Positions 1 through 64,000 of a stretch of 64,000 nucleotides of DNA are shown piece after piece. Numbering within the stretch: the stretch's first letter is position 1; each line of letters begins with the position of its first letter. The notes under the pieces are model-generated. The model was not told the origin of the DNA. It was given only the letters and a program-made list of their open reading frames with translations, and did no database searches. The stretch lies in sequence record PV029745.1; one strand, written 5' to 3'. The translations under genes were made by a program, and so were the position numbers.

Positions 1-369
1 ATGTACGACGAGTTCGTATCCAAAGGGAACATCCCTTGGTATATGAACTATTATGACATGGCGAAAATGTTCGAAACTGCAAAAGAACATGCAGATACAT
101 TTATTGGTGGTCGTTCGATTATCGAGCTTATCATTTCAACCATCGCTCGTGATCCGGATGATATGACAAGACTATACCGCCACATTCTGTCGCGGCATGA
201 TGATGTTAAAAATAAACCTCCAGTAACCGTACCTTTCCGATCGGTTATTTGGAACACCTCAGATACCACCTCAAAACTTAATGGTGCTTACTTCAGCGAC
301 GCTATCAACTCTGCACTAGTGAACCCTAGTGAGAAAGTAGAAGTGATTGAAGAGCTATTGAGGACATAA
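1..369 (+). CDS. Virion RNA polymerase beta'-C-terminal-like subunit (phiKZ gp176 / SPN3US gp244-like), probably 5'-truncated by the window
   Basis: C-terminus SDTTSKLNGAYFSDAINSALVNPSEKVEVIEELLRT resembles the split beta' C-terminal subunit. It lies directly upstream of the prohead protease, as recalled for phiKZ-like phages. Confidence 0.6.
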   Translation: MYDEFVSKGNIPWYMNYYDMAKMFETAKEHADTFIGGRSIIELIISTIARDPDDMTRLYRHILSRHDDVKNKPPVTVPFRSVIWNTSDTTSKLNGAYFSDAINSALVNPSEKVEVIEELLRT

Positions 370-384
370 CACGGAGTTGCAGAA

Positions 385-1218
385 ATGCATCCTTTGGCAC
401 AATCTTCTTTTGGTGTCCAAAATTCTCCGCAGAATCAGGTACGTATTGGCTGCACTATGTTAGCTGGTACGGACAAAAAAGGAATTCTTGCGCCGAATGC
501 GGACGGTTATTATACTGTAGTTCTGGGTGCCTATGGTACACATAACTCTGCTGGTATGTTCTATGACGAAGCCAGTGGCGTTGCGATGTTTGATCCGAAC
601 TCTTCCCTGATGCGTCGCCTTAAGAAAGGTGTTCTCTTCATGGAGTTCAAACACCCTGAACCGTTTACAGACCTGATGATTGATGGTCGTGTTGTTCGTC
701 AACCGATGGATGATCGTCAATACCTGCAACGTATTCGTATGATCGACGATAACCGGGTTTGTGCACATATCCGTGCATTGACTATTGTTCCCGGTAAGAA
801 TGAAAATGGTAAGACTGTTAAAATGGTCGTCGGTGAGGTTAAACCTTACGGTCCGTTTGGTCACATTTTTAAAGAGTCTTTGGATAACCCAAGTATCAAT
901 ACCTATTGTTCCGTTCGTTCTATCACACAGGACGACGTAATGCGTGGTATTAAGTATACACGGGAAATCTCCACCTGGGACTTCGTCGGTGAGGGTGGTA
1001 TCTATATTGCTAACAAATATACCTCCCCTGCTTTGGAAAGTTTCTCTGATACCGAAGTTATCATCACACCTGCTACCCTTTGGAAGATGCAGGATGAAGC
1101 ACAGAAGCGTGCTAATATCGGTATGGAATCTGATCCTAATCTAGACGTTACTGATCTAATTCAACAACTAGGTTGGTCGCGTAAGAAGCCGATTCGTGTA
1201 CCTGCTTACATGCGATAA
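385..1218 (+). CDS. Prohead (head maturation) serine protease, phiKZ gp175 / T4 gp21-like
   Basis: Motifs MEFKHP (catalytic His), RIRMIDDNRVCAHI, VKPYGP, CSVRS (catalytic Ser) and ISTWDFV. Confidence 0.9.
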   Translation: MHPLAQSSFGVQNSPQNQVRIGCTMLAGTDKKGILAPNADGYYTVVLGAYGTHNSAGMFYDEASGVAMFDPNSSLMRRLKKGVLFMEFKHPEPFTDLMIDGRVVRQPMDDRQYLQRIRMIDDNRVCAHIRALTIVPGKNENGKTVKMVVGEVKPYGPFGHIFKESLDNPSINTYCSVRSITQDDVMRGIKYTREISTWDFVGEGGIYIANKYTSPALESFSDTEVIITPATLWKMQDEAQKRANIGMESDPNLDVTDLIQQLGWSRKKPIRVPAYMR

Positions 1219-1230
1219 AAAAAAATGGAA

Positions 1231-1264
1231 CATAAAGCCCTCTCCCGAAGGAGAGGGCGATATG
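1231..1264. terminator. Hairpin terminator, CATA..TATG family
   Basis: cataaa-gccctctcc-cgaa-ggagagggc-gatatg; cUUCGg loop on the minus strand; between convergent genes. Confidence 0.85.
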
Positions 1265-1267
1265 CCT

Positions 1268-1579
1268 TTATGCTACGAAGCCATAAGCTTCTTCATTAAC
1301 AGGTGGCCAACGGACTAACTGTGGTTTACCATTGATCTGTTCTTCTGTTACATCTTGACCGTCCAGGTAGACTGATCTCCCGAACACACCTTGGGTTATA
1401 AGTTCACGAGCTTTATTTAAAGCAAGTTTATACTTATCTACCGAATTATATGCGAGAGTATTACTCACATCATCCAGTGCTAAACCTTCAGGTGTAAGGT
1501 AATATTCCCGCCCTTCATCTACCGAGAAGATTCTTACTAATCTTCGGAAGTTCTCGTTAATGAAAGGCCATTTTTTCAT
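1268..1579 (-). CDS. Hypothetical early protein (103 aa)
   Basis: ORF downstream of a TATATTAC motif and ended by a hairpin. Confidence 0.75.
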   Translation of the reverse strand: MKKWPFINENFRRLVRIFSVDEGREYYLTPEGLALDDVSNTLAYNSVDKYKLALNKARELITQGVFGRSVYLDGQDVTEEQINGKPQLVRWPPVNEEAYGFVA

Positions 1580-1675
1580 AGGTTTCTATCCCATGTGAAG
1601 AAAGTCTGAGTTTAACCGAATCAGACGTATCGCAAACTGGGTGAGATGTTCGAGCATCTCCCCCAATTCACGTTT

Positions 1676-1683
1676 GTAATATA
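1676..1683 (-). promoter_or_regulatory. phiKZ-type early (virion RNAP) promoter TATATTAC
   Basis: gtaatata on the + strand; AT-rich upstream sequence; points into the 1579 ORF. Confidence 0.75.
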
Positions 1684-1710
1684 GTTCTCAATTAAGTTAG
1701 ATTAAGACGG

Positions 1711-1743
1711 CATATTGCCCTCCCTTTTGGGGAGGGCTTTATG
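1711..1743. terminator. Hairpin terminator, CATA..TATG family
   Basis: catatt-gccctccc-tttt-ggggagggc-tttatg, just past the stop of 1747..2871. Confidence 0.8.
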
Positions 1744-1746
1744 TCG

Positions 1747-2871
1747 CTATTGAATAGCAGCATCAGGATAGAACGACTTGATCAGCTCTATTGGGTTTTC
1801 CATCTTGTAGAACGGAGCTGTCAACATTGCTTCACGATGAGTTTCACTACTAAGAATCAATGTGGTCGCATCTTCAGAAGCGTGACTTAGGAAGTAAAGA
1901 TTCCACACGGGTTGACCCTGGCGCCGAGTAGTGAACCAATCTGGTTTGAGTTGATTAAGGATGCGTACTAAAGTAGCCATTTGGTCGGCGTAGTTAGGAC
2001 GTTCCTGTGCACCAGTTGGATCTGGGATCTCAGGTCCAGTTGGATTATTCGGGTCAGGAATCATTTTAGGGAAAGGACCACCAGGTACACATTCTTCAGG
2101 GAACACGTAATTCTGTAGTAACTGTGCAGGAAAATTTGGGTTCTCAGCGATCAGTGCTGAAACACCGCCATGCAGCATTAACCTTTCGATTGTGGCAAGA
2201 TCAGTACTAGGGCTAATACTAGCAGAAGCTCGCTTAACAACAGAGAATCTGAAATCATCATCATAGTCGTATTCATACTTGTTATCCGTCCACTTGGCTC
2301 CAAAGGTTTCATCAACTAGATCGGGTATACCCCAAGCTGTAACCTCTTCGATAATCCCTTTCATCAGTGCTGCTTCAGCACCAAGATCGAATACACGGAG
2401 CAATGAGTTATTAGTCAGGTCACCCATGAACCCAATAATACTATTAACTCCGCTAAAGTTCCCATCTTTAAAATAATAATCCTTTTGGTTGAGAACCATT
2501 TTAACGCCATCGATCATATCCGTTGCTTTACGAACATAACCTGTACCGGTATCTTCTCCGGTTAATTCTTCCATAATCGATCGTTCAACGTCCGTAGCTA
2601 GACTTACAATGGAACTACGTGACCCTTTTAGGGCATCCGCAATTCGTGTTCTAGCCATGTTGAGATCAATACCGTTGTTAAGGATCTTGTTACCGATACC
2701 TTTAACAACACCAAGTGATTTTTGAATGAGTTCGTCTGCACCTACACCAAATGCTGTTACCTTAGAGGCTAGCTGATTTTTTAATTCAGCGCTTTGTTCT
2801 GTATAGGCATCAACCTCTTTGACAGCCGCATCTGGTAAACCAGTAAATGAAGGGATCGCTAATTGTACCAT
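1747..2871 (-). CDS. Probable virion structural protein (phiKZ gp174-like by position)
   Basis: 374 aa ORF with a Pro-rich insert (PDPNNPTGPEIPDP); the product call rests on synteny only. Confidence 0.5.
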   Translation of the reverse strand: MVQLAIPSFTGLPDAAVKEVDAYTEQSAELKNQLASKVTAFGVGADELIQKSLGVVKGIGNKILNNGIDLNMARTRIADALKGSRSSIVSLATDVERSIMEELTGEDTGTGYVRKATDMIDGVKMVLNQKDYYFKDGNFSGVNSIIGFMGDLTNNSLLRVFDLGAEAALMKGIIEEVTAWGIPDLVDETFGAKWTDNKYEYDYDDDFRFSVVKRASASISPSTDLATIERLMLHGGVSALIAENPNFPAQLLQNYVFPEECVPGGPFPKMIPDPNNPTGPEIPDPTGAQERPNYADQMATLVRILNQLKPDWFTTRRQGQPVWNLYFLSHASEDATTLILSSETHREAMLTAPFYKMENPIELIKSFYPDAAIQ

Positions 2872-2916
2872 TGAATTTCACCAAAAAAAAATAAGAGTCA
2901 TACAATGATTGCCATT

Positions 2917-2942
2917 AGGCTCTCCCCGAAGGGAGAACCCAA
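2917..2942. terminator. Hairpin terminator
   Basis: tctccc-cgaa-gggaga stem-loop after the stop of 2953..3345. Confidence 0.65.
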
Positions 2943-2952
2943 GGCAGTCACT

Positions 2953-3345
2953 TTACATACTTGAAGCAACACGTTTAACGATATTAACCCATTCTTCTTC
3001 AGCTGGGGTAATACCGTGAGCACGCCACACAATCTGTGTGTTTTTATTAAGTTTAAGTTTTAGGAGGGGGTACTTGGCAATGCACACACGAAGAGTTTCC
3101 TCCATCTTTTCATACAGATCTGGAACGAACTTGTATCTACTTTCCACCCCAGCTTCTTCAAGGTTGATACCATCTAGATATTTGGGATGAACCTTTCCTG
3201 TAATAAGATACAAACGGAAACCGTTCCAGCTGTAAAAAGCTGTTCCGGTAACCGTATGTTTCAACACGGATGAATGGAACTGAAGGACATCAGGGCAAAG
3301 GGGAGAGCTCAGGTCAATACAGTTATCCATTCTCTTACTCCACAA
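2953..3345 (-). CDS. Hypothetical protein (130 aa)
   Basis: ORF overlapping the stop of the upstream gene; operon-like packing. Confidence 0.75.
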   Translation of the reverse strand: MWSKRMDNCIDLSSPLCPDVLQFHSSVLKHTVTGTAFYSWNGFRLYLITGKVHPKYLDGINLEEAGVESRYKFVPDLYEKMEETLRVCIAKYPLLKLKLNKNTQIVWRAHGITPAEEEWVNIVKRVASSM

Positions 3346-4090
3346 CTACAGGGTCAGTTATAGTGATCTTGTGAACAGAGTCCGGAAGTGATTCACGGAC
3401 AACTGGATCATCGGACCAACGGAGGGTCAGAATATATTCTTCCTTAACTGCGCGTAGCAAATGGATGCCACGACGGAAGTTATTCAAAGATACCCTCGGA
3501 TCAAGCAGAGCACGTCGTAACGTGTTTACATTTTGGTTCACTTCTTTCTGAGTCAATCCAACTACATTAACGGGATTCTTCGTGTAATCATCAAAAAGCT
3601 TCTCCCACCAGAGTTTAATATCTGGTTTATCTTTCCCTTCCATTGCAACAACGTGCCTGAAAAGATGCGCCATCAATGTACCTGCGGGTTTAGCATTCTC
3701 GAATATCTTACAATCCTGCCAAGGGAAACTGTTGGTCGTCAGAACATCTTCCCGTTCTTCGGGATCCATCGTGATGACATACGAACTAACACGATCGTCA
3801 CGCCATGTCAGTTTAATCTCCAGTGTTGCGTGGACTGGGTTCAGGAAGTCAATTGCTTTTCTGAAAGCGGACCACTGCATCGTGTCTGACTTAAGAGCTT
3901 TATTCAGGTTACCCTTGTCTTGATTATTTTTATTCCAAGGTTTCTCAAAGAAAGCTTCTTGCCGCCGGTTCCATGTACGTTGGTTAATCTTACGCCACAA
4001 TAGAACTTCACGAAACAGATAACACGGGATATCGGATGCTCGCAACGTTCCCTTAAGGGGATCGGAAAGAAGGTCTTGTACAGAATCCAT
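3335..4090 (-). CDS. Hypothetical protein with a tandem-duplicated ~110 aa domain
   Basis: The two halves share the pattern LFRxV...W...NLxxAL...FRxxIxxL...LxW; RBS aggtg upstream. Confidence 0.8.
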   Translation of the reverse strand: MDSVQDLLSDPLKGTLRASDIPCYLFREVLLWRKINQRTWNRRQEAFFEKPWNKNNQDKGNLNKALKSDTMQWSAFRKAIDFLNPVHATLEIKLTWRDDRVSSYVITMDPEEREDVLTTNSFPWQDCKIFENAKPAGTLMAHLFRHVVAMEGKDKPDIKLWWEKLFDDYTKNPVNVVGLTQKEVNQNVNTLRRALLDPRVSLNNFRRGIHLLRAVKEEYILTLRWSDDPVVRESLPDSVHKITITDPVVVE

Positions 4091-4143
4091 TTTTCATTTA
4101 CACCTACGGTGATTAAAGAGAAGGTTTCGTTTCGCAACTCTAT

Positions 4144-4686
4144 TTATTTCATAGTTTCTTCCTTCATGGTATCAACAAGCGTTTGGGTAAGTACAAGGAT
4201 ATCATGATACACTCTTCCTAAAACTCTTCTATAGAAGCTCGCGGTTTGTGTTTCAAGAATCATTGCATGTTTATCAAGATACGTCTTAAGCTTTTCTAAA
4301 GAGTCGACTATATCTACAGAATAACCTCTTGCATCAGCAAAGTATTCATCTAAGTTAACTCTACTGAATTGAGTGAATTCATTCTTACTAATTTGTTCTA
4401 AAGCTGCTTGATCGCCGGTGGATACCATTGTGTTAATGACATTCATCTGTTCAATCAGATAAGTTACGTTAGTATGTCGCAGCTCCATGTTTACTGCCAT
4501 CATGTCTCTAGGTGAAATTTCACCGAAGTCTTTGACATCGATTCTATTCCATAATTCTGCAAGCATGATGGGATAATTATCACGACGCACGCCCTCGTCT
4601 TCAAACTGATCAAGCAGTGCTGAATACAGTTGTTTTTTGGATACTGGCTGGAACACCCGTAACCAGCGGCGTAGCGTATTAATCAT
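4144..4686 (-). CDS. Hypothetical protein (180 aa)
   Basis: ORF with RBS ggag; divergent from 4762. Confidence 0.8.
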   Translation of the reverse strand: MINTLRRWLRVFQPVSKKQLYSALLDQFEDEGVRRDNYPIMLAELWNRIDVKDFGEISPRDMMAVNMELRHTNVTYLIEQMNVINTMVSTGDQAALEQISKNEFTQFSRVNLDEYFADARGYSVDIVDSLEKLKTYLDKHAMILETQTASFYRRVLGRVYHDILVLTQTLVDTMKEETMK

Positions 4687-4761
4687 ATAGAAAACTCCCT
4701 AATCCGCATTTTATGGCATATTGTTATTCCGTTGAGTATTTCTCAACAGTGAGGTAGTAAA

Positions 4762-5274
4762 ATGGAAACTCCGATCCCGGAATTTATTCCGACAGAACCA
4801 GAGGTTTTGTACTCTGAGCTTTCTTATGAAGACCAGCTAAAACTTACACAAAACGTTAAGCATCGGATTCTTCATGGTGTAATGACCTCCCGTGTGGATG
4901 GTACTATTCCAACCGACAAAGAATCTATTGATTCGATGTTGAAAGTTATGGACTCGATGGATCGCACGACTATCCAGAATCGTCGTACACAGATTGAAGC
5001 AGAAGGTAATAAGTCTGCACGTGATCTGGTTGAATCGATGGCAGAGTTCATTAGGCAAGCTAAGAACAAGAACCCGTTCGTTGCCGTACCTGGTGAAGAT
5101 AACCGCGGTTCAGAACCAGATATCGATAATGAAGATCTTGGTGAGTTTGAACACGCCGCCGGTGAAGGTGAAATTGGTGTCATTAACGAGACATCTGAAG
5201 AGTTCAACGAACGCATGCGCGCGGTTGCTGAAAAGAAAGCACGTGAGGAAGAAGCCGCACTTGGTCTCTCTTAA
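4762..5274 (+). CDS. Hypothetical protein (170 aa, acidic, helical)
   Basis: RBS gagg; followed by a near-perfect hairpin. Confidence 0.8.
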   Translation: METPIPEFIPTEPEVLYSELSYEDQLKLTQNVKHRILHGVMTSRVDGTIPTDKESIDSMLKVMDSMDRTTIQNRRTQIEAEGNKSARDLVESMAEFIRQAKNKNPFVAVPGEDNRGSEPDIDNEDLGEFEHAAGEGEIGVINETSEEFNERMRAVAEKKAREEEAALGLS

Positions 5275-5315
5275 CGACATAGAGCCCAGCCTATGGAAGG
5301 CTGGGCTCTATGTTG
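5275..5315. terminator. Bidirectional hairpin terminator, CATA..TATG family
   Basis: acgacatagagcccagcc-tatggaa-ggctgggctctatgttgt between convergent genes. Confidence 0.85.
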
Positions 5316-5317
5316 TC

Positions 5318-5953
5318 TTAATCAACAATAACGTCTTCAAATGTACCATACTCATCGATATGGATTTCGACGGTCGGTGGTTCAAATTCTTGCATTGTCT
5401 TACGGACGGTTTCTTCTGTGGTTTTGACCAGATCGTCTTGTAACTTTTTTGCAAAGAGTACACTACCTGCAACGAGTGCAATTCCAGCAATAGAGCCTTT
5501 ATTCTGATATGCTAGTTCAACCAACGGATTTATACTTTCTTTAAACTGTTCAAAGAAACCTTTCTTACGGGGTTTCTCTTTATTGTAATCTTTCAGCTTA
5601 AAGGTATCGAATACCATTGGCATGTCAGGGACTTGTTCATATTTCTGGAGAATTGCTCCAATATCAACAATACCTTGTGCAAACCAACCAAATACAAATC
5701 GATTAGTTTTTACTTTCAGAACGATGTTATCGCCTGCTTTATAGTTATCACGGATCCAATCAATGATAGCATCATCAACTAGATCATCTTGTCCTTTAAC
5801 TTCTAACAATACATCGAGGTCTACTAGAGTACCATCGATGATAGTATCGTTTACACTGTCAACTTCTTCATGAAGACGAAGTACGGTGTTGATTAATTCG
5901 GATTCGGTTAAACCGGTTGTTTTTACAGTCCAGTAGAAAGGGATGTTGCTCAT
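5318..5953 (-). CDS. Hypothetical protein with one predicted transmembrane segment
   Basis: Hydrophobic GSIAGIALVAGSVLFA followed by KK. Confidence 0.75.
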   Translation of the reverse strand: MSNIPFYWTVKTTGLTESELINTVLRLHEEVDSVNDTIIDGTLVDLDVLLEVKGQDDLVDDAIIDWIRDNYKAGDNIVLKVKTNRFVFGWFAQGIVDIGAILQKYEQVPDMPMVFDTFKLKDYNKEKPRKKGFFEQFKESINPLVELAYQNKGSIAGIALVAGSVLFAKKLQDDLVKTTEETVRKTMQEFEPPTVEIHIDEYGTFEDVIVD

Positions 5954-6080
5954 GAGTATTTACCTAGGTCTATTTAAAAGAACTGTAGGATAAAAGAATA
6001 TAAAGAGTCCCCTCCTTATTCTTAGTCCTACATATCCTTACCTATCAGGTAAATATTCCCATGAACAAACATCACTCAAA

Positions 6081-6521
6081 CTACTTATTCCACATCCGAT
6101 AGATGTGGCAACTTGTTACAGTAAACATTGTTCCCATGAACAATGCTGCCATCAATTCACTAGCACTCTCCTCTTCTACTTTCTTTTCATTTCGTTTCAA
6201 GTAATCATAATACTCCTTTTGTTCTTCTTTTACTTCAGTAGTATCATCTAACTCAATGCCAGCAAGTATACGCCATTCGTGATCGAGTACCTTAAATTCA
6301 GAAAGGATTGTTTCAGTGAGTTGCTCTTTAACCCACTCCCCATTACGTCCTCTATGAAGACACCAATACTCGCCTTTCTCTTTACAGATATGTCTTTCAG
6401 TACCACGGTAATAGAAACGGAAATGTTCAATCTGTTCTCTTACCGAATCTATGTACAACAGATCCGTTAAATGATCGACAGCAAAGTGGCTCCTAAGGAC
6501 CTCTATGCTGCGGTAAGTCAT
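6081..6521 (-). CDS. Hypothetical protein with a C-terminal hydrophobic segment
   Basis: ELMAALFMGTMFTVTSCHIY near the C-terminus; ATGA overlap with the upstream small ORF. Confidence 0.75.
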   Translation of the reverse strand: MTYRSIEVLRSHFAVDHLTDLLYIDSVREQIEHFRFYYRGTERHICKEKGEYWCLHRGRNGEWVKEQLTETILSEFKVLDHEWRILAGIELDDTTEVKEEQKEYYDYLKRNEKKVEEESASELMAALFMGTMFTVTSCHIYRMWNK

Positions 6522-6661
6522 TCTACGTTGATTGGAGTTGCATCTGCCTCATCGACAGTAGTTTCATCATTCTGATTAGTCGCGAATAGATCTCCTCCGA
6601 ATACGATGGTAGCACCAATGAATACGCCGATGCTAATAGCGGTCAAAGTTTTCCAGTTCAT
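6518..6661 (-). CDS. Small membrane protein (47 aa), absent from the ORF track
   Basis: Translates as MNWKTLTAISIGVFIGATIVFGGDLFATNQNDETTVDEADATPINVE*; RBS gagg; first gene after the TATATTAC at 6711. Confidence 0.75.
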   Translation of the reverse strand: MNWKTLTAISIGVFIGATIVFGGDLFATNQNDETTVDEADATPINVE

Positions 6662-6710
6662 GTTAGTCACCTCTTTAAACGAACGGTATCCTTAGATACG
6701 GCTCAATTAG

Positions 6711-6718
6711 GTAATATA
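6711..6718 (-). promoter_or_regulatory. phiKZ-type early promoter TATATTAC
   Basis: Exact motif with an AT-rich upstream tract (aaaattttttt on the minus strand). Confidence 0.8.
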
Positions 6719-6740
6719 GATCTGAAAAAAATTTTATTGA

Positions 6741-6773
6741 CATAAAGCCCTCTCCCGAAGGAGAGGGCATATG
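6741..6773. terminator. Hairpin terminator, CATA..TATG family
   Basis: cataaagccctctcccgaaggagagggc is identical to the 1231 copy. Confidence 0.85.
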
Positions 6774-6785
6774 CCTATTTACAAC

Positions 6786-7178
6786 TTACTTGAAGATACC
6801 AGCTTTGTAACCTTCGACGACCGCCTTCGCTTCCGATACGGACAGTTCGGGGATATTGCGACGAAGCGCCACCACCGCTTTGATGGTGTGTTCGGTATCA
6901 GCAACCTCACGCCAGTCGCCCTTACCGTTGGCCAGCTCTACGTCTTGGACGTACAGAGCAGCCTTGAGAAGAGCCATGTTACGTTCAATCGTCTTCATGT
7001 CCATCTCCACGAGCTGTTGCAGGTGAGACAGAGACATATCGGACGCTTCACGAACATCATCCATGAACGAACGGTTGTCGGCGTTGTTCAGGATATCGCG
7101 AGTGAGGGTAGCCAGATTACCAGCCGTCGCTGTCAGGTTAACGAGGTGGCCAGCGTATTTCTGAGCAAGAGTAGTCAT
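6786..7178 (-). CDS. Hypothetical protein with a C-terminal ribosomal L7/L12-CTD-like motif
   Basis: TIKAVVALRRNIPELSVSEAKAVVE resembles KIxAIKxVRxxTGLGLKEAKxxVE. Confidence 0.55.
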   Translation of the reverse strand: MTTLAQKYAGHLVNLTATAGNLATLTRDILNNADNRSFMDDVREASDMSLSHLQQLVEMDMKTIERNMALLKAALYVQDVELANGKGDWREVADTEHTIKAVVALRRNIPELSVSEAKAVVEGYKAGIFK

Positions 7179-7214
7179 TGTATATTCCTTTCGTTGGGGT
7201 TGAATTTATGTTGA

Positions 7215-7910
7215 TTAGAAAAGTGCCGTACCTTTCCACTCGTTATCCCGCGGGGGAGTACCGAAGTGTTGAGTGTACAGATCGATGAAAACAATACGGT
7301 AGACGTCACCGTATTCACCAGTGCGAAGCAAGCGTTCAATGAAAGAGGAGCGCCACATGGCGTCTATGACGTTTTGGGTCTCAGAGACCTGACGATGCAG
7401 CTCTTTCACTATCGTGCGATATACAGCCTTTTTGGCGGCTTCCTCGGCCTCTTTACGACGACGTTCCTCTGAGACAGCAAAGGCTTCACCGTAAGTAGCT
7501 TTACCGAAAAGAATATCGCATGCTTCGGAAGCCGACATGGAATTGAATAGGCCCGATACAGCTGCCCATACGCCAGTCGGTGGAGTGGACTTCAGGATCT
7601 TATTATAAGCATCCAGAGGAATTACGAACTCACGGAATTTTTCATCCGTAAGGTCCATCATTTTCCAGGTCTCTTCATTGGTATCACGTTCATGATATTT
7701 CCAACCAGTGGAGTTGGAAGCCGATCGAACCAGGTTCATCGGAACCCTACGGTGGAACATAGGTACGTGCGCGATATCGATAAGAGACTGGTTTGAACCT
7801 TCAGAAGAAATCATATCCAGCGAATTCTTGACGCCATAAACCTGGCAAAGGAAATCGATGGAGTACGTTACACCAATTGCTACGTCACGCGAGAGATCTT
7901 TGTTAAACAT
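7215..7910 (-). CDS. Hypothetical protein (~231 aa; start moved to MFNKDL)
   Basis: ATG at 7910 follows the RBS aagga and abuts the upstream stop. Confidence 0.75.
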   Translation of the reverse strand: MFNKDLSRDVAIGVTYSIDFLCQVYGVKNSLDMISSEGSNQSLIDIAHVPMFHRRVPMNLVRSASNSTGWKYHERDTNEETWKMMDLTDEKFREFVIPLDAYNKILKSTPPTGVWAAVSGLFNSMSASEACDILFGKATYGEAFAVSEERRRKEAEEAAKKAVYRTIVKELHRQVSETQNVIDAMWRSSFIERLLRTGEYGDVYRIVFIDLYTQHFGTPPRDNEWKGTALF

Positions 7911-8259
7911 GAAATGTATCCTTAAAAAGATGTTTGTTAGCAAGTACAATGTAATTGCATTCTGTATGCAGTGCGATAGTACGATCTATTGTGTGGAGAA
8001 GGTCTCCAACTTCGTCGTCAGTCAGCGTACATGTCCATTGAGTCAATTGGATGTACCCACCAACATCCTCTTTATAATGACCGTAAACAGTAGCATCTGG
8101 TCGGCCATTACGCATTACAAAGATGAAAGCGTCACCACTGATATCAAGATCATAGTAATACCCATGCTCTGATCTCAGTGTAACAAACATCCGAGCGGGA
8201 CACCCTTTAATAAGGCGTATACGCTTAGCTAACCGATTGATACTGTCTACGTTAAACAT
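7903..8259 (-). CDS. Hypothetical protein (118 aa)
   Basis: RBS aagga; tight operon packing. Confidence 0.75.
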   Translation of the reverse strand: MFNVDSINRLAKRIRLIKGCPARMFVTLRSEHGYYYDLDISGDAFIFVMRNGRPDATVYGHYKEDVGGYIQLTQWTCTLTDDEVGDLLHTIDRTIALHTECNYIVLANKHLFKDTFHV

Positions 8260-8274
8260 GACTAGTCCTTGACG

Positions 8275-8586
8275 TTAAACGTCAGCGAGAAGCTCTTCGT
8301 AGCACTTACCTACATTCATGTCATGATAATCTTGTTCAGTGAGATCCTGACCAGAATCATATTTCATGAACGCGTGCAAGTATGCAGTTGAAACGGAGCG
8401 AGTGTTAAAGAACTTGGCATATACCAAGAACTTATCGAGGTCTTCTTTAGGATCGATACTACTTACTGCAAAATAAGAAAGGTCTCGTCCTGGAAGAGTC
8501 TGCTCGAAGCGATAGATTGCTATCGATTTGTTTTTGTCACCATCACGGTAACCACACTCAAGGAGTACATTGGTTTGAATATTCAT
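8275..8586 (-). CDS. Hypothetical early protein (103 aa)
   Basis: First ORF after the TATATTAC at 8624; RBS aagga. Confidence 0.75.
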   Translation of the reverse strand: MNIQTNVLLECGYRDGDKNKSIAIYRFEQTLPGRDLSYFAVSSIDPKEDLDKFLVYAKFFNTRSVSTAYLHAFMKYDSGQDLTEQDYHDMNVGKCYEELLADV

Positions 8587-8623
8587 GGTAATTTCCTTTT
8601 ACATAGGTAGTTTTATCACATTT

Positions 8624-8631
8624 GTAATATA
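8624..8631 (-). promoter_or_regulatory. phiKZ-type early promoter TATATTAC
   Basis: Exact motif; AT-rich upstream; terminator about 30 nt upstream. Confidence 0.8.
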
Positions 8632-8660
8632 GGGTTTAAAATGCTTTAAATGTAAGACAA

Positions 8661-8691
8661 CATAAAGCCTCCCAGAAGGGAGGCGTTTATA
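8661..8691. terminator. Hairpin terminator
   Basis: cataaa-gcctccc-agaa-gggaggc-gtttat. Confidence 0.75.
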
Positions 8692-9036
8692 TTAACACGA
8701 TGCTCTTAGGACGTACGATGAACTACCAACTATAGCCTTCAACAGGGAGCGCCAGAGTTGTCCATTTAAACCTTCTAGGAGCTCCACCTTAACACCTTCT
8801 TCCCATTCTACTACAAGGACACGTGTTTCATTGATCGCCACCGTAAAGAGCGTTTTAGACCTAATATGAGGTACTTCTATACGTAGATCCCCCAACAACA
8901 ATCTCGCTTGCTCTTTAAACACATATTCAAACCGACTAGTGATGGCTGAAAGATCATGTCGATAATGTGGTATAAGTAGGTAATAGAAGTTATCGAAGAT
9001 AATCTCCAGCAACTCTACTCTCTCTTTTTCGGTCAT
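8692..9036 (-). CDS. Hypothetical protein (114 aa)
   Basis: ORF downstream of SbcC, closed by a hairpin. Confidence 0.7.
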   Translation of the reverse strand: MTEKERVELLEIIFDNFYYLLIPHYRHDLSAITSRFEYVFKEQARLLLGDLRIEVPHIRSKTLFTVAINETRVLVVEWEEGVKVELLEGLNGQLWRSLLKAIVGSSSYVLRASC

Positions 9037-9066
9037 TTGATAGACTCCAAACAGATTACCTTGTAC

Positions 9067-11559
9067 TCACTTGATAACTACGTTCTTGTTATAAGCTTCA
9101 GGTACGGTGATATTAGTTGGGTTAATAACAACTACTTCTGCATTATTGAAAGCACCATGAGTAGACTGGAAGTGGCTGATAAAGAACACTTGTTTAAATT
9201 GACCGTTCTCGATAAGACGAGAGATAAACGGGATTAAGTTTGCGCGGTGTTGTTCATCAAACGTACGACCAAATTCATCAAGATACAATGGCATGTCTTC
9301 AAGACCGAGGAACTTCAGAATAGCCATCTTGAATGCAAAGTTAACGATTTCCAATTGACTATCGGAACCATACGAAATGTCAGGTGCCATTACTTGACCA
9401 CCTGCTACTTTGAGAGGGAAGTTGTAGTCTAACTCCTCCTTTTCAACTTTAGAAGGTAGTACTTCCATTGGGTATGTCCACACCTCGTCAATGAATGCAT
9501 TGACAATGTAAGTAACACCCTGCAAGAAGCCAAGCATATATCGACCCAACAATCCGCCGTTTGGAGATAACGATTTAATTAGAATACCAAGATCGCTATG
9601 TACTTCAGTAGCATTTGTTACTTCGTTTTCAAGCGTACGTATGGTCGTTTCACGTTGTTCCATCTGTGTGAGCTGTCGCGTTGTTTCAGCGAGTTTTACC
9701 TGGATGGTTCCTATCTCTTCGGTATAGGCTCTATCAAGCAAATACTCCGAATGACGCTCTACTTTATCTTTCCACATTTCATAACGGTCCAGGACATCAT
9801 GGATACGTTTATTGTTACGTAGAATAGATTGTTCACCAGACCGTAGATCTTGCATGTACTGATTGATATCTGAAGCTTTAACATACATGATGTTAATTTC
9901 AGTTTCCAATTCTTCGGCTCGGCGTTTCATATAACCGATTGCATCTTGGTCTATCTCAGCGATAACTTTAAGACGTTTCTCGATATTAGTAGCAAGCTCT
10001 AGTTCAGTACGGGATTTGACATAACTCCGCATGGCTGTATGCCATTGCAAAGCATCAGTCTTATGCAATGCAGGTGTCCGATACATTGTCATGTTAGTTG
10101 CACAATAATCCCACAGTTCATTAAACTCTGGGTAGTCTTTTGTCAAAGACATGTACTGGAAAACATAACTTGAATAGTCCTGGAATTTCTCAAGATATTC
10201 TTCGTTCTCTTTTTGTTCTGCTTCGATACGATCGATAGCTTCGTGGAGTTTAACTTTAGAAGCTTCAAGCATATCCGTTTCAGATGGATCTACACCAGGT
10301 TTAAATTCATGGGTACAAGATGGACATACCACAGATTCACAACCTTTCAAACGCGACAACCTGGCATTAGCCTGCTCGATTTTATCTGAGACTTGTGCGT
10401 AAATATTCCTAAGCTCTTTCTGACGGTTCTGTCGTTTGGTTGCTTCTTCCCGATTCATCCAACCGTCACCGTTATCAGGGAAACTAGTTAACAGATCAAA
10501 CCATCGGTCGAACATTCCATCCAACTTACAAATAGGATCAGCACCGGCAGTATTAAACTTAATAATTGGAAATTGACCAGTATAAGTTTTCATCGAGTTA
10601 ATACACGATTCAACATTCGCCAGATTCGCAGCATGTTGTTGTTTCAATGCATTAACATCATCTTCCGATATTTCAATCGCCGATGGAGAATTAGTACGAA
10701 GCTTTTCTAGTTCTTCTGCAAGACGATTAATCACTGCATTGATCGAAGAGTATTGCTCCGATACCCGATTGAATTCTGCCTGGAATTCTCCATGGTTAGC
10801 TACACGAATAGCGGCCGGTAACATTGGATAATCACGTAGGCAAGCGCGTGCATCATTCAGAATAGATTCGAGTTCGTTTTCAGCTTGTTGCACATTCTGG
10901 AAAGCAGGTCGAACATCATTTTGCTTTTCTTGGAAGAGTTTATTCAAACGCTTAGTAAGACGAGAGGTCTCTTCGCGCATCAGTGTCATTTCACTATCAC
11001 TAAAGATATCATGATTTTCAGTGACTAGGCGTTTTGTGATTAGATCGATGACACCTTTCTGACTGCGATGTTCCTGTTTAATGTCTCTGTATACATCTAA
11101 CGCATAAGTCAAATCAACAGTTGACATCCGCGTAAGAATCTCGCGGCGCTTTGCTGTAGACATAGCGGTAAATTTAACTCGACCAGTTGCAATCTCATGG
11201 ATTTCACGCGTAAGTCCAAACTCTTGTAGACAGAGTTCTTCTTGGATTTTATATGTACCGCCGCTATTCAACTCTTCATTATCCCGTTTGAAAGAGTGAC
11301 GACCAGTACCATGACCATATACCGAATGAAGTACATAAAGGCTTCCATTATGGTAGCAATGGAATTCTTTAAAACCATCTTTATCAAAGTTTGTATGTCG
11401 AGATGGCAATGGAGTTAGTTCATCCATAACTGACGATTTACCCGAACCATTAGAACCGAGTATAATCATCATGTTCTTAGTGGGGGTCCATTCGAAGAAT
11501 TGGATATTTGCCGTCATAAGTCGTTTGAATTTTTTCAAACGCAGTAGAGTGATTTGCAT
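9067..11559 (-). CDS. sbcC: SbcC/Rad50-like SMC-family ATPase (phiKZ gp165-like)
   Basis: Walker A GSNGSGKS, long coiled coil with CPSC zinc hook, signature-like SYGSDSQ, Walker B LYLDE, H-loop FISH. Confidence 0.9.
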   Translation of the reverse strand: MQITLLRLKKFKRLMTANIQFFEWTPTKNMMIILGSNGSGKSSVMDELTPLPSRHTNFDKDGFKEFHCYHNGSLYVLHSVYGHGTGRHSFKRDNEELNSGGTYKIQEELCLQEFGLTREIHEIATGRVKFTAMSTAKRREILTRMSTVDLTYALDVYRDIKQEHRSQKGVIDLITKRLVTENHDIFSDSEMTLMREETSRLTKRLNKLFQEKQNDVRPAFQNVQQAENELESILNDARACLRDYPMLPAAIRVANHGEFQAEFNRVSEQYSSINAVINRLAEELEKLRTNSPSAIEISEDDVNALKQQHAANLANVESCINSMKTYTGQFPIIKFNTAGADPICKLDGMFDRWFDLLTSFPDNGDGWMNREEATKRQNRQKELRNIYAQVSDKIEQANARLSRLKGCESVVCPSCTHEFKPGVDPSETDMLEASKVKLHEAIDRIEAEQKENEEYLEKFQDYSSYVFQYMSLTKDYPEFNELWDYCATNMTMYRTPALHKTDALQWHTAMRSYVKSRTELELATNIEKRLKVIAEIDQDAIGYMKRRAEELETEINIMYVKASDINQYMQDLRSGEQSILRNNKRIHDVLDRYEMWKDKVERHSEYLLDRAYTEEIGTIQVKLAETTRQLTQMEQRETTIRTLENEVTNATEVHSDLGILIKSLSPNGGLLGRYMLGFLQGVTYIVNAFIDEVWTYPMEVLPSKVEKEELDYNFPLKVAGGQVMAPDISYGSDSQLEIVNFAFKMAILKFLGLEDMPLYLDEFGRTFDEQHRANLIPFISRLIENGQFKQVFFISHFQSTHGAFNNAEVVVINPTNITVPEAYNKNVVIK

Positions 11560-11627
11560 TGGTAAGCCCTTAAAATCGTACGTTACCCTATAGAACTAAG
11601 GTTACCAGTAATTATTCAGAGGAACAT

Positions 11628-12437
11628 ATGGAAGCTTCAATTTTCAAATTAGTAAGTATTGGTAGAGTAGCTGCAAACAAAGAACGTTCTTCAAGGCATG
11701 TGGACGTTTTACCTGTAGAGCTTGCCACTGGTACTGATGGTGAAGTAACGTTTGACCCATTGCAGGAAACACTACAAGGTTTCGATGCCGAGGGTAATCA
11801 GTATAATGTTAAAGCTACTACAACTAGAACGACTAACTGTGAATGGCTACCGAACGAAGACAACCGTGTTACTCCACCAGATGTACGTCGTAACGAGATC
11901 GTAGAGATTTGGCGAATGGGAGACACCGATCAGTACTATTGGCGGTGTATGGGCCTTCGTAACAATCTCCGTACATTAGAATCCGTTGTATTTGCATGGA
12001 ATGCTTCGCCCAAACCTGGTGGTGGTGGTATCGATTTTAGCACGTGTTATTTCATGGCTATATCAGCACATGACAAACACTGGACAATCGGTACATCTAA
12101 AGCAAATGGAGAACCTTTCGCATACACATTCCAAATCAATACTGATTATGGCGCAGTCTATATTAAAGACGATGTTGGTCAGCTTATAGAACTTGATTCA
12201 ACTGAACGACGTGTACAATTAATAAACTCGGACAACTCTTTTGTTAAGGTAGAACGGCAATGGATCGAAATGTCTGCGGATGATCATATCAAAATGACCG
12301 TGGGTGGAACAACTCTTGAGCTGCGACCAGATTCGATTAACAGTAATACGTCTAATACTACACTAACGAGTAGTGGGACACATACAACTGTGGCGGGTCA
12401 CATTATCGAACAAACTGGAAGATGGGATATTGTCTAA
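11628..12437 (+). CDS. Baseplate central spike (gp5/gpV-like; phiKZ gp164-like)
   Basis: N-terminal OB-fold-like region ([16 protein letters not shown]), C-terminal beta-helix-like repeats, TAATG overlap with a PAAR gene. Confidence 0.8.
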
Positions 12438-12703
12438 TGCCTGGTATAGCTGTTTGTAATATAGATTCTGCTGGTGGAACAATAAGACCAAGTGGTAATT
12501 CAACTGGCTTCTATAAAGGTAATCCAATTGCTGTATTAGGTGATCCCGTAGATGGTCATGGGCGATCCCCACATAACAGCGCAAACATGGTACAAGCTTC
12601 AACGAAAGCTTTTATTAAAGGCGTGCCAATTGTTCTGCAAGGAATGTCCGCTAGCTGTGGTCATACTGCAACCGGTAGACCCGATGCGACTAGTAGCGGT
12701 TGA
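12437..12703 (+). CDS. PAAR-like spike tip protein
   Basis: MPGIAVC...[17 protein letters not shown]...VFIKG-like [19 protein letters not shown] with Cys/His metal ligands. Confidence 0.9.
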
Positions 12704-12706
12704 CAA

Positions 12707-12740
12707 CATAAAGCCCCTACCGAATGGTAGGGGCGATATG
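12707..12740. terminator. Bidirectional hairpin terminator, CATA..TATG family
   Basis: cataaa-gcccctacc-gaat-ggtaggggc-gatatg between convergent genes. Confidence 0.85.
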
Positions 12741-12743
12741 CCG

Positions 12744-13928
12744 TTATACGCCTTCAGCTTCGTAATGCTTGATGCAATGACTAATGAAAGTCAAATACAC
12801 ATTAAGCGATACAGCCAGCCAGTGAGTATAGAAACCCATTGGTTCAGCTAACTTCTTCGAAATCTCGCCGATAATAGAGAGAACAGAATTATAGGATTTA
12901 CCTGCCTCTTCACCCGCTTCAGCGATCTGTCGAATAGCGTCGTCTACAACTACTTTGACCGTGGAGAAGTCCCGCTGACCCGTTTCAGCTTTCTCTGCTA
13001 GAGAAAGGATGCTGGAGATCAACTGAGTGATCTCACTAAGAGTACGGACAGAAGGTACATCAATCTCACGTTCAGAACGGTCAGCTACATTTAGCTGTAG
13101 CTCAGCGAACTGCATTGTAAACGAACGTCTTACAACATCCTCATTAGCGACTTTACTATTATTCAACATCTGACTGATAACGTCAGGTGGTGTATAGATG
13201 AACGCTACGTTGCCAGGTAGGACAACCGAACGATGGACACCTTTTTCCGCAGTAGTCAGTTCTCTCTGTTGGAGAGGGGCATGACCAGGCGGAGGGGTAA
13301 AATCACGTTGGAGGATATTTGCAAATGCTTCTACAACCTCACCAGCTACTTCATTAGAGCTAGCATCCTTAGATTTATCCAAGATATTCAGGAACTGTCG
13401 AGAACTGTTCCGTGCAATCTTTGCAACCGATTTAGGATAATGGTTGAGAATGTAGTTGGTTAGATCTTTGATGTCGTTCAAGTGGTTAAGGTCTAACCCC
13501 ACGAAGTTACCATCAATAGATAGACGTTGTACACCAGCTACAGACATTTTCTGGTAAGTAGTTGCCGAGCCTAGTTTACCTAAGCGTCGACTAATGCTTT
13601 CTTGTGTGCGACGAACACGACGAATGCTACCGGTGAATTTGACGTAGAAAGAGTTAAGCAATTCCCAGATGTAGCGGACAATATCGCGGGTGGCTTTCGC
13701 CGCCGCGATAATGCCTTCTTTGATTGCTCTCAGAGTAATTTTAGAACCTTCTTTGATATCAAAGTCAGGGTCAATACTCTCAAGGGCTACCGAGATAACA
13801 TCAGCAGTAGCCCCTGTTACAACGTCACGTCCAGCTAGCAGATCGCGGTAGCGCTCTAGAGAAGAACCAAGACGCTGAATCTTACTCAGGTCTTCAGATA
13901 CTTCATTCCATTGTGCCAGATAGGACAT
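12744..13928 (-). CDS. phiKZ-like internal head protein (gp162/gp163 family); start moved to MSYLAQ
   Basis: Paralogue of the adjacent gene (GVQRLSIDG vs GLQRLSIG; VLPGNVAF vs VLPGNRAM); VALES processing-type site. Confidence 0.8.
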   Translation of the reverse strand: MSYLAQWNEVSEDLSKIQRLGSSLERYRDLLAGRDVVTGATADVISVALESIDPDFDIKEGSKITLRAIKEGIIAAAKATRDIVRYIWELLNSFYVKFTGSIRRVRRTQESISRRLGKLGSATTYQKMSVAGVQRLSIDGNFVGLDLNHLNDIKDLTNYILNHYPKSVAKIARNSSRQFLNILDKSKDASSNEVAGEVVEAFANILQRDFTPPPGHAPLQQRELTTAEKGVHRSVVLPGNVAFIYTPPDVISQMLNNSKVANEDVVRRSFTMQFAELQLNVADRSEREIDVPSVRTLSEITQLISSILSLAEKAETGQRDFSTVKVVVDDAIRQIAEAGEEAGKSYNSVLSIIGEISKKLAEPMGFYTHWLAVSLNVYLTFISHCIKHYEAEGV

Positions 13929-13938
13929 GCTTTCACCC

Positions 13939-15699
13939 TTAGGCTTTCTCGCCTTCGATAACATCACCATGTTCAGCTTTCAGCATGGCTTCAATAACAG
14001 CGATCTCAGCTTTAACCAGGTTCAGGCAATAACCTGTAAACAGATGGTTAGCATTAGCAGTTTGACGAGCCAGAGTAATGGCGAGCAGACTGGAAATAGC
14101 CGAGTTCTCATCACCGGTCATCAGTGCACCAAACAGGAAGCTAGATCCTTTCTGGTTAACCCGTTGGGCGAGTTCATTCAGCTTGCTACGACCTTCAACA
14201 GCTGCTTCAACTTTATTGATCAGTTGCTCGGTAGCGCGAATAACAGAAACTGCTTCACCAGCAGACATCGTTTTGATGGTATCGGCACCACCATAGCTAT
14301 CGCCGCCCGGAATAACCGAGAAGTTGATATTAATAGCGTTGTTGAAGTTGAAAGTCTTATCGGCTGCGTAATCGGTGTTCACACCAACGAACATTGCACG
14401 GTTACCCGGAAGAACTTCGGACATATGAACCGAGGTGCTATTCAACATACCACTCGGAACTTTATCTTTCTCGTTGGAATTAACGTTCTTGAATCCACGG
14501 AAGGAGTTAGACAGAATGTCATCGATCGCATCGAGCATTTCAGGAGCGAGACCGCTTTGAACGCCGAAGTAGTAAGTAGATTTATCATCAAACTTCTTCA
14601 GAATTTCAGCAAGTTTGCTCGGCCAGTTGATGAGAACGATATCAGCGGTATTCTCAACACGCTTAATAGCTTCAGGACTATCGCCAACGAATTCTTTACC
14701 AATGGACAGACGTTGCAGACCACCAATCTTAATCTGCTTACCACCATCAAGAGTACCTACTTTACTACGGAGAGTACGCAGACGTTCTTTCAGTTTGGTA
14801 GCATCTTGAGTAAAGGAGCGCCAGAAGTCCATCAATGCGTTGAAGATACGCATCAGAACATTACGGGCTGCTTCCAGCAAAGACTTCATCTTAGCAGTGA
14901 GTTTGCTTTCAGTAGCATCGCGAGCAGAAGTATGCTTATCGCTGTCGTCAAGTTCTTCAACGGATACCACGGTATCAGAGAAGAAATCAGGATCAATCAT
15001 TTCCAGACCGACACGCATCGACTCAGCCAGCTCGTTAGTAACTTCATAGCCGTTTTCACGCATGCCACGCAGGATACCAAGATAACGCTCAACGGAAGCT
15101 TTGGCGTTTTCAATGTCGCCCATATCCGAAGCAATCTCGTTTACAACGGCACCTTTGGCATCAGTAGCAGATGTAAGGCCATCGGCAGTAAGAGCTTCAA
15201 CAGCTTCATCGATGTCCTGCACCATGTCGTCAGCTTCGCCAACGGATTCAGTTTCACCAGATTCGATGGTATCGAGACCATCAGTGTGTTCTTCTACAGA
15301 AGTAGTGGTAGCGACGTTATCATCGTCAGCCGATACTTCGTCATGTGCAGAACCAACATCCCCAAGACCAGTTTGGTCAACGGCGGTTACGTGATTCTCA
15401 ACGGTGTCCGAAGTATGAACATTGGTCACATCTACAGTTTCGGCAGTACCATCGCCACCACCTTCAGTGGGACCTGGTTCACTAGTCTGTGTGTTAGTGA
15501 CCGAAGCATCAACATCATCAGCATCAGGCTTTTCGCCCTCATCACTCTTCAGTTGAGGTTCGAGATCTTTCTTGCCTTCCAGATCCACGTTCTGATCGGA
15601 GGCTTCAGTGACAGTACCAGCAGCTTTGTTCTCTACTTCTTCAGTAATGGATTCGTTAGAGATGCTACGGCACAGATCGAAAAGGTTAGCGCGGGCCAT
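13939..15699 (-). CDS. phiKZ-like internal head protein with a long acidic propeptide
   Basis: Acidic ~200 aa N-terminus, VGLE and ATES S/A/G-x-E motifs, conserved family core. Confidence 0.8.
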   Translation of the reverse strand: MARANLFDLCRSISNESITEEVENKAAGTVTEASDQNVDLEGKKDLEPQLKSDEGEKPDADDVDASVTNTQTSEPGPTEGGGDGTAETVDVTNVHTSDTVENHVTAVDQTGLGDVGSAHDEVSADDDNVATTTSVEEHTDGLDTIESGETESVGEADDMVQDIDEAVEALTADGLTSATDAKGAVVNEIASDMGDIENAKASVERYLGILRGMRENGYEVTNELAESMRVGLEMIDPDFFSDTVVSVEELDDSDKHTSARDATESKLTAKMKSLLEAARNVLMRIFNALMDFWRSFTQDATKLKERLRTLRSKVGTLDGGKQIKIGGLQRLSIGKEFVGDSPEAIKRVENTADIVLINWPSKLAEILKKFDDKSTYYFGVQSGLAPEMLDAIDDILSNSFRGFKNVNSNEKDKVPSGMLNSTSVHMSEVLPGNRAMFVGVNTDYAADKTFNFNNAININFSVIPGGDSYGGADTIKTMSAGEAVSVIRATEQLINKVEAAVEGRSKLNELAQRVNQKGSSFLFGALMTGDENSAISSLLAITLARQTANANHLFTGYCLNLVKAEIAVIEAMLKAEHGDVIEGEKA

Positions 15700-15752
15700 T
15701 TATATACTCCACAATTGCGGGGGATTTCGTGAGTTTAAACTACATAAGGTTG

Positions 15753-16382
15753 TTAAGGCAGCAGGTTGTTATCCTTGATGATTTTCTCAAGAATAAGGTT
15801 CTGTTGCTTTAAGATAGAGTTGGCATTTTCCAGTTCAAGTAGACGAGCATAATCCGTCGTACGATTCTTGATCTTACCTTGTCGTGCTGCCTCACGTGTT
15901 TCGTGGACGGCTGGTGTTACAGCATCTGACAACGGCATAATGCCAAAGTGGACTTCTGGATTAACACCGATCGTATCACTAACTGCATTCGCAGCAGCAT
16001 TAGCGGCTGTATCTAGAATTACGTCATCTGGCAATGCACCAAGCGACAGAGTCATGATGACTTGGTTGTATGGCTTAGAGCTAAGATCAGGATAAGATTT
16101 GATGTAGCTCGATGGTACATAAACAGGTGGGAATTTAGGTGACAGCAACGTTACGATTACATGACCTTGCTGTCGATCTGTCGCGACGCGTGCCTCGTCG
16201 ATTTTCCAAGGCTTGTAATAAAGGTCATAAACTGAACGACCATTATTTTCTACATCCTCGAAGTAGCGGATAGCACCGCATTCGTAAAGTTCAGCTGCTT
16301 CCAATACTTTATCAAACGGAGGTAGAAGAACATATAGTCCCTTTGTACCAATTGGAGGGACCATTAAATTGTTAGTGGCCAT
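15753..16382 (-). CDS. Probable virion structural protein (209 aa)
   Basis: In the structural operon; begins PPIGTKGLY and ends in a coiled coil. Confidence 0.6.
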   Translation of the reverse strand: MATNNLMVPPIGTKGLYVLLPPFDKVLEAAELYECGAIRYFEDVENNGRSVYDLYYKPWKIDEARVATDRQQGHVIVTLLSPKFPPVYVPSSYIKSYPDLSSKPYNQVIMTLSLGALPDDVILDTAANAAANAVSDTIGVNPEVHFGIMPLSDAVTPAVHETREAARQGKIKNRTTDYARLLELENANSILKQQNLILEKIIKDNNLLP

Positions 16383-16432
16383 GTATCATACTCACTATTG
16401 AATTGTCATGTAATTGGTAATGAAAGTAAAGA

Positions 16433-16454
16433 GTGGCTCGGTTAACCGAGCCAC
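16433..16454. terminator. Hairpin terminator
   Basis: gtggctcgg-ttaa-ccgagccac. Confidence 0.7.
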
Positions 16455-16458
16455 ATTC

Positions 16459-16914
16459 TTAGTATTGACGCTCTATCAGTTCTGATAATTGCCAGTAATA
16501 TTTGTTAGTCCACTTATCAATAAACAATGTCACTCTGATGGCTTCACCTGATTCAAAATAATAGGTGCCATCTGGAGTGAGACTTGGATAATTAGAACGT
16601 AGACGATGATAATCACCATTACTGTCTTCGTAGAGTACACAACCTCCACTTATGATACCTGTCGGAAAGACGATATCACATGCAGTACCAGAAACATAAT
16701 CGCTATTGTATTTTAAAACAATACCGATGTCATATTCCCTACCTTCATCTGAGGGATTACCAAGTATAAGAATAGTATCGACGTATTTAGAAACATCGAT
16801 CTTGTTAACGGCCATTGTGTAACCGTCATAACTAAACTGCTCAGGGTAATCAGTGATCAGAAGCTGGTTTGGTGATTCAACAAAGTTCCAGCAATTAATT
16901 GGATTAATGTCCAT
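16459..16914 (-). CDS. Small beta-sandwich tail/fibre-associated protein (start moved to MDINPIN)
   Basis: RBS aggtg before the ATG at 16914; C-terminal ESGEAIRVTLFIDKWTNKYYW resembles the neighbouring domains. Confidence 0.6.
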   Translation of the reverse strand: MDINPINCWNFVESPNQLLITDYPEQFSYDGYTMAVNKIDVSKYVDTILILGNPSDEGREYDIGIVLKYNSDYVSGTACDIVFPTGIISGGCVLYEDSNGDYHRLRSNYPSLTPDGTYYFESGEAIRVTLFIDKWTNKYYWQLSELIERQY

Positions 16915-16921
16915 ATAACAC

Positions 16922-17344
16922 CTACATGTTGTTGAATTCGTAATGTGGTCCACGCATGATCCATCGAATAATCGGTGTATCTTCATCAATCCAGACTACA
17001 CGTAGAATCTCAACTCCGTTACCAGGTTGTATAACTAGTTGAATACCATTCCGTTTACCAAGCCATCTCTCTGGGACGTTGAATATGATCGAACGTTCGC
17101 TATGGTTGAAAACTTTAAATCGGACACGCTGGTCAGCAGGCATATCTGGAGTATCCAGGTAGAAGATAAACGCGTCATTATAATTTCCATTAGCTTTATC
17201 TTTACCATCGAAAGTACCACCGGTTAAAATCAGTGTACTACTCAAAATATCCTTTCTATTGCTTACAGTCTCTCCACCTGCGCCGGCACCAGAAAGATCC
17301 ATGGTGATGATCTCTGGCCAACTAACACACATCGTAGCCATCAT
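16922..17344 (-). CDS. Small beta-sandwich tail/fibre-associated protein
   Basis: FKVFNHSERSIIF...IQPGNGVEILRVVWID pattern shared with the upstream gene; RBS aaggagg. Confidence 0.6.
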   Translation of the reverse strand: MMATMCVSWPEIITMDLSGAGAGGETVSNRKDILSSTLILTGGTFDGKDKANGNYNDAFIFYLDTPDMPADQRVRFKVFNHSERSIIFNVPERWLGKRNGIQLVIQPGNGVEILRVVWIDEDTPIIRWIMRGPHYEFNNM

Positions 17345-17350
17345 TCCTCC

Positions 17351-18925
17351 TTAAACAAGAGTTTCATAAGTACGACCTTGACCATTGTTGTATAGCCACG
17401 CGATCTCTTCTTTCTCTAGCGGTCGCCAGCATAATCCAACTTCATCTACAGCACCATCAAACTTGGAATCACTAAAGATTTCTCCGAACTGTAGACCATC
17501 ATAAGAACCACTACTTGGTAATGGAATTTCTTTACGTATCGGATTACCATTGTCAACATAGATCTCAAGGAATCGATCTTTTACTTGAAGAACGATGAAT
17601 TGCCATTCTCCTTTACCCATGTGTTGACCGCCAGTAGATACAGTAGTCTCTGTGTTAGCAGCATTGCGAGAGAATCCTCTCCAGCCGTTGGAACCTCTGT
17701 ACGATAAGCCGTACTTACAGCCATAGTACTCGCCAAACTTACCAAGAGTCAATACATATTCCTGACTTACGGTTGGGTTATTTACTTTAAACCAACCAAA
17801 CATTGCCGTACCGCTATTATAGCTACCGAAGTTACCTTCAGCACCGGAAGCTTTTATACCACTTAGTGCTTGGCCAACTTTACCAGGTATCGTACTTTCA
17901 GAGTTAAATCCGAAGTTATGACCGCCGTGTGAGTCTGTGGCAATCCCTTCCATGGCATACCAACTAATCAAGTCATCCATGATAGAACTACCTACAGTTT
18001 TACCTTGAACAATATCCCCAGAAATTGCCCAAATCCATTGATTGGTATTATTATCCCAACCGATGGCAGTACCACGAATAGTCCCACCCTGTTTAACTGC
18101 GATTACATTCCACGCAGGCAAGAGGAATTTATTATGACTAAGTCCCTCTGGATCAAATGTGATCTCATGTCCGGAGTTATTGATAATAATCCATTCATGT
18201 CCAGGTACAAGTGTAGCTGGATCATTTTCATGGTAGGTAGGCCAGTTCAGTGTAGGTACCTTCTCACCCTCAGGAATTGGTTCGAGTACATAAACACGGT
18301 TACCATTCTGTTGTACACTAAGAGATACATAGTAACCTGGGTTACCAAATGTACCAGTAATGTAATTAGAGATCGAACCTTCGAAGATATGTTCATAGAA
18401 CCCATCTGTAGGTTCAGGCTCTGGACCAGGACCATCTCCACCTGAATGTAACCAAAGAACTAGTTCGCCGGTAAAATACAGTGAGTTGTAAATAGACTTT
18501 AATAACCAGTTAGGTCCGACTTGTCCACCGGTATAATCGATAGAAGTATCGTTAACCCAAATATCTGATTTTGTTAAATTCAATGTCGATTTACGAGCCA
18601 CTTCACCAAGGACTTCAGTAGAGTTCTCCATCTGTTGGAGTTCTTCAACTTCAGAAGCCGTCCAGTATGGATTTTCAATAAAATCGTTTAGGTTAAAACG
18701 ATCGTAATAAAAATCGTAAATAGTGTCATAAGAAGTTCCCTTCTGAATAAACACTACTGTCTGGTTGGGTCTTTCTTTAGTTGCTGCTGGTTGTACTCTA
18801 ATAACCCGAGAGTTTGCTTGGGTCAGACCTAGGCTGGAATATTTAGCGTTAATCGCTTTATAAAGTCCAACTAATGGACTAGCACCGATAGGGTTATCGG
18901 CAAGTGAAATAGAAATTTGACGCAT
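17351..18925 (-). CDS. Virion/tail protein: phiKZ-type N-terminal adaptor, Pro/Glu linker, C-terminal LamG/ConA-like lectin domain
   Basis: FYYDRFNL adaptor motif; GPGPEPEP linker; KGEWQFIVL...IYVD...FDGAVDEVGLCWRPLEKEEIAWLYNNG is a LamG-like signature. Confidence 0.75.
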   Translation of the reverse strand: MRQISISLADNPIGASPLVGLYKAINAKYSSLGLTQANSRVIRVQPAATKERPNQTVVFIQKGTSYDTIYDFYYDRFNLNDFIENPYWTASEVEELQQMENSTEVLGEVARKSTLNLTKSDIWVNDTSIDYTGGQVGPNWLLKSIYNSLYFTGELVLWLHSGGDGPGPEPEPTDGFYEHIFEGSISNYITGTFGNPGYYVSLSVQQNGNRVYVLEPIPEGEKVPTLNWPTYHENDPATLVPGHEWIIINNSGHEITFDPEGLSHNKFLLPAWNVIAVKQGGTIRGTAIGWDNNTNQWIWAISGDIVQGKTVGSSIMDDLISWYAMEGIATDSHGGHNFGFNSESTIPGKVGQALSGIKASGAEGNFGSYNSGTAMFGWFKVNNPTVSQEYVLTLGKFGEYYGCKYGLSYRGSNGWRGFSRNAANTETTVSTGGQHMGKGEWQFIVLQVKDRFLEIYVDNGNPIRKEIPLPSSGSYDGLQFGEIFSDSKFDGAVDEVGLCWRPLEKEEIAWLYNNGQGRTYETLV

Positions 18926-18943
18926 GTGTATCCCCTAATAAAA

Positions 18944-18963
18944 GGAGAGGGTTTCCCCTCTCC
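18944..18963 (-). terminator. Hairpin terminator
   Basis: Minus strand GGAGAGGG-GAAA-CCCUCUCC followed by UUUUAUU. Confidence 0.8.
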
Positions 18964-18972
18964 CTTATGTTT

Positions 18973-20280
18973 TTAGGATAATTCTTCTACGCTAGCTTTA
19001 GCTACAACCATGTAGTTAACGTTCTTAAAGTATGCGCTTGCATAAATCACGTTATCACGAATCATGCGAGACACCCCTTGTGGAACAGAGCTATAGCGAG
19101 TCATCCCTTCGGCTGCTTTCAGTAGCTTCGAGAACAACATCATCCATTCAATTGTTTCAGGCGACGATTTATTGATATCCCCAGTATCGTTAGTTACTAA
19201 CTGATAATCTTTAAATTTCTGCGAGAACTGTGTAATACCATTCCTGTTTTGAGGGTTACCCAATACGGAGAAGGCAATGGATTTGTATGTGTTCGAAGAC
19301 AGCTCGAATTTATTGTCTACGTAGGTTTGAGTATAACCTGGCCCACGTGCAGTTCGACGAATCAAAGGAAGTCGTTTACGATGGTCTACAGTAGGACTGT
19401 AGGTACCAGCTCGATAATCGGCTTGTTCGATAGAATACTGGTTCCAGAATGGAGTAAAGATGAACTCAGTTGTCATGAACAGGTCTGGAAGAATAACTTC
19501 CCAATCTGTCCGTGGGTGTGCAGAGTCAGCCAGTAGTTCCTCTACAATCTTGTCTTTGATGAGGTCAGGGTTGTTGCCAGCCTCGCCATAGACGATTGCA
19601 ATCCAATAGGCGGGGAAACGCATAGAATCATCACGGGGATTATGGTATTCAAACATGAATGCCCGTTGATGTGTATATGGATATTGTGCCCGCTTAGCCT
19701 GAACTTCTTCGATCTTCTCAACGAGATCATAATCGTCCAGTAGCTGCTTAACAATAAGCGGATCTTTAAAGAAATCGTCATACGGAATTATCGGATGTAC
19801 GATCTCGATGATGTATTCATCGTACTGAGCTGCAAAGGATTCATCTGCAAGCCAGATATTCATCTGGTTAGCTTCAGAACCAACTAATACGAATTCAACC
19901 CATTCTGGCATCCAAATGCTACCGTTAGAAATCATTTGACCACTACGGAAACTTTGGATAACTCCATTAAACTCTGCCATCACCAGTTGACGAAGTACGT
20001 TAGGATCGGAACCGATCGTACCAGAAATCGACTGTTGATAAATATATTCACCTAGCTTAAGAACCTGATCTTTGTTGTTACCAGCAACATCAACAACGTT
20101 TCCATCCTTTACGCTATGAAAAGAAATAAAAACAACGTTTGGTGCGGACGTACCGGTGTGGAAAGTCTTGTCCTTTGCATAGGTTGCGCTGTTCGACGAA
20201 AGTTCGCCGAGCTTCGCTACAGTTTCAGGTGCATTCGAAATGAGTGCAGGGAAGCTGTAAAAGCCTTTCAAATTGTACAT
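18973..20280 (-). CDS. Conserved virion structural protein (phiKZ gp157-like)
   Basis: MYNLKGF...LGELS start typical of this phiKZ family, as recalled; synteny. Confidence 0.6.
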   Translation of the reverse strand: MYNLKGFYSFPALISNAPETVAKLGELSSNSATYAKDKTFHTGTSAPNVVFISFHSVKDGNVVDVAGNNKDQVLKLGEYIYQQSISGTIGSDPNVLRQLVMAEFNGVIQSFRSGQMISNGSIWMPEWVEFVLVGSEANQMNIWLADESFAAQYDEYIIEIVHPIIPYDDFFKDPLIVKQLLDDYDLVEKIEEVQAKRAQYPYTHQRAFMFEYHNPRDDSMRFPAYWIAIVYGEAGNNPDLIKDKIVEELLADSAHPRTDWEVILPDLFMTTEFIFTPFWNQYSIEQADYRAGTYSPTVDHRKRLPLIRRTARGPGYTQTYVDNKFELSSNTYKSIAFSVLGNPQNRNGITQFSQKFKDYQLVTNDTGDINKSSPETIEWMMLFSKLLKAAEGMTRYSSVPQGVSRMIRDNVIYASAYFKNVNYMVVAKASVEELS

Positions 20281-20469
20281 GTGCTATCCTCATGAGCGAG
20301 AGATCGATGGTCTTCCATCTATAAAATCAGTCACTCCGCTTGTGCTTATTTAAAACGTCGGGTATACTAATGCTTTTAAACGGTTAGTATATTGTCTTTA
20401 ATGTCTATTGATCTCAGCCATCCACGGCTTTTATGGGTAGGCGCAATGTCTAACTGAACAGAGGAAATC

Positions 20470-20757
20470 ATGCTCAGTTTAACTGCAAAAGCCTTGCTCC
20501 TGTTGTGGCCCTTCCTGAAACGGGCGATCTTCGGTGATCGTACTGTCCGTGAAGTGATGCTGGAAAACAAGCACGTTACGTTTATGTTTGCGATGGTACT
20601 GGTCTTGGCCATGTCGCTCATGTTAACTATCGGCGAGTTGAATGATGTTAAGTCAGAGAACTGGAAGTTGAAACAACGTCCGGAATGTGTATGTGATGTA
20701 GACTCTGTCGAATCGCTTCAAGCCAGGCGAAAGCTTCTGGGTGAAATTCTGAAATAA
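20470..20757 (+). CDS. Small inner-membrane protein (i-spanin-like or holin-like)
   Basis: TM VTFMFAMVLVLAMSLMLTIG followed by a short coiled coil and CxC; RBS gagg. Confidence 0.55.
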   Translation: MLSLTAKALLLLWPFLKRAIFGDRTVREVMLENKHVTFMFAMVLVLAMSLMLTIGELNDVKSENWKLKQRPECVCDVDSVESLQARRKLLGEILK

Positions 20758-20783
20758 CCTTTAATGGGCTGTAGGTGAACCAC

Positions 20784-21194
20784 ATGTCTAAAAAATATTT
20801 ACTAGTACTTTGTTTGACTCTTTCTGGTTGCGTTATTTATGCACCGAGGTACACCACACAGACTGTGGTTCAGCAAGAGACAACTTCCAGCTGGGAATTT
20901 AGCCAGCCGCAAATTAAAACAATAACGGAAGTGAAAGAACGAGTTATACAAACACCTGTCACAGAACAAAAGCGTCCGTTAGCAAGCTGTGAACCGTTTG
21001 TACTCCCACGTGCTGCTTTACTCCCCGAGAAACCGAACGAAGAAGAATTAGCGAGTGCGCAGTCTTCAGAAGAAATCGATCGGAAACTCTCGGAGTATGT
21101 AGCCGAACTTCGTGCGTACAATGTTGCCGAACGATCCAAGATAGAGCAAGCCCACCAAAAGTGGTTGGATCACTGTCAAAGAAAACTCGACTGA
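20784..21194 (+). CDS. Lipoprotein (o-spanin-like)
   Basis: MSKKYLLVLCLTLSGC lipobox; Pro-rich CEPFVLP...PEKP; C-terminal helix with Cys. Confidence 0.6.
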   Translation: MSKKYLLVLCLTLSGCVIYAPRYTTQTVVQQETTSSWEFSQPQIKTITEVKERVIQTPVTEQKRPLASCEPFVLPRAALLPEKPNEEELASAQSSEEIDRKLSEYVAELRAYNVAERSKIEQAHQKWLDHCQRKLD

Positions 21195-21237
21195 TTTATA
21201 CTTTAGTTAAGAGTCTGTTGACAGAGGTAAAAAAACA

Positions 21238-22683
21238 ATGTGCGACGGTATAGTGCTATACACAGATGGATCATTCCGTCAAGGTCTAGCTGGTTGGGGA
21301 GTCCATGGTTACACTTACACCAATACACCGATGAAGTCTAAAGCTGCTACAAAACAGCAGCCAACTGCATCGGGTTATCAGGATGTCGGTGCCGAGGATA
21401 CTTGTACGGTTATTGAATATATCGACTCCTTCGGTAAGGTAGTCGATAATCCGACGAACAACACCGCTGAGCTTAGTGCGGCGATTAACGGCTTTAAGAT
21501 TGCAGATGCCTCTAAGGCTACTAAACTAACCATGCTTATGGATAGTGAGTATGTCAGAAAAGGTCTCGAATCTTATCTCCCAAAATGGATAAAAAACAAT
21601 TGGGTTAAGGTAGATGGTAATCCTGTAGCCAACAAAGATCTATGGATTGCTCTGAACCAGCAAAAGATGGATTGGCTTAAGAACGACCGCAAACTGGAAC
21701 TCAAATGGGTTAAAGGCCATTCGGGAGATATAGGCAACGAGAAGGCTGACGTCAATGCGCTACGCGGAGGCGGTGCTTCGGTTACACCTAAAACAGTTAA
21801 GGTTGAAGGCGATGCCATCAACAAGCTGAAAAAAGTTCAGATGAATCCACTGATCCTGGAATCCCGTCTGCTCTTTGGAATTAATAGTGGGAAACCCTCG
21901 GATGGGACCTACTACATGTACAACCTCGGAAGTATGCATAATGCGGGCCATCGTCCTAGGGATACTGCCAAAGATAAATTGGCCAAAGCAGATTTGCTAC
22001 TTGGGAGAAGGATTTCCGAAGCAACCTTTGGAGTCTATAAATCTCGGGAACCTGACGAGTATTTAGAGAATCTAATTGAGCTACATACGAAAGCATTTGG
22101 GACTGACCTCCCAGAACTCGGTATTCTCAATCTGGGTAATGCTTGTGGAGCAAAGCAACGCCAGCAAATCGAATCACTTGGGCTTGATGCTCTTGTACGT
22201 TTTGATGACATCTTTGTTCTTGCAACTCCAGATATGGGTCTCATTAGTAGGACTCTCAACCCACCACGTATGGCTAACGATGCGGTAAGCATGTTTAACG
22301 TGCTGGAACGTCGTTTGGCGGAATACACGGCGGGAACGATAGGAGAGTCGGTTTATAAAATCGACATTACCGATCACCTGTATGAAACTGTACAGAGCGG
22401 TAAGAAGACGGTAACCCAACTTAAGAAGTCTATCACTCAAAATACACCATATCTCGATATTCCTATCGATTATAAAGGACAGAAGGTATCACTCCGATTG
22501 GCATTGACAATCGATATTCCTTCTCGTAACCAACTCGCTCGAATCAGCTGCGAGGGTGTTAAAGTGGAAGTACTGATTGTAGCTACGGGTCCGTTAGCCT
22601 ATTCATACTCGACTGTGTTTGTAACTGATGATGGTTCTGCCATCTATGAAGCACCGTACACACAGTTCATTTTGAAAAAATAG
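21238..22683 (+). CDS. rnhA: Ribonuclease HI with a long C-terminal extension (phiKZ gp155-like)
   Basis: YTDGS, NNTAEL, MDSEYV, WVKGHSGDIGNEKAD catalytic motifs. Confidence 0.92.
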   Translation: MCDGIVLYTDGSFRQGLAGWGVHGYTYTNTPMKSKAATKQQPTASGYQDVGAEDTCTVIEYIDSFGKVVDNPTNNTAELSAAINGFKIADASKATKLTMLMDSEYVRKGLESYLPKWIKNNWVKVDGNPVANKDLWIALNQQKMDWLKNDRKLELKWVKGHSGDIGNEKADVNALRGGGASVTPKTVKVEGDAINKLKKVQMNPLILESRLLFGINSGKPSDGTYYMYNLGSMHNAGHRPRDTAKDKLAKADLLLGRRISEATFGVYKSREPDEYLENLIELHTKAFGTDLPELGILNLGNACGAKQRQQIESLGLDALVRFDDIFVLATPDMGLISRTLNPPRMANDAVSMFNVLERRLAEYTAGTIGESVYKIDITDHLYETVQSGKKTVTQLKKSITQNTPYLDIPIDYKGQKVSLRLALTIDIPSRNQLARISCEGVKVEVLIVATGPLAYSYSTVFVTDDGSAIYEAPYTQFILKK

Positions 22684-22693
22684 TGGGTAACTC

Positions 22694-23104
22694 ATGAGCC
22701 TTATTAGCAGATTCTTGAGGCTGGATGAAAATCCATTCAGGACATTCTGGGTTTTCATCTGGAATCATCTGGATAACGGCTTCAAACGGATGTGCGTAAT
22801 GGCGTCATTGCATGCCGCACTGGTGCAGTGTCGCGATCACGAATGCGAGCGGATATCTTCGCTTAATTCAGTGATGCGTCTCGTGAGGGATGAAAGCGCC
22901 TTACGCTTACCAACGTTATTTGGACCTTACGTTTGGAAAGGTATCCTCCCTATCGAGAAGGTTGATCTTGAATCTGACAAGTACTTCGAAAGGATCGCTC
23001 GAAAGACTCCCTGCTGGCTTCTATATACAGACAAGGAAACTTTCGTTAAAGAACTTAAGCAATTAGTACACCATTGCATGAAGGAACGTCAGGCGACAGC
23101 TTAA
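22694..23104 (+). CDS. Conserved hypothetical protein (136 aa)
   Basis: Co-transcribed with RNase H and closed by a hairpin. Confidence 0.75.
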   Translation: MSLISRFLRLDENPFRTFWVFIWNHLDNGFKRMCVMASLHAALVQCRDHECERISSLNSVMRLVRDESALRLPTLFGPYVWKGILPIEKVDLESDKYFERIARKTPCWLLYTDKETFVKELKQLVHHCMKERQATA

Positions 23105-23107
23105 CGG

Positions 23108-23139
23108 CATAAAGCCCCACCATTAGGTGGGGCAATATG
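23108..23139. terminator. Bidirectional hairpin terminator, CATA..TATG family
   Basis: cataaa-gccccacc-atta-ggtggggc-aatatg. Confidence 0.85.
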
Positions 23140-23144
23140 TTGTC

Positions 23145-24113
23145 TTACAGAGAACGAAGATGTTTCTCTGTTTCAGCTAAGACATTATTGGTTTCAATAA
23201 TTCGTGTCATTTGAATGGAGAACCACTCTACCCACTTAGCTACTTGGGTTAGTTCCTCAGACATCATCTTAGCGAACTCGCTGGATGTTTTGATATCGCC
23301 TTCTTTACCGATCCGTTCCATCAAAGCAGTTACGGTTTGGCTTAATGCTTCTACTGCACTCTTAACGGTAGAGGTTTCACCACCTTTAAGAATGGTATTA
23401 ATCTCGAACATATGTTGTTCAGATTCATAGAAGTCATTCATCGAACTGTAAATCTTACCAAATGCAACAGTTGACTGGCGGTTATTAGCAAAGAACTGAG
23501 CGTCTTCTTTAATAAGCTGGTCAATCGATTTATCAATATCGATACCGTATTGGAAGTCTCGACGTTCTGCACGATCTTCAGGAGTAGTCAGATAATGACC
23601 AAAACGAGATGTCGCGGGTCGAATAACCTTCTCTACTACTTGCGCCATTACCTGTGCACGCGATACCAGACCAGCGGTATATGGAAGCATTTCGCCTTTA
23701 AAGCCAGCTGGTTGCGGAACAATCTCTTTCTCAACTTCGAAATAATCCAGAGTAGCCACAAAGCCTTTCATGGATAGAGGATTAAGAGGTAGAAGCGGAT
23801 CATAGTTCCACGTAGTCAGATAACGGAAACCGTCTTTAATATGAACTCCCATATTGGATACTTTACGGGCAAACCAATTAGAAACATTACCAATGAAACC
23901 AGCTTCAGTGGAAATTGTACCCAGAGCATCGAATAGTTTGTCTGTAGGAGTTTGATCTACAGGAAGAACTTCTGTTTCAGGGGTTTGCTCTGCTGCTTGA
24001 GGATCACCCTCAGTGAAGAACTTATTCTGAGAACTATCAAAGATAACGTCATCAGTCTGGACGTTTTCATTGGAGACCTTCTCAGTGTATTTATTAAGAA
24101 CATTTTTAATCAT
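23145..24113 (-). CDS. Probable processed head protein (phiKZ gp153-like); start moved to MIKNVL
   Basis: Acidic N-terminal propeptide ending ISTE-AG, then a helical body; RBS agga; synteny beside UvsX. Confidence 0.6.
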   Translation of the reverse strand: MIKNVLNKYTEKVSNENVQTDDVIFDSSQNKFFTEGDPQAAEQTPETEVLPVDQTPTDKLFDALGTISTEAGFIGNVSNWFARKVSNMGVHIKDGFRYLTTWNYDPLLPLNPLSMKGFVATLDYFEVEKEIVPQPAGFKGEMLPYTAGLVSRAQVMAQVVEKVIRPATSRFGHYLTTPEDRAERRDFQYGIDIDKSIDQLIKEDAQFFANNRQSTVAFGKIYSSMNDFYESEQHMFEINTILKGGETSTVKSAVEALSQTVTALMERIGKEGDIKTSSEFAKMMSEELTQVAKWVEWFSIQMTRIIETNNVLAETEKHLRSL

Positions 24114-24211
24114 GGTTGTTTTCCTATGGCACAAGAGTTGCGAATTCTCTAAACATAAAATTACTCTCAATATCAATAAAGTGATTGGCTAATCACTAAA
24201 AGGTAATATCA

Positions 24212-25651
24212 ATGTTCGCTAAACACTTCCAACGTCCGGCCTTCCGCCCGGCGGTTAATATCGGCTGCCTGATGGATGTATCCACTGGTAAATATGAACA
24301 AGGTAAACACGGCGAGATGATCTGTAACGGTGGTCTCGGTCCGATGACCGGTATCGCATCTCGACCTAACAACTTTAAAACTGCACTCGCTGTGTATATG
24401 CTAGCGATGGTTCGTCGAGCTATGCCGGGTTCCCATGGCATGATCTATGATACCGAGGGTACCTTGAACCCGGTTGCACGTTTCAGTAGTCTTGCAGCTC
24501 AATTCAGTGATCTGCAAAAGATCGATTGGGAACATGATGAACAATTCATGTTCACTGACCTTTCTCGATATACCGGCGATGAGTTCTTTAAACTCTTCCG
24601 TACAGCACTTGGTGAGAAAGAGAAAGCAGAAAAAGAATATCAGCGCACTACTCCGTTCCTTGATGTTGAAGGTAACAACAAGAAATGCATGTACCCGACA
24701 ACTGGCCTGATCGATAGTTTCTCGAAGTTTATCGTTACTGCCGTATCGGATATGTACGAGAAGAATGCTATCGGTGCATCTGGTAACAACACCGATGCCA
24801 TGACTAATGGTAAGGCTAAGAACCAGCTGTTCAACCAATTGCCTCAGGTATGTGCTAAGACCGGTACTTATATCGTACTGACTGCGCACACTGGTGACAT
24901 CATCCAAATGGAGATGTACCCGACTGATAAACGTAATCTTTCCCACATGAAGAAGGATACGGTTCTTAAAGGCGTTAGTTCTGGCTTCTATTCGCTGCCT
25001 AACAACGTATTCTCTATCGAGTCTAACAAACCTCTTGTTAACAAAGAGAAGATGCCTCTGTATCCGATCGATAACTCGACCGCAATGGAAGGGGATACCG
25101 ATCTTAAGATTCTGGAGGTAATGAACCTTCGTGGTAAAGGTGGTATTACTGGCCTTCCTTTCCATATCGTAGTTTCTCAGACTGAAGGTGTACTTCCTTC
25201 GCTCACTGAGTTCCATTACTGCAAAGAAAATGGTTGGGGTATTGGTGGTAACCTTCTGAACTACTACATTGAACTTTGCCCAGATATCAAGCTTAGTCGT
25301 ACCACTGTACGTAAGAAGCTTATGGAAAACGAATCCCTTCGTCGGGCTGTTGAAATTCAATCTGAGATGCTTCAGTTGATCCAGTTCCAGCGTTGGACGG
25401 CTGAAGATGTATGTGATCCAAAGACACTGTACGAAGATCTGAAAGCGATGGGTTATGATTGGGATATGATCCTGAATACGACTCGTGGCTATTGGATGTG
25501 TGAAGAAGACGAAGCTCTCACCGATAAGAAATTCCTTTCGACCTACGATCTTCTTCGTATGCGTACCGGTGACTATAAACCTTACTGGATGACTGATGAT
25601 GAACGTGCTAAGATTATTCCGTTGGATCTGGCCAAAGCGAAAGCTGCCTAA
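24212..25651 (+). CDS. uvsX: UvsX/RecA-like recombinase (phiKZ gp152-like)
   Basis: Divergent P-loop GIASRPNNFKT, YDTEG, Walker B LIDSFS, LTAH; synteny. Confidence 0.85.
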   Translation: MFAKHFQRPAFRPAVNIGCLMDVSTGKYEQGKHGEMICNGGLGPMTGIASRPNNFKTALAVYMLAMVRRAMPGSHGMIYDTEGTLNPVARFSSLAAQFSDLQKIDWEHDEQFMFTDLSRYTGDEFFKLFRTALGEKEKAEKEYQRTTPFLDVEGNNKKCMYPTTGLIDSFSKFIVTAVSDMYEKNAIGASGNNTDAMTNGKAKNQLFNQLPQVCAKTGTYIVLTAHTGDIIQMEMYPTDKRNLSHMKKDTVLKGVSSGFYSLPNNVFSIESNKPLVNKEKMPLYPIDNSTAMEGDTDLKILEVMNLRGKGGITGLPFHIVVSQTEGVLPSLTEFHYCKENGWGIGGNLLNYYIELCPDIKLSRTTVRKKLMENESLRRAVEIQSEMLQLIQFQRWTAEDVCDPKTLYEDLKAMGYDWDMILNTTRGYWMCEEDEALTDKKFLSTYDLLRMRTGDYKPYWMTDDERAKIIPLDLAKAKAA

Positions 25652-25661
25652 AGAAGGAGTT

Positions 25662-25988
25662 GTGATCGTTGAACCTATCCCCGCCGAGCGCGGGGATTTG
25701 GGTAAATGCGAACAGATCTCTTTGGCACGCGAAGCCGTTGAAATGGGCAGTGAAAAATATAGATCCACTTTATCTGACCCAGCAAAAGAATGGTACGAGC
25801 GCTATAGAGCAAACGAATCAAAACAGGTTCAACCTTTAAGGATCCCAGAAGGCCGTGGTTACGCTTCTGGTAGAGGAGCCGAGGATATGGACCTGTCCAA
25901 CACAATCTTCGCTGTAGGAGCTGCTGTGGCCCTTTCTAGCGATACTACCGATAGTGGTTCAAGTAGCGATAGCAGTTGTTGTGATTAA
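25662..25988 (+). CDS. Hypothetical protein with a Ser/Asp-rich tail; probable GTG start
   Basis: aaggag RBS just after the UvsX stop; ends SSDTTDSGSSSDSSCCD. Start position is uncertain. Confidence 0.6.
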   Translation: MIVEPIPAERGDLGKCEQISLAREAVEMGSEKYRSTLSDPAKEWYERYRANESKQVQPLRIPEGRGYASGRGAEDMDLSNTIFAVGAAVALSSDTTDSGSSSDSSCCD

Positions 25989-25991
25989 TAT

Positions 25992-26020
25992 CATAGACGG
26001 GAGCATTAGCTCCCTCTATG
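25992..26020. terminator. Hairpin terminator, CATA..TATG family
   Basis: cataga-c-gggagc-atta-gctccc-tctatg. Confidence 0.75.
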
Positions 26021-26036
26021 TCAAGTAGGTATTCCA

Positions 26037-26384
26037 ATGAACGTCTATACTTATCAAATCGCTAAATGGCGAAAGGTTAGACAGAAACATATCTTTCCTT
26101 TGGATACAACTATAAAAAGTGGTGAGGAATTACTTGCCCCTACCTGGAATATGGTAATGGGACATAAAGCCGGCGCCATTACAGATGAGCAATATGAGGA
26201 TGCGTATATGGACATCCTCTCTGAACGATACGCTGCATTCCCAGATTACTTCGAATGGCTGACTGAGTTGGACAAGGTTGCACTAGGATGTTACTGTCCA
26301 GCTGGTAAGTTTTGCCATCGACACATTCTCGTTAAATTTTTAAAAGAAATAACTGAGGTAAACTACCTAGGCGAAATAGAGTAG
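26037..26384 (+). CDS. DUF488-like protein
   Basis: LAPTW motif and ALGCYC...CHRHIL motif. Confidence 0.65.
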   Translation: MNVYTYQIAKWRKVRQKHIFPLDTTIKSGEELLAPTWNMVMGHKAGAITDEQYEDAYMDILSERYAAFPDYFEWLTELDKVALGCYCPAGKFCHRHILVKFLKEITEVNYLGEIE

Positions 26385-26406
26385 TTACCCGATCAGGAAA
26401 CAAATT

Positions 26407-26727
26407 ATGTCTAATACCATCGATTATCGCGCTGTTATTTTTCAGCGTACCCGTGCTCTTGATGTAGAGGTTGCTGAAGATCTGTATAGACGCATGCCCG
26501 AAATCAAGGATCTTGCAACTCTTAATCAATTCTTCCATCTGTTGTTGGCTCAATACAAAATCAACACCCTGGAATTACGTTGTACCCTAAATGAAGTGAA
26601 TGATTTTGAAGCATGGTGGCGTAACTTCGCTGCTAATTTCATTCCGCTGTTCCGTAAAAAGCGGTTACCTCCATGTACAGACGCTGCTGCACAGCCAATG
26701 TATCACTGCGAGTCTAAATCAATCTGA
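26407..26727 (+). CDS. Conserved hypothetical protein (106 aa)
   Basis: RBS agga; in an operon with the vRNAP subunit. Confidence 0.75.
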   Translation: MSNTIDYRAVIFQRTRALDVEVAEDLYRRMPEIKDLATLNQFFHLLLAQYKINTLELRCTLNEVNDFEAWWRNFAANFIPLFRKKRLPPCTDAAAQPMYHCESKSI

Positions 26728-26762
26728 GTAATCGTATGCTCATTTGATTTGTAGAGGTAACT

Positions 26763-27437
26763 ATGAAACCCGATCGTAAAGTCCTTGAAAAAGAAATTCT
26801 ATACTTCATCGACATGTTCCGACCAGGAAGCGAGAACGTTAAAATCTATCAAGAACTTTTTGACCGTTATTCTGACGAAGAGTTTTTTGAATGGATGGAA
26901 CGTCTAGAGGCAGGTGAAGTGCTGGCTCTCTACGCTCCTAACTTAGAAGAACCAACTCTAAGTATCGCTCAGAATTATAAAGTAGCTGATGCTCTTGGTT
27001 TTGAACTATTCCAACACCTTATCTTAACTGATCCGGGTACTGGTCAAGTTTATAAGACTCAGAATAAACACCTAGTTGGTATGGTTCCGCTTCGTCGGCA
27101 GGTTCAGATGCTAGCTAAGAAAGCTTCTATCCCAGGTTCTAATACTGTTGTTGACGAGCGTTCTGGACAGGCAACTGGTGATAGTAAAGGTGCACGTCTA
27201 TCTGCCCCTGAGATTCAGGTTAACGCCTCTAAAGGTCTTAACAACATGGTTCTCGAACTGATTAAGTTTCGTGGTGGTGATGAAAAGGCATATAACGCTA
27301 TGAATCGATCCATCATTGAAACAGGTGAAGCTTCTCTCGATTCCATTATGGCCGAGACGCCTTCTCAAGTTAAATCTAACAAAACCATGTCCGTCTATTT
27401 GAAGGCCATGCATTTACAGAATAACCTAGTGGGGTAA
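26763..27437 (+). CDS. Virion RNA polymerase beta C-terminal subunit (phiKZ gp149-like)
   Basis: QHLILTDPGTGQVY...RRQVQML...GDSKGARLSAPEIQV...ELIKFRGGD parallels the beta C-terminal GGQRFGEME/ELLTIKSDD region. Confidence 0.85.
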   Translation: MKPDRKVLEKEILYFIDMFRPGSENVKIYQELFDRYSDEEFFEWMERLEAGEVLALYAPNLEEPTLSIAQNYKVADALGFELFQHLILTDPGTGQVYKTQNKHLVGMVPLRRQVQMLAKKASIPGSNTVVDERSGQATGDSKGARLSAPEIQVNASKGLNNMVLELIKFRGGDEKAYNAMNRSIIETGEASLDSIMAETPSQVKSNKTMSVYLKAMHLQNNLVG

Positions 27438-27439
27438 TC

Positions 27440-27916
27440 ATGGCTATTAAGAATGCGGAAGAAGGTATTAGCGAAGTATTGCAGAATGCATTAGGTGTTG
27501 CAATTAGTGAATTGGTATCTGTTGATGATGATCTCGTTATTGCTCAAATTCTAGAGCATATTAACGAACTTAGAAACAATATGATGATTTCTAGTTTTAA
27601 TGATAGGGTTATCATTAATCAGATTTGGTCAGGTATCCGTTCTAAGCAGGATGTATTGGGTGCTCTTCTGTCTACCACCACTACATTCACTTTAGAAATT
27701 GAAAACATTGATGTAGCAATTGAGTATCTCACTAGACGCTTGGTTCCATTCACACCTGATTCGGCAATGGTAGATAGGGAGTTACTGGGTAAAGCAGCTA
27801 ATGTAGATGAACTCTATGGTACGCTACAGCAAAATCACTGGTTGTTCTTCCTTGTATATGCATCTACGCAACTTCGCCATGTAAATAACATTATTGCACA
27901 GGCGAAAATGAAATGA
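27440..27916 (+). CDS. Conserved hypothetical protein (phiKZ gp148-like)
   Basis: Tight operon packing; synteny. Confidence 0.65.
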   Translation: MAIKNAEEGISEVLQNALGVAISELVSVDDDLVIAQILEHINELRNNMMISSFNDRVIINQIWSGIRSKQDVLGALLSTTTTFTLEIENIDVAIEYLTRRLVPFTPDSAMVDRELLGKAANVDELYGTLQQNHWLFFLVYASTQLRHVNNIIAQAKMK

Positions 27917-28674
27917 TCAAACGTATTCTGATACCTCTTGATGTATTACTTGACACCCGTCTTGGAGTCATGTCTACAATTAACAAGGAGGCAGCAGAAC
28001 GGTTGGTTTCCACTAAGGAATATTGGCTTCGTGAAAATGATGACTGGACCACTCTAACAGGTGGTCTTGTTACAACGGAGCAATTCAAAGAAGCGTATGC
28101 TAATAGAGGCGGAGATAATTCCGCTGATACTATCAACGCTTCTATCCTAACAGGTATCAGTCCGTTCTTGATGCGAATTCTCGCGGAAGATCATGTAAAC
28201 AGAATGGATAACATGGGTAATCCTGAAGACGAGATTGGTCTTACGATCAACATCTGGCCTTACACGTTACCTGGTGAAGTTATCGATGATCTTGAAAATA
28301 TCATCCAAGAAATATACGGCGAAGAAATGCCCGTGGAAGTAGTTAGTCATCCATTAGAAGAGCTCACACCTAAATTCTTGGATGCTCTCTATGCGATGTA
28401 TATCACTTACGATTTCCATGAATGGATGCACACTCATTATCTTGCTTTGTCTAAAGTTCAAATGCCATGCTTCAATTTTATTGGACCTAAACTCTTCGAA
28501 CGTGACGTTAGTAAACTCACTATCGAGGAGAAGAAGTTTGAACTATTTAAGTTCAGGGTCGAGCGGCTGATTCACATGGACTTTGAATTTATAGATGCTA
28601 AATATTTCTCCATGATTCGTCCCGGAGATAACGGTATCGAAGTTGATAAAGACGACATAAAAGCCCAGGGTTAA
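27913..28674 (+). CDS. Conserved hypothetical protein with a HAD-like N-terminal motif (phiKZ gp147-like)
   Basis: ILIPLDVLLDTRLG; ATGA overlap with the upstream gene. Confidence 0.6.
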   Translation: MIKRILIPLDVLLDTRLGVMSTINKEAAERLVSTKEYWLRENDDWTTLTGGLVTTEQFKEAYANRGGDNSADTINASILTGISPFLMRILAEDHVNRMDNMGNPEDEIGLTINIWPYTLPGEVIDDLENIIQEIYGEEMPVEVVSHPLEELTPKFLDALYAMYITYDFHEWMHTHYLALSKVQMPCFNFIGPKLFERDVSKLTIEEKKFELFKFRVERLIHMDFEFIDAKYFSMIRPGDNGIEVDKDDIKAQG

Positions 28675-28688
28675 CCCTGGGCTTTATG
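28656..28688. terminator. Bidirectional hairpin terminator, CATA..TATG family
   Basis: cataaaa-gcccaggg-ttaa-ccctgggc-tttatg; contains the TAA stop of the + strand gene. Confidence 0.85.
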
Positions 28689-28697
28689 CCGCTATTA

Positions 28698-31600
28698 TTA
28701 GTAGCCAGCACCTTTAGCGCCGAGCCATTCACTACCATCCCACAGAAGGGTGATGACAGTCTTGGTTGCAGCAGCTTCAGGAGCCGTGTTATCATTCCAT
28801 TTGAAGTTACCGCTGAAGGTCGGAATGACCGTACCAGTTAGAACCAGTACAGCTGTAATCATTCGGCCAGACGGACCATCACCTAGAGTGATAGTACGAG
28901 CAGCAGTAGATGGAACAGTATAGCACTGTTGGTTAGCCGGAGTGATGGTGAAGTTACCAGCAGGAGCAGCACCAGATAGCAGGGAGTAGGTATCAAATTC
29001 TTTCTTGATCTCTACCCACGCCGATGTACCAGCAGCAGTTGTCTGACGACCCCAAACTTTAGTAGCATCGATACCTGGTTCCGGAATGGTTACCAGTTCT
29101 TTCCACTCACCGTTAGAACGAGTGTAGTTCTTGGCATCCGGAGCATCCGATGCGATAATTGCAGCCGGTACCTCTACCCAGCTGGACACGCCAGCAACAG
29201 TAGTTTTACGAGCGTACAGTTTATCATCATTGGTAGTTTCAGGTACTACCGCAGCCCAAGCACCATCCTTACGAGCGTAAGACTTACCATCGCTAGCCGC
29301 GTCTTTAAAGACATCGGTTTCGACCCAGCTAGCCTTACCCTTCAGAACGTAATGCTTATCAACATCGTTGGCAATGACAATAGGTGCACCTTGTTTCCAC
29401 TCACCGTCCTTACGAACCATTGCAAGAGCAATGTTGGGAGTAGGAACGTCTGGTACAGCATCTACTTCAAGCGGAGCCCATTCGGTGGTGCCATCAGCTT
29501 TACCCTTACGGATATACTGTTCACCTTCTTCAGGGGTTTCCACTTCATCGACCAGTAGAGGTGCCCAGCCAAGTTGATAGCGAACCATCTTCTTGTTCTG
29601 ATCGGCAGTTTCTACTTCGGCTACAGGAACATCCAGAAGTTGGATGAATTCTTTCCAGCCAGTTGCGTCACGATACCAAACTTTACCAGACTTATCAAGG
29701 CACCAGTCATCTTGAGTACCAATAGTGTTATTCGGGATATCGACACCGTTCGGTAGAATTACCCAACGAGAACCTTTATCACCTTTTGCACCTTGAATAC
29801 CGCGAGGACCAACGATACCTTGGTCACCCTTATCACCTTTCTCGCCTTTGGCGCCAACGGTGAAGCTACCCAGGTTCAGATACTTCTCAGTATCATCAGC
29901 ACCATCGACAGCCCAAACAAACAGTTCTTTACTGTTTTCAGGACCAACCGAATATGCATCACCAATAGCACTAGTCGGATGAGCAGCTGTAAGAGCAGCT
30001 TCAGACGGATAGTCGCCAACAATTTTGATACCTTGGCCGATTTCACCGCGAGGACCTACTTCACCCTGCGGACCATCGTTACCTTGCGGACCCTGGATAT
30101 TGAACGGACCATCGTAGGTATTCGTAGAGCGGTTAGCTACGTAGATTACCTTAATGGTGTCATCACCCTGGATAACGGTAACAATGTACGCCTCGCCATC
30201 AGCGGGATCAGTTTCACCGGCTACCAGTTCAGGTAGAGCTTCAACAGAACCTACTTCACCAACGATGCGCATCGAGGCGCCACGATCACCCTGTTCACCT
30301 TTCTGGCCAATGGGACCAACAGATACGAACTGAGTACCACTAATGTTTACATAAACATCGCCGCCTTTAACAACAACGGCTTTACCTTTGTTGTCGGCAG
30401 TGGCCGGAGGAACTTCACCTACAGTGTCAACAACAGCGATGATTTCAAAGTTTTCACCCTGATCACCTTTGTCGCCTTTATCACCAGTGTCACCCTTGGC
30501 GCCAGTATCACCCTTATCGCCCTTGTCCCCTTTATCGCCTTTGGCGCCAGTATGAGTACCAAGGTCAACCCATGCTCCATCAATGAACATGTAGAGGTGG
30601 CGGTTATCGGCAGCTACCCAAGCTTCCTGTTCTTGCGGATCAGGTACGGCTTGAATGGCAGCAAGGTCAGGAAGAACACCGGAGACAACCAGGTTCTTAC
30701 CACCGTCACCGGTGTCACCCTTATCGCCTTTTGCACCGGTATCCCCTTTGTCACCTTTATCTCCTTTGTCGCCCTTCTCACCTTTGAATTGACCTAGGTT
30801 AATCAGGTCGCCTTCAGAGGTAACAGGAGTAGTAGCTACGTAGAAGAGGGTGTTAACATCGCGAACAGCGTAAGCTTTCTTGATGACAAGAGTAGCACCT
30901 GCGGCCAGAAGATCTGCCATGGTCGGATACGTACCAAGGATTTCCAGGTTTTCACCAGGAGCACCGTCTTGACCATCGATACCATCTTGGCCAGGATCGC
31001 CTTTATCACCCTTATCACCTTTGTCCCCTTTCGGGCCGTCGCCACCGATGATACCGTCTTGACCAGGTTCACCTTTCGGGCCCTGCCAAGTACCGAGATC
31101 CATCCAGCGGTTTTCATCGACGGAGAAGACGAATAGATGGCGTACATCGTCAACCATAACCGAATATGCTTCTTCAGGCTTGGCATCGCCAGCCAGAGGC
31201 AGATCATCTTCGGAAGCTAAGTCGGCTTTAATAGTGAACGGAGTAGCGTCCTTACCAGGTGCACCAGTGTCACCTTTCAGACCACGGTCGCCTTTATCAC
31301 CTTTGGCACCAGTATCACCTTTAGGACCCTCAGGACCCATCGGCACGATCTGAATGTATGCATAGTTGTCAGGGAAGATATCTTCTTCACCAGCTACAAG
31401 CATGAAAGTGTAAAGAGCATTTTTCCAACCGTAGGTATCACCTTTGGCAGCCAAGGGCGGAAGTTCTTGGTTATCAGGCCATTGACCACGAATAACAAGA
31501 CCAGTACCTTCCGGACCACGCATGTCACCGGAGTCGATCCACTGGCCAGCATCCGGCGAACCGGTTTCTGGGGCAGACCATACTTTCAGTACAGTAGCAG

Positions 31601-32021
31601 TGGAAGAACGAACGAACCAAGCATCACCAAATTCCCAACTATCGATGGGAGCAATGTTGGTTTCGAAATCGTCAAGAGTTACGGTACCTTTGATATTGGT
31701 AACGGGACCCGGTTCACCAGGATTACCTTGCAGACCAGTATCACCTTTAGCGCCGTCTTCGCCTTTCAGCGATTCGAGCCACTCGGCTTCGGTACCAATA
31801 AAGCCAGCATCGAGTGCCAGCTGATAAGCGGATTTACCATCCGCGCCATCCTCACCTTTCATTCCCTCGATTTCGGTCGGGTCTTTGAAAGTTGTAGCCA
31901 GGCCAGCCCCGGTCGAAACCGGGATCTTGCCTGCAACTACCTCAAGAGGATTGTCTTCGGTGGAGATACGTTTTGGTAACTCACCGTTAACGAAAACTTC
32001 AAATGCGGATTCACCAGCCAT
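28698..32021 (-). CDS. Collagen-like long tail/capsid fibre (1107 aa)
   Basis: Many Gly-X-Y runs (GDKGDKG) separated by 8-9 globular repeats; DGKxYxRxxGxW-type repeats; C-terminal fibre domain ending LWDGSEW. Confidence 0.85.
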   Translation of the reverse strand: MAGESAFEVFVNGELPKRISTEDNPLEVVAGKIPVSTGAGLATTFKDPTEIEGMKGEDGADGKSAYQLALDAGFIGTEAEWLESLKGEDGAKGDTGLQGNPGEPGPVTNIKGTVTLDDFETNIAPIDSWEFGDAWFVRSSTATVLKVWSAPETGSPDAGQWIDSGDMRGPEGTGLVIRGQWPDNQELPPLAAKGDTYGWKNALYTFMLVAGEEDIFPDNYAYIQIVPMGPEGPKGDTGAKGDKGDRGLKGDTGAPGKDATPFTIKADLASEDDLPLAGDAKPEEAYSVMVDDVRHLFVFSVDENRWMDLGTWQGPKGEPGQDGIIGGDGPKGDKGDKGDKGDPGQDGIDGQDGAPGENLEILGTYPTMADLLAAGATLVIKKAYAVRDVNTLFYVATTPVTSEGDLINLGQFKGEKGDKGDKGDKGDTGAKGDKGDTGDGGKNLVVSGVLPDLAAIQAVPDPQEQEAWVAADNRHLYMFIDGAWVDLGTHTGAKGDKGDKGDKGDTGAKGDTGDKGDKGDQGENFEIIAVVDTVGEVPPATADNKGKAVVVKGGDVYVNISGTQFVSVGPIGQKGEQGDRGASMRIVGEVGSVEALPELVAGETDPADGEAYIVTVIQGDDTIKVIYVANRSTNTYDGPFNIQGPQGNDGPQGEVGPRGEIGQGIKIVGDYPSEAALTAAHPTSAIGDAYSVGPENSKELFVWAVDGADDTEKYLNLGSFTVGAKGEKGDKGDQGIVGPRGIQGAKGDKGSRWVILPNGVDIPNNTIGTQDDWCLDKSGKVWYRDATGWKEFIQLLDVPVAEVETADQNKKMVRYQLGWAPLLVDEVETPEEGEQYIRKGKADGTTEWAPLEVDAVPDVPTPNIALAMVRKDGEWKQGAPIVIANDVDKHYVLKGKASWVETDVFKDAASDGKSYARKDGAWAAVVPETTNDDKLYARKTTVAGVSSWVEVPAAIIASDAPDAKNYTRSNGEWKELVTIPEPGIDATKVWGRQTTAAGTSAWVEIKKEFDTYSLLSGAAPAGNFTITPANQQCYTVPSTAARTITLGDGPSGRMITAVLVLTGTVIPTFSGNFKWNDNTAPEAAATKTVITLLWDGSEWLGAKGAGY

Positions 32022-34489
32022 TATACAACTTCCTCAAGTTCGACGCGCATCAGACCGGATGTGTTAGATACAGCGTTAGCTGCGTCGCAGTTATACCAAC
32101 TATTGCTATTCTTGATGGTGTAAGTATTTACAGCATCAGCATCGTCAGCTTTATAGGTGAAGTTAAGAGAACCGCTAGCACCCTTAGACAGATTAGTGCA
32201 GCGAAGTTTACCAGTCATAACTACATCTGTACCAATAGCACCTTCACGATTCGGGAAAGCAGCGATAGACATGGTACGAAGAACGAAGCCACCAAGGGTA
32301 TACTCGCCACCAGCTTTAAGGGTATTGACTGTAACGCCAGCCAGACCTTTGGCTACAACATCGGTAAAGTTGAAGATACCTTTAGCATCATCATCATGAA
32401 CGAGCAGTGTGCGTGTCCATACTTTCTTAGCTGCATCACCCACCCAACCAGCAGAATCCCAGTTACCGCCAGGAGCAGTCATCACAGGGGCTTCAGCCAG
32501 CGATTGAGTCGAAGTGATAGTGATGGTGTGACGCTGTACAACAGTACCTGCATTACCACCAGAGCGCAGACGAGTGGCAGGAGTGGTAACAGTCAGTTCA
32601 GGGGCACCGTTAGCAATCTTAACGATTGTCGATGCAGTAGACGAACTACCGTTAGCAGCACGTTGTGCAGTGATTGTCAGGTTATTAGTCAGGTCGTTGT
32701 AATTACCAGTCAGGTAAGAAACAGTTTTGTTTGCTTCAATCTGAGTCGGGTTAGTTACAGTCAGCTGACCATTAGCCGAGGTGTAAGTAGCGCTAGTAGC
32801 GTTAGTTACAGTGTTAGCAACGGTTGCATCTTCACCAGCTTTAATGGCAGTTTGACCAGCCGGATAAGTTACAGCACCGAATGTAATCGTCGGTTTCAGG
32901 TTGTTCAGCTTGACAACGTTGACTTTCTCAGTAGTACCAGCTACGTCGGACTTATACCACGCGGAGAAACTACCGGAGGCTTTCTTAACGCGGATACTGA
33001 ACGGTTGGTTAGTAGCAGTGTTACCACGGTCAGCAATAACCAGACCAGTCAGACTGTGAGTCTTACCAGCGGTCAGTGTACCATTGCGTGCTACGAATGC
33101 ACCTTCATCACGAATCTCATAACCTACCACATCTTGGTCAGTGGTGAAAGTGATCGACATTGTGTCGCCTGCTTTCAGCTCGGTTTGAGAACCAGGATAT
33201 TCACCTGTAAATGTAGCCGCAGTTACAACCGGCGCGGTATCCATGATTACATCAGTAGATGCCTTAGCACCATCTTCGTGAACAGCTTCGACCTTAATGG
33301 GATCACTACCAACCGGCTCAGGCAGATTAATAGTTACTTCACCGGTCCACATCGGGGCATTTGCACCAGCGACGAGAGATACATCTACGCCGTTAACTTT
33401 AACGACAGGACGATAGTTAGTATGACCGGTAATAGCAGCCACTTTAACTTTAACGTCACGAGTAGACGAAGAACATTGCACCAGAGAGAAACTATCCGCG
33501 GACTTAACCTTCTCACCGACGTTATCAGCGGCATTAACCGGAGTGATATCAGTGATGAATACGCCACCATTTACACCTTTCGGTTCGGCAAGCGACAGGT
33601 TAAATTCTTCTTCAGTACCAACGTATCCACCATCAACAGCGGATTCGTATGCGGACTTACCATTAGCGCCTTCTAGGCTTTCCAGCCATTGTTCTTCAGT
33701 ACCGACGAATCCATTATCACGAGCGATCTGATAAGCAGACTTACCATCAGCTCCGTGTAGGCTTTCGAGATATTCTTCTTCAGTACCAACGAAACCGGCT
33801 GCTACGGCTAGCTCGTAAGCAGATTTGCCGTCAGCGCCATCGATACCGTCATCACCTTTAGTACCGTCGATACCGTGGAGAGATTCCAAGTACTCAGCTT
33901 CGGTTCCAGTGAAACCAGCTTCGACAGCTAGATCGTAAGCGGACTTACCTTGATCACCCTGGTCGCCTTTGTCACCCTTATCACCTTTCTCGCCGGCATC
34001 GCCTTTGTCACCTTTTAGGGACTGGATGAACTCGGCCTCGGTACCGGTAAAACCAGTATCAAGAGCGGATTGATAGGCAGACTTACCGACGAGAGTTGCA
34101 AGGAATTCTTGTTCAGTGCCAGTGAAGCCGTTATCTACGGCAACTTCATAGATGGATTTACCTACAGCGCCATCTGCGCCGTCTTCACCTTTAAGAGAGG
34201 CGAGGAATTCGTCTTCAGTACCTACGAAGCCCTGTTGAAGAGCCAGCTGATAAATACCTTGACCTTTTAGACTTTCGAGCCACTCAGTTTCAGTGCCTAC
34301 GAAACCATTCTTTACCGCAACTTCATAAGCCGATAGGCCTTCATTGTTACGGATTTTAGAAACCATGAGACGGAAGTTCTTATAAGAACCATCTGCCTCA
34401 AGACGGATAACTTCTACAAACTCTTCACCTGTGATGGTGTTAAGAGGCTGCATTCCGGAGATCATACCCGGACTGGATTTAATGGCCAT
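32021..34489 (-). CDS. Fibre-like virion protein with GKSAY repeats and C-terminal Ig-like beta domains; start moved to MAIKSS
   Basis: Eight GKSAYxxAxxxGFxGTExExLxSLxG repeats; Thr/Val-rich beta-sandwich C-half; RBS aagga. Confidence 0.8.
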   Translation of the reverse strand: MAIKSSPGMISGMQPLNTITGEEFVEVIRLEADGSYKNFRLMVSKIRNNEGLSAYEVAVKNGFVGTETEWLESLKGQGIYQLALQQGFVGTEDEFLASLKGEDGADGAVGKSIYEVAVDNGFTGTEQEFLATLVGKSAYQSALDTGFTGTEAEFIQSLKGDKGDAGEKGDKGDKGDQGDQGKSAYDLAVEAGFTGTEAEYLESLHGIDGTKGDDGIDGADGKSAYELAVAAGFVGTEEEYLESLHGADGKSAYQIARDNGFVGTEEQWLESLEGANGKSAYESAVDGGYVGTEEEFNLSLAEPKGVNGGVFITDITPVNAADNVGEKVKSADSFSLVQCSSSTRDVKVKVAAITGHTNYRPVVKVNGVDVSLVAGANAPMWTGEVTINLPEPVGSDPIKVEAVHEDGAKASTDVIMDTAPVVTAATFTGEYPGSQTELKAGDTMSITFTTDQDVVGYEIRDEGAFVARNGTLTAGKTHSLTGLVIADRGNTATNQPFSIRVKKASGSFSAWYKSDVAGTTEKVNVVKLNNLKPTITFGAVTYPAGQTAIKAGEDATVANTVTNATSATYTSANGQLTVTNPTQIEANKTVSYLTGNYNDLTNNLTITAQRAANGSSSTASTIVKIANGAPELTVTTPATRLRSGGNAGTVVQRHTITITSTQSLAEAPVMTAPGGNWDSAGWVGDAAKKVWTRTLLVHDDDAKGIFNFTDVVAKGLAGVTVNTLKAGGEYTLGGFVLRTMSIAAFPNREGAIGTDVVMTGKLRCTNLSKGASGSLNFTYKADDADAVNTYTIKNSNSWYNCDAANAVSNTSGLMRVELEEVV

Positions 34490-34582
34490 TACGTATTCCT
34501 TTGTTGGAGAGAGTCTTCGCAACTACTCGTGCACGTCTTAAAAGGAAAATAAGACTCATAGAGTAGTGTATTATTTTAGCAA

Positions 34583-34614
34583 CATATAGGAGTCCCAAAG
34601 GGGACTCCAGTATG
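34583..34614. terminator. Hairpin terminator, CATA..TATG family
   Basis: catata-ggagtccc-aaag-gggactcc-agtatg. Confidence 0.8.
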
Positions 34615-34656
34615 CCTTTTCAGGAGAGCATCTATCTGGAGTTGCGACTATTTTAT

Positions 34657-35676
34657 TTACGCCACAACGGCTGGATCGAGTTTCCAAGAACCATTCTCGT
34701 CTTTGGTAAAACCAATGGCGTCCAGAAGTGCATGAATACCTTTAGCAGTAGCAAAGCCTGTATCATCCTCACCAGCAATGACAGCAGCTTCATCAACCTT
34801 AGTCGGAATATCCAGTTCAGGAAGCTGTTCTATTTTCAGTTTACCGTCCTCATCGAGATCTGCTTTCTTAGCAAGAGCATCAACCAGTCCAGTAACTTTA
34901 TCGATAGCAATACCTGCATCGATGATGACTTGTACTTCAGCGGCAGTTAGACCACCGATCTGAGCACCACCGACAGTAACGCCATCGTGAACATAAAGCT
35001 TCTTATTCTCAAGATCTACAAAGAACGTTCCTTCTTTGCCTGTCCAAGCTGCCGCTTCTAGAGCAGAGCCGCGACGATGTTGTAGAAGCAGTTCACTGAC
35101 TTCTGTGGCACGCCCTTCATCGAACGATACTTCTTTACCATCTTCAGAAACAACTACACCGATTTGTTGTAGAGTGGACATAACCGCACTCGGTGCATCT
35201 TTGATGTAAAGCTTTCGATCAAGTTCTTTCTTCTGCTGACGAGAAATAGGTTTATCAGCATCTGCTGTATTATCGACCTTATCTAAGTTTGCAAACGAAA
35301 GGTCAATTACTTTCCACTCTGGAAGACCTAGTTCATTTACAGTGAGTACCATACCAGCGTTTTCTGGAAGGATCTCAAATAGAGGATTGGTTGCAGAAAC
35401 CCATTGTTCTTCAGTGCCTTCATAACCCTGATCAACTGCGATTTGATACGCAGATTTTCCAACGAGTGTTTCTAACCATTCTTCTTCAGTACCGACAAAA
35501 CCAGCTTTGACAGCGCCATCAAAAGCAGAAGCGCCTACACGTAATTTATCTGCGAGTACACGATAGTTCTTATAAGAACCTTCTGTATCGCGAGCAACAA
35601 CCTCTACGAATTCCTGTCCGGTTAGACCAGACAGAAAATCGAGTTCAGAAACCTTTTTCTTTTCTTCAGCCATCAT
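34657..35676 (-). CDS. Fibre-associated protein with GKSAY repeats and an internal Mtd_N-like module
   Basis: N-terminus shared with the 32021 gene (EFVEV...GSYKN[YF]R); LDKVDNTADADKPIS; QHRRGS...WTGKEG..FVDLENKKLYVHDGVTVGG. Confidence 0.75.
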   Translation of the reverse strand: MMAEEKKKVSELDFLSGLTGQEFVEVVARDTEGSYKNYRVLADKLRVGASAFDGAVKAGFVGTEEEWLETLVGKSAYQIAVDQGYEGTEEQWVSATNPLFEILPENAGMVLTVNELGLPEWKVIDLSFANLDKVDNTADADKPISRQQKKELDRKLYIKDAPSAVMSTLQQIGVVVSEDGKEVSFDEGRATEVSELLLQHRRGSALEAAAWTGKEGTFFVDLENKKLYVHDGVTVGGAQIGGLTAAEVQVIIDAGIAIDKVTGLVDALAKKADLDEDGKLKIEQLPELDIPTKVDEAAVIAGEDDTGFATAKGIHALLDAIGFTKDENGSWKLDPAVVA

Positions 35677-35807
35677 AGATGTCCTTCAGGATTGGCTGCG
35701 TTGCACATATTCTTTTAACCTGATAATACCACCTTCAAACCTGGGGAAGTATCAGGTTAACAAAATCCTTTTCTAAGTGTTACCACCGTTAAAAGAACAG
35801 GTGGACG

Positions 35808-36587
35808 CTATGCCCGATGTTTCGAAACTTTATCTTCGAACAGCTTGTAGATCTCTGCAAGGGTACGTGGTACACCTTTATTGCTAAAGATCGACGGGTT
35901 TGCTTTAGCAGGTTTCGGGAATAGAACTTCACCGAGAGTTTTCTGATCTGCGGATAGGAATTTCTTAGCGCCGCCAGCACCAAGGAAATGTGCCAAATAC
36001 AAGTCTGTATCACTCGGTTCGCGATTGATTACTGGACGTAATACAGCTGCATTTCCTTTAAGGAATTCTGCACCCATTAATGCATTTGCACGTGGGTCTT
36101 TACGGAGTGCCCTAGTGGGATCTTTAGGTAGCCCGTATTTGGAACCATGTGCTTTGATCATGTCATCCCATGTAGCATCAAGGAACTGGAACCAACCAGT
36201 AGCCGAAGATGTAGATGCTTTGACAGTATAATCAAAAGCAGACTCAATGGAAGCGAATGTAGCGAGTAACCGAGGATCGGTACCAGTCATTGCTCCAACC
36301 GCATTCAGAGTGGGCATTGCAGCCGACCGAGATTTATTAGCTGTTGGGAAAGGGATAGCTTCCCATTTAGCAGGAACAGTAGCGGATTTGGCTAGTTCAG
36401 CTAGAGTAGCAGGTCCAACTTTTCCGTCAACCACCAAAGCTTTAGAAGCTTGGAAATCACGAACAGCTTTCTCTGTATCTCCACCGAAGATTCCGTCAGC
36501 GCTAACTGCGTATCCTGCGACTCGAAGTTTCATTTGTAGATCTTCCACAGCAGAGCCGCGGTCGCCACGTTTGAGTACAGTACCCAT
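35808..36587 (-). CDS. Modular endolysin: peptidoglycan-binding domain plus lytic transglycosylase (phiKZ gp144/KZ144-like)
   Basis: PGBD (LKRGDRG..V..LQ..L...DGIFG..TE.AV..FQ); catalytic FASIESAF; SSATGWFQF; LYLAHFLG. Confidence 0.95.
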   Translation of the reverse strand: MGTVLKRGDRGSAVEDLQMKLRVAGYAVSADGIFGGDTEKAVRDFQASKALVVDGKVGPATLAELAKSATVPAKWEAIPFPTANKSRSAAMPTLNAVGAMTGTDPRLLATFASIESAFDYTVKASTSSATGWFQFLDATWDDMIKAHGSKYGLPKDPTRALRKDPRANALMGAEFLKGNAAVLRPVINREPSDTDLYLAHFLGAGGAKKFLSADQKTLGEVLFPKPAKANPSIFSNKGVPRTLAEIYKLFEDKVSKHRA

Positions 36588-36604
36588 TTGTCTGTCTCCA
36601 GTAA

Positions 36605-37138
36605 TTAATGTTCCAGCTCACGAATCAAGCCGTCTTCCATTAGACGATAACCACCATCCTCAAGTAGACGTGCATATTGGTTACCTTCAACCATTTCGAT
36701 CGTAACGATAGTCGAACCGAAGTAGGCGTAACTACCAGTCATTGCAACGAGTTCATATTCGAATACGTCGTCTTTGGTATTAATGACAGTGGTAGAGAAG
36801 GATAGATCGTCCGGACCGAATGTCATCTTACGGGAACGGTTGATCTCTTCTGCGATGGCCGCAGGTGTAGCTACACCAGATAGTTTAATAGACGGATTAG
36901 GTCCAAGACAATCAGGGTGAGACAATTCCAGACGACGATAAACGAACCAGTCTTTTAGACTAGCTTTGTTATCGATCATCTCGATATAAGTACGCCCCGG
37001 AACACCAGAAGTAGGACTGAAGAACATATCTTCGAAGTTTACAAACTCGTCCTGAATATTCTTGTGTTTAGACGTTTCCCGAATCAAACGGCAAAGTGCC
37101 GCACGAGACGGGAGGTTATAAGGAAAACGATCGCTCAT
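36605..37138 (-). CDS. Virion structural protein of the phiKZ adaptor family with a C-terminal RxLEDG triple motif
   Basis: FVYRRLEL adaptor motif; ends ARLLEDGGYRLMEDGLIRELEH. Confidence 0.7.
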   Translation of the reverse strand: MSDRFPYNLPSRAALCRLIRETSKHKNIQDEFVNFEDMFFSPTSGVPGRTYIEMIDNKASLKDWFVYRRLELSHPDCLGPNPSIKLSGVATPAAIAEEINRSRKMTFGPDDLSFSTTVINTKDDVFEYELVAMTGSYAYFGSTIVTIEMVEGNQYARLLEDGGYRLMEDGLIRELEH

Positions 37139-37194
37139 TGTTAAACCCTCAATTGTGGTTTACAAAATTTACTTAACCCACATAGCATTATAAA

Positions 37195-37219
37195 AGCCCC
37201 TCCACTTAAGGAGGGGCTA
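37195..37219. terminator. Hairpin terminator
   Basis: agcccctcc-acttaa-ggaggggct. Confidence 0.7.
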
Positions 37220-37228
37220 ATATTATTG

Positions 37229-37633
37229 TTACTGAGTAGAAATTACCATCTTAATGATTTCAATAAGACCCATACCTAAAGTTTTAAAGATATCGGCTAC
37301 TTCTGAAGTCATTGGACCATCAGTGTTAATAACACTCATCACTACACCAGTGGACAGTATAGCTAACAAGGCACTTGCAGTTAAAATAGAACTGCGGTAA
37401 GTATCACTAGCTCTAACACCAGTGTATTCTTTTTCGAGAAGCTTCGACTGCTTTTCAAGATCAGAAAGAGAATAGATCTCAGTTAATACTTCATCGGCAG
37501 TTGTATTCCCATTAACACGTGCACTACCATCCGCATGTAACATACCGTTCAAGTATGCTACGATTTGACGATAGTTAGGAGCTTTCGACAAAGGCTTATC
37601 GCCAAGGTCACTTAATATTTTTTCCAGAGTCAT
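37229..37633 (-). CDS. Membrane protein in the lysis cassette (holin/antiholin candidate); start moved to MTLEKI
   Basis: Soluble N-domain, TM SILTASALLAILSTGVVMSVI and an amphipathic C-terminal helix; lies between the spanins and the endolysin. Confidence 0.5.
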   Translation of the reverse strand: MTLEKILSDLGDKPLSKAPNYRQIVAYLNGMLHADGSARVNGNTTADEVLTEIYSLSDLEKQSKLLEKEYTGVRASDTYRSSILTASALLAILSTGVVMSVINTDGPMTSEVADIFKTLGMGLIEIIKMVISTQ

Positions 37634-37958
37634 AGCTTCTCTCCATCTCTGACTGTTTTTTATCCCAGTCACGGAGCTTCTCGATTTGCAAATTACACGA
37701 TCCGAGATAGTCAGTCTGTAATAACCAGTGATCTGTCATCAATAGGAAACGAGCTTCCCATGGATCAGTGATCCCAGCTACTTTATACCGACTAGGTGCA
37801 TTGATGAGATCGTCAGCTGACGGTGGAGGAGCTACATAGCAAAGTTGAGTAAAGCTACTTGGTACCGCACTGCGGGTCCAGCCGCTTGGCTTTGCAGTAG
37901 TGCTCGTACATCCTATTAGCAAGGGTGATAAGAGCAACATCGTCAGTAACACTACCAT
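37608..37958 (-). CDS. o-spanin (Rz1-like lipoprotein) overlapping the i-spanin
   Basis: MVVLLTMLLLSPLLIGC lipobox, Pro-rich CYVAPPP, second Cys; starts out of frame inside the i-spanin 3' end (start could be 38000). Confidence 0.8.
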   Translation of the reverse strand: MVVLLTMLLLSPLLIGCTSTTAKPSGWTRSAVPSSFTQLCYVAPPPSADDLINAPSRYKVAGITDPWEARFLLMTDHWLLQTDYLGSCNLQIEKLRDWDKKQSEMERSYDSGKNIK

Positions 37959-38349
37959 TATCTTTAATGGCGGCGGTGGGATTCTTCCGAATAGATTCAT
38001 CCCGAATTTTTTCCACAGGGATATTTTCTGTAGTAGGCCACTTGACCCCAGAATTCCCGGATAAGTTAATGTACTCATCAATCACTCCTGCTCGTGATTG
38101 TTCCAGCTCTCTCAGCTCATCGACTTTTTGAGTGGTATACTGAGTAACGGTTTCATCAGTGATGGCAGCTGACTTACCCTGCATTTCGACTTTGACTTCT
38201 AGTTGACCATTTTTCTCAACTAAACTGCCATTGTGCACAAGCTGATCAGTATACTGGTTATAGAAGAACAACAGTCCAAGCCCACCGGTAATAACTATAC
38301 CGATAAACACCCAATTAAACCACTTGATGTTTTTTAACCAGTTGAACAT
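37855..38349 (-). CDS. i-spanin (Rz-like)
   Basis: N-terminal TM (WVFIGIVITGGLGLLFFY), periplasmic helical region, two C-terminal Cys. Confidence 0.8.
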   Translation of the reverse strand: MFNWLKNIKWFNWVFIGIVITGGLGLLFFYNQYTDQLVHNGSLVEKNGQLEVKVEMQGKSAAITDETVTQYTTQKVDELRELEQSRAGVIDEYINLSGNSGVKWPTTENIPVEKIRDESIRKNPTAAIKDNGSVTDDVALITLANRMYEHYCKAKRLDPQCGTK

Positions 38350-38361
38350 ACTACCTCACAT

Positions 38362-38928
38362 CTAGAACAACTGTGTAAGGAAATAGTAACCGATTGCTAC
38401 TGCATCGATGGAGTGTTCATCTAGTTGATTATGGTCAACATCACCCCAAACAACATCGGGTCTACTTACCAATGCACGTCGCACATCTTCTTTGTCTGTA
38501 CCCTTAATTTTCTTCATACCCACGTTGGTTTTAACTGTTGTAGGGTCAACCATGTAAAGCGGTATAAAAGGGTCATACTCAAAAAGAGCACTTCGTATAA
38601 CGGCAACACATTCAACCAATGCGGCAAAGCTTGTGGCAAATCTACCTAGATAGTTAGATTCAACAATAACAGCATGTGGTCTATGTGTCCTTAAGAAGTC
38701 TAGTATCAAATCACGCATGATCATTAATCGGACTACCCGACTACCATGCAATTCCCCGAACATTGAATAGTCCGGATGAGTATCTCTAAGAACAGAGGTA
38801 TAGGCGGTTTTCACCGCCACACCTTCATTCTTAAAGCCATGTTCCAACAACGCTTGACCCAAGTTAGACGAACCTGGGTCGAACGAAGCAACACGGAATG
38901 GTTCATCACTTTCAGGCATCTGCAACAT
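38362..38928 (-). CDS. ruvC: RuvC-like Holliday junction resolvase
   Basis: SFDPGSSNLG, IVESNY, PTTVK..VG, KEDV, HSIDAVAIG. Confidence 0.9.
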   Translation of the reverse strand: MLQMPESDEPFRVASFDPGSSNLGQALLEHGFKNEGVAVKTAYTSVLRDTHPDYSMFGELHGSRVVRLMIMRDLILDFLRTHRPHAVIVESNYLGRFATSFAALVECVAVIRSALFEYDPFIPLYMVDPTTVKTNVGMKKIKGTDKEDVRRALVSRPDVVWGDVDHNQLDEHSIDAVAIGYYFLTQLF

Positions 38929-38938
38929 AACTAAGTCC

Positions 38939-39835
38939 TTATACGAACTTAGCTACGTTTACAGCCTTGTCGCCAAGAGTAGGTTCTACACCACCAATAT
39001 CGAAGGTTAGGTTAAGACCATTCGAGTTATAACCAATTGGATGGTTAGTGGCAATATGTACGTTAACTTGACAAGCGATTACTTCGAGATATTGGAACGA
39101 TCCACCGGTACCAGCTGGTGCGTCAACCTTACGGTCAACACCAGAGCAAAGACCAATCTCGGAAATAATCGGAGAGCGGGTCGAGGCAGTACGGATTCGA
39201 TGCGCATTGGTGATCTCGATAATATCTTCAGCAGACAAACTTACCTTAACAATTGCACTAGCCGAGATATTTACGTTAGAACCGATAACTGTACCGTTGT
39301 TCGAAATAGCTGGCGGTACTGGGTTAAGATCATCAACAGTTGGTGTGTACGGTTTCGGTGTTGGAATACCATTAATTACTTCGATTTCCAGAAGCTGTGG
39401 TTGTACACCTGTAACGTTAATGCGCATTCCATAATAGGCAACGTAGTTTTTACCATTATGTTTTTCCGGAACACGTAAGCAGAACCGATCCCGTTGTGCG
39501 GCTGGAAGATCATCAGTTACTTCACGCAGTGCAAACGGAATATGGTTATAAAGTGCAGCATGGTTAGAACGGTGAATACGGTTTTCTACTTCATCGGAGC
39601 CATCAGCGGCTTTGATTGTGTAGTGACCCATGTTACCAATTACCATATAACGCACGTTCGGAATTTCACCCGCTGCTGGAGTTACGCCATTTTGTACACC
39701 GAACTTCTCATTCAGAGTTGTATGTGCAATCACACGGAACGGAGATAGACCGAGATATTTTGTAGTTTGCAGATAAGATGCATAGCACGTACGTACTACG
39801 TTGATAATCTGCTGATCGATAGGGTTACTAGCCAT
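38939..39835 (-). CDS. Conserved virion structural protein (phiKZ gp139-like)
   Basis: HIPFALR...VAYY...[12 protein letters not shown] pattern; synteny next to RuvC. Confidence 0.7.
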
Positions 39836-39892
39836 TCTTTTAATCCTTGACTTAGAAAGTTCATTGTACCATTGTGTAAGAATTTTTGGCTT

Positions 39893-39915
39893 GCCTCCCG
39901 TTAGGGAGGTTTATG
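39893..39915. terminator. Hairpin terminator
   Basis: gcctccc-gtta-gggaggt-ttatg. Confidence 0.7.
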
Positions 39916-39918
39916 CCG

Positions 39919-40407
39919 TTAGGTGTACTGTTGGAAGTCACCACGTATCATTACACATGCCCACAACTGACCATGGTCGGATTTAGGAATCGCGTGAACT
40001 GTACTAAGGTTAAAGGCGATCTGTTCACCTTTACGAAGTTCGATCAAACGTCCATTAAGTTGAATGGCTTGTCTATCTTTTAATGCAGTTGCGACGATGG
40101 TACCTGCACCAGTTTTATTGACCCACGTTGTCATCTGATCGAGGAAACCACGACCAGCTGGAATATCTAGGAACCAACCTTGAACAGCTTTATTTTGGAT
40201 ATCTTCACTAAAACCAACCTTGAAGATATCTCGTTGTTTAGATGTCCAATCAAACCACTTAGAATAGTTGTAAATACTCAGTGCTTTGGTTTTGTTCTTA
40301 CCGATACGGCAACGAGAGCCATACGAGTCTTTGTATTTAACCTTACGAGAGAGGTCTACTAAAGTAGTTACTTCCTCTTCGGTAAGGGGGTCGTAATGTT
40401 TATACAT
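39919..40407 (-). CDS. Degenerate 2OG-Fe(II) oxygenase-like (DSBH) protein
   Basis: Parallels the neighbouring oxygenase: FLDQM in place of HxD; IAFNLSTVHAI distal His. Confidence 0.55.
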   Translation of the reverse strand: MYKHYDPLTEEEVTTLVDLSRKVKYKDSYGSRCRIGKNKTKALSIYNYSKWFDWTSKQRDIFKVGFSEDIQNKAVQGWFLDIPAGRGFLDQMTTWVNKTGAGTIVATALKDRQAIQLNGRLIELRKGEQIAFNLSTVHAIPKSDHGQLWACVMIRGDFQQYT

Positions 40408-40414
40408 ATCTGTC

Positions 40415-40897
40415 CTACTCGTAGAGATAGATGAGAACGAAGCGTAGGTGTTTTACGGGTGGTACAGAATGCGGTGGTGTTTTAGCTGGAAAGATTACTG
40501 CTCTTCCAGGAACATCTGGGATGAACTCACCATTTAGGTCGAGTCCATCTCCATTATCACACAATGCAATCACCATATTAAATCGATACATTGCAATGTC
40601 GATATGCTCCGGCATACCAAAACCAACCTCGTACATATTGACACATGCTTCTTTGGGTTTTATCCCATTGATAGTTGGTGCAATTTCAAACAGATAATCG
40701 CTAAGTTCTTTTGGCATCTGACCATTACCAAGGAACCAGTAGTTTGCTTCCACTGTACCCTTGGTAGGGATACTATTTATCTTCTTGCGATTGTACCATC
40801 TTGCACGAGGTAGCGCTTTTAAGTACTCCACCAGTCTTTCACTAACTGGTTGCGAAAACACGACCGCCTTCGATGTTTCTTGGGCCAATGAGTTCAT
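40415..40897 (-). CDS. 2OG-Fe(II) dioxygenase (start uncertain)
   Basis: VNMY...MPEHID (HxD), AVIFP...PHSV (distal His), LRFVLIY (2OG-binding Arg). Confidence 0.8.
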   Translation of the reverse strand: MNSLAQETSKAVVFSQPVSERLVEYLKALPRARWYNRKKINSIPTKGTVEANYWFLGNGQMPKELSDYLFEIAPTINGIKPKEACVNMYEVGFGMPEHIDIAMYRFNMVIALCDNGDGLDLNGEFIPDVPGRAVIFPAKTPPHSVPPVKHLRFVLIYLYE

Positions 40898-41438
40898 GGA
40901 GACCGCCTTCGAAGGTAGCAGCTCGATCTTCGGCTTCTTGCTCATTGGTAATGTATTCGTAGTTGGGATCATTCTGATAGAACTCTTTGTGATTTCGACT
41001 AGTATCTTTACAGAGTTTGATATAGTCTAGCATCTCACTAAGTTCAGTAAGTTCAAGACCGGTCTTCTCTGCAAGAGCCACGATTGCACGCCCAAGCACG
41101 TTTACTTGTTCTACGACAGGATAACGTTGAGTGATCTTGTAAGCCATCTGGTTGTCCAGCTGTGCTTCATAGATCAGACGAGGACCTTCGTTCTCTCCAA
41201 GAATAGAGTAGTTCTTTTCCCAGGTTCCATCGTCATTGATGGTGAGGTCACCGACAACTCGGTCACCATTAAACAGATCCATGTTGTCTTCAACATAGAT
41301 CACGTTTGGGTTATCTGGATCGCATTGATCGATAGTCATCGAAGTAGCAACGATGAACTTACCATTCAGACGGTTAAAACAAAGGACAACAGGTTTACGA
41401 CCCTTTTCAGGTTCTGGTACATTATGAAAATCGAACAT
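40842..41438 (-). CDS. Possible tail-fibre assembly/chaperone protein
   Basis: Directly after the fibre paralogue array; KITQRYPVVEQVN pattern and helical C-terminus. Confidence 0.5.
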   Translation of the reverse strand: MFDFHNVPEPEKGRKPVVLCFNRLNGKFIVATSMTIDQCDPDNPNVIYVEDNMDLFNGDRVVGDLTINDDGTWEKNYSILGENEGPRLIYEAQLDNQMAYKITQRYPVVEQVNVLGRAIVALAEKTGLELTELSEMLDYIKLCKDTSRNHKEFYQNDPNYEYITNEQEAEDRAATFEGGLHELIGPRNIEGGRVFATS

Positions 41439-41450
41439 GTGTAATTTCCT

Positions 41451-42815
41451 TTAGACGATTCGAGTGAGACTACTACCGTTACGGCGCATTACAACCATTG
41501 TTGGCATTTTGCGACCATTGTTGAAGTCCAGCAAGTATTGAGCAAATCCATAACCACCATCAGCAATCTGCGAGATATTTGTCTGGAGAGCACTGATAGC
41601 AGCTTGAGCGCTAGCATAACGTCCACCAGCATAATAGTGCCCACGTGCATTAGCATTATAAGTCGCAAATAGATCACGGAAGTGAACGATTTGTCCATTA
41701 CCCATAATGCAGTAGTCAGACGGGATATTTGGACGACCTTGAGGATCAGTTCCAGTAGGAGGCCATGGAGTTGGGAAAGTCGTAACGAATTGCTTTAATT
41801 CAAAGCGAGTGATATTCCAAACGTTACTAGCATCTAGGTCAACTCGTGCAGGGAAATACAATTGTTCCCAACCAACCCCAGCCAACCGTTTAGATGTAAA
41901 TGCGCGTTGTGTACGGTGAAGCCGTTGTGCATAAATAGCATCGATTTCAGCTTTACTGTACAAGTTCATGATCGCCAGTGTTAACCCATGAGGGTTATTT
42001 TGATTACGAATGTGATCTGTGATCTTTGGAATCAAAATGGATTGGATCAGATTGAAAATACCACCAATCGGCATATACACATTGGTTAGGCTAGTATCTG
42101 TTGTCTGAGCTTTTGTAGCCATTGGCCAGTTGTTAATTTGCCCAAGCTTAATCTTTACCTTATCCGAAGAGTGCGGATTATTTTCATCGGTTATGTGAGC
42201 GTTCACACGGTTGATATAATTCTGCACATCGTCTTTCGCAAGCTGAACGTAATATTTGTAATAATCCGTACCAGCCGCTAGAATTGCAGTTCGACCCACT
42301 GCCCATGCATCACCTAAACGGTTAATATTGACAACCGTGGATTCAAGACCATACAACTGCCAATATTTGTGCATGTGTTCTGATGGAGTATATGCAGTTG
42401 GTTTACCGATGATTTCTTCCCAAGTAAACTTAAGATTAGTCTCATCTATCTTCTCCATCAGTGCTTTAAGTTCTTTTACAGAAACACTAAAGAATCCACC
42501 TACTGCATGATATTCCGCACGAACGACTGGTGTGACGGAGGCGTTGATGATAACAACGAGACCCATCACATTTTGACCAGTCATTTCAGAAAGCTTTTCG
42601 TAGTGATACGTTAGAACATAGTCTTTACCACGCACAAGAGCTTTACCAGTAGAGTCCCTCAGTACAAAGCCATTCGTATAGAAACCACCATGGGTACAAA
42701 CGAATACGCGATGCTTCTTACCAGGAACTTGAATTAGAGTGTGTTCCTCACCTTTAATCCAGTTATCTGGATCTTCACCGGTAAGGTCAAGCTCAAGAAA
42801 AGTAATATCGTTCAT
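41451..42815 (-). CDS. Tail/baseplate fibre paralogue (phiKZ gp131-135 family)
   Basis: LELDLTGEDPDN N-domain; HITDENNPH and HIRNQNNPH repeats. Confidence 0.8.
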   Translation of the reverse strand: MNDITFLELDLTGEDPDNWIKGEEHTLIQVPGKKHRVFVCTHGGFYTNGFVLRDSTGKALVRGKDYVLTYHYEKLSEMTGQNVMGLVVIINASVTPVVRAEYHAVGGFFSVSVKELKALMEKIDETNLKFTWEEIIGKPTAYTPSEHMHKYWQLYGLESTVVNINRLGDAWAVGRTAILAAGTDYYKYYVQLAKDDVQNYINRVNAHITDENNPHSSDKVKIKLGQINNWPMATKAQTTDTSLTNVYMPIGGIFNLIQSILIPKITDHIRNQNNPHGLTLAIMNLYSKAEIDAIYAQRLHRTQRAFTSKRLAGVGWEQLYFPARVDLDASNVWNITRFELKQFVTTFPTPWPPTGTDPQGRPNIPSDYCIMGNGQIVHFRDLFATYNANARGHYYAGGRYASAQAAISALQTNISQIADGGYGFAQYLLDFNNGRKMPTMVVMRRNGSSLTRIV

Positions 42816-44222
42816 TTATACCTTCCAGGAATTTAACGATGTATTAAATACAGCGAAACCAACGGAGTTAATATACGTTGTGATTGCACCGTTACCAGTA
42901 CCGATACCCCAGCCACCAAGATAACGGAAGATGGCCGTTGTACCAGCAGGGTGGTTCCTACCTAGCACGTTGTTCAACTGAGCTTCAGCGTTTGCACCGT
43001 TAGGATCAAATGACCCTGCCGCATAAATAACGCTCTTTGGTTTATCGATCCATGCTGTTTGGATATCGATCCAATGAAGCCAGCTTGCTGCATCAGCAGA
43101 GGCAGGAACAAGGAATGCGTAGTTGTTAGCAGGTGGAATAGCCCCACTTGCAAAAGTTTGCGGTGGCAACAAACCAGTCTTCAGCTGTCCAAGGATTTCA
43201 TCCTGACGAGTGAACTCGTAAAGCTCTTGGAAAGTCATGCCATTGCTAGTCGTATTGTTGTTGGCATCTTTAACGCCACCAATACGTTCGGTACTGTTAA
43301 CGGTTTCACCACGGTTGTAATAGTTCCCAGCAACTTGCTGATGTTCTTGAACGGTGTACGTACCAAGTTTAGCAGCTGTCTCTTTGTGTGGGTTATTACG
43401 GTCATCAACGTGCGCTTGTAGAATCGGTAAGAAGTTCTTGTCGATACTTTGCTTAGCTCGTAATGGCGTAGCGTAACGATCCAGAATATCCCCGTTAGCT
43501 GCTTCAGCTTGATCTTTCGTAGCAATAGCAGCATTCTTCACTTTATCCAGCTGAACTTTAGCGGCAGTGAGTTTGTGAGGGTTATTACGATCGTTAATGT
43601 GGGTAGTAAGACGTTGCTCAATGGAAGTAAGTTCATCTCCAACTAAAGCAAGCTCGGCTTTATATTGGTCAAACAAAGCATCCATGTCTTTCTTTACGAA
43701 CTTTTCACCGGCGGCAGTAATTCGCTTAAGCAGTAATACTTGAGGCGTAAACCCGTAAAGTTCCCACAACGCATGTAGGTGACCGTTGGATTTGTAATCA
43801 TCCGGTTTACCAGTAATATTGTTCCAATGAATCTTCCGAGTATTGTTGATCAACCCTAGTGCTTGGTTAGCGATTGCTTTACCAAGATTACAGTAAACAC
43901 CACCGACCATCTGGGCATCAACCCTGATCTCATGGTGAACCCGTGGGTTCTTAATGACAATAACTGCAAAAGCTGGAATGCCAGTCTTCTTAGTAATCTC
44001 TGGATGCATCTGAGTGCATTGGAAATCGTCCTTCTCTTTTAACACATAGCCACGACCATCGATCATGTGCAGATTGTTATTGTAGAAGTAACCTTTATCC
44101 AGAACAATCACCCGATATGGCAGACCAGCTTGATCTGCCAAGTTGTGGTATTCTCCACGCGTGCGGTTATTGAAACAAGTGCCCGTCCCATCGTAGGGAA
44201 GAGCGTGAAGTAATGGGTTCAT
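42816..44222 (-). CDS. Tail/baseplate fibre paralogue (phiKZ gp131-135 family)
   Basis: LPYDGTG N-domain; HINDRNNPH and HVDDRNNPH repeats. Confidence 0.8.
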   Translation of the reverse strand: MNPLLHALPYDGTGTCFNNRTRGEYHNLADQAGLPYRVIVLDKGYFYNNNLHMIDGRGYVLKEKDDFQCTQMHPEITKKTGIPAFAVIVIKNPRVHHEIRVDAQMVGGVYCNLGKAIANQALGLINNTRKIHWNNITGKPDDYKSNGHLHALWELYGFTPQVLLLKRITAAGEKFVKKDMDALFDQYKAELALVGDELTSIEQRLTTHINDRNNPHKLTAAKVQLDKVKNAAIATKDQAEAANGDILDRYATPLRAKQSIDKNFLPILQAHVDDRNNPHKETAAKLGTYTVQEHQQVAGNYYNRGETVNSTERIGGVKDANNNTTSNGMTFQELYEFTRQDEILGQLKTGLLPPQTFASGAIPPANNYAFLVPASADAASWLHWIDIQTAWIDKPKSVIYAAGSFDPNGANAEAQLNNVLGRNHPAGTTAIFRYLGGWGIGTGNGAITTYINSVGFAVFNTSLNSWKV

Positions 44223-44232
44223 GTTGATTCCT

Positions 44233-45600
44233 TTAGATTGGTACCCAACCTTGACCTGGGATATTCATAGAAGCGTAAAGAATGTCATATACACCGTTCC
44301 ATGCACCGTTACCAGAACCCCATGCCTTAGTCTCGCGAATGTAATAGAAAACAATACTATTCAAACGCATGTTAGAGAACGGCGGTGTTGTAGCAACCAT
44401 TGCGTTGGCTTGCGCCTGAGTGATATTGACACTGAAAGATGCGAATGCAACATCTCCACTGCCACCTTGAGGAAGAAGAGATAGCAGGGCATCAATGTTA
44501 GTCCAGTTCCGATTGTTATCGAGAACAGCACGATTATTCAGAACACCACGACCTAATCGACCAAGAGGAAGCTTACCTTGATCATAGTTAGTAAAAGCAT
44601 TTGCAGGAATGTCTTTACGATACAACTGTAGAATTTGGTTATACGTCATATCCTGGTTTAACCAAAATCCGAGGTTAGAGTTTTCAACAACTTCATTTCT
44701 CAGATACTTGGTATTAGCCAGAGTATTTACTTCTTGCTTGCTATTGGTATTCAACTGTGCATTAGTGACGCCATGAACGTTGCCACGTGCATCGATGTGG
44801 GCCTGTAGTGGATCTCCACCGATCTTATTTACTTCCGCAGCCGAAAGCTGTGGGGTAAGATAGAGTTCGTTCGATATACCTGCTGTAGCCTCTGCAAGAC
44901 TCGCTACGCGGTAGTTTTCTACAAGACCTAAACCTACATGTTCTTTTGTGTCGACGTGTGGGTTTTCTTTATCTTGAATGTGTAGATCGAGGCGATTATT
45001 GAAACGTTGTAAGAAACGATCATATTCAGCTTTTACATCGACACGGAACTCTGCTTCTGTATTACCAAGTTGGCCAGTGATTGCCCGAGAGATATTCTCA
45101 ATCTCGTTGTTAAACGGCTGATATGTATCCAAGCGCCAGCGTAGGGCAGCTAACTCACCAGGACCATAAATCGGTTCAGTGCCATTATAATCAAGCCATT
45201 TAGGAATATAGTCAGAAGGCTTAGTTTTCCAGAAGTTTACATAATCGTCGATGACTGTGAAACTAAATGCAACATCGCCGCCTACCATCTGCGCCGACAT
45301 GTAAATCTTACCGGTACGAGTACGATCCAAGAAAACAATACCACTGGCAATATCAAGGCCATAGAACTCGCTGGCTTGCTTATGGTAATACGTGACGATA
45401 TAATCTTTATCACGAATTAAAGGAACGTAACGAGAGTCATATACACGGAGGCTATTAACATAGAAACCACCGTGATACATGATTACCATTTTAAAAGGGA
45501 ACCCCGAGATAGGGGTAAGAGTTGCTTCTTCGCTACCTACCAGGTTATTCGGATCACGTCCGGTCTTATCTAACGGTAGTTGTACGATTACATCGGACAT
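44233..45600 (-). CDS. Tail/baseplate fibre paralogue (phiKZ gp131-135 family)
   Basis: LPLDKTGRDPNN N-domain; HIQDKENPH and HIDARGNVH repeats. Confidence 0.8.
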   Translation of the reverse strand: MSDVIVQLPLDKTGRDPNNLVGSEEATLTPISGFPFKMVIMYHGGFYVNSLRVYDSRYVPLIRDKDYIVTYYHKQASEFYGLDIASGIVFLDRTRTGKIYMSAQMVGGDVAFSFTVIDDYVNFWKTKPSDYIPKWLDYNGTEPIYGPGELAALRWRLDTYQPFNNEIENISRAITGQLGNTEAEFRVDVKAEYDRFLQRFNNRLDLHIQDKENPHVDTKEHVGLGLVENYRVASLAEATAGISNELYLTPQLSAAEVNKIGGDPLQAHIDARGNVHGVTNAQLNTNSKQEVNTLANTKYLRNEVVENSNLGFWLNQDMTYNQILQLYRKDIPANAFTNYDQGKLPLGRLGRGVLNNRAVLDNNRNWTNIDALLSLLPQGGSGDVAFASFSVNITQAQANAMVATTPPFSNMRLNSIVFYYIRETKAWGSGNGAWNGVYDILYASMNIPGQGWVPI

Positions 45601-45620
45601 TTAAATTCTCCAAATTGAAC

Positions 45621-45665
45621 AAAAGACGGAACCACCGTGCTTTTACACACAGTGATTCCATCCGT
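45621..45665 (-). terminator. Intra-operon hairpin terminator/attenuator
   Basis: Minus strand GGAAUCACUGUG / CACGGUGGUUCC 12-bp stem with two G.U pairs, then GUCUUUUG. Confidence 0.7.
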
Positions 45666-45677
45666 TGCCAGGGTAGG

Positions 45678-46001
45678 TTACAAACGATCGTAAGCGTCGT
45701 TAAACACTTTCTCTATCGCTTTGAAGATATTCTCCTCAGCGTAGTTGTCTACCCGTTTAGGTGTCATGAACGAAGAGTTATTCGTTCCACCTTTAGCTTG
45801 TGCTTGCTGTGCCGGTAGCCAGTCAGGGACATTACCCAAACCAATATCTCTAGGCTCAAGTCCATGAACGTTACCTTTTTCAAGGATGTGTGCGTTCATA
45901 CGATCCCGAGCACTACGGAGTAGGTTGAGAATGATGTTATTAAACTGACCGATATTGCCTTTCAGCTTATCGAGTTCGACACGAAATACTGTCATAGCCA
46001 T
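45678..46001 (-). CDS. Stand-alone fibre repeat module (107 aa)
   Basis: AHILEKGNVHGLEPRDIGLGNVPDW...FMTP is a single copy of the repeat in the flanking fibres. Confidence 0.8.
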   Translation of the reverse strand: MAMTVFRVELDKLKGNIGQFNNIILNLLRSARDRMNAHILEKGNVHGLEPRDIGLGNVPDWLPAQQAQAKGGTNNSSFMTPKRVDNYAEENIFKAIEKVFNDAYDRL

Positions 46002-46012
46002 CTTAAGTCTCC

Positions 46013-48295
46013 TTAGGGTGCGACAATAGTCGTCCCATCATTCCAGATGAGAGCATTGGTCGGAGAATCACCCCAGAATTCGGTATAACCAAGATTGTTT
46101 ACTGTAACAGTGAAACCTTTACCAGCAGCCGCACTATAGAAAGGTGCTGACCCGTAAGGAATTTCTAACTGTCCATTCTCGTTGGAACCGAACATAGCGA
46201 TGTCTGTATCCATATTCTCAAGGCTAGATGGATCACGTCGAATCTGAACGGCGTGGTGTCCATAGTTACCAGAGATAGAACTCACATCGGTTAGGGTGTT
46301 TGCTTTGACCAAACGATTATCTTTCGCTGACCAAACATCGAGAGTAGAAGTGACTTCAGTCAATTTAAATGTAGGCGTATATGTAATCTCATACACACGG
46401 ATTCGACTAGCATTTCCATTAGTGGTATTACCACCTTGGAATACTAGATACTTGGAACCAATCCGGATATCGGAGATTTCCCAGCCGCCAGTCAATTGAG
46501 CAGCGATTACAGGCGTAGCAGCAGAAACCCAATCACTAGCACCTATTGCTGTATAAGTCGGGTCACCGGACGGTGGGGACTTTTCAACAATTGCCATTTG
46601 ACGAGAATCCGCTTCTTCGGTTGCTACCCACATTTCGGTTACATTGTCAGACTCGGCGTACAGTTGAGTTACTGTACCTCCGGCGATCTTCATGATCTTA
46701 CCTTCATCTGCACCGTCACTTGGTTTTAGTTGAACATATAGAGCAGTTTTAGAGCCCCACATAGCAACCATCGCATTTGCCTGGTTGAAGCCAGCACCAG
46801 CAGCCCAACCAGCAGGAATTGCTAGTTTAGCAGAACCGGCTGAACGGATACCATCGCCCTGTGACCAAGTACCGGACTGGAAGTCACGTATGGCTGGAAC
46901 TAGATGATAATCTGCATCCTGTAGGCTTAACCAAGACCAAGCTGCACCACGGATTGGAGTGATCGGATATGCATCGGCACCCGCTGGTTCAGAGCGATAA
47001 ACTGTATCACCCGAACCGTTGAATAACGCATATGCTGCTGCACCAGCGTGAACACCTTGAATCTTACTCAGACGTTCTTTATCTTGCTCGTCTGGAGGAG
47101 TCGGGTCATTGAAACTGATATCTGCCGAAGAAGCAATACCTTCTCCGATCTTCTCAGTCACTTCTGCCATGATGCCATTAATATCGCTGTTGAGCGGGAA
47201 CTTAGCTTCCCATTCCTCAGGAGTTTCCCCGCCAAAGGTAGTCGCATCACCACCACTTCCACCAGCCGCAATCTTCTGATCAATTTCCTGTTTGGTATAT
47301 GTACCAATTAGACCAGGAGTGATATTGTGCGGGTTAGTATCGGTAAGGTGTTTATTGAAGTCAATGATTAATTGATCAAGACGAGGATCACCTTGAACGG
47401 CTTGAATAAGCAGAGACACCGTATATGGAGTCATCAAGGTACTATTGTTAGTCGGATCAACAGCCTGTTGTGGTGTTGCAGCAGGATAGTTAGGAACGTT
47501 ACCCAGACCAATGTCACGCGGGACCATTCCATGAACGTTACCCGTGGCGGCAATGTGTGCATTAAGAGGCTTGAGTGCGTTTTCTTGGATGGACAACAGT
47601 ACACCACGAGGGTTCGTAAACAGGTCGTTACGATTACCATCTTTGTGCTGTTGGTCTGTTGCCATAGAGAAGTTAGGCACGTTACCAAGCTGAACCTGTA
47701 CCTTATTAACACGGTGCGGGTTATCGAAATCTCTTAAGTGCGACTCGGTTGTACCGGAAGCAGTTGCTTCCATGATATCGCCAAGACGTTGAAGAGAAGC
47801 ATTAATCTCTTCTGAACCCACTAGACTATCGATCGGTTGATCGTGATCGAGAGGTGGGAACGAGGCAGGGAGTACATCAATATTACCCCATGCACGAATC
47901 AGCGGGTTATACTGTCGACGAGACAGTTCCGCCAGAATAGCTTGGTCGCTAAAGCCCCACTGCCCACCGATGGTCCGATAGTCAAGACGTGCTTGACCGG
48001 CGATAGAGCGTTTCATGAAGCGAATAGAACCAGCAATCGGTCGACCAATAGAATCCATTGCTTCGATGAAACGGTGACCGATCATGTAATCGACACCCTC
48101 TACAAACAGAGCACCGGTCTGGTTGTTCCGTACTTTAAGAGAGTCGACAAAGAAAGGTGCCGCTTTCGGAATAATGAAATAGTAATCGGTAGGGCCGGGT
48201 ACTTGCAGGGTTTGGATTTCCCCTGTGATAAGGTTAGCTGGGTTAGTCCCATGCAAATCCTCGTCATATAGACCGGTTGTACTAACGGTGGACAT
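46013..48295 (-). CDS. Tail fibre/tip protein (phiKZ gp131-like) with a probable C-terminal beta-propeller
   Basis: YDEDLHGTNPAN N-domain; three NPH/NVH repeats; Gly/Trp-rich C-terminal half. Confidence 0.75.
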   Translation of the reverse strand: MSTVSTTGLYDEDLHGTNPANLITGEIQTLQVPGPTDYYFIIPKAAPFFVDSLKVRNNQTGALFVEGVDYMIGHRFIEAMDSIGRPIAGSIRFMKRSIAGQARLDYRTIGGQWGFSDQAILAELSRRQYNPLIRAWGNIDVLPASFPPLDHDQPIDSLVGSEEINASLQRLGDIMEATASGTTESHLRDFDNPHRVNKVQVQLGNVPNFSMATDQQHKDGNRNDLFTNPRGVLLSIQENALKPLNAHIAATGNVHGMVPRDIGLGNVPNYPAATPQQAVDPTNNSTLMTPYTVSLLIQAVQGDPRLDQLIIDFNKHLTDTNPHNITPGLIGTYTKQEIDQKIAAGGSGGDATTFGGETPEEWEAKFPLNSDINGIMAEVTEKIGEGIASSADISFNDPTPPDEQDKERLSKIQGVHAGAAAYALFNGSGDTVYRSEPAGADAYPITPIRGAAWSWLSLQDADYHLVPAIRDFQSGTWSQGDGIRSAGSAKLAIPAGWAAGAGFNQANAMVAMWGSKTALYVQLKPSDGADEGKIMKIAGGTVTQLYAESDNVTEMWVATEEADSRQMAIVEKSPPSGDPTYTAIGASDWVSAATPVIAAQLTGGWEISDIRIGSKYLVFQGGNTTNGNASRIRVYEITYTPTFKLTEVTSTLDVWSAKDNRLVKANTLTDVSSISGNYGHHAVQIRRDPSSLENMDTDIAMFGSNENGQLEIPYGSAPFYSAAAGKGFTVTVNNLGYTEFWGDSPTNALIWNDGTTIVAP

Positions 48296-48383
48296 CGCGC
48301 CCTCCTTTAAAGCGCTAGCGCGCGGTTGTTAGCGTAATGATGTGAAATTCACATAAGATTGTCCGATCTTTTCTAACGGAGAC

Positions 48384-49670
48384 ATGACAATGTACGTGCT
48401 TGTACGTTCTAGGTATCGCCCTAGTCGCCGAGGTGGTCGGTGGCAGGAAGCGGACTTTACAAATGAGCTAGTAACTACACTAGCTGCGAAGTATGGGGAT
48501 ATTTATCTCTACATCCAATATCCTGGCCAAGGTGAGCCTGTAACAAGAGCACTGCACTGGGTTAATGTTACTAACTGGCTAAACGATGTTGAACCAACTG
48601 TTACTGTTCAAGAGTGGTTAACCTCTTTAGGTAATAAAGCTCTACCTTTTGATGCAGAACTACCTAACGAAAAAATTCGTTTGGTAAAGTATGCTCAAGC
48701 ATGGCACTGTGGTTATAACTTTACCCCAGTTGCTCGTGGAGGCCATCCTTTAGATCAAGGGAGTGATTTCCATAAGGAAGATCTCCTTATGACTCATCCA
48801 AAACATCAGCCTTCAAAGATCAGAGATTATTCCATGATCTCTGTTAATGGTTATTTCCATTTATGTGACTATACCAGTGCTGGTGTAAGGATTATTGATG
48901 GAAATACGACGTTACGTAAATGTAACGATAACCAAATTGGTGTTTACAGTTTCGAAACTATTGGTAAGCTTACTTTTGTTCCTATTGTTGACAGTATGAT
49001 TAGCGGACTTAATCCCACTGCCCCTTTGTGGGATGGTACTTATCTAACCATGCCTGAGAATGTTGACATCGAGAATAAAACTGTATTGCTTGTTACTGGC
49101 GGTTATCTAAACGTTCTATCTAGTGTTTATAATCGTGTAGGCGAAAGAACATGGAGAGTTCAGTTTGGTAACATGATGTTTTTAGATCGTTATCTAGAGT
49201 CATACCACGCAATGGATCTCTCTTCTCTCGGATTAACATTCGATAAAGAGAACCCGACTCTATTCAATGTAGATGAACTCAAAAACAATGATGTTATCCG
49301 AAAGTATTTAACTCTTAGTCAGAGTTTCTTTGTAATCGTTGATTCCCAATCATTCTTCCAGGAATACGAAGCTGTAGAATATCTCAATCTACCTGGACGT
49401 TACTTCGATAACAAATACGATAGATCGCCTCTCGTTGGTGCGTATGGTAGGATGCTAGATTATCACACAATCAAAGAACCTCACCATGAAGGTATAATCC
49501 CTCAACATGAAAATATGTATGTCTACTGCGCTGTATTAAACCGTAGGAATTCCTATGATGCTAATACGCGAGCATGGCCTGAGCAAGAGATCGTTGATGG
49601 TGGACGTTATCCAGCTCATCCGTTTAGAGACGAGACAGCATATTATCGAATTTTAGGGGTTGAAGGTTAA
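48384..49670 (+). CDS. Virion structural protein (phiKZ gp130-like)
   Basis: ISVNGYFH and LLVTGGYL motifs; synteny between gp131-like and the portal. Confidence 0.65.
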   Translation: MTMYVLVRSRYRPSRRGGRWQEADFTNELVTTLAAKYGDIYLYIQYPGQGEPVTRALHWVNVTNWLNDVEPTVTVQEWLTSLGNKALPFDAELPNEKIRLVKYAQAWHCGYNFTPVARGGHPLDQGSDFHKEDLLMTHPKHQPSKIRDYSMISVNGYFHLCDYTSAGVRIIDGNTTLRKCNDNQIGVYSFETIGKLTFVPIVDSMISGLNPTAPLWDGTYLTMPENVDIENKTVLLVTGGYLNVLSSVYNRVGERTWRVQFGNMMFLDRYLESYHAMDLSSLGLTFDKENPTLFNVDELKNNDVIRKYLTLSQSFFVIVDSQSFFQEYEAVEYLNLPGRYFDNKYDRSPLVGAYGRMLDYHTIKEPHHEGIIPQHENMYVYCAVLNRRNSYDANTRAWPEQEIVDGGRYPAHPFRDETAYYRILGVEG

Positions 49671-49675
49671 AGCAA

Positions 49676-49706
49676 CATATTGCCCGGCTCAAGGCCGGGC
49701 TTTATG
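49676..49706. terminator. Bidirectional hairpin terminator, CATA..TATG family
   Basis: catatt-gcccggc-tcaag-gccgggc-tttatg. Confidence 0.85.
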
Positions 49707-49709
49707 TCG

Positions 49710-52406
49710 TTAACGGAAGTCAGATGTATCTTCTTCGTCTTCCAGTTCATCCTGTTCAGCGGCCGATATTGGATCTTCAAGACCCTCAACTTGCGGCTCA
49801 TCTTCGGGATTAGTTTCATCGGTATTTTCACTGGACGATTCATCCATGTCAGTGATATCACTATCACCAGCTGGAGTATCACCTGTACCACCATCAACAC
49901 CAAGGTCCGTATCAGAACCATCTAAATCAGAGAAGGAGTCATCTCCAGACTCGTCATTATTATCATTGTTCCAACTGTCACCACCACCTACATCATCAGC
50001 TCCATCGATAGTAGATTTATACTTAGCCTCAAGACGCTTCTTAGCTTCTTGTTGATGCTTAGCATAGCTAAGGATAGCAGAGCCAACAGTTTCCTGTTGT
50101 ACGTTCAGCCAATCCAGCAAGCTGAATGCAGGTTTATCACCATCCATTTCTGTAAGAACATTAAGTTCCGGAAGGATGTTGTGTGTTGCCATAAACTGAC
50201 GTTTAAATACAGCTTTCAACTGAACCATTATCTGGTCAGACAGACCAGGTATGGAAGTAAACTCATCGGGGAAGAGTTCGCTGGTGATGTAGTTTTCCAA
50301 GCCCATAGTCAGAAGTCGATCATAGGCATCCATCGATTCTGCTTGACGTTCATGTTGAGTATTATCGGGTGCCGGTAGAGAAACCTCAATGGCAGTGATA
50401 AACTCATCAACTACTTCTTCAACTGTCAACTGTTTAAGTTCAGGCGATGTCAACATGTCAACGTTGTCTTGAATGATTTTGTACATTTGATTACGCAGGA
50501 TAGAACTGTGCGTTACAAATACACGAATGAATTTAGACAAGTGTTGACAGAACGCTTTCTGTTTCTCTTTAACACGTCGAGACATTACAAGGTCATTCTG
50601 TACCACAGAAGTAGCGAAGTCTGGAGAAGACATCGGGTCTACTTTCTCAGGTGGTACACCCATACCCGAGATGTGCATACGGCGAAGGCGATCTTGTAGA
50701 TCAGGATTCCCAGTATTAACGTTGGTATTGTAATCGTCGTATTGCACCTTTGTCTCTGCGTAGTCAGCACCATTGGTGTTGATTTCAAAGTCAAAGCCAG
50801 AACGAATCAGATGGTCCATCGCTTGCGTAGGGTCAGGGGCAGCCAGAGGGAAACTACGGTGCGCCGATTCCATGATATTCGATTGGATATTACTGATTGT
50901 TTGTTCCGGATCTGTATCGTCGGGATCAAGAGTAATACTTACACGCTTACGACCAACAGCATTACGCATACCCCCAATAGCTTCTGCCATAAGAAGAGTA
51001 GAACGCATGGTTGCGATAATCTTCGAGCGAGACAGAAGAGTTTCACCAATGCCATTTTCGTTATAGTCGAATGCAATATAAACTAAAAGCTCTGCCGGGA
51101 TGAATACCAGTTGAGTATGTTTAGCTTTCCAAGAACGATACAACATGATCCTCTGAATTTCTTCAGTTAGACCGATCTCAATTTCCTGATCATACATGCC
51201 GTTACGAAGACGGTTGTTAAGATCATTCACAATAATCGCGTTGTATGTTTGCTGGATTTCATCCACTTCGAAATCTTGTTTAGAAGTATTAGCACCCATC
51301 GCTTCCCGAGTAAGGCGTAGAACTTCAGAACTGTTGTCGTTATTCTTACCACCTTTCCAACCTGATTGAAGCTCACCATAAAAATCTCGGGTTGAGTCTT
51401 TGGAGAGCGGGTAACCATGTTGGTCGACCAACAAGAAATAGCCGATGTGTTCATGTGGGCGCCCCTGTACGAATACTGGTACAATGGATTCCATTGGAAG
51501 AGGGAGAGTCAATGGATGTCCAACCGAAGGCCGATTCATGTACTTAGGAGCTGTGATTACCTGAGTATGTTCAGTGCCACCTAGTCTATTCTGATAAAGC
51601 TGTTCGATTTCAGCGTTACCGAATTTATGAACAGCGTTTTCCATCGAGATCTGGTTACCGCGAAGCTTACGCGCAATATTCATTTCGCGTACACGTTGTG
51701 ACATCGATGGAACTTTGAGAATGTTAAAGTTATCCGTTACAGTGAGGAGCTTATCTCCACGAATACGGTTAGCTGTAGCATTATCATGATATCCCTCAAG
51801 AGAGATATTGTTCTTATCTGGGTGACCAAGGAAACCCAAGTTTTCATTAGTTGTATTCTGGACACGATCTCTAATAGAGGAGAAAGTTTCCATAGATACC
51901 TGGCGACGCCCATTAATAAGGTTATCTAGAACGTTTTCAGGGAGAACAGCTAAGATGGAAGCACCCTTACGGAACAAGCAATCCCGAAGGATCAGGTCCA
52001 GACGCTCGTCAATCTTATAGTCTCGTTTAAAGTACGTTTCAACTGGCTCAAGCAAAAGCTTTGCAATCTCGCTATCAAAGATAGCTGGATCAATAGCGAA
52101 TGTGAGGTCCGTATCCGAAAGTGCTTTAGGATCGATGATACTACCGACGTATACTGTTTCTACCAACTCTAGGTCTGGTAGCAACTGCATAATAGAGTCG
52201 GAGTCAACGATCTCTTGCGAAGTATCACGCGAAACCTTATCTAATGTGAAACGGTTTACGTTCACACGAGGCTTTGCTGCTTCGCTGCCAATTGCGTTCG
52301 GGTCCTTACGCAACAGGTTGAGGAGGGCGTTAGTCGGAGTTGCTTTCGATCCTAAACGGAGCGTCTGCAACTTTGGGTACGCTACCTCATTCGTTTGTCG
52401 AGCCAT
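49710..52406 (-). CDS. Portal protein (phiKZ gp129-like); start moved to MARQTN
   Basis: ~900 aa; LLPDLELVETVYVGSIIDP, GYFLLVDQHG and VPPEKVD; long acidic C-terminal tail; RBS aggag. The portal call rests on recalled family resemblance and synteny. Confidence 0.75.
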   Translation of the reverse strand: MARQTNEVAYPKLQTLRLGSKATPTNALLNLLRKDPNAIGSEAAKPRVNVNRFTLDKVSRDTSQEIVDSDSIMQLLPDLELVETVYVGSIIDPKALSDTDLTFAIDPAIFDSEIAKLLLEPVETYFKRDYKIDERLDLILRDCLFRKGASILAVLPENVLDNLINGRRQVSMETFSSIRDRVQNTTNENLGFLGHPDKNNISLEGYHDNATANRIRGDKLLTVTDNFNILKVPSMSQRVREMNIARKLRGNQISMENAVHKFGNAEIEQLYQNRLGGTEHTQVITAPKYMNRPSVGHPLTLPLPMESIVPVFVQGRPHEHIGYFLLVDQHGYPLSKDSTRDFYGELQSGWKGGKNNDNSSEVLRLTREAMGANTSKQDFEVDEIQQTYNAIIVNDLNNRLRNGMYDQEIEIGLTEEIQRIMLYRSWKAKHTQLVFIPAELLVYIAFDYNENGIGETLLSRSKIIATMRSTLLMAEAIGGMRNAVGRKRVSITLDPDDTDPEQTISNIQSNIMESAHRSFPLAAPDPTQAMDHLIRSGFDFEINTNGADYAETKVQYDDYNTNVNTGNPDLQDRLRRMHISGMGVPPEKVDPMSSPDFATSVVQNDLVMSRRVKEKQKAFCQHLSKFIRVFVTHSSILRNQMYKIIQDNVDMLTSPELKQLTVEEVVDEFITAIEVSLPAPDNTQHERQAESMDAYDRLLTMGLENYITSELFPDEFTSIPGLSDQIMVQLKAVFKRQFMATHNILPELNVLTEMDGDKPAFSLLDWLNVQQETVGSAILSYAKHQQEAKKRLEAKYKSTIDGADDVGGGDSWNNDNNDESGDDSFSDLDGSDTDLGVDGGTGDTPAGDSDITDMDESSSENTDETNPEDEPQVEGLEDPISAAEQDELEDEEDTSDFR

Positions 52407-52441
52407 TTGAAGCTCCTCGTTTAACAAGTGAGTAAATTACC

Positions 52442-54610
52442 ATGAGTAGCATGTATTTTGGAGTTTACCGTGACGATGTCATGAGACTTGCAAGATCTGT
52501 AGTAATCAAGTTTTCTGAAATAGCCAATCAGATTAATGAACGCCTAAAAGAGGTCGGACATGAAGCTGATCCAGCAAGACCGGAGACTTGGAAATATTAT
52601 CAGAACCTTGCTGGTGAGTATCATGAAACAGATGTCATGATGACAGTTCGTTCCGCGGATACTCTTGAAATCATCGATTTCACAAAAGAAAATCTGGCGC
52701 TTCACCGCGCTACTGCGCGAGAGTATATTCCGGGTAGCGTTTTATACAATAGCCTTGTAAGACAGTTCCCAGAACAAGCAGGTTTGATTACTGGAATCTT
52801 ATATCCAATTGACATCCAAACGGCAATAGATTCAAATGATGGGGATATTTTGTACTTTGATCCGAAGTATGTAGAAGATAATGAATACTCTTTCTTCCAT
52901 CAACTTCAGTCGTGGGTTAATGTATTTATTACTCGCTGGTATAACCCGCAGTTTAATTTAACTGACGATCTATACCTTGCAAACTTCCTTGGTCATTTAT
53001 ATACCCGTTTACCTATTGCTATTATGCTTATTCGTCTACGGAATGCAAAGACTAACGAAGCGCATAGTTATCACGTTACGGAATACCTCGCATCTCACCA
53101 AGGGTTGGATGAGTTTATTCCCTATCTTTCTCTTGAGCAACGTTTATGGTTATATCGTAACATTGCGTTTCTGGAACGCAATGCGGGTAAGAAGGAAATT
53201 TGGCAACGTCTTGTTAAGAATATTCTTACACCTCGTGGCATTCCGTTGATCAGTTTTACTATTGAACAAAACAGTTCTAAAATGCCTGAGCAGCATCGAC
53301 CAACCGTCGATATGATAAAACACGACGTTAACTTCCCTGTCGTACAAGAAGGCCAAGAAACGACATCTGTGGCAGACGTTCTTGAAAGGGAAGATGACCT
53401 TGCAAGAGAGAACCCTCTTGTTCGTTTCGATGCTGAGCAAGATATCACCGATAAGATGAGTTCCGATCAATACAGTTGGCTTAGAACTAAAGTTCTTGAC
53501 TCTGAGGTGATTGACCGGTCCAATAGTTCTGTACGTTCATTAATGAGCGTATTGCTGAACGAATGGTTACATTTGGCCTCAAGTGATAAATATAGGGCTT
53601 ATGTTCAAATACCTAATCCTAAGACTGGCGAATTCATGACCATGACGGTTAAAGATGCCTTCATTGTGATGATGTATACCTATGCCAAGGCTCGTGATAT
53701 TCCAACCGATAACATCCCTAGTCTTGTAGCATATGAAGTACTAAGAGATAAGTTACCTACCTTTGGTGAACTTCGACCAGCTGTTGATAAACGTATTATC
53801 CCTGACCGTCTAATTACTGCTGTGCAAGACATGGTTACTCCAATGGGTAACTATATCTCCACTGAGCAGTTCTATCTGGACTGTGTCCGTTTACACAAAG
53901 AATATCTCCTGCAATGGGAAATGTATTCTTTCCAGGAGCATCCTGCTGGTCGTGCTTATTGTGAGCAACTTGTAAAGTTCCATTACATGCATCGGATGTG
54001 TAAACTGGCTCCACCAAATACCAAGTTTGAAGATTATTTCCGTAGAGCATCTTTCGATATCCTCAATCTAAATAAGACTGAGGCAGAACAGATGTGTATG
54101 GATTGCATCAATATTGCGACTGGCTCCAACTTGGTTCGTGTTATTACACTAGGTGAAGTGCAACGTGAATTGCTACGGTTGATGGGTCGTCTATCCAGTT
54201 ATCCTCTTCAATATCTTCGTAACGTTAGCTTTACCGATTTCCATATTCTTGGTATGGTAATGCCGCGTGTGGGGGATATTACAGTAGATGCCGCTGGTAA
54301 CTATATCTGCAACGTCGCTGTTCAAAATGTCAAAGCATATAGAACGTCGGCAGGGCATACGTATCGTGTTGTTGATGATTCTACTTCTCCATTCGTCGAC
54401 TACGTTTATAGTCAACAGGATATGTTCTGGATTAATCCATTTGTAGAAGTGAGAGACCTTAGTTACGCTGACGCCCATTATTACATTCCAGTAAATGGTG
54501 TTAACGTAAGTAATGTTGTTATCGAAACTAATAATTCGCCGAATACAACTGGCGACTTGGATCAATATCAGAATTCCACTGACCCTAACTGGCCGAAACT
54601 TAAGGAGTAA
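52442..54610 (+). CDS. Virion structural (baseplate-type) protein (phiKZ gp128-like)
   Basis: TWKYYQNLAGEYH, DTLEIIDFTKE and LILTP-like NILTPRGIPL motifs; divergent from the portal. Confidence 0.65.
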   Translation: MSSMYFGVYRDDVMRLARSVVIKFSEIANQINERLKEVGHEADPARPETWKYYQNLAGEYHETDVMMTVRSADTLEIIDFTKENLALHRATAREYIPGSVLYNSLVRQFPEQAGLITGILYPIDIQTAIDSNDGDILYFDPKYVEDNEYSFFHQLQSWVNVFITRWYNPQFNLTDDLYLANFLGHLYTRLPIAIMLIRLRNAKTNEAHSYHVTEYLASHQGLDEFIPYLSLEQRLWLYRNIAFLERNAGKKEIWQRLVKNILTPRGIPLISFTIEQNSSKMPEQHRPTVDMIKHDVNFPVVQEGQETTSVADVLEREDDLARENPLVRFDAEQDITDKMSSDQYSWLRTKVLDSEVIDRSNSSVRSLMSVLLNEWLHLASSDKYRAYVQIPNPKTGEFMTMTVKDAFIVMMYTYAKARDIPTDNIPSLVAYEVLRDKLPTFGELRPAVDKRIIPDRLITAVQDMVTPMGNYISTEQFYLDCVRLHKEYLLQWEMYSFQEHPAGRAYCEQLVKFHYMHRMCKLAPPNTKFEDYFRRASFDILNLNKTEAEQMCMDCINIATGSNLVRVITLGEVQRELLRLMGRLSSYPLQYLRNVSFTDFHILGMVMPRVGDITVDAAGNYICNVAVQNVKAYRTSAGHTYRVVDDSTSPFVDYVYSQQDMFWINPFVEVRDLSYADAHYYIPVNGVNVSNVVIETNNSPNTTGDLDQYQNSTDPNWPKLKE

Positions 54611-54612
54611 TC

Positions 54613-55491
54613 ATGTACATTACGAGAGACTATTTACAGTCTACTCCTTGGACATCTATAATCGACATGATCAACGATGCTTGTTTTACCCAATTGTTTC
54701 CGGGTAGTACTAAGCTTGAACAGTTCGAATCACTGGGTGGTACCAAGACTCGTATTGTTATAAGTGTAAATCGCAGTAAGGCTTCCGGTAACTTACTACC
54801 GGAAGTCGAACTCGATACTTATACGTACGATCGATTAGATTTGACGACATTTTTTAGACAAACCCAAGTGCTTGATTTATCGAATGTGGATACTCCATAT
54901 TCCAGTTTAAAGGTTGTCGAAAAATTATCCGAGTTAAATAACATTGTTTTTGATGTAGATGATTTCGAACATACCGAGTATAATGTATTCAACCAAGAAT
55001 TCATTCTCCATGCGAATAAAAAGTCTCTTCGTTTTGTAGGTTTTCTTCGGGTTCGTTTGATTAATACACTACGAAAGGAATTATCTACTTTCAGTAAAGT
55101 TGAATTCCCTGACGTAGGTAAACCTGACAATGTTAAAGCTAATGATCTTTCACTGATCAATGGTACTTATTACATCACTGGATATGACTTTAGTGAACAT
55201 AGAGAGTATCTTCGTCATCTAACAAAGGCTGGTACCCATCCAGATCCTAAGAAGATGGCCGCTATTCTCGCTGAGGTGACGAATAAACCTTGGACAGCAT
55301 CAAAGACACCAGCTTCTCACAACATCGCTTATACTGAAGAAATAGGGGTTCTAAAGTACAGGATCATTTATAATGGCATTGTACTACCTCGATTTAGTGG
55401 GCGTACTGATATACAAAATGTACTTGTTATCGAGTTACATAAAACTTTATGTCAGGATGTCGTTGGCGAAATTAGAATTCATTATAACTAA
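54613..55491 (+). CDS. Virion structural protein, adaptor family (phiKZ gp127-like)
   Basis: YTYDRLDL motif; AHANKKSLRFVG-like HANKKSLRFVG closing strand. Confidence 0.65.
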   Translation: MYITRDYLQSTPWTSIIDMINDACFTQLFPGSTKLEQFESLGGTKTRIVISVNRSKASGNLLPEVELDTYTYDRLDLTTFFRQTQVLDLSNVDTPYSSLKVVEKLSELNNIVFDVDDFEHTEYNVFNQEFILHANKKSLRFVGFLRVRLINTLRKELSTFSKVEFPDVGKPDNVKANDLSLINGTYYITGYDFSEHREYLRHLTKAGTHPDPKKMAAILAEVTNKPWTASKTPASHNIAYTEEIGVLKYRIIYNGIVLPRFSGRTDIQNVLVIELHKTLCQDVVGEIRIHYN

Positions 55492-55500
55492 GGAGTAGAG

Positions 55501-55929
55501 ATGCACGTTAAAAACATGAAATCTAAACTACTCCAACAGTTTAGTATTCAGAACAAGTTGGATCCAGCTATTCGTCCTGAGGATGTTATTTGGACTGGTA
55601 TTGAAATATGGTTGCAGAACGGTAATAACTCAAGAGCTACTATTCAGGCTGTTGGGACAAGCAAGTATTTTAAAGGACAGAAACAAATATTCTTTAATCG
55701 ATATCGAATTGAAGAAGCTCTCAATGGGGTTGTTATTCCAGGGAAGAGAATTGATTATTCAACTATCCATGATGTTATTAAAGTACTCCGTGATAAAGTG
55801 ACTGTACCCGTCGATACTGATGAATTCCTAGATGGTCCTCTAACTGGTAATACGGTTATTTTAAAACCCACTACTCGTTCTCTAGCCTACATTCCAACTT
55901 CACAAGTTGAATTAAGTTTCGAGAAATAA
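55501..55929 (+). CDS. Virion structural protein, adaptor family (single domain)
   Basis: NSRATIQA...FKGQKQIFFNRYRI...RSLAY pattern. Confidence 0.65.
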   Translation: MHVKNMKSKLLQQFSIQNKLDPAIRPEDVIWTGIEIWLQNGNNSRATIQAVGTSKYFKGQKQIFFNRYRIEEALNGVVIPGKRIDYSTIHDVIKVLRDKVTVPVDTDEFLDGPLTGNTVILKPTTRSLAYIPTSQVELSFEK

Positions 55930-55941
55930 AAAAAAATAAAG

Positions 55942-55975
55942 CATATCGCCCTCTCCCGAAGGAGAGGGCTTTATG
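55942..55975. terminator. Bidirectional hairpin terminator, CATA..TATG family
   Basis: catatc-gccctctcc-cgaa-ggagagggc-tttatg; same stem as the 1231 and 6741 copies. Confidence 0.85.
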
Positions 55976-55982
55976 TTGTTAC

Positions 55983-56255
55983 TCATCGCTGTTCAATCGA
56001 CCATACTCTATCGATCTCTTTCATCTCGATCATTCGTAGAGTAGCCCCAAATACAACGACAATACACAACAGCATTGTAATTGAAGTAAGGGACATCTTA
56101 ATGAAATCACGTTTGCCAATCTTTTCAAATGGCACGTAGATGAGATACCTAAACCGATGATTTAGATAAAGAGCAAAGAAAGCAGCGAGAACAGCTATCA
56201 GGAACCACATGTGAAATTCCTGAGTCCACGTCAATACATAACCGAAGACAGACAT
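55983..56255 (-). CDS. Small membrane protein with two predicted TMs
   Basis: MWFLIAVLAAFFALYL and MSLTSITMLLCIVVVFGATL. Confidence 0.75.
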   Translation of the reverse strand: MSVFGYVLTWTQEFHMWFLIAVLAAFFALYLNHRFRYLIYVPFEKIGKRDFIKMSLTSITMLLCIVVVFGATLRMIEMKEIDRVWSIEQR

Positions 56256-56960
56256 TTACACCATCGCCACAAAAGTGCCATCTTTAAAGCCAACTTTACG
56301 TTTAGCTTCATCGTACCATACATCAACACCCATGCGAGCCAGGCCTTCTACGACATATTTATCATAGTTACCTTTACCACGCATAATGGATTTCAGTTGA
56401 CGAGTCAGGATGGTGTGGTTAGTGGAAAGGAACATACCTGGTACGTCAAGGTCTTTAACACGGAGATTACGCGGTAGCAGCGACTCCATGGAAATGTTCA
56501 GTAGCTCCATGCGACGGAGATCTTCACGCAGAGCCCGAACATTATAAACCATGGCCAGTCTGATGTCACCACCTTTACGGAGATGTTCCTCGGTCAGATG
56601 TGGCAGAGTTGCGGTTGGATCAACAATCACTGCTCTTTCACCAGAACTTTGCACGACTGGATCGAGGTAAGGGTTATGTACAACATATTCCCCATTAACC
56701 CAACGATACAAATCCAAAGTAGAAGTTACTTTGTAAGTTGCCTCAGGATCACCCCGCAAAGGAAGATCATCGACAGTAAGGACATCAATAGACATACTCT
56801 CTCCTTTGCCTTTAGGGAGTTCAGTTGGACTATAACTGCTAGCGTCCATTATGGTTTCAAAGAAATCCATATCATGTTCTACATCACGAATTGCCTTACC
56901 GAACACTTCACGATGAGACGGAATGAACATGGATTTTACAGCGTTGAAAACCTGATTCAT
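56256..56960 (-). CDS. Hypothetical protein containing one fibre-type globular repeat
   Basis: VLTVDDLPLRGDPEATYKVTSTLDLYRWVNGEYV resembles the repeats of 28698..32021; RBS aagga. Confidence 0.7.
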   Translation of the reverse strand: MNQVFNAVKSMFIPSHREVFGKAIRDVEHDMDFFETIMDASSYSPTELPKGKGESMSIDVLTVDDLPLRGDPEATYKVTSTLDLYRWVNGEYVVHNPYLDPVVQSSGERAVIVDPTATLPHLTEEHLRKGGDIRLAMVYNVRALREDLRRMELLNISMESLLPRNLRVKDLDVPGMFLSTNHTILTRQLKSIMRGKGNYDKYVVEGLARMGVDVWYDEAKRKVGFKDGTFVAMV

Positions 56961-57001
56961 TTTGCAATTTCCTTTTGATAGAGTGTATTTATATCACCTC
57001 T

Positions 57002-57009
57002 GTGATATA
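57002..57009 (-). promoter_or_regulatory. Possible early promoter variant TATATCAC
   Basis: One mismatch to TATATTAC; part of the inverted repeat atatcac-ctct-gtgatat; upstream of the 56960 start. Confidence 0.45.
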
Positions 57010-57013
57010 GGCG

Positions 57014-57553
57014 TTATTTATCTTTAAATACAGGATTATCGAAATCATCTTCATAGAGGATATCGATACCTACAATATCAACCACCTGCTCATTGTCATT
57101 CAGTTGATATCTAAACCCAACTGTAAGAGGAAGCAGATTATAAAGGGCATTCAGATCACGGGCCAAGGGACCTGTTGCGGTAACATCCAAAATCAATACA
57201 TGTGGTGTATTGATGGTGTTACTATATTGAATGGACCAACTATCAATAGTAGCACATACACGATTTGCATCTACTACTAGAGAACGAAGAATAATATTCT
57301 CAAGTGAAGATACTTTTACTTGGGGATGACCTAATTCGATTCCTGTCAACAGGAGTTCATTCTTCTTAACAAAAGAAGAATTCTCCCACAGGTGAAGTTG
57401 ACTCAAACCAAATGCATTTTCAACGATTGCTTCTACTCGTTCTTCACCGAGTACAGCAAGATCCCGGCGAATACCAGCGACCATACGTTGGCGCATTTCA
57501 TCGAAGGAAACGGTTACCCGATATTTGGCATTCGGTAGTTTTTCGAATTTCAT
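57014..57553 (-). CDS. Prohead-protease-like paralogue lacking the catalytic Ser
   Basis: IELGHP, RSLVVDANRVCATI, VTATGP, VGFRY and DIVGIDIL align to the gp175-like motifs at 385..1218. Confidence 0.7.
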   Translation of the reverse strand: MKFEKLPNAKYRVTVSFDEMRQRMVAGIRRDLAVLGEERVEAIVENAFGLSQLHLWENSSFVKKNELLLTGIELGHPQVKVSSLENIILRSLVVDANRVCATIDSWSIQYSNTINTPHVLILDVTATGPLARDLNALYNLLPLTVGFRYQLNDNEQVVDIVGIDILYEDDFDNPVFKDK

Positions 57554-57572
57554 TACTCTGCTCCTAGAGGGA

Positions 57573-57599
57573 CATATAGCCCCTCATTAGAGGGGCTAG
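57573..57599. terminator. Hairpin terminator
   Basis: cata-tagcccctc-atta-gaggggcta. Confidence 0.8.
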
Positions 57600-57602
57600 T
57601 TA

Positions 57603-58013
57603 TCAATCTGACAATATGTCGAATGTGATAATTTCTTTCAATACACCAGCCGCATTCTTGAGGCCGCGTACACCAAGTCGCATTGGAATATCGTTCTTGA
57701 TCATCGCATGCATCCGATCATGATTGGGCCCGAATGGACGGATGTATACGTTGAAGCCAATGAGTTTAGCTTTCTCATGTACAGGATCGATACCGAGTAC
57801 TAAAGCTGCACCATTATTGCAGTTGATGGATGTTGCTCGTTTGTAGTCTGTTTCAATGTTACCTGTCATCTTAGGATGACCAAACTCACAAGCGATCACG
57901 CCGGAACGAATATCATTACTAAACTTACTGACTTCATAATTCACATGCATGTATTTTGGAAGTCGATCTAAAGCAATGAATTCTACGCCTACTCCATTTT
58001 CAAATGATAACAT
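57603..58013 (-). CDS. Prohead-protease-like paralogue lacking the catalytic Ser (minimal domain)
   Basis: CEFGHP, RATSINCNN, IRPFGP, LGVRG, EIITFDIL. Confidence 0.75.
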   Translation of the reverse strand: MLSFENGVGVEFIALDRLPKYMHVNYEVSKFSNDIRSGVIACEFGHPKMTGNIETDYKRATSINCNNGAALVLGIDPVHEKAKLIGFNVYIRPFGPNHDRMHAMIKNDIPMRLGVRGLKNAAGVLKEIITFDILSD

Positions 58014-58032
58014 CTCATTTTCCTATGAAAAG

Positions 58033-58057
58033 GTCCCTCCGAAGAGGGACACTTATG
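58033..58057. terminator. Hairpin terminator
   Basis: gtccctc-cgaa-gagggac-acttatg; cUUCGg on the minus strand; closes the nvRNAP operon. Confidence 0.8.
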
Positions 58058-58058
58058 T

Positions 58059-60122
58059 TTACTTCAGGCGCTTCAACAGAACCGCTTTCTCGGTCAGACG
58101 TCCACGAATAACTTCCATGTAAACGCCATCAACGGTGATCAACCGCATACGGACATTAGCAAGGCCAGATGCCGTAGCACGAGTGATCATACCTTTCAGC
58201 ACTTCACGAACAGTCGGGTGAGTTCCTTCAGAAACAAGGACGGCTTTCTCGGTCAGAACGTTCAGAGTGGTCATCTGTTCAAGAGTCCAACCTACCTGGA
58301 AGTTAACGTACTGATCGGCAACACCACGGATATCATCAACCTCAGCCATCGTTACCGAACGAGCGATAATTTGAGCTGCACACGCTTTGATGATTTGCAG
58401 TACTTGCACACCTTTCTTGTTACTGATGTAATCCAGCAGATCACCGATGTCATGTGCGAAATCACTGATGGTGATATTTTGGATCGACAGGCTATCTGCC
58501 ATGAAGTCATTGATGGAATCGGTCAGACGATCATTCAGGAAACGGAAATAGCGGATGCTCAGTTGACCGCGATTTACCATTTCTTTCAGTTCGGTAGCAA
58601 TCCCGATCAGATCGGTATAGTTACGCAGATTACTCAGCTGCTCGAAGGTTTCATCGCTAACATCCATGTGATAGATGCTCATCGATTTATATTCGTGTGC
58701 AGGCAGAGTGATCGACTGCGATTCTTCGTCGTCGCCAATGTTCAGGAGTTCCCGAACAGCAGCACGTGCTTCAGATTCGTTTTCGAGATCGTTAGCACCC
58801 ATGAACATCTTGTTATCAAGAATGATCGGACGCATTGCCGCTGCTTCACCGAGTTCATTATCCTTGACGAGGCTTTCTACTTCTTCAATACCCATTGCAT
58901 CTCCACCGATAGTAGAGATGGGAGTGGTGGAAGCATATACCACACCGTTAGGACGATATTCACGACGACGCAGGTCATCATTCAGTTCGTGTTTCAGGTA
59001 TTCCATTTGCGGGTTCCATTCAATGAATTTCTCTTTTACTACACCATCGGGGAACTTGACGAAGAAACGGCAATAGTGTTCCGGATCAACCAGAGGACTG
59101 TACGGATCTTCATCACCAACGGTCCGTTCCCAATCAACCAGTTGTGCCGGTTTAATCAGAATTCCCCCAGGGTTATGAATCTCATCGTAAGGACGAGCGA
59201 TGTTTACACGGAAACCAGTAGGTTGGTAATACATCGGATCGATCATCACCTGAGATACGTCGATCGGAACAGGGAGATCAGTATCTTCCACAACGGGTGT
59301 ATTTTGCACTTGCGGTTGTTGACTGTACATCGGTTGTTGCTCCTGTTGATGGGAGTAGCCACCGTAAATATCAGTACTGATCTCTTCCTTCGGCATCAGG
59401 GGAGCAGATGCAGCCGGAGTATCATCGTAATACGAACTGGTGGTGCTCGATACCGTGTTTGGCGCTGCGCCATAAGTACCAGCGGGTTGAGAGAAAGTAG
59501 CTTGGGTGGTTGTTGCGAACTGTCCCATGTTACCTGGGTTAATGGGAGGCAAATTACCTGCCATCTGGATACCTTGCGGTTGACCCATCATTCCCATTTG
59601 CTGTTGTTGGGGACGATAGTTACCAGATTTGTACGCTTGAATCTCTTGGAGGATCTGCTGATACATGGCTTGAGCAGTTTGCAGACCTTGGAACATATGT
59701 TGCGGAACTGCACCCATTTGCACGAGAGCAGGATACGATGCAACGCATTGACCAAGGAACGCTTCATACATACGCTGTGCAGCTTTCGGCGGAGCATCCG
59801 TCTGACTGTAGTTCTTGCAGACACACAGGAACTCAACGAAATCCACCAGGTGCTGACACCATTGTTGGAAGATCTGGTTTTGGAACCAGTTCGACGACAG
59901 CAGGTTGTACGCGAAAATATGAAGGTTGCTTTTTCCAACCGACGATTGCGCAAGCCCACGGAACAGACCAATAGCCATGAGCACCAGCTGTTGGTTATTC
60001 ATCAGGTTCTGGCTGAGTTGGAGTTGAGGTACCCGGTCATTGCCATGAGGCAGATTACCATTAAAGGTACTCTGATCGACTTGTTGGCAGGATACCGGGA
60101 GTTGAGCTTGTTGGTTGTACAT
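58059..60122 (-). CDS. Conserved hypothetical protein (phiKZ gp124-like) with a Gln/Pro/Met-rich disordered linker
   Basis: Helical N-domain; QQQQMGMMGQPQG...QQEQQPMYSQQPQ region; strongly biased codon usage. Confidence 0.7.
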   Translation of the reverse strand: MYNQQAQLPVSCQQVDQSTFNGNLPHGNDRVPQLQLSQNLMNNQQLVLMAIGLFRGLAQSSVGKSNLHIFAYNLLSSNWFQNQIFQQWCQHLVDFVEFLCVCKNYSQTDAPPKAAQRMYEAFLGQCVASYPALVQMGAVPQHMFQGLQTAQAMYQQILQEIQAYKSGNYRPQQQQMGMMGQPQGIQMAGNLPPINPGNMGQFATTTQATFSQPAGTYGAAPNTVSSTTSSYYDDTPAASAPLMPKEEISTDIYGGYSHQQEQQPMYSQQPQVQNTPVVEDTDLPVPIDVSQVMIDPMYYQPTGFRVNIARPYDEIHNPGGILIKPAQLVDWERTVGDEDPYSPLVDPEHYCRFFVKFPDGVVKEKFIEWNPQMEYLKHELNDDLRRREYRPNGVVYASTTPISTIGGDAMGIEEVESLVKDNELGEAAAMRPIILDNKMFMGANDLENESEARAAVRELLNIGDDEESQSITLPAHEYKSMSIYHMDVSDETFEQLSNLRNYTDLIGIATELKEMVNRGQLSIRYFRFLNDRLTDSINDFMADSLSIQNITISDFAHDIGDLLDYISNKKGVQVLQIIKACAAQIIARSVTMAEVDDIRGVADQYVNFQVGWTLEQMTTLNVLTEKAVLVSEGTHPTVREVLKGMITRATASGLANVRMRLITVDGVYMEVIRGRLTEKAVLLKRLK

Positions 60123-60145
60123 CTGACTTTTCCTATTTGAGAAGT

Positions 60146-61774
60146 TTAAGAGACAAAACGTTGTTGAGCTTTGTCAATAAGTTCACGATCTTCTTCACGT
60201 CGTTCAACCAATCCGTCGTATCTAACTCCGACGAAGAGGTTTAGTCGGCCACGACCATCCGGGTTGTTTTTCGGTTGGTTTTTGTATTGGCCCACCTCCG
60301 CGATCGAAGCGTGGATTAAACGAGAGCTATCACCGATTAGTGATTTGTTGTGTGCTTTAGAAGTCTTCGCGCGATCCTGCGGTACAAGGATCGAGGTTAC
60401 TTTAATAACCTTGCTATCACCAGGAGACGACAGTGTGTCGAGCTCACCGTGTTCACTGGTAAGTTTCTTAATGCACGTATTGAGTTTGAATGAACGTTTC
60501 AGGGCATCGTTGATTTCCTGTCCAGTCCACTCTTTATCTTTACGACCTTGGAACGTATACGCAAACATGGAGACAGCATAGTTAAACTCTGCCATCACAT
60601 ACCTAAGAATACTCAGGCGTTTGTCGTACATACTAGTTTCATCAATGTCAGTGGCATACAGATGGTGTGCCATATCTGTCATGATCGCATATAGCAGTTC
60701 CCAGATGGTATTGACTTTCACTCCAACTGAACGAAGTTCTTCAATGGTCATCTCATCCAGAGAGTTGTTGAAGCTATCCAGGTGAGATTCAATGTTCTCA
60801 GCAATTTTACCTTGGTGCTCGAAGTCACCAAAGATCATCAGACCGAGAATGATTCGCCATAGCTGTTTATTATCCATGTAGCTCGGCTCGTAGAACCGGC
60901 TTGGGAATGCATCTACGACGTACCAGAACCCTGCAACGAGTCGACGGACAAAGTCTGTCTCCTTGTCTTTGGGTAGAACCAGAACCATATCTCCAGTTGG
61001 ATGACGACGTTTCAGAACCGCAGATTCATAAACGTTCCATTGATCACGCGGATACTGGGACTCAGGAAAGTCTTTCAGATATCCAATTTGGATATCTACT
61101 CCAGCCCAACGCTTGAACGTTTCAACGACACCAAACTCACAGAAGAAGTAATGTGCAAGACACGACTCGATGTGCTGCCGGTTATCCAAATCACGTTTAG
61201 TGCGTTTAGACATTTCGTTGTGAATCTGAGACCAGATCACATACATCACTTCACGCTGACCATTACACATGTAGTGGTGGTCAACTTGCTTAAACGTCAG
61301 TTTGGCACGCCGGAATGGAATGAAGATACTGCCATTCAATACCGAGAAGCCGACATCAGTCAACACCGGAGAGATCGAATAGGTTGCACCATTGAGCGTA
61401 CAGATACCACCATCACGAACATATGGCAATAGTACCCTTCGTGGGAACATCATTTCGCCTTTATAGCTAGTGATCAGCTCGATCATGTACGTATTACTCT
61501 CGGCGATATTTGCTACACGCTTAGAGCCATACTCACGGGTTATCTCTTCGAAATGAACTTCGGGTTTACACAGACGGTTTCCATGATACTTGAAGTCAGC
61601 AGGGAATAGCGCCGAGTTGATTTCAAACAACTTATCAACATATGCACGAGTTGCGTTCATGCCTGTTTCTGGGTTGATCTCCATCATGTGCTTTACTGCA
61701 AGCCCATTGGCTAAATCTTTATTTAGCTTGGGTATGACACCATCAATCCTACTGATTACGTACGGGTCCATCAC
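60146..61774 (-). CDS. Non-virion RNA polymerase beta N-terminal subunit (phiKZ gp123-like)
   Basis: 542 aa; LPYVRDGGICTLNG, YSISPVLTD and IHASIAEVGQYKNQPKNNPDGRGRLN (fork-loop region); synteny near the capsid gene. Confidence 0.85.
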   Translation of the reverse strand: MMDPYVISRIDGVIPKLNKDLANGLAVKHMMEINPETGMNATRAYVDKLFEINSALFPADFKYHGNRLCKPEVHFEEITREYGSKRVANIAESNTYMIELITSYKGEMMFPRRVLLPYVRDGGICTLNGATYSISPVLTDVGFSVLNGSIFIPFRRAKLTFKQVDHHYMCNGQREVMYVIWSQIHNEMSKRTKRDLDNRQHIESCLAHYFFCEFGVVETFKRWAGVDIQIGYLKDFPESQYPRDQWNVYESAVLKRRHPTGDMVLVLPKDKETDFVRRLVAGFWYVVDAFPSRFYEPSYMDNKQLWRIILGLMIFGDFEHQGKIAENIESHLDSFNNSLDEMTIEELRSVGVKVNTIWELLYAIMTDMAHHLYATDIDETSMYDKRLSILRYVMAEFNYAVSMFAYTFQGRKDKEWTGQEINDALKRSFKLNTCIKKLTSEHGELDTLSSPGDSKVIKVTSILVPQDRAKTSKAHNKSLIGDSSRLIHASIAEVGQYKNQPKNNPDGRGRLNLFVGVRYDGLVERREEDRELIDKAQQRFVS

Positions 61775-61779
61775 CCCTC

Positions 61780-62817
61780 CTATCGCTTTCGGAATATCTT
61801 TTCGAGCAATGCATCTGCCTTGGCTACTTCAGCTAAGAAGTCCACGACAGTTCCAACTGATATATCCCTAAACAGGATGATATCTCTCACAGCCAAAGGT
61901 TCGAGTTCTTCGTCGTATAGATGTCGATGGAACATATCAAAACAATCCATACGTCTCTGAGCATCTTCCTTTGACATTCCTTTTGTACTTTCCTTTACAG
62001 CTTCTCTCCATTCACGTAAACTGGAATAGATGCCATACTTCTTAAAGTCTCCAGGTTTGATAACAATCGCTTTCGCATTATCCCGTCGCGCTGCAAATGT
62101 CACATTACCCCTTAGGTTAATATGAATACCAACAGGCATATCTGGCATGAAGACAGGCTTTACCTCAAGTAGATCGCTGCCGAATGGCATAAATACACTT
62201 TCGGTTATACGCTCATCGTCTACGAAATAAGCAACAGTTGTAGTAGTAGTCCAGATGATATCTTCCTGACGGTAGAGTTCATCGTTCTTCGAGAAGAAAC
62301 AATCGCGCGGGAAGAATGTAGTCTTCTTCGCTCGATCTGTGGAAACTACTTGAACGTTGAGCGCTTCGATCCAAAGCCCATAAGGATCGGTATCGATGTG
62401 GTCAAGGTCAACAATGAAATAGAAATCCAGTTCACATGGCGTGTTGGTTCCTTTGTTCTTAACAGAACCTACCAGTTGTTCCAGATATTCTTGAGTGAGA
62501 TTAGGCCAATGTTTAATCATCGCTCCGATATTAAGTTCTACATCGCCACCCCATGTAAAGTTGATACAAATAACAAGTCTATTTTCAATACGGTTAGTAC
62601 CCGGTAGATCCAGGACAATACCTGTTCCATCGATAATACTTATTTCATGCGTCGACTGGTTTAAGTAACGTACACGTTTATCGACGAGACCTTGACCGAA
62701 GAAAATGTTTTGGAAAACAGATGTCTGCCATCTGTCCATGTACGATGTGTCAAGAGGACACTCCAGTACGGGATCGTCCTCAATATGACCCGCACGGGAA
62801 CGGTTGATCTTTACCAT
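61780..62817 (-). CDS. Conserved hypothetical protein (345 aa)
   Basis: In an operon with the nvRNAP subunit; RBS atagga. Confidence 0.75.
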   Translation of the reverse strand: MVKINRSRAGHIEDDPVLECPLDTSYMDRWQTSVFQNIFFGQGLVDKRVRYLNQSTHEISIIDGTGIVLDLPGTNRIENRLVICINFTWGGDVELNIGAMIKHWPNLTQEYLEQLVGSVKNKGTNTPCELDFYFIVDLDHIDTDPYGLWIEALNVQVVSTDRAKKTTFFPRDCFFSKNDELYRQEDIIWTTTTTVAYFVDDERITESVFMPFGSDLLEVKPVFMPDMPVGIHINLRGNVTFAARRDNAKAIVIKPGDFKKYGIYSSLREWREAVKESTKGMSKEDAQRRMDCFDMFHRHLYDEELEPLAVRDIILFRDISVGTVVDFLAEVAKADALLEKIFRKR

Positions 62818-63259
62818 TTAAAACAATCCTATCCAATACCATTTCTACTTTACGTCCTTTGGGCCTACTCCGTTCTTGACTAGGTTCATATCGACTCGTT
62901 TGGGATGCTTTCGAATCTCTATGATTTCTGTCTCCACGTTTCCCATGCGCAACACGCGTTTTACCTTTACCCTTCCGCGTGTTGCGCGAACGTTGTTTTT
63001 CTTCAGGGGTACCTCCCGATTCATAACAACGGCCATTGGATATATTAACATGTCTTATTTGCTTCTCGAAGCGATTAGCAAAATGGGACATATTCTCATC
63101 CTGGGTAGGATGAATAGTAGTGGTGGTTTGAGAATTGGTTTGGTTAGACGTATTATTACTAACCGTAGTATTTTCTTTCATGACGACAATGTCGCCAGGA
63201 TTCATTTGGGAATCAGTGAGCTCTTGCTCAACATGATGCCCGTGTGTATTCCAGAACAT
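62780..63259 (-). CDS. Low-complexity early ORF (159 aa) overlapping the 68-aa ORF
   Basis: First ATG after the early promoter, with RBS agagga; Asn/Thr/Ser-rich then Arg/Lys-rich; the 3' half may be a shadow frame. Confidence 0.4.
   Translation of the reverse strand: MFWNTHGHHVEQELTDSQMNPGDIVVMKENTTVSNNTSNQTNSQTTTTIHPTQDENMSHFANRFEKQIRHVNISNGRCYESGGTPEEKQRSRNTRKGKGKTRVAHGKRGDRNHRDSKASQTSRYEPSQERSRPKGRKVEMVLDRIVLNGKDQPFPCGSY
62845..63051 (-). CDS. Small basic beta-rich protein (68 aa)
   Basis: Protein-like sequence that fits the operon spacing (ends 28 nt before the next start); nested in another ORF. Confidence 0.55.
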   Translation of the reverse strand: MLIYPMAVVMNREVPLKKNNVRATRGRVKVKRVLRMGNVETEIIEIRKHPKRVDMNLVKNGVGPKDVK

Positions 63260-63297
63260 TGTCTGATCCTCTAATTAGGGAATGATTCTTCAATACC

Positions 63298-63305
63298 GTA
63301 ATATA
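63298..63305 (-). promoter_or_regulatory. phiKZ-type early promoter TATATTAC
   Basis: Exact motif; upstream aaaaaatatttcaaatc on the minus strand; terminator 26 nt upstream. Confidence 0.8.
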
Positions 63306-63330
63306 GATTTGAAATATTTTTTAATGACGA

Positions 63331-63365
63331 CATAAAGCCTCTACCCGAAGGTAGAGGCTGTTATG
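63331..63365. terminator. Capsid operon terminator, CATA..TATG family
   Basis: cataaa-gcctctacc-cgaa-ggtagaggc-tgttatg; cUUCGg plus UUUAUG on the minus strand. Confidence 0.85.
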
Positions 63366-63391
63366 CCAGCAGTCAGCTTAACACTTCCGCT

Positions 63392-63478
63392 TTACCGCTC
63401 TAGGCGGCGGGCCACTCCGTCTTCAAGATAACGGGTAGTACCATTTTCAAGCTTACGGAAGGTACCCTTTCCAGTTCA
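63392..63478 (-). other. Putative in-frame readthrough extension of the major capsid protein (27 aa after UGA)
   Basis: TGA(63478-76) ACT GGA AAG ... CGG TAA(63394-92) encodes TGKGTFRKLENGTTRYLEDGVARRLER; no start codon of its own upstream of the motif. Confidence 0.55.
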
Positions 63479-64000
63479 ACCTTTTACGGCTTCAACCAGG
63501 GGCTTGTTCCACTGAGACTCACCCATCACTTCTTCGAAGCCAGTAACGTCGAATTCGAGAGCGAACGGGATGTTGTTAACGTGCAGGTTGAACGGAATCG
63601 CAGCGATTTCGCGAGTAACTTGCTGGCCACCACGGGTGATAGGCAGGTCGGCGATTACGGTCGATACGTAGTAGAATTGACCGAAGCTGAGGATGTCGTT
63701 CTCTTGCGGAGTCTTACGGGTCGGAATCACTACCAGCTTACCGTCGAACAGTTCGTTGTTGGTCGATACCAGGTCGTATTCCAGGTAAGCACCCAGGGTA
63801 CGATCGTCGCCCTTGGTCATCAGGTAGTTAGCGATCTCTTTGTCCGAGCAGAACAGGAACATCGGACGCTCGTCTTGGTTACCGGAGATCACGCGGAAAG
63901 CTGCTTCGATGTTGGATTCACGGTAAGCCGGGAACAGTACACCTTTAACAGCGTTCAGGATTGCCGAGCAGACGTCTTCCCAACGGTCTTGCGACTTCAG
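63476..64000 (-). CDS. Major capsid protein, C-terminal part (phiKZ gp120-like), truncated by the window
   Basis: Frame open from 64000 (LKSQDRWEDVC...) to the TGA; strongly optimised codons; synteny upstream of gp123-like; recalled resemblance to the gp120 C-terminus. Confidence 0.75.
   Translation of the reverse strand: MKSQDRWEDVCSAILNAVKGVLFPAYRESNIEAAFRVISGNQDERPMFLFCSDKEIANYLMTKGDDRTLGAYLEYDLVSTNNELFDGKLVVIPTRKTPQENDILSFGQFYYVSTVIADLPITRGGQQVTREIAAIPFNLHVNNIPFALEFDVTGFEEVMGESQWNKPLVEAVKG

Follow-up and report, generated by a model that had tools for sequence, protein, structure and literature searches.

Two predicted pseudo-proteases related to the S80 prohead protease are encoded among the head genes of a phiKZ-like Pseudomonas jumbo phage

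Two adjacent genes of a phiKZ-like phage, here called A and B, appear to encode anciently duplicated, selectively maintained paralogues of the phage's own S80 prohead protease, which would keep the core fold and the surroundings of the active site and have neither the serine nucleophile nor the C-terminal region. Both belong to a protein family known since 2017 and are not an undescribed system. Their function is best approached tentatively; the reading preferred here, which we hold at rather less than even chances, is that they are non-catalytic paralogues acting outside the capsid, where they would bind Glu-ending cleavage motifs and compete with stray protease.

The window examined in this study is a stretch of 64,000 nucleotides from sequence record PV029745, the genome of Pseudomonas phage phiHQ, which is placed in the Chimalliviridae by its record. 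This phage and its relatives are phiKZ-like jumbo phages of P. aeruginosa with genomes of roughly 300 kb. Positions 56900..58100 are 100% identical to phiHQ, 99% identical to the phages BRkr, phiLBG22 and HHBS36_1, and 79% identical to PA1C and PS119XW. Genus labels conflict among near relatives, with phiHQ (PV029745) labelled Phikzvirus and HPP-Temi (PP968062) labelled Pawinskivirus. Two tandem intact minus-strand reading frames were confirmed as predicted, pseudo-protease B at 57603..58013 (136 aa) and pseudo-protease A at 57014..57553 (179 aa), and the ribosome-binding sites claimed for them were also found, a Shine-Dalgarno-like AGGA/AGGAG lying 7 nt before the ATG of each gene. The pair is located among head genes, between homologues of phiKZ gp124 (58059..60122, minus strand, PHROG 15010) on the upstream side and phiKZ gp125 (56256..56960, minus strand, PHROG 14839) on the downstream side, and downstream of the genes for the major capsid protein and a non-virion RNA polymerase subunit. 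The true prohead protease (385..1218, plus strand, 277 aa) is encoded about 56 kb away within the window.

The protein encoded at 385..1218 is a full member of Pfam Peptidase_S80 (E 4.8e-97). A and B scored 16.7 and 21.0 bits respectively against Pfam PF20034, below its curated cut-off of 23.4 bits, and both matched PHROG 7478, 'head maturation protease' (A 2.7e-10, B 5.8e-5). Pairwise BLASTP similarities among A, B and the protease were weak (E 0.003-0.025), and A and B have diverged from each other as predicted, sharing only 22% identity. Because the BLASTP results were marginal, homology was tested with profiles. In hhalign, a profile of 15 paralogue sequences aligned with a profile of 28 S80 proteases over 137 columns with a probability of 98.3% (E 1.6e-14), and this alignment reproduced all five of the ordered motif pairings with the true protease that had been proposed in the original prediction. 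On these profile comparisons A and B are homologous to the core of the S80 protease, beyond chance.

A HMMER scan of 1.84 billion proteins with the paralogue profile recovered 254 proteins at E <= 0.001, some of them short (about 115-195 aa) and others full-length proteases that were matched at residues ~55-180. An HMM built from 101 short members in turn recognized the window protease (8.8e-28), the SPN3US protease gp245 (6.5e-20) and SPN3US gp117 (4.2e-22). A word-indexed protein search with B as the sole query returned only PA1C-type copies, and an alignment query together with the full HMMER scan was needed to reach the wider family. When the whole phiHQ genome was scanned piecewise with both HMMs, exactly three members of the superfamily were found, namely the protease, A and B. 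Ten short relatives that were checked by cluster were all metagenomic. For two metagenomic members, P0133 (136 aa) and P0149 (179 aa), the longest contig given is in each case a 6028-bp ENA contig, and the two might represent another B/A pair, more remote from the one in the window.

For SPN3US gp245 the reported catalytic triad is H77, S153 and D178, and self-cleavage is lost when S153 is mutated to Ala (PMC5694885, PMC7411985). These residues align to H90, S176 and D199 of the window protease. Both hhalign and MAFFT supported the earlier reading of A and B as proteins that keep the catalytic His and carry Gly at the Ser position, and the Asp proved to be kept too; in B the corresponding residues are His46, Gly114 and Asp132. 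From these alignments A and B are predicted to be unable to use the canonical nucleophile. Retention of His and Asp in both proteins would be compatible with proteolysis by way of another nucleophile, but this is very improbable, given that every allele of both genes has Gly in place of the Ser, that no Ser or Cys aligns with that position in A or B, and that the His has also gone from most members of the family.

The C-terminal tail of the protease was likewise found to be missing, the alignment stopping at about residue 203 of 277, and the homologous core corresponds to protease residues ~32-203. After the Asp the chain continues for only four residues in B and 15 in A; since both proteins stop soon after the Asp strand, the C-terminal part of the enzyme, of about 75 residues, is missing. 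According to an inference of Ali et al. (PMC5694885), the protease is directed into the prohead by this part, which is then cut off, and A and B, which are without it, would for this reason remain outside the prohead. A combines a B-like core with an N-terminal helical insertion (residues ~17-66) and an acidic C-terminal end modelled with low confidence. In comparison with the S80 enzymes phiKZ gp175 and SPN3US gp245, A and B have in common with them the positions of a Glu, a Pro, two Arg, a Gly-Pro pair and an Asp, whereas the Ser nucleophile and the C-terminal region are absent and the N-terminus is shortened.

The same pattern extends through the family. Residues were counted in a MAFFT alignment of the 101 short members, hmmalign to the protease HMM having left many C-terminal halves unaligned. 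The His is kept in 25 of the 101 and the Ser also in 25, the other members having mostly Gly (38), Ala (12) or Lys (12) at the latter position, and the complete His-Ser-Asp triad occurs in only five. Seven other positions are conserved almost throughout, namely Glu43 (101 of 101), Pro47 (100), Arg59 (97), Gly95 (100), Pro96 (90), Arg116 (99) and Asp132 (99). A and B both carry all of these Glu, Pro, Arg, Gly-Pro, Arg and Asp residues, which are present in 89-100% of the 101 members. Six of the seven positions are invariant in the 28 true proteases and the Gly position is near-invariant there. These counts indicate that selection acts on the residues around the active site and does not act on catalysis. 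Judged by its residues, the family as a whole is a pseudo-enzyme family in which the active-site surroundings are preserved and catalysis is not, although a minority, for example the Ser-keeping members, might still be active.

What these conserved surroundings are for is open to more than one interpretation. The conserved Glu, Arg and Asp may only hold the fold together and not form a pocket, and the protease fold may have been re-used for a non-proteolytic task, such as that of an adaptor or a structural module, with the conserved residues serving folding only. This is a rather unlikely possibility. It fits with the free replacement of the catalytic His and Ser across the family, and the literature searched, which covered PhiPA3 gp142 and gp143, 201phi2-1 gp206 and gp210, and SPN3US gp117, holds no functional, expression or virion data beyond the study of Ali et al. 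(2017). The seven conserved positions, however, flank the catalytic sites and nearly all are invariant in the proteases, which is suggestively more than a generic core needs.

The predicted structures are compatible with a protease-like fold. The AlphaFold2 models of B (pLDDT 89.9, pTM 0.83) and A (pLDDT 82.0, pTM 0.76) are confident and have the same beta core. Searched against BFVD, the B model matched both short paralogues and annotated prohead serine proteases with E-values of 1e-7 to 1e-4 and TM scores of 0.6-0.7, and the A model gave similar E-values with TM scores of 0.4-0.6. The short-paralogue matches came from Phabio (three), 201phi2-1 (two), Psa21, and Erwinia, Yersinia and Klebsiella phages. 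Matches annotated as prohead core serine protease or T4 prohead protease had E-values of 1e-4 to 1e-5, with TM scores of 0.6-0.7 for B and 0.4-0.5 for A. Foldseek against the PDB returned nothing below E 0.49 for B and no solved structure resembling the models, and no relative in the PDB was recovered with sequence profiles built from either the proteases or the paralogues. The support for the fold is therefore drawn from predicted structures. S80 has been linked to T4 gp21 in the literature. The predicted models of A and B resemble gp21 (Peptidase_S77) at the level of the fold, through the BFVD matches labelled as T4-type, but there is no significant profile match (probability 0.8%) and no PDB match by fold or by sequence.

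Some of the BFVD matches are labelled 'prohead core scaffold', and this label, together with the location of the genes in the head-gene block, would suit a role for A and B as transient core or scaffold-like components of the prohead that are degraded or expelled at maturation. Such a transient role is also compatible with absence from virion lists; 201phi2-1 gp206 and gp210 and PhiPA3 gp142 and gp143 carry no virion-protein note, which neighbouring genes do have. A role of this kind is nevertheless quite unlikely. A and B are without the C-terminal region that has been linked to prohead incorporation, the alignment of orthologues, as read here, has no conserved cleavage-type motif close to the N-terminus, phiKZ has nothing at the same site, and T4 gp68, a suspected precedent, shows no relation to gp21 or to the A/B family.

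The gp68 protein is a small non-essential component of the T4 prohead core (141 aa) whose gene adjoins the protease gene in T4, and it was considered as a possible non-catalytic short paralogue of gp21. The loci of T4 and of six T4-like phages were surveyed by BLASTP, Pfam and profile-profile comparison of gp68 and gp21 profiles. The gp68 protein showed no similarity to gp21, nor to the paralogues, and the candidate was rejected; gp68 is like A and B in size only.

The original prediction had presented the two genes as a candidate undescribed system. This does not stand, as Ali et al. (2017; PMC5694885) described a family named 'diverged paralogue of the prohead protease', with SPN3US gp117, 201phi2-1 gp206 (145 aa) and PhiPA3 gp143 (136 aa) among its members; PHROG 7478 holds the family, and such genes are already labelled 'head maturation protease' in some deposited and Pharokka-type annotations. 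Those authors also noted two copies in some Erwinia phages and the absence of an equivalent of the 3' end of the protease gene (PMC5694885). By tblastn, B is the orthologue of PhiPA3 gp143 (43% identity, E 8e-25) and A that of the adjacent PhiPA3 gp142 (29% identity, E 2e-11). Like the published family members, A and B are short, consist of the core only, are without the C-terminal region and are encoded apart from the protease. There are differences as well, since gp117 was reported with Ser and Asp and no aligned His, whereas A and B have His and Asp and no Ser. Ali et al. did not list members of the gp142 (A) type, nor did they report triad loss across the family, purifying selection or allele replacement. 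The new facts added by this study are the family-wide loss of the triad with conserved surroundings and an island of divergence from PA1C, and both are modest.

The occurrence of these genes varies among relatives. PhiPA3 carries gp142 and gp143 at the same site in the order opposite to that of the window, 201phi2-1 has gp206 at the site and gp210 three genes further on, and Phabio has gp193 there. At the same site in phiKZ there is no family member, only a gap of 80 nt, and in Psa21 the site holds small genes that are unrelated by sequence. The SPN3US gp117 gene is located elsewhere, within a long array of small unknown genes and away from the head genes. Copy number in relatives is two to three. 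The empty phiKZ site, the number of copies, the inverted order in PhiPA3 and the small-gene array of SPN3US are all consistent with accessory behaviour, and by their distribution A and B behave as exchangeable accessory genes.

Several other features of these loci were recorded. In PhiPA3, gp141 is encoded on the opposite strand between gp142/gp143 and the gp124 homologue (locus segment 4477-5411). In 201phi2-1 gp210 (locus segment 5322-5699) His, Ser and Asp are all present, and Phabio gp193 (locus segment 3409-3822) has Cys, Ser and Asp. The paralogue of Phabio is adjoined by the small gene gp192 (locus segment 2979-3398), which has a weak Pfam match (E 2.8e-4, below the cut-off) to the phiKZ major capsid protein in its C-terminal part. 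Truncated head-gene copies may accumulate at this site.

Both A and B are under strong purifying selection. In comparison with the PA1C and HPP-Temi orthologues, dN/dS was 0.06-0.07 for B and 0.08-0.10 for A; dS exceeds 1 and is partly saturated, but the ratios are still clearly far below 1. Together with the protease-like predicted fold and the missing nucleophile, these values bear out the earlier description of A and B as retained pseudo-proteases. Loss of function by decay, in which the two genes would be mere leftovers of duplication, is the least likely of the explanations considered. Nothing beyond the loss of the catalytic Ser speaks for it, and the low dN/dS, the reading frames that are intact in all eight Pawinskivirus-type records (8/8), the orthologues in PhiPA3 and the 254 relatives at E <= 0.001 all argue against it. 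Residual activity and decay are thus both regarded as unlikely.

The window and PA1C are nearly identical, with a median identity of 99.6% in 500-bp bins over the 64 kb, and only two islands fall below 93%, one at 46-52 kb (85-92%) and the other at 56.5-58.5 kb (75-91%). The first of these (46000-52000) corresponds by synteny to the homologues of phiKZ gp129 (portal) to gp131. The second is gap-free over 56300..58300 (70-89% nucleotide identity), has flanks that are 98-100% identical, and reaches its lowest identity over A and B, which at 70-82% are the most diverged stretch of the window. A total of 22 residues of B (16%) and 43 residues of A (24%) differ from PA1C, and with HPP-Temi added the numbers of variable sites are 24 and 53. 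Most of the variable sites are in loops and helices; in B, variable sites make up 20 of the 78 positions outside strands and four of the 58 within them. Synonymous divergence is also high, dS being about 1.5 in A and B compared with 0.08 in the gp124 homologue, and for this reason the divergence points to a foreign allele imported by recombination rather than to local positive selection. An imported allele of this type can be neutral.

The divergence bears on the question of whether the two proteins act on the protease itself. By way of the core fold that they share with it, A and/or B might pair with the phage's own protease, and either hold it inactive or set its timing until it is incorporated into the prohead. 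The core fold is predicted to be the same in A, B and the protease, T4 gp21 has been described as pentameric (PMC9958956), which makes core-core contacts plausible, and the genes are located among head genes with a candidate late-promoter TATG before A. Such pairing is rather unlikely all the same, because the window phage and PA1C have the same protease, residue for residue (277/277, 100%), and yet A and B differ at 24% and 16% of their residues; furthermore, the phiKZ site is empty and the SPN3US copy is found away from the head genes.

The preferred reading, that A and B bind cleavage motifs outside the capsid, would involve binding and not cutting. The most likely ligand would be the short Glu-ending cleavage motif that is recognized by the real protease, since the conserved residues flank the catalytic site, and among them the two near-invariant Arg might contact the Glu found before each cleavage site. 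The absence of a virion-protein note for 201phi2-1 gp206 and gp210 and for PhiPA3 gp142 and gp143 agrees with a location outside the capsid. Motifs occupied in this manner would be less within reach of free protease in the cytoplasm. The targets protected might be head precursors of the phage, host proteins, or both. The three roles put forward in the original prediction, namely a decoy against host sensors, a poison of the protease oligomer and a shield of cleavage sites, are likewise candidate roles only.

A role facing the host is conceivable because prohead proteases activate CBASS by cleaving the loops of CD-NTases (PMC12991175); the statement in the original prediction that protease activity triggers CBASS was thus confirmed as real background. 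The divergence island, the variable copy number and the absence of the genes at the phiKZ site lean indirectly towards an accessory or host-facing role, and the replacement of alleles beside an unchanged protease leans towards a host-facing one. A specific counter-defence function, in which A and B would occupy, and leave uncut, the protease-sensitive activation loops of host immune sensors such as the CD-NTases of CBASS and so hide the activity of the protease, is nonetheless unlikely. If it were true, the frequent replacement of alleles would represent matching to different host sensors.

As some bacterial immune systems were recently shown to detect prohead protease activity, look-alikes of the protease that are widespread, unable to cut, conserved around the active site and swapped between near-identical phages are a natural candidate for governing the place and time at which such activity becomes visible. 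With a purely morphogenetic role, A and B would still be a clear case of a pseudoenzyme family in viruses.

The transcription signals around the pair were also surveyed. It had been predicted that A and B each form their own terminator-bounded unit, which is plausible from the hairpins present. These do flank both genes as predicted, but only one of them looks canonical, namely the terminator-like structure after the gp124 homologue (58033..58050, minus strand), which is GC-rich and has a loop of four bases together with a U-rich tail. Its position is conserved in six phages of different genera (the window phage, PA1C, HPP-Temi, PhiPA3, 201phi2-1 and Phabio). Between B and A there is a GC-rich hairpin with no U tract (57577..57598, minus strand, -20.5 kcal/mol), and after A there is a weak AT-rich hairpin (56990..57009, minus strand, -7.8 kcal/mol, z -1.6) that is conserved in PA1C and HPP-Temi. 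A scan of the region for sigma-70 promoters gave a count equal to the shuffle expectation; such a scan has no bearing on a phage transcribed by RNA polymerases of its own.

Directly after the B/A hairpin is a TATG (57573..57576, minus strand) with its G 20 nt before the A of the ATG of gene A. TATG is the late-promoter motif of phiKZ, and its G is the start of transcription (PMC4666361). The TATG before A is conserved in PA1C and HPP-Temi, and the same arrangement of hairpin and TATG precedes 201phi2-1 gp206, which weakly suggests a candidate late promoter, the motif being just 4 nt long.

A 15-nt string upstream of the gp125 homologue (56995-57009, minus strand) recurs upstream of 201phi2-1 gp206 with one base changed; a 13-mer of this string, with two mismatches allowed, was not enriched in the window (six matches compared with 3.2 expected). 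After the gp125 homologue there is a hydrophobic reading frame of 90 aa (55983-56255, minus strand) that is shorter in PA1C and absent in HPP-Temi, and near it a two-way terminator-like hairpin was found at 55948-55969.

Follow-up and report, generated by a model that had tools for sequence, protein, structure and literature searches.

The major capsid protein gene of phage phiHQ (PV029745), one of the phiKZ-like, nucleus-forming Pseudomonas jumbo phages, ends in a UGA stop codon that, judging from comparative sequence data, is probably leaky, is probably kept by selection, and would yield a minor extended capsid species by readthrough. Readthrough appears to be the only explanation that fits all of these comparative data. 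In the proposed mechanism, most ribosomes would stop at the UGA and release the normal 741-aa capsid protein, while a minority would decode the UGA with a host near-cognate tRNA, add 27 codons, and halt at a UAA just ahead of the transcription terminator. The product would be a minor capsid isoform with a C-terminal tag, made up of a short variable linker and three 8-residue repeats, each of which opens with an invariant Arg, has a Glu three residues on, and then makes a Gly turn. The tag itself would serve as a portable, exposed C-terminal binding module.

The stretch of DNA analyzed here (64,000 nucleotides, referred to as the window) corresponds to positions 124001..188000 of PV029745, to which it is 100% identical, and is 95-99.8% identical to the group formed by PS119XW, PA1C, and HPP-Temi. 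The capsid reading frame enters from the end of the window (position 64000) on the minus strand and runs to a TGA at 63478..63476, which is followed by an A. The features at this end of the window, together with a second gene that carries the same tag, are as follows:

63479..64000, minus strand: 3′-terminal stretch of the major capsid protein gene, 174 codons long, assigned by its match to phrog_3231; the gene continues past the end of the window
63476..63478, minus strand: UGA that ends the capsid gene, followed by A; read from the sequence and proposed to be leaky
63395..63475, minus strand: 27-codon in-frame extension, with frame 0 open past the TGA
63392..63394, minus strand: UAA stop codon closing the extension, read from the sequence
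63330..63359, minus strand: intrinsic-terminator-like hairpin and U-rich run (hairpin at 63359..63336, 10-bp stem, 4-base loop)
63298..63305, minus strand: conserved 8-base string between the terminator and the next gene, found in most relatives
62780..63259, minus strand: next downstream gene, encoding 159 aa and occupying the place of phiKZ gene 121 according to the annotation of relatives; separate from the extension
36605..37138, minus strand: 177-aa homologue of phiKZ gp143 (phrog_2935, E 7e-43; 49.7% identical to PHIKZ143)

The 174 capsid residues in the window match the phrog_3231 major head protein family with an E-value of 2.7e-67 over profile positions 559-729 of 746, and PF25620 (PhiKZ_MCP) is found in the capsid proteins of relatives, so that the identification as a phiKZ-type major capsid protein is supported by family-profile matches. 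The full coding sequence lies at 187476..189701 of PV029745 and encodes 741 aa, with 100% identity to the part in the window. The original prediction, made from the window sequence, had described an in-frame extension with a repeated motif behind a TGA-A stop, and all of these elements are there on the minus strand, with the 27 codons at 63475..63395 and the closing TAA at 63394..63392. Approximately six variable linker codons are followed by three 8-residue repeats, the third of them shortened, which begin with Arg at codons 7, 15, and 23. The two full hexamers of the motif lie at 63457..63440 and 63433..63416. An open run of at least 27 codons past the stop is found for 33% of window ORFs and is in itself unremarkable. 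Far less ordinary is the tandem motif, with exactly two occurrences in the six frames of the 300,578-bp genome against 0.03 expected from composition-matched simulations, and its conservation among relatives greatly exceeds what chance would give. Most genes were also correctly said to end in UAA: among 66 non-overlapping window ORFs the stop is TAA in 46 (70%), TGA in 11, and TAG in 9. The 27-residue extension has no match in Pfam, and thus no Ig-like domain, and it is unannotated in all phage records examined.

Capsid 3′ ends of relatives were gathered from annotated phage records, IMG/VR, metagenomes, and contigs encoding database relatives. A TGA followed by an in-frame, motif-bearing extension of 24-30 codons is present in 26 distinct lineages, including phiKZ, PhiPA3, 201phi2-1, Phabio, Psa21, Noxifer, and many uncultivated relatives, with capsid identity down to ~60%, and seven near-identical isolates have the same TGA and extension. 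In an alignment of 23 lineages, Arg8, Glu11, Gly13, and Gly22 are invariant (23/23), and Arg17 and Glu20 are found in 22/23. The conserved Arg, Glu, and Gly columns use 2-5 synonymous codons each, with Arg encoded by both CGN and AGR, and the differences in length amount to whole codons, all indels being in frame. Frame 0 is open in 23/23 lineages, while stops occur in frame +1 in 20/23 and likewise in frame +2 in 20/23. Synonymous sites differ by 35-80% between lineages that keep the TGA and the intact frame, and the four differences between the extensions of the window and HPP-Temi are all synonymous third-position changes. Pooled dN/dS, calculated for ten pairs from 20 different lineages, is 0.38 for the extension compared with 0.15 for the last 150 capsid codons. 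The constraint on the extension is therefore only moderate, and the pattern indicates a translated sequence under purifying selection that is weaker than on the capsid core. In none of the 26 lineages does an in-frame ATG, GTG, or TTG precede the first motif Arg within the extension, as had been noted for the window, where the extension was described as having no start codon of its own. The original prediction of probable UGA readthrough was to be judged against the capsid 3′ region of relatives, and there the stop is kept as TGA and the downstream in-frame codons are kept with many synonymous changes in 26 lineages; the prediction is upheld at this comparative level.

The type of stop codon tracks the presence of the extension. 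All 26 extension-bearing lineages have TGA (26/26), followed by A in 19, G in 6, C in 1, and T in none, while the 19 lineages without the extension end in TAA in 18 cases and in one case in TGA-T followed directly by TAG. In a neighbour-joining tree of capsid C-termini, extension-less lineages fall inside at least five extension-bearing groups, each with TAA, which points to at least five separate losses of the extension, each paired with TAA. Two of the sequences, L036 and L138, may retain a decayed remnant of the last repeat behind the TAA. No sense codon occupies the stop position in any lineage read as DNA or in the 120 relatives checked as proteins. The latter, drawn from a 5.8-billion-protein collection at 55-100% identity to the capsid protein, have the tag at the C terminus in 0/120 cases, so that no lineage among them has replaced the stop with a sense codon. 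The missing fusions would fit a product that is tolerated at low dose only. Taken together, the tracking of the stop codon, the 0/120 natural fusions, and the lack of an in-frame start indicate that the tag is translated, that the capsid frame is the only way into it, and that both the stop and its weak type are kept by selection.

Other modules are found behind the capsid stop in relatives. In L029, the capsid TGA-A is followed by an in-frame 203-codon ORF with a Big_2 Ig-like domain (E 4e-9). L100 is a contig of 220 kb in which 95 in-frame codons come after the capsid homologue P0183. They also encode a Big_2 domain (E 5e-7), which begins at the first codon past the capsid stop, and the module ends in the tandem tag. 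The stop ahead of this Big_2-plus-tag module is TAA-C and not TGA, which does not fit a simple rule that UGA is required. More distant relatives have tails rich in Gly, Thr, Asp, Pro, and Glu as the ordinary capsid C terminus. Such variants indicate that appended modules are tolerated and displayed by the capsid C terminus, and they set the tag beside known surface-decoration domains.

Downstream of the extension, a strong hairpin at 63359..63336 with a U-rich run behind it agrees with the earlier statement that the extension precedes the terminator. A simple terminator scan missed this minus-strand hairpin, which was revealed by folding (-34 kcal/mol, z = -5.5), and a hairpin with an equal U-rich tail is found at the matching place in nearly all relatives. 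The extension therefore lies inside the transcript, upstream of the terminator. The terminator is part of a terminator-promoter cassette (63290..63367) that recurs many times across the genome, with the extension outside the cassette; a match to a "second place" in close relatives proved to be this recurrent cassette rather than another copy of the extension. The 8-base string at 63298..63305 is found at the matching place in phiKZ, PhiPA3, Phabio, Psa21, and several metagenomic relatives, and is presumably a promoter element of the downstream gene. A small ORF annotated over the capsid end in HPP-Temi is in a different frame, which is closed by stops in the window, and was set aside.

The coding signature indicates a translated frame only, and by itself does not indicate fusion to the capsid protein. 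The 27 codons could accordingly be translated as a free micropeptide, through non-canonical initiation or re-initiation past the UGA, and never be joined to the capsid; many lineages have a purine-rich stretch past the stop on which ribosomes might in theory be retained. We consider this explanation very unlikely: conservation of the purine-rich stretch breaks down in the Psa21-like and Noxifer-like lineages, none of the 26 lineages offers an in-frame start ahead of the first motif Arg, and in L100 a start later than the first post-stop codon would cut the Big_2 domain. A free peptide also leaves unexplained why the stop is TGA and becomes TAA on loss of the tag. We give a still lower probability to decoding of the UGA by a dedicated system, whether by inserting selenocysteine, by means of a suppressor tRNA from the phage, or under an altered genetic code. 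UGA is the codon of all three systems, and Pseudomonas hosts possess selenocysteine machinery, but bacterial selenocysteine insertion needs a hairpin past the UGA and none is conserved here. RNAalifold applied to 23 sequences gave no conserved RNA structure around the stop (consensus -2.2 kcal/mol, no compensatory pair), and an Rfam search at a permissive threshold returned chance-level matches only, which argues against a selenocysteine-type (SECIS-like) element. The whole genome encodes 8 tRNAs (two for Leu and one each for Pro, Met, Asn, Tyr, Thr, and Asp), with no suppressor tRNA among them: there is no UCA or CCA anticodon and no tRNA for Trp. Moreover, TGA serves as a normal stop elsewhere, ending 11/66 window ORFs with short, unconserved tails. 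With no conserved structure, no SECIS-like element, and no suppressor tRNA, readthrough would rely on near-cognate decoding by the host, and would rest on the weak stop context alone.

Explanations in which the stretch is not translated at all are weaker still. A signal for stability or termination at the 3′ end of the mRNA, or else a site on the DNA, with the open frame incidental, could be imagined because the stretch adjoins the recurrent terminator-promoter cassette in the 3′ region and because the RNA of the window itself folds mildly better than its shuffled counterparts (z -1.9). The cassette, however, spans only 63290..63367 and excludes the extension, and neither a conserved structure nor a compensatory change is seen among the relatives. 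Substitutions cluster at the third positions of invariant residues, indels come in threes, the other frames are closed, and the amino acid motif is common to true protein C-termini, all of which makes such an element highly improbable. That the extension is dead, left by a nonsense mutation, a sequencing error, or the decay of a former C terminus, is the usual reading when one genome is viewed alone, and the possible decayed repeats behind the TAA in L036 and L138 would be in keeping with it. This explanation has a probability close to nil, because the TGA and the intact frame are kept despite the divergence of synonymous sites, the seven near-identical isolates share the TGA, and no relative has a sense codon. 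The same conservation refutes the recent TGG-to-TGA change or sequencing error that had originally been offered as the alternative. Readthrough of a selected leaky UGA is thus the explanation that we carry forward.

The second carrier of the motif had been reported at the end of an ORF elsewhere in the window, and it is indeed present in the 177-aa ORF at 37138..36605(-). The last 22 residues of this gp143 homologue (36673..36608) hold the same three-repeat tag, with hexamers at 36670..36653 and 36646..36629, and three Arg residues at a spacing of 8 are invariant in 48/48 members of the gp143 family, whose relatives carry PF25613 (DUF7941). The window extension shows the gp143-type pattern, with three Arg spaced by 8, Glu at +3, and a location at the extreme C terminus. 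Its best PHROG match is to the C-terminal 22 positions of phrog_2935, the weakness of the match (E 0.053) being due to the shortness of the peptide. In an AlphaFold2 model of the gp143 homologue (mean pLDDT 86.6), the tag region, with pLDDT of 72-77, forms short β-bridges at a period of 8, which fits a small β-hairpin meander as the predicted fold of the tag. The body of the model resembles one chain of the outer baseplate of phiKZ (PDB 9xqd; Foldseek E 1.6e-7). The gp143 homologue lies directly upstream of an endolysin homologue at 35808..36587. It had been called a virion protein, and this description holds in part: records label it a virion structural protein, and mass spectrometry of 201phi2-1 virions detected the homologue of that phage, but a role in regulating lysis, specific to the holin, has recently been described for phiKZ gp143 (PMC12894885).

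When IMG/VR was searched with a degenerate DNA pattern of the tandem motif, 87 stretches matched and 80 of them were read. Setting aside capsid extensions and gp143 homologues, most of those read lie in the final 5-8 residues ahead of the stop in larger proteins from unrelated, smaller phages. Ten carriers were profiled, and most are tail proteins, with five matching phrog_1101 (relatives of which include PDB 8vjh_A and 8rk3_o) and two matching Phage-tail_3; the other profiled carriers comprise one DUF7941 protein and three that match only families of unknown function. The tag motif is therefore not special to phiKZ-like virions, since tail-tip proteins of many unrelated phages end in it, and it is best described as a portable C-terminal module of phage structural proteins. 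Its occurrence on the gp143 homologue and on tail-tip and baseplate-type proteins is the reason for reading it as a portable, exposed binding module, and a docking or adhesion role, such as the docking of fibres or decoration proteins that was originally proposed, may be plausible. PDB sequence searches with the C terminus of gp143 and with that of a tail protein gave chance-level matches or none. We found no Pfam family or paper describing the tag, and a literature search with the motif string returned unrelated papers only.

The tags on the capsid and gp143 do not co-vary across the 9 genomes compared (mean score 52.0 within genomes versus 53.0 between genomes, permutation p 0.66), so that neither gene conversion nor pairwise co-evolution gains support. 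On one contig, represented by L038 and L114, the capsid tag is lost and the gp143 tag is kept, and together with the lack of co-variation this indicates that the two tags are not a dependent pair. A broader proposal is that the tag is a shared address label by which the rare extended capsid subunits and gp143 would bind one partner, which would couple head assembly to the timing of lysis and carry gp143 into the virion. The leaky stop would then be a display platform behind which relatives would have exchanged modules, be it the tag, an Ig-like domain, or the two combined. As a joint claim, we regard this proposal as speculative and rather unlikely.

If capsid readthrough occurs, its yield and the position of the product can be estimated from known systems. 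The near-cognate tRNA at UGA is most probably tRNA-Trp, and rates of leaky termination are typically in the percent range. The phiKZ capsid study describes a T=27 head with 1620 subunits (PMC11297242), for which a rate in the percent range would give tens of extended subunits per head. According to the same study, the C-terminal arm of the phiKZ capsid protein is found at the hexamer center, where it forms a six-helix bundle, and on the outer face of the pentons, where it touches the outer protein gp244 (PMC11297242). By analogy, a few capsomers in each head would have the tag protruding from them, and the placement of the arm is compatible with an exposed tail. The 3.5 Å model of the phiKZ capsid stops at the annotated last residue, and the portion of the text that was searched makes no mention of extra density (PMC11297242). 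Averaging would remove from the phiKZ map any capsid species that makes up only a few percent.

The phages phiKZ, PhiPA3, and 201phi2-1 are model nucleus-forming jumbo phages, and their virions have been studied by mass spectrometry and near-atomic cryo-EM. If readthrough occurs, a handful of capsid subunits with an exposed tag per head would be missing from current models. A dsDNA phage would also then offer a clear example of stop-codon readthrough that selection maintains, and this would matter for gene calling and for the reading of large-phage proteomes. The presence of the tag on gp143 and on unrelated tail-tip proteins points to a possible common binding module of tailed phages.

The statement that no such recoding has been described for phiKZ-like capsids agrees with our searches, which found no published description. 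There is no report of an extended capsid protein in the searchable literature, and searches for readthrough in phiKZ or Chimalliviridae, or for ribosome profiling of phiKZ, returned nothing relevant. A readthrough extension of the capsid protein is thus undescribed for phiKZ-like phages, but is of a kind known from Q-beta, T7, and Listeria phages. In Q-beta (Leviviridae), the coat gene ends in a leaky UGA, and rare readthrough produces the A1 protein, an extended coat protein present in a few copies per capsid. The proposed phiHQ product resembles A1 in that the coat or capsid gene would close with a leaky UGA and so give a C-terminally extended minor form. However, in Q-beta, a small RNA phage, the extension is a long folded domain that is needed for infection, whereas phiHQ belongs to the 300-kb dsDNA nucleus-forming jumbo phages and the extension has only 24-30 residues and is known from sequence alone. 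The 10A/10B capsid proteins of T7, and the capsid and tail proteins that the Listeria phages A118 and PSA lengthen by a +1 shift, are examples of minor longer products made by frameshifting. These cases share with the one proposed here a dsDNA-phage capsid gene whose 3′ end is recoded to give a longer minor capsid protein, but they involve a shift into another frame. In phiHQ the extension lies in frame 0 behind the stop, so that only readthrough, and not frameshifting, would fit.

Fraser and colleagues reportedly described Ig-like domains that are joined to phage structural proteins by programmed frameshifts. The likeness lies in optional surface modules that are appended by recoding, as the Big_2 domains behind the capsid stop in L029 and L100 would be, and the difference in that the window extension contains no Ig-like domain or Pfam match and that the proposed route is readthrough. 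The gp143 family (phrog_2935, DUF7941) has the same C-terminal three-repeat tag, but there the tag ends an ordinary ORF on a folded 150-residue body, whereas the capsid tag is reached only through a stop codon. Finally, lambda J-like tail-tip proteins (phrog_1101; 8vjh_A, 8rk3_o) of unrelated siphophages have the same tandem motif 5-8 residues before their stop codons. These carriers are other proteins in other phages, with no recoding, and they present the tag as a widespread portable module.

Two IMG/VR loci encode a capsid homologue that is followed, in frame behind its stop codon, by a module with a Big_2 Ig-like domain:

L029 (IMGVR_UViG_3300043122_000192), 1744..2358, capsid homologue and in-frame ORF
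L100 (IMGVR_UViG_3300037502_002993, 220,598 bp), 11297..11587, minus strand, capsid homologue P0183 and 95 in-frame codons

At L029, the capsid stop is TGA-A and the ORF behind it is 203 codons long, with the Big_2 domain detected by Pfam at E 4e-9. The third codon past the stop is ATG, and therefore, from the sequence, the ORF could be reached either by readthrough or from a separate start. At L100, the stop is TAA-C, the Big_2 domain begins with the first codon of the module, and the C terminus carries the tandem tag, the three eight-residue arginine repeats that lie behind the capsid UGA in phiHQ. The earliest start-type codon in this module is a TTG at the tenth codon, within the Big_2 domain.

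A distant capsid relative, at L156, has TGA-T and then immediately TAG (3223..3228), a tandem stop without any extension, which is the reverse of the proposed leaky arrangement. In L036 and L138, the capsid TAA is followed by eight in-frame codons that resemble a decayed final repeat of the tag and may be the remnant of a lost extension. In six more distant homologues (P0140, P0142, P0166, P0190, P0193, and P0197), the normal C terminus is a low-complexity tail of 15–35 residues rich in glycine, threonine, and aspartate, which suggests that the capsid C terminus is exposed and tolerant of additions. Several metagenomic capsid homologues (P0107, P0110, P0120, and P0121) bear the source name 'virulence-associated protein VapD', which looks like a mis-annotation because these proteins are full-length matches to the phiKZ capsid family.

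The 'second place' found by BLAST in close relatives is accounted for by a cassette, comprising a terminator hairpin and a conserved string downstream, that recurs in at least 20 copies across the phage genome, for example:

Window 63290..63367, minus strand, hairpin and conserved string
Window 6703..6766, further copy
Window 12701..12742, further copy
L146 5648..5714, further copy

In the close relative HPP-Temi, a 47-aa hypothetical protein annotated in the +1 frame runs across the capsid stop (L004 1979..2122). This call is probably spurious, as stops close the same frame in other relatives as well as in the window. The record headers place phiHQ (PV029745) in Phikzvirus and HPP-Temi (PP968062) in Pawinskivirus, different genera for near-identical records, and the capsid DNA is only ~74% identical to that of phiKZ itself.

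The tandem motif, which seems to be undescribed as a family, also ends tail proteins at ~40 IMG/VR loci from unrelated, smaller phages, a few residues short of the stop. The carriers are lambda J-like tail-tip and other tail proteins, for example:

L059 915..3218, tail protein ending in the motif
L080 8360..10714, tail protein ending in the motif
L113 7422..10049, tail protein ending in the motif

Longer homologues of these proteins, such as phrog_1101 (profile length 1405), continue where these end. The gp143 homologue of phiHQ, a 177-aa ORF at window 36605..37138 on the minus strand, ends in the same tag, and its predicted fold is similar to that of a 150-residue chain from the outer baseplate of phiKZ (PDB 9xqd; 14% identity, Foldseek E 1.6e-7). 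Lysis regulation is the role published for gp143 (PMC12894885), and the protein may have both this function and a baseplate-like role.
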